Shown here in pieces: positions 1 through 43,502 of a stretch of DNA of 43,502 nt. The notes beneath the pieces were generated by a model. It searched no databases. It was given only the letters and a program-made list of their open reading frames with translations, and was not told where the DNA came from. The DNA lies in NCBI GenBank assembly GCA_039831155.1, contig JBDONT010000032.1:1-43502 (forward strand). The letters run 5' to 3'. Made by a program: the position numbers and the translations under genes. The DNA comes from Nautiliaceae bacterium (GTDB lineage: Bacteria > Campylobacterota > Campylobacteria > Campylobacterales > Nautiliaceae). The stretch's first letter is position 1, and each line of letters opens with the position of its first letter.

Positions 1-25
1 GGGACTATTAGAAATTCCGTGTCAG
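1..25 (+). repeat. IS256 left terminal inverted repeat
   Basis: Inner 13 nt (aattccgtgtcag) match the reverse complement of 1320-1332 exactly; the outer part is imperfect. Confidence 0.9.
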
Positions 26-58
26 TCTGGATAAAATACTAAAAATGAAAGGACTGAC

Positions 59-1305
59 ATGGAAAGATTTGATTTTGAAAAAGCGGTAAAAGAGTTATTA
101 GCAGGTAAGAAGATAGGAGGTAAAGACGGAGTATTGGCTCCATTAGTTAAAGAACTTGTAGAAGCCGCATTTGAAGCGGAGATTGAAGCTCATATTGCAA
201 ATGAAGTATTACAAGGTAAAAAAAACAGAAGAAACGGTTACAACAGAAAAACGGTTAAATCCTCAAGCGGTGAATTTGAATTTGCTACCCCAAGAGACAG
301 GGAAGGAAATTTTGTCCTCACTTCGTTGCGGGGTTGTCGCTACGCTCGGACGAACCTCAAATAATAAAAAAACATCAAACAACAATCAGTGACGAAATAG
401 AAGAAAAGATTTTATCCATGTATGCTCTTGGAATGAGCTACAGGGATATTAAGTTCCATATAGAGGAGATATATCAAATATCCATTTCAACGGCTACAAT
501 CAATGCAATAACGGATAAAATAATATCCAAAGTAAAAGAGTGGCAAATTAGACCCTTAGAGAGTATATATCCGTTTGTTTTTATGGATGCTATTCATTAT
601 AAAATCAAAGACAACGGCAGATATATAAGTAAAGCGGTATATACGATACTAGGGGTAAATTTACAAGGGAAAAAAGAGATATTGGGATTATATCTTAGTG
701 AAAGCGAAGGAGCGAATTTCTGGTTACAGGTTTTAAGTGATTTAAGCAACAGAGGGGTAAAAGATATACTTATTGCAAGTGTTGACGGTCTTAAAGGTTT
801 TCCCGAAGCAATAAACTCAATATATCCAAATACTGAAGTTCAATTATGTGTAATTCATCAAATTAGAAACTCTTTAAAATACGTAGCTTCCAAAAATAAA
901 AAAGAGTTTATGAAAGATTTAAAAAAGGTATATCAGGCTATATCAAAAGACCAAGCAGAAATCGAACTTGACAGACTTGAGGAAAAATGGGGAGACAAAT
1001 ATCCAATAGTTATTAAATCATGGAGAAACAGGTGGGATAATTTATCCAATTACTTTAAATATCCCGAACCCATAAGAAAAGTAATATATACCACCAATAT
1101 CATAGAATTCGTTCATAGACAATTTAGAAAACTCACTAAAACCAAAGGTGCTTTTCCAAATGAAAACAGTTTACTTAAATTGCTTTATATGGGAATCCAA
1201 AATGCTGAAAAAAAATGGACTATGCCGATTAGAAACTGGAACCTTACACTCTCTCAACTGGCAATTTTCTTTGAAGGAAGATTGGATGAAGCTTTAAATC
1301 TATGA
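59..1305 (+). pseudogene. IS256-family transposase split by a 38-nt insertion (possibly recoded by -1 frameshifting)
   Basis: AAGGA RBS at 49-53. ORF 59-364 carries RNGY and PRDR-G-F; ORF 334-1305 carries FMDAI, VDGLKG, CVIH and TTNIIE (DDE). Removing 314-351 gives a continuous 402-aa PRDREGNF-EPQII... protein. Confidence 0.9.
314..351. repeat. 38-nt GC-rich double-hairpin micro-insertion
   Basis: gtcctcacttcgttgcggggttgtcgctacgctcggac; 24/38 GC; GTCC...GGAC ends; interrupts the conserved F-E-P junction of the transposase. Confidence 0.85.
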
Positions 1306-1311
1306 TATAAT
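1303..1311 (+). promoter_or_regulatory. Outward-facing extended -10 (TGaTATAAT) inside the IS256 right end
   Basis: Perfect TGnTATAAT overlapping the transposase stop codon. Confidence 0.45.
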
Positions 1312-1319
1312 TTTCTTAG

Positions 1320-1344
1320 CTGACACGGAATTATGAACGGTCTC
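1320..1344 (-). repeat. IS256 right terminal inverted repeat
   Basis: Reverse complement gagaccgttcataattccgtgtcag aligns with 1-25. Confidence 0.9.
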
Positions 1345-1515
1345 TGCTATTTTTCTAAGTTCCATTTTTTCTTCATAAAGTTTAAATATCATATTTTTTT
1401 GTTCTTCTGTTAATCTTTTGTATTTTCTATACTTTTTTCCTTTATTTAACCCCACTTTCAATTGGCACCCTTTTTTAATAAAACAAGCTATTTTCATCCC
1501 CATTTAGTCAGTGCC
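1345..1515 (-). mobile_element. Remnant of a second IS (IS1/IS6/IS1595-like end plus HTH-coding 5' part) interrupted by IS256
   Basis: Minus strand starts GGCACTGACTAAATG (GGnnnTG-type IS end). ORF 1503-1345 encodes ...RLTEEQKNMIFKLYEEKMELRKIA, an HTH cut at the IS256 boundary. Confidence 0.5.
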
Positions 1516-1538
1516 TATAAAAAATTCCTTACCTATTA

Positions 1539-1547
1539 TGCTATAAT
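1539..1547 (+). promoter_or_regulatory. Extended -10 promoter (TGcTATAAT) for the 1578 gene
   Basis: TGnTATAAT about 30 nt upstream of the GTG start, with an AAGGA RBS between. Confidence 0.55.
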
Positions 1548-1577
1548 AATTTTAGTCTTAGTTTTTAAGGATTTTTA

Positions 1578-2339
1578 GTGAGTTACTTTTTTGTAGAACC
1601 TATAAATTGTGGCAAAATCCTATACTCCAAAAGCAATATCGACTCGGTTTATGAACTAGACACCCTTTGGACTAAACTCTTCAAAAAAAAGATTTATAAC
1701 TATTTTATTTGCACAAAAGGTGTAGCTCTTTTCATAAAAGAAAAAGAGAAAATTAAAGAAATTATTATTTCGTATGACGATAAAGAATTTTTAAAAAAAT
1801 TGCCGGATAACCCGTATGATTTTTATATGAAAGCACTTGAAAAGTTCCTCAAAAAAGCAAAAAAACGACTAGAAAAAAACGAAACGGTTTATTTATACTT
1901 TGAAGCCTATAAATTCGAATTATCCAAATCTAAATTTTTAGTGTATAAAAACAATGAAATAATAATTAAAAACTTTTTATATACCGTTACATACGGTGAA
2001 TTTAACGAAGTAATACTAAACCCCTACACAAATAAAAAAATCAAATTCTATGCTCCGAAAATCGTATATGAATTTTTTATAAATTATCTATATAAAATCG
2101 CCAAATTCAAAATAAATAAAAAAGACGTAACAACAAAAAGCAACTTTTTACTTTCATTATACGGGCTATTAAATTTAATTATTTTTTGGGTGTCCGTTTT
2201 TGGGCTTATGTTTTTATTTTGGTATATTGACGTTTTGATATTTAAAGAGTTCGAGCCGATTAGGGCTTTGATAGAAGGTATTGTAGCTATTACCCTTGGG
2301 GAGTTTATTTCGGATATGTTTAAATCCAAGATTTATTAA
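1578..2339 (+). CDS. Hypothetical membrane protein (soluble N-terminus, about two C-terminal TM helices)
   Basis: 253-aa ORF with RBS and promoter; hydrophobic C-terminus; no recognisable family. Confidence 0.7.
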   Translation: MSYFFVEPINCGKILYSKSNIDSVYELDTLWTKLFKKKIYNYFICTKGVALFIKEKEKIKEIIISYDDKEFLKKLPDNPYDFYMKALEKFLKKAKKRLEKNETVYLYFEAYKFELSKSKFLVYKNNEIIIKNFLYTVTYGEFNEVILNPYTNKKIKFYAPKIVYEFFINYLYKIAKFKINKKDVTTKSNFLLSLYGLLNLIIFWVSVFGLMFLFWYIDVLIFKEFEPIRALIEGIVAITLGEFISDMFKSKIY

Positions 2340-2369
2340 CGGGCGGGTTTTATTTGAAAGGTTTATAAA

Positions 2370-4373
2370 TTATTTAATAAAATTTTTTAATTCGAATTCT
2401 TTTGCAAATTTTACGGCTTCTTTTAAGGAAATACCTTTTGAAAATAAAAATCCTTGAACCAAATCGATATTAAGATTTTTTATTATTTCCAGTTGATTTT
2501 TATTTTCCACTCCTTCCGCTACTACTTCTATGTTTAGTTCTTTACATAAATTAACGGTGTTTTTGCATATTAAATACCCTTTTTCGTTTTCTATTTCGTT
2601 TATGATTGATTTGTCGAGTTTTAATTCGTCTATATCTTGTTTTATTAAAGTTTCTAAAGAAGAATATCCCACTCCGTAGTCGTCTATCGAGATTTTATAA
2701 CCCGCTTTTTTTATTTTGTTTATATTAGAAATTGCTTTTTTATCTATAAAGCTTCTTTCTATAATTTCGAATATTATATTTTCCCCTCTTAATATTTGTA
2801 AGATTTTATTAATTGCAGTATTATTTTTTAAAGTATCCGGATGAAGATTGATACTTATGATAGGAGATATTTCTTTTTTAAACTCTTTTAATTCTTTTTT
2901 AATTTGTTTGCATACCCAAATATCTATAATAGGGGCTAAACCGGCTTTTTCTATTATATCTAAGAAGAAAGGTCCTCTTATTTTTCCTTTATCGTTATAT
3001 CTTAAAAGGGCTTCGAATTTTTCTATTTTGTTTTGTTTTATATTTACTTTCGGTTGATAATAAATTAAGAGATTGTCTTTATTTAATTTATCGATTAGTT
3101 CGTTTACTTTGGCGTTTGCATCTATGATATCCAAATTGGCTTGAAAAGCTTTTATATCGGAGGAAGCTTTTATTTCGGTATCTATTTCAAGATTATGTTC
3201 TAATATGGCTTGGTGAGTATTAAGAGATTGATATTTAAAAAATCTTTTTAAGAAGTAATAATAAATAATCGTATCTATTATAAGAAGAGTCAATTGAATA
3301 AAGCTTGGAATTAAAGAATGAGTTTTAAGATAAGAATCTACAAAAACGGGAGTTGACCAAACTATATAGTAGTTTTCGAAATTAAGAGATAAGAAGTGAA
3401 CGGTTAATATATTCAAAGCTAAATAAGCTAATAATACGTTTAAAACCGGAGTCAATACGAAAGGAATAAACATAAATCTATTAAAAACGACGGATAAGAA
3501 TATTAAGATATTGTCTATATTAAAAATTGCGAACGGGGCTGAAATATAAGTTATTTTTTTAATAATTTGATCTTTTGTGCTCAATAAAAGAGCTAATAAT
3601 AAGGCGAGTCCTATTCCGGCACCTCCTATATTTACGAATATGGATTGAAACTCGCCATATGTTAAATTCGGCATTATCGTTTTAAATAAAATCTCTTTGC
3701 CGAATAAGGCGTTTACCATATGTTCTCCGTGCATACCGAAAAACCAAAAAATTTGAACCATTATGTTTCGAATTATTAATAAAAATATATCCGGCAGATG
3801 TAAATTAAACGGATTTAGTTTTGCAATAGTTATATCCATAATATAATCCACTACTATATAAAATGCGATTGAAGTTAAAAAGGCTACGAAAAATACTATC
3901 AGATAATTAAATAGTCTATAAGCATGAGTTTTACCGTCTTTTATTTTTAAGTTTAAAGAAAAAAACGGATATAAAATTTTTAAAAAATAAGTTGAGATTA
4001 TCGGTATCGTGATGGATTGAACGATAAAACCTATAGGAAAATTGGTAAAGTTATTGGGAGCGTATTCGTAAATAATTCCCGCTATATAAGTTGTTATAGC
4101 TAATAATATCGAGATTATTTCGGATACTTTTATTCTTTTAGCTAAAAAGTATGAAATGGAAATGACGGGTATTATAGACGATAATAGTTGCATAAGTACG
4201 GTAAAATGGTGAACGCTTTTAGGGGAAGCTAATAAGTCTATTTGGAAATAGTTAACGATATTGTCCGTTAATACCAGTAGTCCTATTAAAACGAAATAAG
4301 GAATTATCGCTATAAAAGCTTCTTGCATTGAAATAATAAACATTAATAATTTTTTATTTTTGAAAATATTCAA
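2370..4373 (-). CDS. PTS EIIC (cellobiose/chitobiose-type) membrane domain fused to an EAL c-di-GMP phosphodiesterase
   Basis: EIIC-like FWFFGMHG, IGGAG and IFNIDN motifs; EAL motifs YQPKV, EALLR, SINL, EIIE, DDYGVGYSS, KLDKS, AEGVE and QGFLFS. Likely TTG start at 4373 after AAAGGA; the 4493 start would overlap topA. Confidence 0.88.
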   Translation of the reverse strand: MNIFKNKKLLMFIISMQEAFIAIIPYFVLIGLLVLTDNIVNYFQIDLLASPKSVHHFTVLMQLLSSIIPVISISYFLAKRIKVSEIISILLAITTYIAGIIYEYAPNNFTNFPIGFIVQSITIPIISTYFLKILYPFFSLNLKIKDGKTHAYRLFNYLIVFFVAFLTSIAFYIVVDYIMDITIAKLNPFNLHLPDIFLLIIRNIMVQIFWFFGMHGEHMVNALFGKEILFKTIMPNLTYGEFQSIFVNIGGAGIGLALLLALLLSTKDQIIKKITYISAPFAIFNIDNILIFLSVVFNRFMFIPFVLTPVLNVLLAYLALNILTVHFLSLNFENYYIVWSTPVFVDSYLKTHSLIPSFIQLTLLIIDTIIYYYFLKRFFKYQSLNTHQAILEHNLEIDTEIKASSDIKAFQANLDIIDANAKVNELIDKLNKDNLLIYYQPKVNIKQNKIEKFEALLRYNDKGKIRGPFFLDIIEKAGLAPIIDIWVCKQIKKELKEFKKEISPIISINLHPDTLKNNTAINKILQILRGENIIFEIIERSFIDKKAISNINKIKKAGYKISIDDYGVGYSSLETLIKQDIDELKLDKSIINEIENEKGYLICKNTVNLCKELNIEVVAEGVENKNQLEIIKNLNIDLVQGFLFSKGISLKEAVKFAKEFELKNFIK

Positions 4374-4424
4374 CCTAATCCTTTTTTCTAAATTATATAA
4401 AAAATTTTTACATTTTGCTATCTT

Positions 4425-4433
4425 TGATATAAT
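4425..4433 (+). promoter_or_regulatory. Extended -10 promoter of the topA operon
   Basis: TGaTATAAT about 20 nt upstream of topA. Confidence 0.6.
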
Positions 4434-4453
4434 ACCGACAAAAAAAGGTTTAT

Positions 4454-6634
4454 GTGTTGGGAAAAAAATTAATAATAGTTGAGTCTCCGGCAAAGGCTAG
4501 GACAATTAAAAACTTTTTGGGTAATGAGTATGAAGTAATAGCTAGTAAAGGGCATATTAGAGATTTGCCAAAGAGCAGTTTCGGGATAAAAATAGAAGAT
4601 GATAAATTTATTCCTCAATATCGTGTAACAAGAGACCACCAGGCAACTGCAAAAGAATTGAAAGAAAAAGCAAAAAAAGCCGATGTGGTTTATATAGCGA
4701 CCGATGAAGATAGAGAAGGGGAGGCGATAGGCTTTCATATCGCTCACGTAATAGGAAAAGACCCTAAAGAACTTCCAAGAATCGTATTTCACGAAATTAC
4801 GAAATCTGCAATTAAAAAAGCTCTTGAAAATCCTAGGACTTTGGATATAGACAGAGTCAACGCCCAGCAAGCCAGACGTCTTCTTGATAGGATTGTGGGG
4901 TATAAACTCTCACCTCTTCTTAATAAAAAAATTCAAAAAGGCTTAAGTGCCGGTAGGGTTCAAAGTGCCGCACTTAAACTGGTAGTTGATAGAGAGAGGG
5001 AAATAAAAGAGTTTAAACCGAAAGAATATTGGACGATTGAGGGGATTTTTAAAAAAGTTGAAGGAAACTTAATTAAATATAACGGTAAAAAACTTGAGAA
5101 ATTTGATATTCCGAATAAAGAAGAGGCTTTTAAAATCGTAAATGAATTAAAGCCACTTGAATATGTAGTAAGTAAAATAGAAAAGAAAATTACCACTTCA
5201 AAATCCCCGGCTCCTTTTATGACTTCTACTCTTCAACAAGCGGCAAGCAGTGAGCTTGGATTTTCTCCAAGACGCACTATGCAAATAGCTCAAAAACTAT
5301 ACGAAGGTGTTAAAACTCCTGTTGGAGAGACGGGGATTATTACTTATATGAGAACGGATAGTTTAAATATCGCAAAAGAAGCAAGAGATGCCGCGATTGA
5401 GTTTATAAAAGAAAATATCGGAAGTGAATACGCAGAAGCTAAAACATACGATAAAAAAGCAAAAAACGCTCAAGAAGCACACGAAGCGATAAGACCGGTT
5501 GATGTGAGGTTAACTCCTAGTGATTTAAAAAATTATTTAACTAAAGACGAACTGAAACTTTATACGTTAATTTATAACAGATTTCTAGCTTCTCAAATGA
5601 AAGATGCAAAATTTGAAACTCAAAATATTTATCTCTCAAACAATAAGGGCGAGTTTAAAATAAGTGGGAAAAAGCTTATTTTTGACGGGTTTTATAAAGT
5701 GTATGGAAAAGTTAGTGCCGATACGATGCTGCCTGAATTTAGTGAGGGTGAGAAGTTAAAGCCAGAAGATGTAAAAGCCACTCAACACTTCACAAAACCA
5801 CCGGAGAGGTTTACAGAAGCCAGTCTTATTAAAAAACTTGAGGCACTGGGTATCGGAAGACCGTCGACTTACGCACCGACTATTACGTTGCTTCAAAACA
5901 GAAACTATGTAGAAATTAAAGATAAAAAACTTCATCCCACAGAAATTGCCTTTAACGTAATAGAAGTGCTTGAGAAGCATTTCCCGGATATTGTGGATGC
6001 TAATTTTACTGCAAATATGGAAGATATGCTTGATAATATAGCAAGTGGAAAAAAAGATTGGCAAGAGATGTTAAGGGAGTTTTACAATCCTTTTATGGAG
6101 CTTATTAAGAAGGGCGAAAAAGAGATACCGTCTCAAAAAATGGCAAAGCCTATTGATGAAACATGTCCTATGTGTGGGGCTCCTCTTGTGATTAGAAAAG
6201 GAAGGTACGGAGAGTTTATAGCGTGTAGTGCTTATCCTAAGTGCAAATATACGCGTCCTATTGAAAAAGAGGAGAAAAAAGTAGACGTAAAGTGCGAGAA
6301 ATGTGGAGCTGATATGGTGATAAAAAGAGGCAAGACGGGAGAGTTTTTAGCTTGTAGTAACTACCCGGAGTGTAAAAACACAAAACCCCTAAACGCTCCT
6401 GAAGTAATAGAAGATGTGAAGTGTCCGGAATGTGGAGGAAATATAATTAAAAGAAAAGGTCCAAGAGGGGAATTTTACGGATGTAGTAACTATCCGGAGT
6501 GTAAATTTATCTCAAAATATTGCCCTGTAAATAAAAAGTGTGATGAGTGTGGATATTTAATGGCAAAAAGAACATATAGAGGAAAAGAAGTTTATGAGTG
6601 TATCAAATGCAAAAAAAGAATTGAGGCTGAGTAA
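4454..6634 (+). CDS. topA: DNA topoisomerase I
   Basis: VESPAKA, ATDEDREGE, SAGRVQS and ITYMRTDS motifs; C-terminal zinc ribbons. Confidence 0.98.
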   Translation: MLGKKLIIVESPAKARTIKNFLGNEYEVIASKGHIRDLPKSSFGIKIEDDKFIPQYRVTRDHQATAKELKEKAKKADVVYIATDEDREGEAIGFHIAHVIGKDPKELPRIVFHEITKSAIKKALENPRTLDIDRVNAQQARRLLDRIVGYKLSPLLNKKIQKGLSAGRVQSAALKLVVDREREIKEFKPKEYWTIEGIFKKVEGNLIKYNGKKLEKFDIPNKEEAFKIVNELKPLEYVVSKIEKKITTSKSPAPFMTSTLQQAASSELGFSPRRTMQIAQKLYEGVKTPVGETGIITYMRTDSLNIAKEARDAAIEFIKENIGSEYAEAKTYDKKAKNAQEAHEAIRPVDVRLTPSDLKNYLTKDELKLYTLIYNRFLASQMKDAKFETQNIYLSNNKGEFKISGKKLIFDGFYKVYGKVSADTMLPEFSEGEKLKPEDVKATQHFTKPPERFTEASLIKKLEALGIGRPSTYAPTITLLQNRNYVEIKDKKLHPTEIAFNVIEVLEKHFPDIVDANFTANMEDMLDNIASGKKDWQEMLREFYNPFMELIKKGEKEIPSQKMAKPIDETCPMCGAPLVIRKGRYGEFIACSAYPKCKYTRPIEKEEKKVDVKCEKCGADMVIKRGKTGEFLACSNYPECKNTKPLNAPEVIEDVKCPECGGNIIKRKGPRGEFYGCSNYPECKFISKYCPVNKKCDECGYLMAKRTYRGKEVYECIKCKKRIEAE

Positions 6635-6860
6635 AGAGGAGCTTGAAACTATAAAGAAGATAAAAGATTTTTTTGATGGAGATGTTTACATTTTCGGAAG
6701 CAGAGTTAATATAAACAAAAGAGGAGGAGATATAGATTTATATTTTATTCCAAAGACTTCTATTTCTGTAAAAGAGAGGTTTTTAATTCCTGTTGATGTT
6801 GTTTTTGATAATGAAACTTTAAGAGATGAGGTTTTAAAAAATGGTTATAAAATTGATTGA
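6621..6860 (+). CDS. Minimal nucleotidyltransferase (MNT) domain protein, possibly internally deleted
   Basis: MRLSKEE N-terminus (TTG at 6621) and FGSR...GGDIDL motif; only 79 aa. Confidence 0.75.
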   Translation: MRLSKEELETIKKIKDFFDGDVYIFGSRVNINKRGGDIDLYFIPKTSISVKERFLIPVDVVFDNETLRDEVLKNGYKID

Positions 6861-6888
6861 GTTTAAATTGGATAAAAAAGGATTTTAG

Positions 6889-7416
6889 TTGAGAGTGGGA
6901 ATTATGTCCGATACGCATAAAAAAGTAGGAAGAGCGAAAAAGGCTATAGATTTGCTTGTTTCTAAAGGTGTTGAATTTATTTTACACGCCGGGGATATAG
7001 TGGAGGAAGAGATTTTAGAGTATTTGGAAAATTGCGGTGTTAGATATACGGCAGTTTTGGGAAATAACGATTTTCATCTTTATAAGGTAGTGGATAAGTA
7101 TAATTTAAACAGTGAACCTCACTATTTTAAACTAGCTTCAAGGACGTGGAAGCTTATGCATTATCCTAAATATATGTTTCCGCTTGATACAGATATCATA
7201 GTGTATGGACATACGCACGATGTGGATATTACTTTTAACGGAAGAAATCTTATTTTAAATTCGGGGGAAATTTGTGCGAGAGACCACGGATTTTCTACGT
7301 GTATGACGCTTGATATTGAAGAGGATAAATATGTGGTGACTCTTTATTACAGACAGATTAAAACAAGTGAGTGGAAAAGTAAAACGAAAGAATTCTTTTT
7401 TAAAGTGGAAAAATGA
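6889..7416 (+). CDS. YfcE-family metallophosphoesterase
   Basis: SDTH, HAGD, GNND and GHTH motifs. Confidence 0.9.
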   Translation: MRVGIMSDTHKKVGRAKKAIDLLVSKGVEFILHAGDIVEEEILEYLENCGVRYTAVLGNNDFHLYKVVDKYNLNSEPHYFKLASRTWKLMHYPKYMFPLDTDIIVYGHTHDVDITFNGRNLILNSGEICARDHGFSTCMTLDIEEDKYVVTLYYRQIKTSEWKSKTKEFFFKVEK

Positions 7417-8237
7417 TTTATTTATGTGCTATTAGCAATATTCGCTCCGGGGCTTGCAAAGAGGATTGTAAGTTTTGTACCCAAAGTGTAAGATGGGGGG
7501 CTGATATTACAAGATATAAAGAAAAGCCGATAGAAGTTATTGTAAATGAAGCGAAACTTGCCAAAAAAAATAGGGCTTCGGGGTTTTGTCTTGTGACAAG
7601 TGGGAAAAGTCTTGATGATAAAACTCTTGAGTATGTTTCTAAAGCAAGTAGGGCTGTTTTAAAAGAAGTTGATATCTCTTTGATTGCTTGTAGCGGGTTA
7701 GCTACCAAAGAGGCTTTAAGAGAATTAAAAAAAGCAGGAGTTAAGATTTATAATCATAACCTTGAAACAAGCAAAGAGTTTTATTCTAATATATGCTCAA
7801 CTCATAGTTGGGATGAGAGGTTTTTAACTTGTGAAAACGTTAAAGCGGTAGGTCTGTGGTTATGTAGCGGTGGAATTTTCGGAATGGGAGAGAGTGAAAA
7901 AGATAGAATTGCCCTTTTAAACTCTCTTAAAGAATTAAATCCACAAGGAATTCCTATTAATTTTTTTGTAGAAAATAAAAAATTACCTTTAAAAGCTACG
8001 CATAATAAGGAAATGGCTTTAAAAATAATCAAAATGTTTAGAAAGAATTTTGAAAAAAGTATTATAATGCTTGCCGGCGGAAGGGAAGCGGTTTTTAAAA
8101 ATAGTTGGCTTGAGGGAATAGAAGCTGGGGCTAATTCGATAGTAATAGGTGATTATTTAACGATAAAAGGTGAAGAACCGAGTAAAGATTTGGAACTTTT
8201 AGTAAAAAAGGGGTATGAGATAGCCGATGAATGTTGA
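7413..8237 (+). CDS. bioB: Biotin synthase
   Basis: CKEDCKFC radical-SAM motif, YNHNLET, CSGGIFGMGE, AGGRE and GDYLT. Confidence 0.95.
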   Translation: MIYLCAISNIRSGACKEDCKFCTQSVRWGADITRYKEKPIEVIVNEAKLAKKNRASGFCLVTSGKSLDDKTLEYVSKASRAVLKEVDISLIACSGLATKEALRELKKAGVKIYNHNLETSKEFYSNICSTHSWDERFLTCENVKAVGLWLCSGGIFGMGESEKDRIALLNSLKELNPQGIPINFFVENKKLPLKATHNKEMALKIIKMFRKNFEKSIIMLAGGREAVFKNSWLEGIEAGANSIVIGDYLTIKGEEPSKDLELLVKKGYEIADEC

Positions 8238-9366
8238 ATTACTTATTATATCTTTATCCGTTATTTTGCTTATTTCTCCTTTTTTGAGCAATTTGTTAAA
8301 ACTTCCGATTTCTATGGTGGAGATTACTTTAGGAGCTGTTTTTAGTGCTATAGGACTTATTAATCATAATGAAATGTTTAATCTTTTGGCAGAAGTCGGA
8401 TTTTTATATTTAATGCTTCTTGCCGGAATAGAGGTTAATTTAAAAGAACTTTTAAGAATACCTAAAGAAGTTATTAAAAAGGCTTTGTTGTTTTTAGTGA
8501 TTTTAAACGGATTAAGCGGTTTATTTGTATTTATGTTAGGCTTTTCTAAAATATTTCTTGTGATTTTCCCTCTTATTTCCATAGGGCTTATGATTTCCAT
8601 TCAACAAGAAATAGGAAAAACGAAATGGCTGGATTTGGCTATAAAAGTGGGAGTTTTAGGCGAGCTTTTATCTATTTTGATTTTAACTGTGGTAAGTGGA
8701 TATTTTGAATTCGGTTTTGGTAAACGTCTTTTGATTACTACTCTTGTTTTAGTTTTGTTTTTAGTTTTTTTGGGAGTTTTATTTTTTGTAATAAGAACTC
8801 TTTTTTGGTGGTTTCCAAAACTAAAACATTATTTAATGCCGGGAGTTGATAAGTATCATCAGGATGTTAGAATAGCTTTTAGTCTTTTTTTTATTACGAT
8901 TGCTTTTTTAATGAAAATTCATATAGATGTTGTATTGGGGGCGTTTGTAGTGGGGGTCTTTATATCTACGTTTTTTGAACATAATAAAGAGCTTGAACAT
9001 AAATTAGCACCTTTTGGATTCGGATTTTTAATTACTATATTTTTCGTACACGTCGGGACTTCTTTGAACTTGAAATTAATCTCTTACGATATGATAGTAG
9101 ATGCTTTATTTATAGTAATGATAATGATTGTACTTAGGTTTATCGCCGCACTTGTTTTTTATCCTATTTTAGGGCTTAATAAAACCGTGCTTTTTGCTTT
9201 GTCTTTATCTATGCCTCTTACTTTGTTAATAGCTACTGCCACTTTAGCTCATCAAAACCACACTATTAGCGATTATTGGTTTAATGTATTAGTATTTACG
9301 GCGGTGTTGGAAGTAATTATCGTAATGATAAGCACAAAAGTGCTTAATAATATGAATAAAGTTTAA
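8227..9366 (+). CDS. Cation:proton antiporter (CPA2-type Na+/H+ exchanger)
   Basis: Multi-TM; LAEVGFLYLMLLAGIEV, LGAFVVG and FFVHVG motifs. Confidence 0.85.
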   Translation: MNVELLIISLSVILLISPFLSNLLKLPISMVEITLGAVFSAIGLINHNEMFNLLAEVGFLYLMLLAGIEVNLKELLRIPKEVIKKALLFLVILNGLSGLFVFMLGFSKIFLVIFPLISIGLMISIQQEIGKTKWLDLAIKVGVLGELLSILILTVVSGYFEFGFGKRLLITTLVLVLFLVFLGVLFFVIRTLFWWFPKLKHYLMPGVDKYHQDVRIAFSLFFITIAFLMKIHIDVVLGAFVVGVFISTFFEHNKELEHKLAPFGFGFLITIFFVHVGTSLNLKLISYDMIVDALFIVMIMIVLRFIAALVFYPILGLNKTVLFALSLSMPLTLLIATATLAHQNHTISDYWFNVLVFTAVLEVIIVMISTKVLNNMNKV

Positions 9367-9775
9367 TTTCTTCAAACTTTATTCTCCGGATTAAGATGAA
9401 ATTTATCATATCGAAGTCTTCTTTAAAAGTCTTTTTTTTTATAGAATCTGTATTCTTATATTCGTTTATAAATTTTTCGAAAATGATTTTTATTTTGAAA
9501 ATCTCTTTTCTTTTTTGTTCTATGAAAGAGATTATTCTTATATCTTTATTATATTTTGATTTTAAATAAGGGTAGAGAAATTCGTTTTCCGATTTAATAT
9601 GCTCTTCGAAATTTATTTTTAATTTTTTTAAAAGTTTAACGGTTTTGCCGAATTTTTGTTTTTGAAAATTAGTTTCTATTTTTACACATAAAGATAATAA
9701 TACTTTATGTTCTTTTTTTAGTTTTTTTATTAAATTTTTTTTCGACGGTTTAAAAAGTATTTTTACAAATCGCAC
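9344..9775 (-). CDS. Hemerythrin-like (HHE) four-helix protein
   Basis: LKKEH...HIKSENEFLYP...RIKFEEIKLY; AAGGA RBS before the GTG start. Confidence 0.7.
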   Translation of the reverse strand: MRFVKILFKPSKKNLIKKLKKEHKVLLSLCVKIETNFQKQKFGKTVKLLKKLKINFEEHIKSENEFLYPYLKSKYNKDIRIISFIEQKRKEIFKIKIIFEKFINEYKNTDSIKKKTFKEDFDMINFILIRRIKFEEIKLYSYY

Positions 9776-9853
9776 AAAAATCCTTTTTTTTTATTTTAGC
9801 TTATATGAAAAGTATTTTCATTGATTCTTCTCAATAAGATAAAAAATTCTATT

Positions 9854-9862
9854 TGATATAAT
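9854..9862 (+). promoter_or_regulatory. Extended -10 promoter of gltX
   Basis: TGaTATAAT upstream of the AAGGA RBS. Confidence 0.6.
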
Positions 9863-9881
9863 TTCACAAAAAAGGAACTCA

Positions 9882-11267
9882 ATGGTAGTTACAAGATTTG
9901 CACCAAGTCCTACCGGGTATTTACATATAGGTGGGCTTAGAACGGCTCTTTTTAACTGGCTTTTAGCCAGAAAACATAACGGAAAATTTAGATTAAGAAT
10001 TGAAGATACGGACCTTAGCCGTAATAAACAAGAAGCGGTTGACGCTATTCTTAAAGCTTTTAACTGGGTTGGAATGAAATGGGATGATGAAGTTGTATTT
10101 CAAAGTGAGAGATTTGACATTTATAAAAAGTATATCGATGAACTGCTTCAAAAAGGGCTTGCTTATAAGTGTTATTTGACAAAAGAAGAACTTGAGACGA
10201 TAAGAGAATCCAGAATGAAAGGAATCGAACCTCCTATCGATATTAGAAAATACAGAGATTTTGAAGGGGAACTTGATAAACCTTATGTAATTAGATTTAA
10301 AGCTCCGCTTGAGGGGAAAGTCTCTTTTTTTGACGGAGTTAAGGGAGAGGCTGTAATTGATGCAAAAGAGATAGACGATTTTGTTATAGCAAGAAGCGAC
10401 GGGACGCCTACTTATAATTTTGTTGTGGTGATTGACGACTATGAAATGGGAATGACGGATATTATAAGAGGGGATGACCATTTTACAAATACTTTTAAAC
10501 AGATTTTGGTTTATAAAGCTTTTGGCTGGGATTTACCGAATTTTTATCACGTGCCTATGATTCATAACGAAAAAGGCTCTAAAATGAGTAAACGTGACGG
10601 AGCCGTGGATGTTATGGAATATAAGCGTGATGGGTATTTGCCGGAAGCTCTGCTTAACTTTTTGGTAAGACTCGGTTGGTCACACGGAGACCAGGAGATT
10701 TTCAGTATTGAAGAGATGATACAACTTTTTGACCCGAAAGACATCAATAAATCTCCTAGCAGATACAACAAAGACAAACTTGACTGGTTAAATTCCCACT
10801 ATATTAAAAACTCTCCAAACGAAAGACTTGAAAAACTTCTTAGAGACGATTTCGGGATAGATATTATTAATCACGATAAAAAAGAGATTTTAATCGACGA
10901 ACTTAAAGAGAGGGTAAAAACTCTAAAAGAAATGGCTGAAGAGATTGAAAAAATCTTAACGCCTCCTACAAGTTATAATGAAAAAGCGTTTAAAAAGTTT
11001 ATAAAAGATTCCGTTGTGACCAATCTAAAAGAGTTTGTTAACTATTTAGAAGATAAAAACCCTCATCTACCTCCGGAGTGGCACGATGTGATGAATGAGT
11101 TTTTAAAATTAAAATCATTAAAACCAAAAGAACTTATGCCTCCACTTAGAATAGCTATGGTAGGAGATACGAAAGGAATAGACTTAACCGCTCTTCTTAG
11201 TATTCTAGGAAAAGAAGAGGTTATAAAAAGAGTTAACTTTTTAATCGCAAAAGCGATGATTTTTTAA
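9882..11267 (+). CDS. gltX: Glutamate--tRNA ligase
   Basis: RFAPSPTGYLHIGG, RIEDTD and KMSKR motifs. Confidence 0.97.
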   Translation: MVVTRFAPSPTGYLHIGGLRTALFNWLLARKHNGKFRLRIEDTDLSRNKQEAVDAILKAFNWVGMKWDDEVVFQSERFDIYKKYIDELLQKGLAYKCYLTKEELETIRESRMKGIEPPIDIRKYRDFEGELDKPYVIRFKAPLEGKVSFFDGVKGEAVIDAKEIDDFVIARSDGTPTYNFVVVIDDYEMGMTDIIRGDDHFTNTFKQILVYKAFGWDLPNFYHVPMIHNEKGSKMSKRDGAVDVMEYKRDGYLPEALLNFLVRLGWSHGDQEIFSIEEMIQLFDPKDINKSPSRYNKDKLDWLNSHYIKNSPNERLEKLLRDDFGIDIINHDKKEILIDELKERVKTLKEMAEEIEKILTPPTSYNEKAFKKFIKDSVVTNLKEFVNYLEDKNPHLPPEWHDVMNEFLKLKSLKPKELMPPLRIAMVGDTKGIDLTALLSILGKEEVIKRVNFLIAKAMIF

Positions 11268-13195
11268 AATACCGGCTCGTAAGTCTCCTCTTTTGGAGGA
11301 GGAGACATTTTCGTAAATAGTTCTTTTTTTCCGTTTATTTCGTAGTAGTGTACTCCTTTTGGAATTTTAAATTTTCTAATTAATTCAGGGTGTATTTTGA
11401 GTAAATGTGAATAAAAGTATTTAAAAGCGGGAGCCGAAATTCTACCACCACTCATACTTTTACCCAGTGTCGAAGAGTCGTCGTTTCCAAACCAGATAAG
11501 AGTTTGAGAGTTTGGTGTAAACCCACAAAACCACGCATCGACGAAATTATTGGTAGTACCGGTTTTTCCGGCTATTTCTATACCTTTTACTCTTGCGTTT
11601 CTTCCGGTTCCTTTTTTAACTACGTCTTGGAGAATGTTTGTTATGAGATATGCTTGATAGTCTGGTTCTATATATTCGTGTGTCGGAGGAAATGAAATTT
11701 TTATATTTTCTCTTGGAATTTCCAGGCTTTTTACTATATGAATTTGAGATTTTATGCCGTAATTGCTAAATATCGTATAAAGTTCGCTAAATTTCCACAT
11801 ATTGATACCTACACTTCCTAAAGCTATACTTAAGTTTCTAGGAAGGTTGTCAAATCCGAAGTTATACATTTCTTTAATAACAGTATCAAGCCCCATAGAC
11901 ATGACCAGGTTTATTGTGGCTAAGTTTCTTGAATGAACCAAAGCTTCTTTTAAGGTTATCAGTCCTAAGGTGTTTTTTTCGTAGTTTTTAGGTTTCCAGT
12001 ATTTATCTTCTTCCGGTGTGTTGCTTGGGATTTTAAACGTTCTACTGATATCGGCTATTTTGCTTCCCGGATTATAACCTATATTTAGGGCTATTTGATA
12101 AATAAAAGGCTTTATAGCACTTCCTACGCTTCTTTTGGATTGGACAGCTCTGTTGAATTTGCTTTTTTTATAATCGATTCCTCCCACAAGTGCCAATACC
12201 TCTCCACTGCTAGGAGTAATTGTTATTAAAGCTCCGTTTAATTTTGATTCGTTTAATTCCGGATTTAATTTAAGAACTCTTTTTTTATTCCATTTAATCG
12301 TTTGTTGTGCTAATTTTTGAGTAGGAAGGTCTATTGTTAAATTAATATCGTATCCTTTTGTAAATAAATCCGGATATTTAGGAAGAAGTTGCATAATAGC
12401 GGTATCTACCGCATAAGGGGCTTGGTTTTGTATCATAGTTTTATAAACTTTAGGACGTTTTAAAATAGCTTCTTTATACTCTTTTGAAGAAATCCATCCT
12501 AAAGTGTACATTCTTTTTATGATTCTATCGGCTCTTTTTATGTTTAGTTCGTAGTTTCTTGTAGGGTCGTAAAGGCTTGGTCCTTTTGGAAGTGCTATAA
12601 GCATAGCTATTTCTTTTAAGTTCAAATCTTTTAAATCTTTATGAAAATATCCGAAAGCCGCCGTTTTTATGCCGTAATATCCGTGACCCAGATAGATTTG
12701 GTTTAAATATCTTTCTAAAATTTCTTCTTTTGTTAAGAAATGTTCCACTTTCATTGAGATTATCATCTCTTTTAATTTTCTTTGTATGGTTTTTTTGCGG
12801 TTAAGGTATAGATTTTTTATTAATTGTTGAGTTATGGTTGAGGCTCCTTCGACTTTTTTACCGGCTTTTATGTCTTTGATTAAAGCTCTTAAAATAGCAT
12901 TGAGATTGGCTCCTTCATGTTCAAAAAAAGATGTATCTTCCGTGGCTATTAACGTTTCTATGACTCGTGGGGGAATATCGTCGTATTTTACGTAAAAACG
13001 GTTCTCTTTTTTGTATTTTACGGCTAATAATTGACCGTTTTTATCATAAAATCTAGCTGACAAAGGAGGGTTATAATAAAGAATTTTTTCGGTGGCGAAT
13101 CTGGTGGAATTGTAAAGATATAAAAAATATCCTATAGCTGTTAATAATACGGAAGTTATTATGATAAGCGTAACGGTAAAAATTTTTTTTAGCAA
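11264..13195 (-). CDS. Class A penicillin-binding protein 1A
   Basis: N-terminal TM; EDTSFFEH and GASTITQQ (glycosyltransferase); SAIK, SRN and KTG (transpeptidase). Confidence 0.95.
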   Translation of the reverse strand: MLKKIFTVTLIIITSVLLTAIGYFLYLYNSTRFATEKILYYNPPLSARFYDKNGQLLAVKYKKENRFYVKYDDIPPRVIETLIATEDTSFFEHEGANLNAILRALIKDIKAGKKVEGASTITQQLIKNLYLNRKKTIQRKLKEMIISMKVEHFLTKEEILERYLNQIYLGHGYYGIKTAAFGYFHKDLKDLNLKEIAMLIALPKGPSLYDPTRNYELNIKRADRIIKRMYTLGWISSKEYKEAILKRPKVYKTMIQNQAPYAVDTAIMQLLPKYPDLFTKGYDINLTIDLPTQKLAQQTIKWNKKRVLKLNPELNESKLNGALITITPSSGEVLALVGGIDYKKSKFNRAVQSKRSVGSAIKPFIYQIALNIGYNPGSKIADISRTFKIPSNTPEEDKYWKPKNYEKNTLGLITLKEALVHSRNLATINLVMSMGLDTVIKEMYNFGFDNLPRNLSIALGSVGINMWKFSELYTIFSNYGIKSQIHIVKSLEIPRENIKISFPPTHEYIEPDYQAYLITNILQDVVKKGTGRNARVKGIEIAGKTGTTNNFVDAWFCGFTPNSQTLIWFGNDDSSTLGKSMSGGRISAPAFKYFYSHLLKIHPELIRKFKIPKGVHYYEINGKKELFTKMSPPPKEETYEPVF

Positions 13196-13196
13196 T

Positions 13197-14255
13197 TTAT
13201 TCCTTTAAAAAATTAATGGTTTTGGAAATTATATCACTTTGAATGTTTACTCGTCCAATAATTCTGAAAATCGGCTGTTTAACGGTAGGGGGCCTTATGG
13301 CTCCTATTAAAATATTTTGATTTTTTAATTCGTTTTGTTTCTGAAGCAGGATTTTGTTGTCTTTTACCGGAATGATTTTAATTAAAGATTCTGAATTTAG
13401 AATTAATCTTCTTTTTTTTATTTTTTGTTTAAAGTCTTCTTTTTTAGACACTATTTTTTCTAAGGCGTAATAAGCAAGCAGTGTATCGGCAGGGCTTAGG
13501 GCGGTTGTGTAGATTATGCTTTTGGCTTTGTTTATTAAAAACTCTATTATCTCTTTTTGGGCTAAAATATAAGCCCCGTAACTTCCAAGAGCCTTTCCTA
13601 AAGTCCCCATTTTAATAGTTTTTAAAGGGTTTAATTCATATTCGTCGGTAATACCCATTAAATTTTCTCCCACTACCCCCACACTGTGTGCTTCGTCTAT
13701 TATAAGGGTGCCTATTTCTTGGGCGTAGAAGGTTATCTCTTTTTTGACTTTGTCTCCGTTCATTGAGTAAATTCCCTCAACAACCACAAAGACTCTTTTA
13801 AAATTTTTTAAATCTTTTGATTTTTTTTCCAAATCCTCTAATGAGTTGTGATTAAAAAATCTAACTTCTGCTTGAGTTAATCTACTTCCTACCATACCAC
13901 TTGCGTGGTATTCGCTGTCTACTAAAAATAAATCCCCCCTTCTGCCGAGTTCAAAAAGTGCCATATTGGCTAAAAATCCGCTTCCTACGATGATCGCGTC
14001 TTCAAAATCGTTTAGTTTTTTTAACTTGTTTTCAAGCATTTTGTGGGCTCTGTTGTAGCCGTTTACAAGCAGTGAAGCTTTGCTTCCGTGAAAGCCGAGT
14101 TGATTTAGTTTTTCAAAAGCTTTGTTTAAAATATCTTTGTCTTCTGCTAAACCTAAATAGTCGTTGCTTGCTAAGTCTATAATGCTTTGAGGGTATAGTT
14201 TCCTTTTTCTTAGTCTATTTTTCTTCTCTAAAATCGATAATTCTTTTTTATACAT
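13197..14255 (-). CDS. bioF: 8-amino-7-oxononanoate synthase
   Basis: [25 protein letters not shown] and AIRPPTV motifs. Confidence 0.9.
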
Positions 14256-14275
14256 TATTAAATTAAGACCTTTTT

Positions 14276-14284
14276 TGTTAAAAT
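14276..14284 (+). promoter_or_regulatory. Extended -10 promoter of alaS
   Basis: TGtTAAAAT 20 nt upstream of the ATG at 14305. Confidence 0.5.
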
Positions 14285-14304
14285 TTTATCAAAAAAGGCC
14301 TTTT

Positions 14305-16845
14305 ATGGATATAAGAAAAAAGTTTTTAGAGTTTTTTGAGAGTAAAGGACATAAAGTTTATCCGTCAGCTCCACTTGTACCGGATGACCCGACACTTTTA
14401 TTTACAAATGCCGGAATGGTTCCTTTTAAACCTATTTTTACAGGAGAAAAACCGGCACCGACTCCTCCTAGGGCTTGTAGTTCGCAGCTTTGTATGAGAG
14501 CCGGTGGAAAACACAATGACCTTGAAAACGTAGGATATACAAACCGTCATCATACTCTTTTTGAGATGCTTGGAAATTTTAGTTTCGGAGATTACTTTAA
14601 AGAAGACGCCATTAAATATGCCTGGGAATTTGTAACCGAAGTACTTGAACTTCCAAAAGATAGACTTTGGATTACGATTCACGAAAGTGACGATGAGGCA
14701 GGAAAAATTTGGGAAAAATATGTAAGTAAAGACAGAATCGTAAAAATGGGAGATAAAGATAATTTCTGGCAAATGGGAGATACGGGGCCTTGTGGACCTT
14801 GTAGTGAGATTCATTACGACCAGGGGGCGGATAAATTTAATTCTCCGGAAGATTATTTAGGAGGGGATGGAGATAGATTCCTTGAAATTTGGAACCTTGT
14901 ATTTATGCAGTATAATAGAGATGAAAACGGAAATTTAACCCCTCTTCCAAAACCTAGTATCGATACGGGAATGGGACTTGAGAGAATTACGGCTATAAAA
15001 GAGGGGGTTACAAGCAATTACGACTCTTCTATTTTTAGACCTTTGCTTGAAAAAATCGTAGAAATTACGGGTAAAGAGTATCATACCGATAAAAGAGGAG
15101 CAAGTCATAGGGTTATAGCGGACCACATAAGAGCAGTTACTTTCCTTGTAGCTCAAGGCGTGCAGTTTAGCAGAGAAGGTAGGGGGTATGTACTTAGAAG
15201 AATTTTAAGACGTGGAGTTAGACACGGGTATTTGCTTGGAATGAGAGAACCTTTTATGTATAAAATCGTAGATACTCTTGCAAATCAAATGGGTGAGCAG
15301 TATCCGTATCTTCTTGAAAAGAAAGAGTCTGTAAAAGATACTATTAAGCTTGAAGAAGAGAGATTTTTCGAAACGATTGACAAAGGAATGCAGCTTTTTG
15401 AAGAAGAGCTTAAAAAAACTTCGGGAGATGTTTTTAGTGGAGAAGTTGCGTTTAAACTTTATGATACTTACGGGTTTCCTCTTGATTTAACGGAAGATAT
15501 GTTAAGAGAAGTAAATAAAAAAGTGGATATGAAAACGTTTAACGCTTTAATGGAAGAGCAAAAACAAAGAGCCAGAGCCAACTGGAAAGGAAGCGGGGAC
15601 GTTAAGATTAATTTAAAAGATTTGGAAAAAATTGAACCTAATAAGTTTGTAGGATATGAATATACGGAGTATGAAACAAAAGTAAAAGCGTTATTTGATG
15701 AAAATATGAATTTAGTTGAAGAGCTTGTTAATAAAGATGGTTGGGTAATGGTTGAAGAGACTCCTTTTTATGCAGAAAGTGGGGGTCAGGTTGGAGATAA
15801 GGGTGAAATTATCAAAAACGGTAAAGTTGTCGCAAAAGTAGTGGATACTAAAAAATTTGACGACAGAAACTTAAGTAAGGTAGTAAAAGCCGATTTAAAA
15901 GTAGGTGATGAGGTAAAAGCCGTTGTGGATGAGAGTAGAAGTGAAATAGCTAAAAACCATACGGCAACTCACCTTCTACACGCGGCACTTAGAAAAGTTT
16001 TAGGAGAGCACGTAACTCAAGCCGGGTCTTTGGTGGAGGCTAATAGATTAAGATTTGACTTTACCCATCCTAAAGCTTTAACAAAAGAAGAGCTTATGGC
16101 GATTGAGGAGATGGTAAATAGAGTAATTGTCAAATCAATTCCGGCAGAAGTTAAAGAAATGAGTATAGATGAAGCTAAAAAAATAGGTGCTATGGCACTT
16201 TTCGGTGAAAAATACGGGGATGTAGTAAGGGTTGTAAAATTCGGAGATTTTAGTATCGAACTTTGTGGAGGTACTCACGTAAACAATACGGCTGAAGTTA
16301 ATAGTTTTTATATTACTAAAGAATCCGGAGTTAGTGCGGGTGTTAGAAGAATAGAAGCCGTTGCGGGATTTGGGGCTTATAAATATGCAAGAGGTTATAT
16401 CGATTTGGTAGAAGAGATTAAAGCGGAAAATAAAGCAAAAGACGTAAAATCGTTTATAGAAAAACAAAAAGATGAAATTAAGAATTTAAAATCTAAAATA
16501 AAAGAGCTTGAAAAAGCCGCCCTTAAAGAACTTAAACCGGTTCAAAAAGACGGAGTTAATTATATAATCGAAAGAATAGACAAAGCAAATCTTAGAGAAA
16601 TAGCAACGGAACTTAAAGGAAAATTTGATAATTTAGTGGCGTTTTTAGCAGGTGAAAACAACGGTAAAGTTACGCTTGTGGCAGTTAGTAAAACGGATAA
16701 TATAAAAGCCGGGGATTTGATTAAAAACTATGCTCCGATAGTCGGTGGAAAAGGTGGTGGAAAACCGGATTTCGCTCAAGGTGGTGGAAAAGACGTTTCA
16801 AAAATCGATGAGATGATTGAAAAAGTAAAAAAAGACCTTTTATAA
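14305..16845 (+). CDS. alaS: Alanine--tRNA ligase
   Basis: [36 protein letters not shown] and GGKGGG; ATG at 14305 after AAAGG. Confidence 0.98.
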
Positions 16846-16855
16846 AAGGATTGAA

Positions 16856-17524
16856 ATGAAAATTTTATTGGTGGAAGACGATAAACAATTAGGTAGAGCT
16901 TTAACTAAAGGTTTAAAAGCGAACGGGTATGACGTAACACATTTGGAAGACGGAGAAGATGCGTTTGATGATATTTTGATAAACGAATACGATGTGTATC
17001 TGCTTGATATTAATATTCCCGGAATTGACGGGTTAAAGCTTGTAAAACTTATAAGAAATAAAAATAAAGAAGCCATTATTTTTATGATTACGGCGTCTGC
17101 CGAAATAGAAGATATGGAAAAAGCTTACGGAAACGGATGTGATGAATATATAAAAAAACCTTTTCATATTGAAGAGTTGCTTTTAAGAATTAATCATTGG
17201 AAGAAGATAAAACAAAATGCTTCTAATCAAACGAAAGAGGATAAGATTAGGGTTGACAATATGGAGTTTTATTTCGATACTTTGGATTTGTATATTGACG
17301 GAGTACTTGCCAATTTGAGAAAAAAAGAGAAAAAACTTCTTGCGGTTCTTTTAAAAAATATAGGTAAAACGGTAAAAAAAGAGGATATTATTAAATATGT
17401 ATGGGAAGGAGAAGAAAAAAAATCATATCCTTTAAGACAACTTGTAAGCGAACTTAAAAGTAAACTTCCAAAAGATTATATAGTTTCGGAAGTAGGGATA
17501 GGTTATAGATTTGATAAAAAATAA
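16856..17524 (+). CDS. OmpR-family response regulator
   Basis: LLVEDD, LLDINIP and KPF receiver motifs; C-terminal winged helix ending GIGYRF. Confidence 0.93.
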   Translation: MKILLVEDDKQLGRALTKGLKANGYDVTHLEDGEDAFDDILINEYDVYLLDINIPGIDGLKLVKLIRNKNKEAIIFMITASAEIEDMEKAYGNGCDEYIKKPFHIEELLLRINHWKKIKQNASNQTKEDKIRVDNMEFYFDTLDLYIDGVLANLRKKEKKLLAVLLKNIGKTVKKEDIIKYVWEGEEKKSYPLRQLVSELKSKLPKDYIVSEVGIGYRFDKK

Positions 17525-19340
17525 AATAACTCTTAATAAGGTTATTTTAATCTTTTTTATTTTAATTTTTTTTATTTCTTTTTTATTCATTTATTCTCAA
17601 TATAGAATATCCAGGGAAATTTTGATTCAAAGTTATCTTAATAAATACGCTCTTTTGGCTTTGCAGGTTAAGGAGCATTTCGGTAGTGCTTTTGATAAAG
17701 CTTTTTATGCTTTTAAAAATCAGGAAAAGCAAAATATTTTAAATTTGTATAAGCTTCCGTATTTTTATAATAACGGTACGGTTGACGTTGTAAAAATAGC
17801 TAAGTTTTTAAATAAATATAATACTTTGAAATCTGGTCATTATGAGGTGTTTTTATTGAATAAAAATTATATAATAGCCGCAAGTAATAATGAAAAAGAT
17901 ATAGGAAAAGATTTAAGTAACAATCCTTTTCTTAAGAAAATAATCGGGGATGTGTTTAAGGGTACTAAAAAAATAGAAATCTCTTATATTGATTTGGCTT
18001 CGGATTCTATAGAGCTAAAAAAATACTATTTTATTAGGACGTTAGACGGAAAATATATAATAGGTCTTGCGTATGTAGTTGATATTTATGATAATTTAAA
18101 AGATATTTATGATTTTGTAAAGCCTACGACTAAGATATTAGACATTTATTTTTTGGATAAATATAAAATTTATAAGTTGGATATGGAAAAAAAGAGAGTG
18201 TTTTCTCAAGACAAAGAGTTTTATAAGGAAATGGTAAAAGATATTTTAAACGATATGAATACTAAGTCTCAAAAAGAGATTTTGGAATATATTTTTTCTC
18301 TTTTTGAAAAAAATAATAATCTTTTAAAAGAGATAGATATTGATAAGAACGAACTCACTATTTTTGCTCTTATAAATTCTCTTTTCGAGCAAATAAACAG
18401 TAAAGTAATAATTAAAACCGTTTACGATATTTCTTGTTTAAAAAAAGATTTGAATAAATTAAATGTAAATTTAATTGTTATTTTGGTATTGTTTATTTTT
18501 GCTTTTACTTTTATGTATATGATAATAGTATTTCGTATTACTAAACCTTTAATGAAACTTGTGGATAAAATGAGAAAGAACAAACCTTGTTATGAATGTA
18601 ATTCTTATATTCAAGAGATAAACGATGTAAAAAACAGTTACAATATATTACATTCTAAATTAAATAAAGAGATAGAAAAAAATAAAAATCTTTTAGAGCT
18701 AAACAGAAGATTTATCGTTGATACCATTCATCAAATAAGAACTCCTCTTCAAATTATAATGCTTAATATGGATTTGCTTAAATTTCAGATAAAAGATAAG
18801 GATGTAGAAGAGATTATTGAAGAGATAGACGCAGCTGTCGCTATGCTTACGAATTCTTATGAGGATTTGGCTTATTTGTCTTCTAATAATACTGCTATAA
18901 CATATAAACCGGCTTTAATTGATATTGCTAAAGTCTTAAAATCCAGAATAGGATTTTTTTCTAATATAGCTAAAGTTAATGATAAAAGACTTATTGATAA
19001 AATCGAAGATGATTCGATTGAGTATATGATAAACAGAATAGAGTTTGAGAGAATTATCGATAATAATATTTCAAATGCAATTAAGTATTCAACCGGTAAG
19101 GATATAGAAATATTTTTTAGAAAAGTATGGGATAAGGTTATTTTGAGATTTGTATCCGAGGGCGAGCCTATTAAAAATCCGGAAAAGATTTTTGATAAAA
19201 ATTATAGAGAACAGATTCATAAAAGAGGTTTGGGATTAGGACTTAATATAGTTAAAAATATCTGCGATAAATATTCTATTAAATATAGGGTTTATTATAA
19301 AGACGGTAAGAATGTTTTTGAGTATGTTTTTAAGATTTAA
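17511..19340 (+). CDS. Sensor histidine kinase (two TM helices, large periplasmic domain)
   Basis: H-box HQIRTPL, N-box NNISNAIKY and G2 GLGLGL. Confidence 0.9.
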   Translation: MIKNKITLNKVILIFFILIFFISFLFIYSQYRISREILIQSYLNKYALLALQVKEHFGSAFDKAFYAFKNQEKQNILNLYKLPYFYNNGTVDVVKIAKFLNKYNTLKSGHYEVFLLNKNYIIAASNNEKDIGKDLSNNPFLKKIIGDVFKGTKKIEISYIDLASDSIELKKYYFIRTLDGKYIIGLAYVVDIYDNLKDIYDFVKPTTKILDIYFLDKYKIYKLDMEKKRVFSQDKEFYKEMVKDILNDMNTKSQKEILEYIFSLFEKNNNLLKEIDIDKNELTIFALINSLFEQINSKVIIKTVYDISCLKKDLNKLNVNLIVILVLFIFAFTFMYMIIVFRITKPLMKLVDKMRKNKPCYECNSYIQEINDVKNSYNILHSKLNKEIEKNKNLLELNRRFIVDTIHQIRTPLQIIMLNMDLLKFQIKDKDVEEIIEEIDAAVAMLTNSYEDLAYLSSNNTAITYKPALIDIAKVLKSRIGFFSNIAKVNDKRLIDKIEDDSIEYMINRIEFERIIDNNISNAIKYSTGKDIEIFFRKVWDKVILRFVSEGEPIKNPEKIFDKNYREQIHKRGLGLGLNIVKNICDKYSIKYRVYYKDGKNVFEYVFKI

Positions 19341-19373
19341 CAGTTTTGATACAATTTCATTAGAAAGGTTGTT

Positions 19374-19928
19374 ATGATACTTTGTAGTGCTTCTAAAACC
19401 CGTGCTAAATTATTACAAGAAGCAGGTATTGATTTTATTCAAAAAAGCTGTGATTTTGATGAAGAACGGATAACGGCTAAAGACCCGTATGAATTTGTAT
19501 TTACAGCTAGTTACGGTAAATTTAAAGAGTGCTGTAAATGTTTTAAAAGCGAAGACATTATAACGGCGGATACGGTTGTGAGTGATGGAAAAGAGATTTT
19601 AAGAAAAGCCAAATCAAGAGATGATGCAAAAAGAATCTTACTTGCTCAAAGTGGAAAAGAGATAAAAATTATAACTTGTATGTGGGTTAGGTTTAAAGGG
19701 CGGACTTTTTGTAGGATAGATGAGACCGTTTATGAATTTGAGGAATTTGATGTTAATGATTTGGAAAAATATTTGGATTCTAATGAGTGGCAGGGAAAAG
19801 CCGGAGCGTGTATGGTTGAGGGATTTTGTAAAAAATATATAAAAAATATAAAAGGGTATGAGTCTACTGCAATGGGGCTTTGTTTGGAAGAGTTAGTAAA
19901 AATAATAGGAGAGAGAAATGTTAATTAG
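19374..19928 (+). CDS. maf: Maf-family nucleotide pyrophosphatase
   Basis: LCSASKTR, ADTVV and KAGAC motifs; preceded by TGaTACAAT at 19347-19355. Confidence 0.9.
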   Translation: MILCSASKTRAKLLQEAGIDFIQKSCDFDEERITAKDPYEFVFTASYGKFKECCKCFKSEDIITADTVVSDGKEILRKAKSRDDAKRILLAQSGKEIKIITCMWVRFKGRTFCRIDETVYEFEEFDVNDLEKYLDSNEWQGKAGACMVEGFCKKYIKNIKGYESTAMGLCLEELVKIIGERNVN

Positions 19929-20814
19929 AGAGATTCAAGAGTTTCAAAGAATTAGAAAAGACGCTAGGGCTTATTTTTGTTATCTGCTTCAGAGAAATTT
20001 GCCAAATAGGCTCCCGAATATAGGAGTTGATGTTATTTATGACGGACTTGAGAGAATAGTTCACGAAATTCCCGAAGCTAATGCCGCTTATGTATTGGAT
20101 GCCGGGGGTAAACAGATTAGTAAAATGATAACTTTAAAAGATAAGTATAAAAATTTTGATGTTGAATTTAATCAGGCGAATAGAACTTATTTTTATAAAG
20201 CGGTTAAAGAAAAAAAGTGTATCTTAACTGACCCTTATCCGAGTTTAATAGGTGGAGAGATGGTGGTAAGTGCGGCAATGCCGATTTTTAACGATAAAGG
20301 GGAGCTTTTGTATGTAGCGGTTATCGATATTCCTTTAGAAGAGATTTTAAAATTTGTTCATAAAGAAAGAGGGGATAACTGGGCTCATACTTTCAATAGA
20401 GTGGTTTACGGTGTTTTTGCAGTTGCTTTATTTGCTATTTGTGTGCTTTTGTTTATAGATGGGATTAAGATGTTTTTTACTTATACGCTCAATAATATAG
20501 ACGTTAAGAAAATGTTTGAGTCTACTATTTTGATAACTCTTTCGTTAGCTCTTTTTGATTTGGTGAAAACCCTTCTTTTTGAAGAGGTTATAGGGGAAAA
20601 AGAGGACAATCCTTTTGCCATTCATAAAACTATGATTAAGTTTTTGGGAAGTATTGTAATTGCCCTTGCGATTGAGGGACTTATGCTTGTATTTAAATTC
20701 GCTATGATTGCTCCGCATAAATTAATTTATGCGGCTATGCTTTTGGCTGCTGTTACGTTTTTACTTGTGGGACTTGCTTATTATATGAAAAATGTGGGTA
20801 AAGATATAAAATAA
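19918..20814 (+). CDS. pglG: PglG-like protein (PDC/Cache domain plus C-terminal TM helices)
   Basis: RTYFYKAV...LTDPYPS Cache motif and four C-terminal TMs; lies upstream of cheY-prmA-ftsH as in Campylobacter. Confidence 0.65.
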   Translation: MLIREIQEFQRIRKDARAYFCYLLQRNLPNRLPNIGVDVIYDGLERIVHEIPEANAAYVLDAGGKQISKMITLKDKYKNFDVEFNQANRTYFYKAVKEKKCILTDPYPSLIGGEMVVSAAMPIFNDKGELLYVAVIDIPLEEILKFVHKERGDNWAHTFNRVVYGVFAVALFAICVLLFIDGIKMFFTYTLNNIDVKKMFESTILITLSLALFDLVKTLLFEEVIGEKEDNPFAIHKTMIKFLGSIVIALAIEGLMLVFKFAMIAPHKLIYAAMLLAAVTFLLVGLAYYMKNVGKDIK

Positions 20815-20822
20815 GGAAGATT

Positions 20823-21428
20823 ATGATAGGAATTGTAAACTATAATATGGGTAATTTGGCAAGTGTCGTTAACGCTTTTAAAAAAATAGGTGCTAATGTT
20901 GAGGTTGTAAATGAGAGTGATAAACTGAAAAACTACGATAAACTTGTATTTCCGGGAGTCGGGGCGTTTGGTGATGCAATGCTTCATTTAAAAGAGACAA
21001 ATCTTGATGAGGCTATGAGAGAGTTTGTAAAAAGTGGAAAATACGTACTTGGAGTTTGTCTTGGAATGCAGCTTTTGTTTGATAGAAGTGAAGAATTTGG
21101 TGAACATAAAGGACTTGGGATAATTCCCGGGAGTGTGATTAGGTTTGATAAAAAAATAGAATCGACTCATAAAGTCCCGCATATGGGATGGAATAAAATG
21201 TTTTTTAAAAAAAATTTACCTCTTTTTAAAGGGCTTGATAATCCTTATTTGTATTTCGTTCACTCTTATCACGTAGTGTGTGATGAAGAGTATGTAATAG
21301 GTAAGACAATTTACGGGTATGAGTTTGTAAGTGCCGTAAATAAAGATAATGTATTTGGGTTTCAACCGCATCCGGAAAAGTCTCATAACGAAGGGCTTAA
21401 AATTCTTGAGAATTTCGTTAAGTTATAA
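20823..21428 (+). CDS. hisH: Imidazole glycerol phosphate synthase, glutaminase subunit
   Basis: PGVGAF, GVCLGMQ, YFVHSY and HPE motifs. Confidence 0.96.
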   Translation: MIGIVNYNMGNLASVVNAFKKIGANVEVVNESDKLKNYDKLVFPGVGAFGDAMLHLKETNLDEAMREFVKSGKYVLGVCLGMQLLFDRSEEFGEHKGLGIIPGSVIRFDKKIESTHKVPHMGWNKMFFKKNLPLFKGLDNPYLYFVHSYHVVCDEEYVIGKTIYGYEFVSAVNKDNVFGFQPHPEKSHNEGLKILENFVKL

Positions 21429-21447
21429 GGGGTTAAAAGGGTAAGAG

Positions 21448-22407
21448 ATGATAAAATTATTAGAAATTAAAAACTACAGACGTTTACAATCTTTTAAATT
21501 TGATGGATTTAGAAGAATAAATTTAATTACGGGGGCTAATAATATAGGAAAAACTTCTTTATTAGAAGCTATATCTTTTGCAACATTGGATAATCCGGAT
21601 TCTGTTATATTGAATTTATTTCAGATTTTACAAAAAAGAGACCCTGAAATACCTATAAGGCATAAAGAGGAGCCGATAAGTAGTTTTATCGGCGATATCA
21701 GAAAAAGGTATAAGTTTTTTGAAATTAACAGCAATTTAACAAATATTTCTTTTAAAAGTAGCGATTCGATAGAATATTTATTTGAAATAAAAGTTAATAA
21801 AAAGAATAAAAAATATACGAAAATAGTTAATCCTTATATTCTGCCTGAAATTGATACTAAACATTATGTGTTTATTGTGGATTTAGGAGGTAGTATTATT
21901 ACTTTAAAAGAGTGGTATAAATTCGTGCAAACCAATGAAGATGAAGAGTTTATAAATGAAAATATTAAACTTTTTGACTCTAATGTAGAAAAATTTAAAA
22001 TTATTAATGATGAACCTTCTGTAAAAATAAAAAATCTTAACGATTATATACCTATTAGCGAACTTGGTGAAGGATTGAAGAGATTTATTTTTATTTTACT
22101 TGCGTTTTATAAAGTTAAAGATAAAAAAAACGGTATTGTTTTAATTGATGAGGTTGAGAATGGAATTTGGTATAAAAATTATGAATTAATTTGGAAAAAT
22201 ATAATTTATTTAAGTGAAAAATTTAATGTTCAGGTTTTTGCAACAACTCATTCAAAAGAATTGATTGAATCTTTTGTAAAAGTTATTGAAAAAGAAAAAT
22301 TTGATGATATGAGTTTTATAGAACTTTTAGAAGATAGGTATATGCATTTTAATAAGGATACTTTAAAATTAGAGCTTGAAAATGATTTTGAGGTTAGAGG
22401 ATGGTAG
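21448..22407 (+). CDS. ABC/AAA_15-21-type ATPase (AbiEii/AriA/OLD-like)
   Basis: Walker A GANNIGKT, signature LGEG, Walker B LIDEVENG and H-loop TTHS; no TM partner. Confidence 0.88.
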   Translation: MIKLLEIKNYRRLQSFKFDGFRRINLITGANNIGKTSLLEAISFATLDNPDSVILNLFQILQKRDPEIPIRHKEEPISSFIGDIRKRYKFFEINSNLTNISFKSSDSIEYLFEIKVNKKNKKYTKIVNPYILPEIDTKHYVFIVDLGGSIITLKEWYKFVQTNEDEEFINENIKLFDSNVEKFKIINDEPSVKIKNLNDYIPISELGEGLKRFIFILLAFYKVKDKKNGIVLIDEVENGIWYKNYELIWKNIIYLSEKFNVQVFATTHSKELIESFVKVIEKEKFDDMSFIELLEDRYMHFNKDTLKLELENDFEVRGW

Positions 22408-22952
22408 TAGATATTGGAATTATAATAGAGTCTGCCGAAGCTGGAAAAAGTGAGCAAAATCATATTGTCAGAATACTTGATTTAAAAAAATATGAGAATA
22501 ATATCTATTTGGATTTGAGAGGTAGAAAAATTATGTTCTATAAAATGAAAGGAAAAGGTGAACTTTTAAAAGAAGAAAATTATAATGGTATTGTTCAAAA
22601 AAGTAAAAAATTTTTATTTATATTGGATGCAGATGAAAATTTTAATAAAACTCAAAGCGATATTCAAAGTTTGATTGGTAGTTTAGTTCAAAAATTTAAT
22701 ATAAAAGCTGATTATTTTATAAGTTGTAATCCTCATACGAAAAAAGGTAATATTGAAACGCTTTTGCTTGAATGTGTAAAAGAGAACTTAAAAACGTGTT
22801 ATAGAAATTTTTTAAAATGTATGGGTAAAGATAGCTTAGATAAATGTTTGGCAAAAAATCTTTTACAAAAAATGTTTGAAATAAAACAACCACCATATGA
22901 ATTGGATTGTGAATATTTTAATAAATTAAGAAATAAATTTAGTAATTTATAA
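22401..22952 (+). CDS. TOPRIM-like protein (DUF3226-like)
   Basis: N-terminal IIIES glutamate, ILDAD DxD and GNIETLL; overlaps the ATPase stop. Confidence 0.65.
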   Translation: MVVDIGIIIESAEAGKSEQNHIVRILDLKKYENNIYLDLRGRKIMFYKMKGKGELLKEENYNGIVQKSKKFLFILDADENFNKTQSDIQSLIGSLVQKFNIKADYFISCNPHTKKGNIETLLLECVKENLKTCYRNFLKCMGKDSLDKCLAKNLLQKMFEIKQPPYELDCEYFNKLRNKFSNL

Positions 22953-22961
22953 GGAGTAAAA

Positions 22962-23666
22962 ATGACTATTTTCCCGGCGATAGATTTAAAAGACGGTAAG
23001 GCTGTTAGGCTTACAAAAGGTTTGATGGAGAGTGCGAAAGTATACAGTAATGAGCCTTATGAACTTGCAAAAAGATTTGAGGAAATGGGGGCTAAGTGGC
23101 TTCATATAGTGGATTTAAACGGGGCTTTTGCAGGAGAACCTAAAAATATAGAACAGATTGAAAAGATAAGAAAAAACACTAAATTAAAAATCCAGCTAGG
23201 TGGTGGAATAAGGGATGAAGATACGATAAAAAGATATCTTGATTTGGGTATTAACAGACTTATTTTAGGAAGCATTGCAGCAAAAAATCCTCAAAAAGTA
23301 ATAGAACTTGCCGATACTTATCCGATAGCCGTAGGAATTGATGCAAAAGGCGGTTTTGTAGCGATTGACGGATGGGGTAAAACCGAGGGTATAAAAGCTA
23401 CGGAACTTGCTAAAATGTATGAAAATTCTAAAATAGAGTGTATAATTGCAACAGATATTTCAAAAGACGGAACCTTAAGTGGTCTTAATATCGACTTCAT
23501 TTTGGATATCCAAAATGCAAGTAAAAAACCGGTAATCGCCAGTGGTGGGGTAGCCTCCCAAGAAGATATTAAGAAAGTAAAAGAGAACAACATTTACGGG
23601 GTAATAATCGGAAAAGCCTTTTATGAGGGCAGAATAGATTTAGAAAAAATTTTAAAGGAGTATTAA
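22962..23666 (+). CDS. hisA: ProFAR isomerase
   Basis: [28 protein letters not shown] and ASGGV motifs. Confidence 0.96.
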
Positions 23667-24043
23667 TGGGAAAAATATTAGTAATAGACGACTCATCAAC
23701 GATGAGAAGAATTCTTGTGAATACTTTGGCTAGATTAGGTTATACTGATATTGTTCAAGCTGCTGATGGAGTTGAAGGATGGGAAGCTTACAGAACTCAT
23801 AAGGATGAAATTGAAGCGATTTTAACTGACTGGAATATGCCTAATATGGACGGGCTTGAGCTTGTTAAAAAAATTAGGGCAGTTGACCAGGATACACCTA
23901 TCGTAATGGTAACAACAGAAGGTGGTAAAAAAGAGGTTATTACCGCTTTAAGAGCTGGCGTTAATAATTATATTGTTAAACCTTTTGACCCACCTACTTT
24001 AAGAAAAAAATTAGAAGCGATATTTAATAAAGATGCAAAGTAA
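23666..24043 (+). CDS. cheY: Chemotaxis response regulator
   Basis: Single receiver domain with DDSSTMRRI, TDWNMP and YIVKPF. Confidence 0.93.
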   Translation: MGKILVIDDSSTMRRILVNTLARLGYTDIVQAADGVEGWEAYRTHKDEIEAILTDWNMPNMDGLELVKKIRAVDQDTPIVMVTTEGGKKEVITALRAGVNNYIVKPFDPPTLRKKLEAIFNKDAK

Positions 24044-24854
24044 GTATTACGAATTAAAAGTTAAGGTTTCGTCTTTTAAAGACGAAATCGAAAACTTTTT
24101 AATGGAAAGATTTTTTAACGGTATCGAAGAGAAAAACGATACGTTAATTTTAAGAAGTGAGGATAAGTTTGATTCTCTTATAGATGAGTTGAAAGATTAC
24201 GTAAAAGCGTTAGAAGAGATTTTTCAAACTAAAATAGATTTACAAATAGAAATAGAAGAAAAGTCAAATAAAGATTGGATAAAAACTTATCAGGAATCAG
24301 TAAAACCGGTTGAAATTGAGGAATTTTATATTCATCCTAGCTGGTATCCTCCTAAAGAAGGAAAAATTAATATCCTAATAGACCCGGCTCTTGCATTTGG
24401 AAGTGGTCACCACGAAACGACAAGAAGCTGTGTAAAAGCTATAAAAAAATATGTTAAAAAGGGTGATACTCTTTTAGACGTAGGATGTGGAAGTGGAATT
24501 TTGGGAATTGTGGCAAGTAAGCTGGGGGCTAAGGTTGATGCGTGTGATACCGACCCTTTGGCAGTTAAAAGTGCTAGGGAAAATTTTGAACTAAACAATG
24601 TAAGCTATAATGAAATTTGGGAAGGTAGCGTAAACAATACCGATAAAACTTATGATGTGGTGGTAGCTAATATTATTGCTGATGTTTTGGTTTTTATCGC
24701 TAGGGATTTAAAAGAAAAAACAGAAAAATATTTGATTCTCTCCGGGATAATAGATAAATATAAAAACAGAGTCCTTCAAAAATATAAGGATTTTGAATTA
24801 ATCGAAGAAATCCCGGAAAACGAATGGGTTACATTAATATTTAAAAGGAAATAG
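24033..24854 (+). CDS. prmA: Ribosomal protein L11 methyltransferase
   Basis: DPALAFGSGHHETT, DVGCGSG and ANIIAD motifs. Confidence 0.95.
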   Translation: MQSKYYELKVKVSSFKDEIENFLMERFFNGIEEKNDTLILRSEDKFDSLIDELKDYVKALEEIFQTKIDLQIEIEEKSNKDWIKTYQESVKPVEIEEFYIHPSWYPPKEGKINILIDPALAFGSGHHETTRSCVKAIKKYVKKGDTLLDVGCGSGILGIVASKLGAKVDACDTDPLAVKSARENFELNNVSYNEIWEGSVNNTDKTYDVVVANIIADVLVFIARDLKEKTEKYLILSGIIDKYKNRVLQKYKDFELIEEIPENEWVTLIFKRK

Positions 24855-26738
24855 ATGGCAGATAAACAGAATAACGATAATAAGAATTTTTTTGATAAAA
24901 ATCCTTTGTTGCTTTTTATAATTTTTGCTTTAATAATTATAGTGGTATTTAGAAGTATAGCTCCAAGTACTTCAAACGGATTAAATTCCATTACTCAAAA
25001 CGTGGCTCTTACTTATTCGGATATAAAAAAACTAGCTAGGGAAAAAAAACTTGAATATGTGGCTATAGGAAAACATTTAATAAAAGCTAAATTAAAAGAC
25101 GGGGTTGTGGTGACGGTACAAAAAGTACCGGGTGATACCAGTTTGATTCCTATTTTGGATAAAAATCATATTCCTTACGGTGCTATGAATGATAATAATT
25201 GGTTTAGCGATTTGATTTTTGGCTGGATTATTCCTATATTTATTTTTTTTGCTATTTGGATGTTTTTGGCAAACCGTATGCAAAAGGGTATGGGTGGAGT
25301 TTTAGGAGTAGGAAGTGCAAAAGGGCTTATAAAATCGGAAAAGCCGGACGTAAAGTTTGATGATGTTGCCGGAAATGACGAAGCGAAAGAGGAAGTAAAA
25401 GAGATAGTGGATTTTCTGAAAAATCCCGATAGATACATAGACCTAGGTGCAAAAATCCCAAAAGGTGTTTTGCTTGTAGGGCCTCCGGGTACCGGTAAAA
25501 CACTTCTTGCAAAAGCCGTGGCAGGTGAAGCTAACGTACCGTTTTTTGCAGTGAGTGGTAGTAGTTTTATCGAAATGTTTGTAGGGGTTGGAGCTGCTAG
25601 AGTTAGGGATTTGTTTAACCAGGCTAAAAAAGAGGCTCCTAGTATTATATTTATCGATGAAATTGATGCAATCGGTAAAAGTAGGGCTGCCGGTGGAATG
25701 ATGGGAGGTAATGACGAAAGAGAACAAACCCTAAATCAGTTACTTGCCGAAATGGACGGATTTGATTCCAATGAACCCGTAATTGTGCTTGCGGCTACCA
25801 ACAGACCCGAAATTCTTGACCCGGCACTTTTAAGACCCGGAAGATTTGATAGACAAGTGCTTGTTGATAAACCGGATTTTGAGGGAAGAGTTCAGATTTT
25901 AAAGGTGCATATTAAAAAAATTAAAGTCGGTAAAGACGTAGATGTAAGAGAGATAGCAAAAATGACGGCAGGACTTGCAGGTGCGGATTTAGCTAATATT
26001 GTAAATGAAGCTGCACTTCTTGCCGGTAGAAAAAATAAAAAAGAGGTAAATCAAGAGGAGTTTGTAGAGGCGGTTGAGAGACAAATTGCAGGGCTTGAAA
26101 AAAGAAGCAGAAGACTTAACGAAAAAGATAAAAAAATTGTCGCTTATCACGAAAGTGGACATGCTGTAATTGCAGAAATAACACCGGAAGCCAGAAAAGT
26201 TAAAAAAGTTTCAATCGTTCCAAGAGGGCTTGCCGCACTTGGATATACGTTGAATCTGCCGGAAGAAGATAAATATTTAATGCAAAAAAGCGAACTTATT
26301 GCCGAAGTTGATACACTGCTTGGAGGAAGGGCTGCGGAAGAGGTGTTTATAGGTGAAATTTCAACAGGTGCCGGAAATGACCTTGAGAGGGCTACTGATA
26401 TTATTAAATCTATGGTTATGCTTTACGGTATGACTGACGTAGCCGGTCTTATGGTTCTTGAAAAGCAGCAAAACAGATTTTTAGGTGGAGGATTTTCTCA
26501 AGGCAGGGATTATTCGGAAAAAACTCAAGAAGAGATTGACAGATTTATAAAACAGACTCTTGAAGAGAGATACAAACACGTTAAGAACCAATTAAAAAAA
26601 TATGCTCCGGTTATTGAGAAAATGGTAAAAGAGCTTTATGAAAAAGAGGTAATTGAAGGAAGCAGGGTAAGAGAGCTTATTAAAGAGTTTGAAAATCCTA
26701 ATAATGAGGAGAATAATGAAAACAGAAATGATTCTTAA
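24855..26738 (+). CDS. ftsH: ATP-dependent zinc metalloprotease
   Basis: Two TMs; [21 protein letters not shown] and HESGH. Confidence 0.98.
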
Positions 26739-27357
26739 GGAAGGATATCCTTATATAGGAGCCGGTTTTTTAGCTTTTCTTCTTTCTTTAATTTTAACAC
26801 AGAGTTCTTTTTGGCATTTCTTTTGGTTTTTAGTTTTTGCGTTTTTTGTCTATTTTTTCAGAAATCCGGAAAGAGTCCCGGAAGATAGTTCAAAAGGGGC
26901 TATAATATCTCCTAGCGACGGAGAGGTTATAGAAATAAAAGAAGCTATAGCTCCCATAACTAATGAAAAAATGTTAAAAATTTCTATAAGACTTTCTATA
27001 TTCGATGTACACGTTCAACGCTCTCCTATTTATGGGCAAATGAGTGCTAGAGAGTATATTCACGGGACTTTTTTAACGCTAAATTCGCCTAAAGCGAGTG
27101 ACCTAAACGAACAAAACAGAGTTTTGTTTGAAAATGGAATAAATAAAGTTGTCGTAAATCAGATAGCAGGGTTTGTTACAAGAAGAATAGTGATGTTTAG
27201 GGATTTAGGAAGTGTGAAGTTAGGAGAGAGATATTCGATGATAATGTTCGGGTCTCAAGTGGATTTGTATTTACCTTTGAGTGCTACTGTTAAAGTGAGT
27301 GAATTTCAAAAAGTAAAAGCAGGGGAAAGTTTAATAGGATTTTTAAATGAAAGTTAA
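26716..27357 (+). CDS. Phosphatidylserine decarboxylase, short pssA-linked type
   Basis: [20 protein letters not shown] and FGSQVD self-cleavage motif; ATG at 26716 after GAGGA. Confidence 0.85.
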
Positions 27358-28054
27358 GTTTGTTTATTTGATTCCCAATTTTTTTACGGCTTTAAGTGCT
27401 TTTTTAGGGGTGATGAGTATTATCTCTTCTTCTCAAGGTAAGTTTGAAAAAGCTTTTATTTATATTATGCTCTCTTTAATTGCCGATGGGCTTGACGGAA
27501 GATTAGCCAGACTTACCAATACCACTTCCAAATTTGGAGTGGAGTTTGACTCTTTGGCTGACGTTATAGCCTTTGGGGTAGCTCCGGCTATGATGCTGTT
27601 TTTTTCCATAGGAAGTGAATACGGGAGATTCGGAGCGTTGGTGAGTGGTCTTTATGTGGTGTTTGGTGCTATCAGACTTGCTAGATTTAACGTAACGACC
27701 TCTGAAAACGACCCTAGGTATTTTATAGGGCTTCCTATTCCTACAGCCGCAGTTGTGCTTAGTAGCTGGATTATGCTGGAGCTTAAATATAGAAGTAATT
27801 GTGATTATATTGTATTGTTTGGAGCGTTGCTTTTGGCGTTTTTGATGGTTAGTAATTTTAGGTATCCGAGTTTTAAGAAGATGGATTTGAATAAAAACGT
27901 GGCTTTTAAGGTATTAATTGTTTTGATTTTGATATCTTCTTTAATTTATTTGTATCCGGTTGAAGCTATAGCTTCGATTCTTAGTTTGTATACGTTTTAC
28001 GGATTATACAGAGGAATAAAAGGTTATTTAAAGATAATAAAAACTAAAAGATAA
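27347..28054 (+). CDS. pssA: CDP-diacylglycerol--serine O-phosphatidyltransferase
   Basis: DGLDGRLAR...FGVEFDSLAD, RLARFN and GLPIP motifs. Confidence 0.95.
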   Translation: MKVKFVYLIPNFFTALSAFLGVMSIISSSQGKFEKAFIYIMLSLIADGLDGRLARLTNTTSKFGVEFDSLADVIAFGVAPAMMLFFSIGSEYGRFGALVSGLYVVFGAIRLARFNVTTSENDPRYFIGLPIPTAAVVLSSWIMLELKYRSNCDYIVLFGALLLAFLMVSNFRYPSFKKMDLNKNVAFKVLIVLILISSLIYLYPVEAIASILSLYTFYGLYRGIKGYLKIIKTKR

Positions 28055-28064
28055 TTTTTTTCCA

Positions 28065-28093
28065 TTGACAAAAACTTAAATTTGATGTAAAAT
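28065..28093 (+). promoter_or_regulatory. Sigma70 promoter of leuA
   Basis: TTGACA, 17-nt spacer, TAAAAT. Confidence 0.7.
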
Positions 28094-28119
28094 AAGAAAA
28101 ATAGAGCAAAAGGATAAAA

Positions 28120-29670
28120 ATGGAAATGGTAAAAATATTTGATACGACTCTTAGAGATGGGGAGCAAAGCCCCGGTGCCAGTATGACTATAGAAGAAAAA
28201 ATAAAAGTGGCAAGACAACTTGAAAAATTAAGAGTGGATATTATTGAATCCGGTTTTGCAGCGGCAAGTCCCGGAGATTTTGAGGCTATTAATATGATAG
28301 CAAAAGAGATAAAAGATTCTACTATCTGTTCTCTTGCAAGAGCTGTTGAAAAAGATATAAAAGCAGCGGCAGACGCAATAGCACCGGCACCTCTTAAAAG
28401 AATTCATACGTTTATAGCAACTTCGCCTATTCATATGGAATATAAGCTTAGAATGAAACCGGAAGAAGTTATTAAAAGAGCTGTTGATGCAGTAAAATAC
28501 GCAAGAACGTTTGTTGATGATGTAGAGTTTAGTTGTGAAGATGCCGGAAGAAGTGAAATGAGCTTTTTAAAAGAGATAATTGGAGCAGTTATTGAAGCCG
28601 GGGCGAAAACTATAAATATTCCGGATACTGTCGGATACAGATTTCCAACTGAAATGGGGGTTATGATAAAAGAGCTTACCGAATATTTCCCAAAAGATAT
28701 AACTTTTTCAGTACATTGTCACAACGACCTTGGGCTTGCTACTGCCAATTCTCTTTACAGTATTTTAAATGGTGCAAGACAGGTTGAGTGTACTATAAAC
28801 GGACTTGGAGAGAGAGCCGGAAATGCCGCTTTAGAAGAGATTGTAATGGCTATAAAAGTTAGACGTGATTTGTTTGAGGGAATTGATACTAGAATAAATA
28901 CAAAAGAGATTTATCCGACAAGCCGTCTTGTCGCAAGTGTAACGGGCATAGAGCCTCAACCGAATAAAGCGATTGTAGGTAAAAACGCGTTTGCACACGA
29001 AAGTGGTATTCATCAAGATGGAGTTTTAAAACATAAAGAGACTTATGAGATTATGAGTGCAGAGAGTATAGGTCTTGATGTAAGAGATACTATCGTGCTT
29101 GGAAAACACAGTGGAAGACACGCTTTTTCTAAAAAGTTGGAGTCTTTAGGATTTAAACTTTCTAAAGAAGAGTTGGATGAAGCGTTTATGAAGTTTAAAA
29201 AACTTGCCGATAAGAAAAAAGAAATTTATGATGAGGATATTATTGCGATTTTAAATGATACTATGGATTCAACACCTAAAACTTATGAGCTTATCTCACT
29301 TCAACTTAGCGATTGTAGCGACGGAATGCCAAGTGCCGCTGCAAAAATAAAATTTGAAGATAAAATTTACGTAGACGCCGCAATTGGAGAGGGGACTATT
29401 GATGCAGTATTTAAAGTAATAGACAGAATTAGTGGAATTACCGGTAAGCTTATGGATTATAAAGTGGAAGCCGTAAGTGAAGGAAAAGACGCACTTGCAA
29501 AAGTTATGGTAAAAGTTGTATTTGATAAAGATAAACCGGCTGTTATGGGGCACGGGCTTAGTATCGATACTATGCTTGCAAGTGCCAGGGCTTATATAAA
29601 CGCTCTTAACAATTACATCCATATGAAAGATTTATTACAAAAAAAGATTAGCTATAAAGACAGTATTTAA
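28120..29670 (+). CDS. leuA: 2-isopropylmalate synthase
   Basis: [22 protein letters not shown] and HESGIHQDG motifs. Confidence 0.97.
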
Positions 29671-29724
29671 AATTGAAAATAAACAATAAAAAATGTAAAA
29701 TAATAATAAAAAAACAGGATTGAG

Positions 29725-31110
29725 ATGATAAAAGTAGCGATTTTAGGAAAACCGAATGTTGGGAAGAGTTCTCTTTTTAATAGAATTTTAAGAGAGCGTG
29801 ATGCTATTGTTAGTGAAAGAGCCGGAACTACAAGAGATATAAAAAAAAGAGAAGTGAATTTGGATGATGATTTAGAAGAGATTGTTTTGCTGGATACCGG
29901 TGGGCTTGAAGAGAGGGATGAGCTTTTTGATAAAGTAAAAGAAAAAGCCTTAAAAGTTGCAAAAGAAGCCGATATTATTCTTTATATGGTTGACGGGAAA
30001 ACTCTTCCGGATGAGGAGGAGATTAAGTATTTTAGAAGTTTGCAAAAGCTTAATAAACATCTGATTTTGGTTGTTAATAAAATAGACAACGATAAAATGA
30101 TGGAAAAGGTTTATGATTTTTATGAGCTTGGTGCTGATGAAGTGTTTCCTATTTCCGTATCTCATAACAGAGGAGTAGGAAAGCTTATAGAGAGAATTAA
30201 AGAGTTTGTTCCGAAAAAACAGACTTTTGAAGTGAGTGAGTTTGAACAGGAAATTCCACTTGAAGACCTTTTAACGGCTCAAGAGGGTGAAAGTGAAAAT
30301 TTAGAAGAACTTAAAGAGATAAAAGTTGCGATTGTAGGACGTGTAAATGTGGGTAAAAGTTCTCTTTTAAACGCTCTTGTCGGAGAAGATAGGGTAATTG
30401 TAAGCGATGTTGACGGTACTACCATTGACCCTATTGATGAGAGTATTTATTATGAGGGGTGGAATATTACCTTTGTGGATACGGCAGGAATTAGAAGAAG
30501 AAGTAAAATAAAAGATATAGAAAAATATGCTCTTTTAAGAACTGAAAAAGTATTGGAAGAAGCCGATATAGCGATACTTGTACTTGATGCAAAAGAAGGT
30601 ATAGTAGAACTTGACGAAAAAATAGGTGGCCTTATAGACAAACATAAAAACGGGGTTATTATCGTTGCTAATAAATGGGATGAAAATAAAGAGGAGTTTC
30701 ATAAGTTTAGAAAAGAGGTTTATTATAGATTTAAATATTTGGATTTTGCTCCATTTTTAGCAGTAAGTGCTAAGACGGGTAGAAATATAGATAAACTGAA
30801 AAAAGAGATTATTAAAGTTTATCAAAACTATTCAAAAAGAATACCGACTTCCGTATTAAACGAATGGATAAAAGAAGCTACAATTAGACATCATATTCCA
30901 ACGGATATCGGGGGTAAAGAGGTTAAAATTTATTATGCTACTCAATTTAAAACAAAACCTCCTACCATTGTCCTTATTATGAATAGAAACAAATTGCATT
31001 TTTCTTATAAGAGATATTTGGTAAACTTCTTAAGACAAAAAGATGATTTTACAGGTACGCCTATAGTATTTGTACCAAGAAAAAAAGGAGAAAAACATGA
31101 AGAAACTTAG
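29725..31110 (+). CDS. der: Ribosome biogenesis GTPase Der (EngA)
   Basis: Two G domains (GKPNVGKS, GRVNVGKS) and a KH-like C-terminus. Confidence 0.97.
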   Translation: MIKVAILGKPNVGKSSLFNRILRERDAIVSERAGTTRDIKKREVNLDDDLEEIVLLDTGGLEERDELFDKVKEKALKVAKEADIILYMVDGKTLPDEEEIKYFRSLQKLNKHLILVVNKIDNDKMMEKVYDFYELGADEVFPISVSHNRGVGKLIERIKEFVPKKQTFEVSEFEQEIPLEDLLTAQEGESENLEELKEIKVAIVGRVNVGKSSLLNALVGEDRVIVSDVDGTTIDPIDESIYYEGWNITFVDTAGIRRRSKIKDIEKYALLRTEKVLEEADIAILVLDAKEGIVELDEKIGGLIDKHKNGVIIVANKWDENKEEFHKFRKEVYYRFKYLDFAPFLAVSAKTGRNIDKLKKEIIKVYQNYSKRIPTSVLNEWIKEATIRHHIPTDIGGKEVKIYYATQFKTKPPTIVLIMNRNKLHFSYKRYLVNFLRQKDDFTGTPIVFVPRKKGEKHEET

Positions 31111-31894
31111 TATAGCTTTAATTACGGCAGGTTTAGTTAGTTTTGCGAGTGCGGATTTACTTAGTGTAAGTGCCGGTGTTGGATATTGGAAAGAGGGAAT
31201 TAGCGGTTATGTAAAAAAAGATAGTACGATTAACTATTTCGGGACTATTTCGAATTATGGTGGTAATACCGGGTATTTAGGTTTAAAAGACGAGACTCAT
31301 CCTTATGCATGGATTAAATTTATTCATCCTATTCCTTTTATTCCTAACGTAAAGTTGCAATATACGAAATATGATACATCAGGGCATAGTAATTATATTG
31401 CAGGAAATGTTAAAATCGGGGATGTAAATATTAATACGGCTTTAGTAAACGCTGATACAACTCAAACTATTAAATCATATGATGCTACGTTTTTTTATGA
31501 GTTTAAACCGGTTGTTGCTGATATAGAGGCTGGATTTGGTGTGGATTACTGGAAGGGATATACTAAAATTTACGGTACTTCTCAATTAACCGGGCAAACT
31601 AAAGCATGGGTGGATAATAATTGGGAAGTGATTTTACCTTATCTATACGCTCATATTGAAACAATGAAGTTTTTCGGAGTTTCAGCTATTGCGAATGTAA
31701 AATGGGCAAAAGCCGGGGAAAATCATCATTATGATTATACGGGTGCTATTAAATATACAATTGATGTACCGGGACCTGTTAATCCTTTTGTAAAAGTTGG
31801 ATATAGATATAAAGAAGTTTACGGAGAAAGCGACGGTACTTCAACGCTTCTTAAATATAAAGGTGCATTTTTGGAATTGGGAGCTAAATTTTGA
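31097..31894 (+). CDS. Outer-membrane beta-barrel protein (TIGR04219-like)
   Basis: Signal peptide MKKLSIALITAGLVSFASA, HPIPFIPN motif, aromatic-rich strands and C-terminal Phe; ATG at 31097 after GGAG. Confidence 0.8.
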   Translation: MKKLSIALITAGLVSFASADLLSVSAGVGYWKEGISGYVKKDSTINYFGTISNYGGNTGYLGLKDETHPYAWIKFIHPIPFIPNVKLQYTKYDTSGHSNYIAGNVKIGDVNINTALVNADTTQTIKSYDATFFYEFKPVVADIEAGFGVDYWKGYTKIYGTSQLTGQTKAWVDNNWEVILPYLYAHIETMKFFGVSAIANVKWAKAGENHHYDYTGAIKYTIDVPGPVNPFVKVGYRYKEVYGESDGTSTLLKYKGAFLELGAKF

Positions 31895-32859
31895 GAGTAG
31901 TTAGTGGAATGAGGCCAACGGGTAATTTACACCTTGGCCATTATTTGGGAGTTATTAAAAATTGGTTAAATTTAGAGGAAAATTACGATACTTTTTTCTT
32001 TGTAGCAGATTGGCACGCTTTGTCTACTAAATATGATGAAGGGCTTGATTTAAGAAAACAGAGTATCGAACTTGTAAAAGAGTGGCTGGCGTGTGGAATC
32101 GACCCTAATAAATCCACTATTTTTATTCAAAGCGATATAAAAGCACACGCGGAGCTTTATCTTATTTTGAATATGATAACACCGGTTAGCTGGCTTGAGA
32201 GAAACCCTACTTATAAAGACGCAATGACTCAAGAGGAGTATAAGGAAAAAAACAATGCCGGATTTTTAACTTATCCGGTGCTTCAAACGGCGGATATTAT
32301 TTTATATGATGCGGACTTGGTGCCGATTGGAGAAGACCAAAGACCTCATTTGGAACTTGCAAGGGAAATTGTAAGAAGATTTCATCATCTTTTTAAAAAA
32401 GAGATTTTCACAGAGCCTAAGGAGCTTTTGACTGAAACTGCAAGGCTTCAGGGACTTGATGGTAGAAAGATGAGTAAAAGTTACAATAACGCTATTTATC
32501 TTTGTGACAGTGCTGAAGAGATTTGGCAAAAAGTCCGTAAAGCGAAAACAGACCCGGCAAGAATTAAAAAAACAGACCCGGGGCATCCGGAAGTTTGTAT
32601 AGTGTTTGAATATCATAAGGCGTTTTCAAGTGAAGATGAAGTAAAAGAGATTGAAAATGCTTGTAGAGCCGGAAATATAGGATGTGTGGAGTGTAAAAAA
32701 AGATGTGCCGCAAATATAGAAAAAGTAATAGGTCCTATTAGGGAGAAAAAAGAGTCTTTAAAAGATGATGAGATTTTGGATATAATAGAAACAGGTAAAG
32801 CAAAAGCAAAAGAGATTGCTTTTAAAAAGATGGAAGAAGTTAATAAACTAATTTTTTAA
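31891..32859 (+). CDS. trpS: Tryptophan--tRNA ligase
   Basis: SGMRPTG-LHLGH, YPVLQTADI and KMSKS motifs. Confidence 0.97.
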   Translation: MRVVSGMRPTGNLHLGHYLGVIKNWLNLEENYDTFFFVADWHALSTKYDEGLDLRKQSIELVKEWLACGIDPNKSTIFIQSDIKAHAELYLILNMITPVSWLERNPTYKDAMTQEEYKEKNNAGFLTYPVLQTADIILYDADLVPIGEDQRPHLELAREIVRRFHHLFKKEIFTEPKELLTETARLQGLDGRKMSKSYNNAIYLCDSAEEIWQKVRKAKTDPARIKKTDPGHPEVCIVFEYHKAFSSEDEVKEIENACRAGNIGCVECKKRCAANIEKVIGPIREKKESLKDDEILDIIETGKAKAKEIAFKKMEEVNKLIF

Positions 32860-32868
32860 AGGAGTAAA

Positions 32869-33102
32869 ATGAAGTCTAAGAAGTTTTTATGTGCAGAGAG
32901 ACTGCAGAGATTTTTAATGTCGTTTATGATGATAATTATATTAGCTCTTTTGGCTAAAGGAATGTCTACGATTGCTTTAGGATTGTTAGCGTTTGTGTCT
33001 ATTATGTTGTTTATTTACGGGGTGTTTGATTTTTGCCCTAGTACGTGGATGCTTACGAAAATATTCGGTAGTTGTTATTGCGAATGTAAAGAGGAGGAGT
33101 AA
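32869..33102 (+). CDS. Small membrane protein, DUF2892/YgaP-like
   Basis: ERLQR, two TMs, G-FDFCP motif, Cys-rich tail; AGGAG RBS. Confidence 0.6.
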   Translation: MKSKKFLCAERLQRFLMSFMMIIILALLAKGMSTIALGLLAFVSIMLFIYGVFDFCPSTWMLTKIFGSCYCECKEEE

Positions 33103-34091
33103 TGGGAAGTATCAGTTATAAAGACGCTGGTGTTGATATTGATGCCGGAAATAGTTTAGTAGAAAAAATCAAACCTTATGTAAAAGAGACTTTTAATTCA
33201 AATGTAGTAGGTGGAATAGGTAGTTTTGCCGGTGCTTTTAGAATGCCTAGTGGCTATAAAAAACCGGTTCTTTTAAGTGCAACGGATGGGGTTGGGACTA
33301 AACTTAAACTTGCAATTGATGCAAAAAAATATGATACGGTCGGTATAGATTTGGTTGCAATGTGTGTAAATGATTTAATTTGTAATTTTGGAGAGCCTCT
33401 TTTTTTCCTTGATTATTATGCAACCGGTAAACTTGATGTAGAGGCAGCAGCTCAAACTGTTAAAGGAATTGCAGAAGGTTGTAAACAGGCCGAATGTGCC
33501 CTAATAGGTGGAGAAACGGCTGAAATGCCTGGGATGTACAGTGAAGAGGATTTTGATTTAGCCGGATTTGCAGTGGGAGTTGCAGAAGAGGATGAACTTA
33601 ATCCTAAAGTAAAAGATGGTGATATTTTACTTGCACTTCCAAGCAGTGGTATTCATTCAAACGGATATTCACTTGTTAGAAAGTTGTTTTTTGAGAAGTT
33701 GAATATGAAATTTGACGATGATTTTAACGGTAAACCTTTAATCGAAACGTTGCTTACTCCAACTAGAATTTATGTAAAAGAGTTTAAAAAGTTTAAAGAT
33801 AAAATTAATGCTTTGGCTCATATTACCGGTGGCGGAATAGTGGAAAACCTTCCAAGAGTATTGCCGGATGATTTAGAAGCTGTCGTTTATAAAGATAAAA
33901 TAAAAGTGCTTCCGATTTTTGAATTTATGAAACAGTATGTGGATGAGTCGGAAATGTATAGAACGTTTAATATGGGTGTAGGGTTGGTGTTGGCAGTTGA
34001 TGAAAAAAATTTAGATTATATTCTTTCAAATTCCGATGCTTATGTAATAGGAGAAATTAAAAAAGGTAAAAAAGGAGTAAACTTAAAATGA
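33102..34091 (+). CDS. purM: Phosphoribosylaminoimidazole synthetase
   Basis: YKDAGVDI, TDGVGTK, GGETAEMP, HSNGYS and FNMG motifs. Confidence 0.97.
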   Translation: MGSISYKDAGVDIDAGNSLVEKIKPYVKETFNSNVVGGIGSFAGAFRMPSGYKKPVLLSATDGVGTKLKLAIDAKKYDTVGIDLVAMCVNDLICNFGEPLFFLDYYATGKLDVEAAAQTVKGIAEGCKQAECALIGGETAEMPGMYSEEDFDLAGFAVGVAEEDELNPKVKDGDILLALPSSGIHSNGYSLVRKLFFEKLNMKFDDDFNGKPLIETLLTPTRIYVKEFKKFKDKINALAHITGGGIVENLPRVLPDDLEAVVYKDKIKVLPIFEFMKQYVDESEMYRTFNMGVGLVLAVDEKNLDYILSNSDAYVIGEIKKGKKGVNLK

Positions 34092-34876
34092 GCCCCTCCC
34101 GTTTGCTCTCTAAAATTGTTGTAAAAATCGCTACTACAAAGTTTCCTAAGTTTATTCAGTGTTTTATCAATAAAACTTACGTACAGATTTTTGATATCGA
34201 TATGGAGAATTTCATACCTGAAGATCCGTGTGGATATAAAACGTTAAATGAGCTTTTTATCCGTCATAAAAAATATGTAGAGTTTTATGAAGATGAGGAT
34301 ATAGTTGTAAGTCCGAGCGATTCTTTGGTTATTGCTCACGATGAGATAGAAGATGATTATGTGTATCAGATAAAAGGTAAAAAATATAAAATAAACGAGC
34401 TTATACCTTATGAAACAAAACTAAACGGAGGACATTTTATAAATCTTTATTTATCACCTAGGGATTATCACCGTTTTCACGCTCCTATAGATATGGAGAT
34501 TGTAAAAGCGACTTATATCCCTGGTACTCTTATGCCGGTTAAACCCTCCCAGCTTGAAAAAGAACTTGTATTTCCTAAAAACAAAAGAGTTGTTTTAAGA
34601 TGCAAGGATAAAAAAGAGAGATATTTCTATTTTGTAGCCGTAGGAGCTATGATAGTCGGGAAAATTCATTTTAATTTTGATGAAAGACTTCAAAGAGATT
34701 ATGATGAAATTACGACTTTTGAGTATGAAACTTCTATTAAAATAAAAAAAGGTGATGAATTAGGAAGATTTGAGTTTGGAAGTTCTATTCTTCTTTTCTT
34801 TGGACCGGATCATTTTAAATATTTAAATCAGCAAGATTACGTGGAAGTGGGAGATATTTTAGGTGAGATTTTTTAA
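34088..34876 (+). CDS. psd: Phosphatidylserine decarboxylase, E. coli type
   Basis: SPSD, YLSPRDYHRFHAP, VGAMIVG and FEFGSS cleavage motif. Confidence 0.9.
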   Translation: MSPSRLLSKIVVKIATTKFPKFIQCFINKTYVQIFDIDMENFIPEDPCGYKTLNELFIRHKKYVEFYEDEDIVVSPSDSLVIAHDEIEDDYVYQIKGKKYKINELIPYETKLNGGHFINLYLSPRDYHRFHAPIDMEIVKATYIPGTLMPVKPSQLEKELVFPKNKRVVLRCKDKKERYFYFVAVGAMIVGKIHFNFDERLQRDYDEITTFEYETSIKIKKGDELGRFEFGSSILLFFGPDHFKYLNQQDYVEVGDILGEIF

Positions 34877-35402
34877 ACTTCTTTTTATTCCTCTTTTTCT
34901 TTTTGCCGTAAATAATCAAAAACTTTTGGATTGTTATGAGATTTTTGACCAAAAAAAAGCGGAACTTGAAGCCGAAGCCGAAAAGATTTTGGAACAAAAA
35001 GAGGCTTTTGAAGCTTTGAAAAACACTTATATGGTTTTGATGAAGAAAAAAGAGAAACGTTTAAAAGAAAAGGAAAAAGAATTAAACGCAACTCTTACTA
35101 AAATAGAAAATGAAAAGAAAAATCTTCAAGAGTTGATTAAAAAATATCAAGAAACATTGCAGGCTATTAAAAACGCTAAGCTTGATAAAATTACTAAAAG
35201 TTACGCAAAAATGAGACCCAATAATGCGGCTCAAATTTTATCTAATATGAAACCAAAAGACGCACTTGAGATTTTACAAAAACTTCAACCTAAAGTTATG
35301 GCGAAAATTTTAGCTAAAATGGACCCTATAAAGGCTGCGAAATTAACGGAACTTATGCAAAAAGGTGATAATAATGAGAGCACAGATATTCCTAAGCGTT
35401 AA
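34863..35402 (+). CDS. Periplasmic coiled-coil plus MgtE_N/MotE-like protein (Cj1496c-like)
   Basis: Signal peptide, coiled coil and YAKMRPNNAAQIL...KILAKMDP repeats. Confidence 0.75.
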   Translation: MRFFKLLFIPLFLFAVNNQKLLDCYEIFDQKKAELEAEAEKILEQKEAFEALKNTYMVLMKKKEKRLKEKEKELNATLTKIENEKKNLQELIKKYQETLQAIKNAKLDKITKSYAKMRPNNAAQILSNMKPKDALEILQKLQPKVMAKILAKMDPIKAAKLTELMQKGDNNESTDIPKR

Positions 35403-36084
35403 CGGCGTTAAGCATTTAATCGCCAAAGCTTTAACCGAATATATCGATTTTTCGAAAAGGGTTTATATAGCGTATGGTTCTACAAATGAGTATCTTCTTT
35501 ATCATCTAGGAGTTAAAATAGATAAATCCTATATGGCCGGATGTAATGTAAACTGCAGTTTTAATGTAACTAAAGATAGAAACAGACCTATTGTTTTGCA
35601 AAATTTTAAGCTAATCGATATCAAAGATTTTGAAATATCAAAAGATGATGTTTTTATAAAAGGGGCTAATGCCCTGTGGTATGAAAACGGAAAAAAACAA
35701 ACAGCAGTTGCTGCAGCTGATAAAAACGGAGGAACTTTTGGTAATTTTTATGTAAAAGCTATTTGCAGAGGGGCTAAAGTAATTATTCCCGTTTCTCACG
35801 AAAAACTTATTCCCTATTTTGTTGAAACCTCTCAAAATGTTGATTTTTCAACCGGCAGTAAAATAGCTATGCTTAGACTTTTTAGTGGAGAAGTATTTAG
35901 TGAGATAGAGGCTTTTGAGGTTTTATTTGGTTTAAAAGCGGAAATAATTTTAGCCGGAGGATTAAATGAGTCTCAAGGGGGAATAGGATTTTTGGTAGAG
36001 GGTAAAAGAGTAAAAGAAGCATTGGAGTTTGCTAATAGATATAATAAAATGGATGTTTTAAAAAAGGCCGAGTTTATTTATTAG
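35374..36084 (+). CDS. Conserved hypothetical protein (possible NagB/RpiA/CoA-transferase-like fold)
   Basis: K-LIAKA, GSTN, IKGANAL, GGT and IIPVSHEKLIP motifs; ATG at 35374. Confidence 0.7.
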   Translation: MRAQIFLSVNGVKHLIAKALTEYIDFSKRVYIAYGSTNEYLLYHLGVKIDKSYMAGCNVNCSFNVTKDRNRPIVLQNFKLIDIKDFEISKDDVFIKGANALWYENGKKQTAVAAADKNGGTFGNFYVKAICRGAKVIIPVSHEKLIPYFVETSQNVDFSTGSKIAMLRLFSGEVFSEIEAFEVLFGLKAEIILAGGLNESQGGIGFLVEGKRVKEALEFANRYNKMDVLKKAEFIY

Positions 36085-36154
36085 TTCGATTTGAATTTAT
36101 AAAATCTGCTTTTTTTTGGTAGAATTTCTTAAAAATAATCATAGAAGGTTTAGT

Positions 36155-36712
36155 ATGCTTATAAAAGAAGCTCAAGTGCCTTTCCTTGCCAGAAAAATAA
36201 GTATCGATTTGTTAAATAGTGGATATGTTACTTTTCCTAAAGGCATCGATAACGCCACAAAAGAGATAGAAGAGATTATTGCCGATGATGTTGCGTGGGA
36301 GAGGGAAATAGAGGAGAAAGCCAGAGAAATTTTGGCAAAACAGGAAGAGGAAAACGAATTTTTATTTTATGATGTAGATAGACGCGAAGTGTTTAAGTTA
36401 ATTAAGAAAAAAATCGCCGAGGAAGAGGGATTTAATTTAAAAAAAGACGATAGAATCGACGATTTGTCTCACTTTTTGGTAAAAGAGTTGTGGGATAAGG
36501 AACTTATTGATTATGATGTGAGAGACGGAAAGATTAAAAATATTATTTTTAAATCCATTATGGAGTTTTTAAATAGAGAAATTGAAGCAAGAGATGCAGT
36601 TTATAAAAAGATTGAGAATTACAAACGTCCTTTGATTCCCGGAACTGAAGAGTTTGAACTTGTTTTTCAAAGACTTTATGAGCAAGAACTTAGAAAAAGA
36701 GGACTTATTTAA
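36155..36712 (+). CDS. DUF507-family protein
   Basis: Acidic helical protein ending PGTEEFELVFQRLYEQELRKRG; TGgTAGAAT promoter at 36117-36125. Confidence 0.75.
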   Translation: MLIKEAQVPFLARKISIDLLNSGYVTFPKGIDNATKEIEEIIADDVAWEREIEEKAREILAKQEEENEFLFYDVDRREVFKLIKKKIAEEEGFNLKKDDRIDDLSHFLVKELWDKELIDYDVRDGKIKNIIFKSIMEFLNREIEARDAVYKKIENYKRPLIPGTEEFELVFQRLYEQELRKRGLI

Positions 36713-36722
36713 AAGGATTGAA

Positions 36723-37844
36723 ATGAAAATTAGTATTCTTTTGGCAAACGGAGAATTTTTTGAAGCTAAAGGTTTTGGGGCTGGTGGTACGGCGGTTGGG
36801 GAGATAGTTTTTAATACTTCTATGACCGGTTATCAGGAGATTATTACCGACCCTAGTTATGCCGGGCAGTTTGTAGTCTTTACAATGCCAGAAATTGGAA
36901 ACGTAGGTGTAAATAAAGACGATATGGAAAGTAAAAAAGCGTGGCTTAAAGGTGTGATAGTAAGAGAATATGTTGATAATTATTCTAATTTTAGAGGCGA
37001 AAAGTCTTTAGGGGAGTTTTTAAAAGAAGAGGGAATTTTAGGAATTAGTGAAATAGATACAAGATATTTAACCAAGCTTATAAGAAAAGAAGGTGCTATG
37101 ATGATGATAGCATCTAGTGAAATTCACGATAAAAATGAACTTAAAAAGATTTTAGACTCTACTCCTACCATTCAAGAGATTGATTATATAAAAGAAGTGA
37201 CTACACAAAAAGAGTATATTCATCCAAGCGGTGCTTGGAATGATAAGAATATGAGTTATAATTCTAAAAATACCGATAAAAAAATAGTGGTTTATGACTT
37301 TGGAGTTAAAAGAAATATTTTAAACGAGCTTACCGAAGCCGGGATGGAGTGTATTGTAGTTCCTGCTTCAACTCCGGTTGAAGAGGTAATAAAAAGATAT
37401 CAAAACGGTGAAATTCAAGGGGTGTTTTTAAGTAACGGTCCCGGAGACCCTCTTATTTTAAAAGATGTTCACGAAAAAATAAAAAAACTGCTTGAAGCAA
37501 AAGTTCCGATGTTCGGTATTTGTCTTGGACATCAGCTATTAAGCATAGCTCACGGATATCCTACTTTTAAACTTAAATTCGGACATCATGGAGGAAACCA
37601 TCCGGTTAAAAACTTTATAGGTAAATATCCGGAAGTTGAAATAACGGCTCAAAACCATAACTACAATGTACCGGAAGATATTGAAGAAATTGCCGAAGTT
37701 ACGCATAAAAACCTTTTTGACGGAACAATTGAAGGCGTTAAATACAAACACGAAAAAGTTTTTTCAGTGCAACATCATCCGGAAGCAAGCCCGGGGCCTA
37801 GGGATTCTAAGTATATCTTTAAACAATTTTATGAAATGATTTAA
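36723..37844 (+). CDS. carA: Carbamoyl-phosphate synthase small subunit
   Basis: GEIVFNTSMTGYQE, SNGPGDP, GICLGHQ and QHHPEASPGP; ATG at 36723 after AAGGA. Confidence 0.97.
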   Translation: MKISILLANGEFFEAKGFGAGGTAVGEIVFNTSMTGYQEIITDPSYAGQFVVFTMPEIGNVGVNKDDMESKKAWLKGVIVREYVDNYSNFRGEKSLGEFLKEEGILGISEIDTRYLTKLIRKEGAMMMIASSEIHDKNELKKILDSTPTIQEIDYIKEVTTQKEYIHPSGAWNDKNMSYNSKNTDKKIVVYDFGVKRNILNELTEAGMECIVVPASTPVEEVIKRYQNGEIQGVFLSNGPGDPLILKDVHEKIKKLLEAKVPMFGICLGHQLLSIAHGYPTFKLKFGHHGGNHPVKNFIGKYPEVEITAQNHNYNVPEDIEEIAEVTHKNLFDGTIEGVKYKHEKVFSVQHHPEASPGPRDSKYIFKQFYEMI

Positions 37845-37845
37845 A

Positions 37846-38025
37846 ATGAAGTCAGAGATTCTAAACAAACTGTTGTTTGGAATTTTTGAGCTTTTTATTT
37901 TGTTTGTGGCTGTTTTTGTATTAGTCACTACGTTTTTATCTTCTCCTCTTTTTTCTTTTATTCTCTTTTTGTTTTTAATTTATTTTGCTTACTATTTGGC
38001 ACTTAAGTATTTTTTAAAAGAGTGA
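37846..38025 (+). CDS. Small (59-aa) two-TM membrane protein, absent from the ORF track
   Basis: MKSEILNKLLFGIFELFILFVAVFVLVTTFLSSPLFSFILFLFLIYFAYYLALKYFLKE; fills the carA-uppP gap exactly. Confidence 0.65.
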   Translation: MKSEILNKLLFGIFELFILFVAVFVLVTTFLSSPLFSFILFLFLIYFAYYLALKYFLKE

Positions 38026-38026
38026 A

Positions 38027-38806
38027 TCAAATCACTCCTTTTTGAATTAGATAAAGTAAAAGAATTCCAAAAACTATTCTGTAAATTCCGAATGCGTTTA
38101 GGGTAAATTTTTGGACGAATTTTAAAAAGAGTTTGACTGCTATGTAGCTTGAAATGAAACTTATAATAAATCCGACGGCTAAGAGTGTTAAATTTTGGTT
38201 TGAAAAAGAGTGAATTTTTGTAAGCAGTTCATATCCACTTGCGGCAAACATTGTAGGAATTGCAAGTAAAAAACTAAAATCGGCAGCCGTTTTTCTGCTA
38301 AGACCACTTAACATTCCTCCTACAATTGTAGCTCCACTTCTACTCGTTCCGGGAATTAGTGCAAACACCTGAAAAAATCCGATAATTAAAGCCTGTTTAA
38401 AAGTTACTTTTTCCACGTCGTTTATTCTTGGATTTTCTTTTTTATAAAGCCACTCTACAATAAAGAATACAATTCCACCTATAATAAACATATAAGCTAC
38501 GGTTTTTATGTTGAAAAGTTCTTTTATCTGATGTCTTAAAAGAAAACCTATTACGGCCAAGGGTAAAAAAGCGATTATTACTTTTTGCCAGAGTTTTATC
38601 TTTTTTAGATTGATTTTATCCAGATAGATTAAAACTATTGCAAGAGTTGCCCCAAGCTGGATGATTACTTCAAACGCCACGTTTTGAAGGGTTTGTTTAA
38701 GTCCTAAAAGAGTTGAAACTATTATCATATGGGCTGTTGAGGATATAGGTAGAAATTCGGTTATACCTTCTACTATTCCAAGAACAATACTATCTATTAT
38801 TGTCAT
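38027..38806 (-). CDS. uppP: Undecaprenyl-diphosphate phosphatase
   Basis: [14 protein letters not shown] and PGTSRSG motifs. Confidence 0.96.
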
Positions 38807-38848
38807 AAGCTCCCTTTTTTTATAAAATTGTATCTAAAAAGGGTGCAA

Positions 38849-39136
38849 ATGAGAGGTAAATATTTAGTGGGATTGGGATTGATGTTTTTAATAGGATGCA
38901 GTAGCCAAGTAAATACTACTCAAAAAAGTGTGACAAACAGTGTAAAAGAGACTCTTTTGGATAAATGTAAAAGAGAAAAACTGGCGTGTGAGGCTAAATG
39001 TAAGATTGAGTATTTAACTAAAGAGTGGAAATATAAACTTTGTATTTCAAAGTGTTATACTCTTTACGGGGCGTGTAAAACCGGAAAAGTAATAAAAAAA
39101 GGGTATGAAAAGACAAAAGAGCTTATTAATAAGTAG
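38849..39136 (+). CDS. Small Cys-rich lipoprotein
   Basis: MRGK, hydrophobic core, LIGC lipobox; six further cysteines. Confidence 0.7.
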   Translation: MRGKYLVGLGLMFLIGCSSQVNTTQKSVTNSVKETLLDKCKREKLACEAKCKIEYLTKEWKYKLCISKCYTLYGACKTGKVIKKGYEKTKELINK

Positions 39137-39952
39137 CTATTTTTCTTCCAATAAACGGTTGAAAACTTTAAGAGTCATTTTAACGTCTTCTAAAGCGTCG
39201 TGGTAGTTGACGTTTTGTTTGCCGAAGAAAAATGCCACACACTCTTCAAGACGTGGCATTTTTTTCTTTTCAAGTACAACTACGTCGGCAGAATAGTACA
39301 TCGTATCAAAAAGAGGAATCTCTATAAGATTTGGAAAATGGTCGGCTCTTTCAAGTTCTCTTTTTAAAACTCCAAAATCGTATAATACGTTGTGACCTAC
39401 TACCATATCAAGAGAGTTAAAAATATTTAGTATTTCATCTTTTTTTTCTGCAAATGTGGGTTTGTTTTCTATGTCTTCTTGTTTTATTTTATGTACTTCA
39501 TAAGCTTCCGAGCTTATCTTGGCTTTGGGATTTAGAAAATCGTAAATTTCTTCGGTTGTCATTGACGACATATCCTGAATGACAAAAGCATATGAGATAA
39601 TATATCCGTAAATATCGGTTGTTTCGGTGTCGAATACGCCTATTTTTTGAATTTTGTTTTCTTGTGGAATTTTTGATAAATCATTAATATAATATTTTAA
39701 AAATTCTTTTGTTGAGAAAACTTTTTGTCTTTTGATGGGCTTGAATCTTTGAATTTTTCCTTCTTCTTCCAATACTACAGAAATTAAATAATCGTTATAG
39801 TTTCTAAAAATTACGTTTTCTTTAACGTCTTCTTGTAAACATTTTTGAAGGTAGGATTTGTCCTTTTTTAATTTTTCTATCGCATATTCTCTTGTTTTTT
39901 TGTTAAAAACCGTAGCGAGTCTTAATGTTTCTATTTTTTGAGGTAAATTCAA
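39137..39952 (-). CDS. DEDDh 3'-5' exonuclease (DnaQ-like) with N-terminal extension
   Basis: FDTETT, HNVLYD and HDALED motifs. Confidence 0.88.
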   Translation of the reverse strand: MNLPQKIETLRLATVFNKKTREYAIEKLKKDKSYLQKCLQEDVKENVIFRNYNDYLISVVLEEEGKIQRFKPIKRQKVFSTKEFLKYYINDLSKIPQENKIQKIGVFDTETTDIYGYIISYAFVIQDMSSMTTEEIYDFLNPKAKISSEAYEVHKIKQEDIENKPTFAEKKDEILNIFNSLDMVVGHNVLYDFGVLKRELERADHFPNLIEIPLFDTMYYSADVVVLEKKKMPRLEECVAFFFGKQNVNYHDALEDVKMTLKVFNRLLEEK

Positions 39953-40038
39953 CTTTCACCTTTTTTGTGGAATTATACATTAATTTGTTTTTTCATTCCT
40001 TATTATTTAAGTATAATTACATATAAAAAAGGTATCGT

Positions 40039-43000
40039 ATGCCAAAAAGAGAAGATATTAAAACCATACTGCTTATAGGTTCCGGACCTATCGTAATAGG
40101 ACAAGCTTGTGAGTTTGATTATTCCGGAGTTCAAGCTGCAAAGACTCTTAAATCTCTTGGATACAGAGTTGTTCTTGTGAATTCGAATCCCGCTACTATT
40201 ATGACCGACCCGGAATTTGCCGACGCTACTTATATAGAGCCTATCACTCCTGAAGTTGTTGCCAAAATTATAGAAAAAGAAAATGTGGATGCTATTCTTC
40301 CTACAATGGGAGGTCAAACGGCACTTAATGTTGCAATGGAGATGTATGAAAAAGGAATGCTTGAAGGTATTGAATTTTTAGGTGCCGATCCGGAAGCTAT
40401 TAAAAAGGGTGAAGACAGAGAAGAATTTAAAAAGGCGATTGAGAGAATCGGGCTTGATATGGCTAGAAGCGAAACGGCGCATACATTGGATGAAGCTATA
40501 TCGATTGCTAAAGAGATAGGTTTTCCTTTAATTGTTAGAGCCGCTTACACTTTAGGAGGGCTTGGAAGTGGAGTTGCTTATAATATGGAAGAGTTTGAAG
40601 AACTTGCAAAGACCGGAATAGAGGCAAGTCCTATTAATGAAATAGAGATTTTGGAATCTTTACTTGGTTGGAAAGAATACGAAATGGAAGTTATCAGAGA
40701 TAAAAATGATAACTGTATTATCGTATGTTCTATTGAAAATATCGACCCAATGGGTGTTCATACGGGAGATAGTATTACTGTAGCACCGGCACTTACTTTA
40801 ACCGATAAAGAGTATCAGAAAATGAGAGATGCTTCTTTTGCTATTCTACGTGAAATAGGAGTGGATACCGGTGGTAGTAACGTTCAGTTTGCCGTAAATC
40901 CTAATAACGGCAGAATGATTGTAATTGAAATGAATCCAAGAGTATCTAGAAGCTCTGCTCTTGCTAGTAAAGCGACCGGATACCCTATTGCTAAAATAGC
41001 TACTCTTCTTGCTGTAGGATTTACTCTTGATGAAATAAAAAACGATATAACCGAAACTGCTGCAAGTTTTGAACCGGTAATTGACTATGTAGTTACTAAG
41101 ATTCCTAGATTTACGTTTGAAAAATTCCCTCAAGCAGATTCAACTCTTACGACTTCTATGAAAAGTGTTGGGGAAGTAATGGCAATTGGGAGAACCTTTA
41201 AAGAATCAGTTCAAAAAGCTCTTTATTCTCTTGAAACCGGGCTTGACGGATTTGAAAAAATAGATTGTTCTCAAGAAGAGTTGATAAAAAATATAAGAAC
41301 TCCTAATGAAAACAGACTTTTGTATGTGGCAGAGGCATTTAGAAGAGGTAATAGCGTAGAAGAAGTTTTTGAGCTTTGTAAAATTGACCCTTGGTTTTTA
41401 AATCAAATTAAAGAAATAATCGCACTTGAAAAAGAGATAACACCTGAAATTTTAGAAAATGAGGAATTATTAAGACGGGCTAAAACTTATGGATTTAGTG
41501 ATAGAATGATTGCAAAACTGATAGGTAAGACAGAAGAAGATGTTTATAAGGCAAGAAAAAAATTAGGCGTTGAAATAGACTATAACGAAGTTGATACTTG
41601 TGCGGCCGAATTTGATACGACTACCAGTTATTTATATTCAAGTGTAAATGTAACTAAAAATGTACCTCTTAGAAAAAGTGATTTGGAAAATGATAAAAAA
41701 GTTCTGATTTTAGGAGGAGGACCGAATAGAATAGGTCAAGGGATAGAATTTGATTATTGTTGTGTTCACGCTGCTTTTGCATTGGAAGATTTAGGCGTTA
41801 AGACAATTATGTATAATTGTAACCCGGAAACCGTTTCAACCGATTATGATACGAGTGAAGTGCTATATTTCGAACCTATTACGTTTGAGAGGGTAAGAAA
41901 TGTTGTTGAGGTGGAAAATCCGGATGGTGTTATTGTGCAGTTCGGAGGGCAAACTCCTTTGAAATTAGCAAAAGGTTTAACTAATATTAACGCTAAAATT
42001 ATAGGAACTTCTGCTGAAGTTATAGATACTGCAGAGGATAGAGAAAAATTTTCGACATTTATTGAAGAACTGGGACTTAACCAACCGGCAAACGGTACTG
42101 CTTTTACCAAAGAAGAAGCGTTTAAAATTGCCGAAAATATAGGATATCCTGTGCTTGTTAGACCGAGTTATGTACTTGGTGGAAGGGCGATGAGGATAGT
42201 ATACAATGAAGATGAATTAAAAGAATATATGGATGAAGCAGTTAGCGTAAGTAATGAAAGTCCGGTTTTAATTGATAAATTTCTTGATAGAGCAATTGAG
42301 CTTGATGTTGATGCTATAAGTGATACGAAAGAAGTTTATATCGGTGGAATTATGCAGCATATAGAAGAAGCCGGAATTCATTCGGGGGATAGTGCTTGTA
42401 GTTTACCAAGTGTGAGTATAAGTGAAGAAAAATTAAAAGAGATAGAAAATGCAACAAAACAAATTGCTTTAAAACTTGGGGTTAAAGGTCTTTTAAATAT
42501 TCAATACGCTTTGCATAGGGATAAATTATATTTAATTGAAGTAAATCCAAGAGCAAGTAGAACCGTGCCTTTTGTTAGTAAAGCAACCGGAATACCTCTA
42601 GCTAAAGTAGCTACTAGAGTTATGTGGAATTTAGCATATAACCCTCAAATTAACAACGGTAAAGTTTTAAAAGAAGCACTGGATTTTTATGATAAATATA
42701 AAGTAGTAGAATTTGACGGGAATGTTTATAAACCTAAACAAAAAGGTCATATTGCAGTTAAAGAAGCTGTGTTTCCATTTAATAAGCTTCCGGGAGCTGA
42801 TTTGATTTTGGGACCGGAAATGAAATCGACCGGTGAAGTAATGGGTATAAGTGAAAGTTTTGGAGAAAGTTTTGCAAAAGCTCAGGCAGCGTGTAAAAAC
42901 TTTTTACCAATAAGTGGAAAGGTATTTATTTCTTTAACCGATATTGATAAAGAATTTGCACCTAGATTGGCAAAAGCACTTAAAGAGTTAGGATTTGAAA

Positions 43001-43311
43001 TTGCGGCTACAAGTGGCACTTATAAAGTTATTAATGAAGCTGGAATCGAGTGTGAAAGAGTACTTAAAATAAGTGAGGGTCGTCCTAATGTTGTTGATAT
43101 GATTAAAAATGAAGAAATTGCACTTGTAATTAATACTAGTGATAATAAAGCAAGTAAAGATGACGCAAAAATTATAAGACGTGAAGTTTTAAATCATAGT
43201 ATTCCTTATTTTACTACTATTGCAGCGGCTTTTGCTGCTGTAGAGGCAATTGAATTCCTACAATCAAACAAAGAGAAAGTTAAATCTATCCAAGATTATT
43301 TTAAACAATAA
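40039..43311 (+). CDS. carB: Carbamoyl-phosphate synthase large subunit
   Basis: MPKREDI...[10 protein letters not shown], two ATP-grasp halves and MGS domain. Confidence 0.99.
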
Positions 43312-43439
43312 TTTTTCCTTTCTTTTTATTTTCCCACAATTTCTCATCAAAAATAAGCTAGGTGTTATATTAATGATGTAAGCGATTTTATTATTAAAAA
43401 ACAAATTTTAAAATTTTTAAAAAATTTTAGAGGAAATAC

Positions 43440-43468
43440 TTGACAAGGGGAGGGAAATATTATATACT
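43440..43468 (+). promoter_or_regulatory. Near-consensus sigma70 promoter, probably of an rRNA/stable-RNA operon
   Basis: TTGACA, 17-nt spacer, TATACT; AT-rich UP-like region upstream; no downstream ORF start in the window. Confidence 0.7.
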
Positions 43469-43502
43469 TTCAATCCTCAAACGGAAGAAGGGGTTTGAGA
43501 GA

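Follow-up and report, generated by a model that had tools for sequence, protein, structure and literature searches.

The split transposase gene

The window (the whole stretch of DNA analysed, 43,502 nt of a Nautiliaceae bacterium contig) opens with an IS256-family insertion sequence (1..1344, forward strand), the contig start coinciding with the exact left end of the IS. The element is bounded by imperfect terminal inverted repeats of about 25 bp, the left one (IRL) at 1..25 and the right one (IRR) at 1320..1344; 19 of the 25 bases of the left repeat are the reverse complement of 1320-1344, in agreement with what is expected of IS256 elements. Two ORFs on the same strand matched the Pfam Transposase_mut profile (PF00872) in a profile search, ORF1 over profile positions 10-91 (E=2.5e-10) and ORF2 over positions 89-377 of 379 (E=5.8e-87), which identifies the encoded protein as a transposase of the Mutator/IS256 type.

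IS256 transposases are normally encoded by one ORF. A single long transposase ORF was not found here, the gene being split by a 38-nt insert. ORF1 (59..364, forward strand, 101 aa) encodes transposase residues 1-85, followed by a 16-aa out-of-frame tail that ends at a TAA codon (362-364). ORF2 as listed (334..1305, forward strand) starts at a TTG at 334, within the insert, and its homologous part (352..1305) encodes residues 86-402. In comparison with an intact relative, L272, residues 1-85 of ORF1 align ungapped with 1-85 at 89% identity, and the ORF2 part aligns ungapped with residues 86-402 at 93% identity. All 83 family-invariant residues are retained in the window copy (83/83), including D164, D230 and E337 in the numbering of the relative, which presumably form the DDE triad. 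Set against its single-ORF relatives, the split-gene layout is evidently secondary.

The ORF coordinates agree with a preliminary description of this DNA, in which ORF2 was placed in the -1 frame relative to ORF1 and the -1 frame was said to be open from 280 through the insert. The preceding stop in that frame is found at 277-279, after which it reads ICYPKRQGRKFCPHFVAGLSLRSDEPQII, and the zero frame reads RDREGNFVLTSLRGCRYARTNLK. Both frames are open over 280..361 of the forward strand, and any -1 shift within this overlap would lead to a full-length fusion. The predicted products likewise stand: translation without a slip ends at 362-364 after 101 aa, and a slip at the A_AAU_UUU heptamer discussed below would give 85+330 = 415 aa, by arithmetic from the ORF coordinates (ORF1 59-364).

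The IS is present in several copies. Elsewhere in the genome, five contig ends overlap the IS ends by 126-127 nt, and the flanks comprise four different right flanks beyond the IRR (C33, C37, C13 and C1) and two left flanks (C34 and C20), the 126-127-nt ends being 100% identical. The genome thus holds at least four IS junctions; since the interior of the IS was assembled only once, the insert is visible in one copy and may be absent from some of the at least four. No shared 8-9-mer pairs the two left with the four right flanks as an 8-9-bp target duplication, the partner contigs possibly being absent, and the target duplication of the window IS is unreadable because its left flank sits on other contigs. 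An intact IS256 copy able to act in trans was not found in the assembly of this genome.

The 38-nt insert

The insert is a GC-rich palindromic mini-element of 38 nt (314..351, forward strand) at TTT|GAA, between the codons for F85 and E86; its boundary could equally be drawn at 315-352 because of a shared G (1-nt ambiguity). The mini-element is absent from insert-less relatives, which at the same site read GGAAATTTT|GA(A/G)CCTCAAATA, i.e. GGAAATTTT|GARCC, and this comparison shows the GC-rich stretch to be a true insertion. The frame break is caused by this inserted element, as had been claimed. The length of the insert is 3n+2, and the catalytic part of the gene therefore lies in the -1 frame. 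On inspection of the sequence no forward frame of the insert contains a stop; that the -1 frame runs through it uninterrupted is to be expected, as GC-rich sequence is stop-poor. The insert ends in GTCC/GGAC, with no target duplication beyond 1 nt. It does not qualify as a MITE, its inverted repeat being just the 4-bp GTCC/GGAC and its ends being unlike IS256 ends.

The insert interrupts an invariant motif: across 65 sequences, D80, R81, F85, P87 and K92 do not vary. The intact relative was modelled with AlphaFold2 (mean pLDDT 83), and in the model F85|E86 is located within a coil (81-98) with pLDDT values of 61 and 59 for its 10-residue blocks and below 50 for residues 90-94. On this model, 13 extra residues would seem tolerable in a flexible linker at F85|E86.

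The insert is absent at this site from all 75 evaluable metagenome copies (80 were retrieved, 5 of which were not evaluable) and from all 47 distinct copies in the genome collection, the insert-bearing lineages being scarce side branches among over 120 copies without it. An IS of another genus (G194), 95% identical to that of the window, has an insert at this site with no difference in its 38 nt, and a 'TAC' loop variant occurs only in these two among the 24 distinct subfamily copies listed. Because of the identical 38 nt and the private variant, a single insertion before the split of the window and G194 copies is the parsimonious reading. The G194 copy is decayed: it contains two frameshifts as well as another insert, of 34 nt. 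An independent insertion at the same site is found in G238, where the insert is 44 nt long (also 3n+2), the heptamer is the same and both ORFs are open up to the end of the contig. In G172, another IS256 type, the same site was struck behind ACG_TTT, which is non-slippery, and a further frameshift is present. As these two were struck independently at the same site, independent acquisition by the window and G194 copies is conceivable as well. In the tree, insert-less copies (G050, G205, L272 and L273) are nested among the insert-bearing lineages. One DNA sequencing run (X3) yielded an exact contig that spans 218-610 including the insert, is unbranched and has a depth of 8.5, compared with 5.4 for the unique flank.

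The heptamer and its surroundings

The heptamer A_AAU_UUU (307..313, forward strand) encodes Asn-Phe and lies in the phase of ORF1, as had been noted and as follows from the codons at 305 (GGA), 308 (AAT) and 311 (TTT). It is the only canonical in-phase X_XXY_YYZ motif in the overlap 280-361. It is unchanged in the insert-less G050 and G205 and in the insert-bearing G194 and G238, and absent in G109 and the G172 IS type. Judged by this distribution the heptamer is ancestral Gly-Asn-Phe coding sequence, older than the insert; since it is ancestral, nothing indicates that it was selected for slippage.

The preliminary description had further supposed that the insert brings its own stimulator of frameshifting. 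A dedicated stimulator is not supported. The fold of 300-375 (-14.9 kcal/mol, z -0.33), that of the 38 nt alone (-9.8 kcal/mol, z -0.25) and a further fold with a z-score of -0.87 are no better than shuffles. The outer stem takes in the motif itself and the core hairpin starts 2 nt past it; the conserved hairpins begin 0-2 or 10 nt after the motif. A short spacer, of about 2-6 nt, had been noted as a caveat. The inner hairpin (324..344, forward strand; CGU-U-GCGG / UCGC-U-ACG, -6.1 kcal/mol, z -1.56) has a 10-nt spacer and only three consecutive pairs, followed by a 1x1 internal loop. According to the passages on bacterial stimulators in PMC4066793, a hairpin or pseudoknot should lie 4-10 nt past the motif, open with a G-C pair and at least three further pairs and have marked stability. 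The hairpins at the insert do not qualify as a downstream stimulator under the rules in those passages. Per nt, they reach about 0.26 kcal/mol, where the same passages give 0.45 +/- 0.12 kcal/mol per nt for IS3 hairpins.

A stimulator resembling a Shine-Dalgarno (SD) sequence was not found 6-17 nt upstream of the motif either: the only AGGA, at 304-307, abuts it, and none of GAGG, GGAG, GGNGG and AGGKG occurs within 278-306. As to the heptamer itself, U_UU.U is among the tetramers described as shift-prone in E. coli, and A_AA.U_UU.U is not on the list, in the part of PMC4066793 drawn on here, of 18 heptamers that combine an efficiency above 0.10% without stimulators with under-representation. 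Transcriptional slippage was rejected, as the only A7 run (365-371) lies past the zero-frame stop.

A cross-phylum family of mini-repeats

The first half of the insert is a 19-nt conserved core, GTCCTCACTTCGTTGCGGG (314..332, forward strand), exact copies of which were found in 74 examined loci from many phyla; it is identical from the Actinomycetota to the Spirochaetota and Campylobacterota. At no more than one mismatch the core occurs in 18 of the 301 genomes of the order, with one to three copies per genome (0/301 for a reversed control), and in dozens of copies in some MAGs of other phyla. Viral contigs yielded only four core matches. The 4-bp GCGG/YCGC stem is preserved in all 17 of the 17 subfamily copies, with one double compensatory change to GCAG/CTGC. 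The copies are 38-47 nt long, end in GTCC/GGAC and share a conserved inner stem; they have the features of short, GC-rich, dispersed imperfect palindromes, and the insert is a member of a small REP/RPE-like family of palindromic repeats.

The element is mostly intergenic, being found in hairpin loops between housekeeping genes. There are also in-frame read-through copies within the essential genes for ValRS, TsaD and Obg, and longer relatives add 22-24 residues in ValRS and TsaD. The 5' flanks of the element are always T-runs. An exact 10-mer scan revealed three copies in this genome, all in IS256-type genes; the related copies, at C22:24286-24332 and C22:24560-24597, lie within a second, degenerate IS256-type gene, which contains the two inserts, an in-frame TAG and one frameshift. 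Among the vent Campylobacterota, 8 of the 23 core sites are within IS256-type genes, and these genes are struck far above their share of the genome. The inserts in IS256-type genes occupy at least five positions, in both orientations.

A recurrent neighbour gene of the element was not found, the 68 flanking ORFs from other phyla being unrelated housekeeping genes only. Genes of the Y1_Tnp type are present in four of the five genomes checked (in this genome at C22:42110-42439). None of the seven Y1_Tnp loci is core-flanked, and the idea of a REPtron, in which a RAYT/Y1 gene is flanked by the repeat, was rejected on this basis. At one of these seven loci, two variant cores are located about 1 kb away. 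The GTAG tag is absent, and the reverse strand starts with CGTC only when the ambiguous G at 352 is assigned to the element. No Rfam family matched window positions 200-480 at E<=10. Identity with Flavo-1 was rejected: the sole match among 16 related loci, at a Bacteroidota locus with the core within the variable terminal loop, was sub-threshold (32.5 bits, cut-off 42). The GUCCY-hairpin motif, as aligned in the same paper as Flavo-1, differs in layout from the insert and was rejected too. A full-text search of the literature with two 15-mers of the core did not retrieve the core sequence.

Fate of the insert-bearing IS

Since the split from G194, the window branch has accumulated 18 changes at 237 synonymous sites and 9 at 969 nonsynonymous sites (dN/dS about 0.12); under a strict all-outgroup polarisation the numbers are 6 and 5 (binomial p=0.011). 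Overall, dN/dS on this post-insertion branch is about 0.12-0.20. The window branch shows no indel in 1.2 kb since the split, the sister branch three. Together with the 83/83 invariant residues and the several IS junctions in the genome, these data suggest, indirectly, that the insert-bearing gene kept working after the insertion. The RNA contigs (Logan) represent insert-less relatives only, none of them being identified as the insert-bearing copy.

The insert is a disruptive mini-element, and rescue by low-level -1 slippage is plausible, albeit tentatively so. The explanation that we provisionally favour, with slightly less than even confidence, is that the IS stayed active after the mini-repeat had split its single-ORF transposase gene, and that it obtains its full-length enzyme through infrequent -1 slippage. 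The comparison with insert-less relatives shows that a 38-nt imperfect palindrome with a cross-phylum core landed at TTT|GAA between F85 and E86; because the element lands after T-runs, it came to lie directly behind GGA_AAU_UUU at this boundary. The IS would have remained transposition-competent. Most ribosomes would terminate at 362-364 and release a 101-aa N-terminal protein, and infrequent -1 slippage somewhere in 280-361, most simply at A_AAU_UUU, would produce a 415-aa transposase with 13 extra residues, CPHFVAGLSLRSD, in the flexible linker (junction ...EGNF-CPHFVAGLSLRSD-EPQ...). The weak hairpin of the element is probably not needed for slippage, nor is it shown to be a stimulator. 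The wider proposition, that a coding-tolerant cross-phylum mini-repeat has turned an IS256 transposase into a frameshift-dependent OrfA/OrfAB type at least twice independently, behind the same A_AAU_UUU, with the IS continuing to transpose, strikes us as rather unlikely.

There is an appreciable, if doubtful, possibility that the gene is dead: the insert would have inactivated this copy, the heptamer would be a coincidence of T-run targeting, and the signs of selection would date from the time before the insertion, were this independent or recent, or would stem from gene conversion with intact copies or from intact relatives that mobilise the IS in trans. Of the other insert-bearing IS256-type genes, most are indeed visibly degraded (G194, G172 and C22), and inserts at at least five positions in both orientations are what is expected of random disruptive strikes that survive only in dispensable genes. 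At least two further strikes at this site were independent, those in G238 and G172, between which the tree places insert-less copies; no stimulator was found, and all of the 75 evaluable metagenome and 47 genome-collection copies are without the insert. An independent or recent origin is countered, however, by the private 'TAC' variant and the identical 38 nt in the sister IS, which point to one old insertion. Inactivity is countered by the low dN/dS (0.12-0.20), the freedom from indels in 1.2 kb and the 83 retained invariant residues of the window branch, and by the at least four IS junctions with identical ends in an assembly without an intact trans-acting copy. Alternatively, the frame might be restored by removal of the 38 nt, either through precise DNA excision in some cells (by a REP/IS200-like single-strand mechanism) or from the mRNA, giving the native 402 aa. 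The element forms a discrete unit that ends in GTCC/GGAC and is accompanied by at most 1 nt of target duplication, precise excision could also account for the insert-less G050, G205, L272 and L273 nested among insert-bearing lineages, and, as the native F85-E86-P87 motif is invariant, exact removal would yield a better enzyme than a 13-aa insertion. Yet the sole contigs that skip the insert (314->355, with AG between; RNA runs X1 and X2 of one sample) come from insert-less relatives, as is evident from a GAG codon where the junction should have GAA, from the 17-nt gap and from 11 further differences, and RNA splicing or excision in these runs was therefore rejected. In addition, the X3 DNA contig is unbranched over 218-610, the Y1 transposase genes found in four of five genomes are not core-flanked and no known ribozyme or RNA family was matched in Rfam, so that we consider removal improbable.

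Full programmed frameshifting, with the inserted hairpin as a dedicated stimulator that sets a tuned OrfA/OrfAB ratio as in IS3 and IS1, appears very improbable. The in-phase heptamer is followed at once by a conserved small hairpin, and this arrangement came about twice, through 3n+2 inserts of 38 nt in the window/G194 lineage and of 44 nt in G238. Against this, spacer and stability are outside the empirical range given for bacterial stimulators in the passages used from PMC4066793, the fold z-scores are only -0.25 to -0.9, the G238 insert folds differently, and the element has the same sequence where frameshifting plays no part, both between genes and within other genes.

Should the insert-bearing IS be active, as in the explanation favoured here, it would illustrate a sudden origin of frameshift control as in IS3/IS1 transposases, through a tiny repeat that lands beside already slippery codons and without the evolution of a dedicated stimulator, and recoding-throttled transposase expression would be attainable in one step through the insertion of one parasite into another. 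Whatever the activity of the IS, the insert brings to light a family of repeats whose 19-nt core is the same in distant phyla.

Comparison with known systems

The repeat family shares with REPs, CGTC-tagged REPs and the Rickettsia palindromic elements (RPE), as portrayed in the sections of PMC3733652 used here, the form of a tiny GC-rich imperfect palindrome that is dispersed, mostly intergenic and sometimes intragenic; as with REP/RPE, no dedicated transposase adjoins it. The REP stem described there (Di Nocera et al. 2013) has 8-9 bp with AT at the first two positions, whereas the stem of the window element is interrupted and falls outside this published form, and the GTAG tag is absent. REP families are usually lineage-specific, whereas the 19-nt core does not vary even between very distant phyla; the copy number in this genome, only three and all in IS256-type genes, differs as well. 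With the IS256 family the window element has in common a profile matched end to end by the two halves, terminal inverted repeats and several copies in the genome; it differs in having a transposase gene broken by an insert.

Translational bypassing elements are known from phage T4 gene 60 and as the mitochondrial 'byps' of Magnusiomyces. Like these, the insert is short and GC-rich, lies in AT-rich coding sequence and breaks the frame of a seemingly functional gene. Unlike them, it lacks matched take-off and landing codons (TTT or GTC before the 38 nt, GAC before GAA), and bypassing was rejected because these codons are unmatched. The only Phe-to-Phe hop, from UUU at 311 to UUC at 322, is the equivalent of a -1 shift, and the insert would remain in the product.

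The transposases of IS1 and IS3 are controlled by -1 programmed frameshifting with a 3' structure. The likeness to their OrfA/OrfAB arrangement lies in an upstream ORF that is the N-terminal part, a catalytic part in the -1 frame and an in-phase X_XXY_YYZ motif in the overlap, the fusion being the would-be transposase. The window IS is without a properly spaced hairpin, pseudoknot or SD. Its heptamer A_AAU_UUU is also not of the A_AAA_AAG/A type, which dominates in IS elements according to the portion of PMC4066793 drawn on. Finally, in contrast to IS3 and IS1, the two-ORF layout of the window IS is secondary, having arisen from a 38-nt insertion into an otherwise single-ORF family.

The split transposase gene

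Positions 1-1344 of the window (+ strand) form an IS256-family insertion sequence, recognized by the Pfam Transposase_mut domain in both frames and by its ends, which are imperfect inverted repeats (19/25 matching). Of the 379 profile positions, ORF1 (59-364, +) matches 10-91 and ORF2 (334-1305, +) 89-377. Alignment to an intact relative is gapless on both sides of a clean 38-nt insertion (89% identity over residues 1-85, 93% over residues 86-402). The insertion lies at 314-351, between TTT (F85) and GAA (E86), its boundary being ambiguous by one G. In insert-less copies belonging to this genus and family the sequence at the site is GGAAATTTT|GARCCTCAAATA. Of 80 metagenome relatives fetched, 75 could be evaluated at this codon boundary and 5 could not; all 75 lack an insert there, as do the 47 distinct rows from 80 genome-collection relatives. 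Its absence from relatives confirms the preliminary description in that an inserted GC-rich stretch breaks the frame. A family alignment of 65 sequences has 83 invariant columns, and the window copy retains every one of them; judged by its sequence, the gene is pristine apart from the insert. A single-ORF IS256 transposase has here been disrupted by a REP/RPE-like mini-repeat.

The left end of the IS coincides exactly with the start of the contig, and its interior was assembled only once in the genome (1.53 Mb, 43 contigs). Five other contig ends overlap the IS ends over 126-127 nt at 100% identity. Counting the window as well, the IS is bordered by four different flanks on the right and two on the left, so that the genome has at least four IS junctions. 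At C36:25579-26308, on another contig, two head-to-head fragments match the last 340 nt of the IS at 98% identity and, on the other strand, its first ~390 nt at 83% identity and without the insert; by sequence, these are remnants of older copies. A solo 45-nt piece of the left end (IS positions 2-46), with the rest of the element absent, lies at C12:4990-5034, and its junction is also present in an RNA-run contig. A lysine-rich 67-aa ORF, helix-turn-helix-like by eye, begins just outside the IS and extends into its right end (window 1300-1503, -).

The mini-element and its distribution

The conserved core of the element is the first 19 nt of the insert, GTCCTCACTTCGTTGCGGG. The 38 nt fold with GTCC/GGAC enclosing an inner hairpin (-9.8 kcal/mol), the 4-bp stem of which is kept in 17/17 copies, with one double compensatory change. 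T-runs form the 5' flank of all copies and the 3' flank usually begins with GA; none of the element's three forward frames contains a stop codon, and no target duplication accompanies it. It has no match in Rfam, and a full-text literature search with two 15-mers did not find the core sequence. No Y1 transposase gene flanked by the core was found in the five genomes checked. In the window's genome an open frame of 264 aa includes a Y1_Tnp (IS200/RAYT-like) domain (C22:42110-42439, 38 bits); the 1.5 kb to each side of it lack the core.

A core search over one genome per species yielded at least 120 stretches. Among the matches listed, the gapless 19-mer occurs at no fewer than 74 loci, which, going by their record titles, include MAGs of Acidimicrobiales (many copies), Cloacimonadota, Treponema, Planctomycetota and Omnitrophota, and further Saccharibacteria, Bacteroidota, Gammaproteobacteria and Campylobacterota. 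Gapped matches, mostly of one Streptomyces gene, were treated as chance. Within the window's order the core is present with at most one mismatch in 18 of 301 genomes (23 places, 1-3 per genome), and a reversed control pattern in 0 of 301. In other phyla it lies in the loop of nested hairpins that are longer and lineage-specific; these are located between unrelated housekeeping genes, with no recurrent neighbour among 68 flanking ORFs. The two-unit form of 38-47 nt was found at only 12 further loci among ~185,000 species, judging by record titles throughout in vent Campylobacterota plus one 'Aquificales' MAG.

A longer nested-hairpin version (~70-90 nt) lies within intact ORFs of three unrelated MAGs, namely those of ValRS (L027:1146-3017, -), TsaD (L057:1161-2333, -) and Obg (L061:396-1682, +). 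The orientation is in every case antisense to the core and the frame does not vary, so that the core encodes ARNEVRT. When aligned with solved structures, ValRS and TsaD have 22-24 additional residues precisely at the element; locus L103 is a fourth candidate for an element inside an intact ORF. In a Chitinophagaceae MAG (L025:1477-1547, -) the core is the terminal loop of a hairpin scoring 32.5 bits (cut-off 42) against Rfam Flavo-1, a motif that, according to PMC9723704, occurs in either orientation relative to transcripts.

IS256-type genes as targets

An exact 10-mer scan of the window's genome revealed only two other related stretches. These reside in a second, degenerate IS256-type transposase gene (C22:24055-25250; L011 965-2140), which also has a 1-nt frameshift: a 47-nt forward copy (C22:24286-24332) directly upstream of the PRDR motif, and a reverse copy (C22:24560-24597) carrying an in-frame TAG. 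In the 3' tail of the forward copy (...AUA_AAG_UAA) an in-phase A_AAG tetramer abuts the zero-frame stop, past which the -1 frame runs on into VNIPRDR. All three copies in this genome are thus within IS256-type genes, although TTTGA sites number 9,769 across the genome. Eight of the 23 places at which the core occurs in the order, and 5 of the 12 subfamily loci, are in such genes; with a diverged copy in genome G238 included, there are 10 inserts in 9 IS256-type genes. They occupy five positions or more and are found in either orientation. The remaining copies are intergenic.

The F85|E86 boundary has been hit in three lineages: the window together with G194, a genome of another genus (38 nt), G238 (44 nt, diverged), and G172, in another IS type (38 nt). 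As the IS tree places insert-less copies in between the window/G194 lineage and G238, these are most simply read as independent hits on one TTTGA site, of which the transposase gene has about six. The sister IS of G194 (L266, on its contig C40) is interrupted at ~window position 1200 by a mini-insert of another kind (34 nt, TTCTGCTTGCAGTGAGTGAACG...ACGAA). A sequence related to this mini-insert adjoins a 38-nt element in an IS256-type gene of genome G093 (L137, ~1440-1480), which suggests that these transposase genes harbour a second family of such small inserts.

Fate of the split gene

The preliminary description had proposed rescue by -1 frameshifting, and the facts that it gave on the reading frames are all correct: A_AAT_TTT at 307-313 is in the ORF1 phase, the -1 frame is open from its stop at 277-279 through to ORF2, the zero frame stops at 362-364, and slippage at the heptamer would produce a protein of 85+330 = 415 residues. 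Its further proposal, that the insert supplies its own stimulator, was not borne out. Fold energies are no better than those of shuffles (z -0.33, -0.25 and -0.87). The outer stem includes the motif, the core hairpin begins 2 nt and the inner hairpin, with three consecutive pairs only, 10 nt after it, and the sole SD-like AGGA abuts it; these features fall outside the empirical ranges that PMC4066793 describes for bacterial stimulators (hairpin start 4-10 nt after the motif, SD 6-17 nt before). The same source ranks U_UU.U among the shift-prone tetramers, and A_AA.U_UU.U is missing from the 18 selected heptamers it presents. We therefore consider a dedicated hairpin stimulator very improbable. 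The heptamer is an ancestral Gly-Asn-Phe coding sequence, unchanged in the insert-less relatives G050 and G205, and is a by-product of T-run targeting beside pre-existing codons.

Several observations point to continued function. The IS in G194 is 95% identical to that of the window. Its insert exactly matches the 38 nt of the window in both sequence and site, down to a TAC loop variant absent from every other listed subfamily copy, so that one insertion before the two lineages split would be the parsimonious reading. Since that split the window branch has acquired 18 synonymous changes over 237 sites and 9 nonsynonymous changes over 969 (dN/dS ~0.12), in an outgroup polarisation that counts one outgroup twice; with all outgroups agreeing the numbers are 6 and 5 (p=0.011 versus neutrality), with 33 sites ambiguous. 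The window branch has zero indels; the sister branch has been frameshifted twice and has gained another insert, 34 nt long and unrelated to the first. DNA of sequencing run X3 yields an exact, unbranched contig over 218-610, insert included, at a depth of 8.5 versus 5.4 for the unique flank; this flank differs at 2 bases, and the run therefore represents a related strain. The 44-nt insert of G238 is likewise 3n+2 long and follows the same heptamer, with both frames open to the contig end. An intact relative was modelled with AlphaFold2 (mean pLDDT 83, pTM 0.67); in this model F85|E86 falls in a low-confidence coil (81-98) between the N-terminal beta-hairpin and the next helix, where a 13-residue insertion would be sterically plausible.

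Our tentative preference is that the insert-bearing IS remained active, and that -1 slippage within the 82-nt overlap, infrequent and with essentially no stimulation, would provide the full-length transposase; its simplest site would be A_AAU_UUU. The main rival, a dead copy, is a serious possibility; the selection signal could then stem from, e.g., an independent recent insertion, gene conversion or trans mobilisation. The insert parts the invariant F85 from the nearly invariant E86 and the invariant P87, the G194 copy is decayed, the G172 insertion sits behind ACG_TTT in a gene with a further frameshift, and insert-bearing copies are rare twigs among >120 insert-less ones. Exact removal of the element is unlikely: with a GAG codon, 11 further differences and a 17-nt gap, the RNA contigs 'skipping' the insert derive from a relative that lacks it, and hence show no sign of its splicing or excision.

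Comparison with known systems

If slippage does rescue the transposase, the split gene would represent a secondary, IS3-like OrfA/OrfAB arrangement. The nearest described kind to the element itself are the small palindromic repeats REP, CGTC-REP and Rickettsia RPE, a class that also occurs within genes according to PMC3733652; the in-frame elements in ValRS, TsaD and Obg resemble the RPE-like pattern of 'selfish DNA in genes'.
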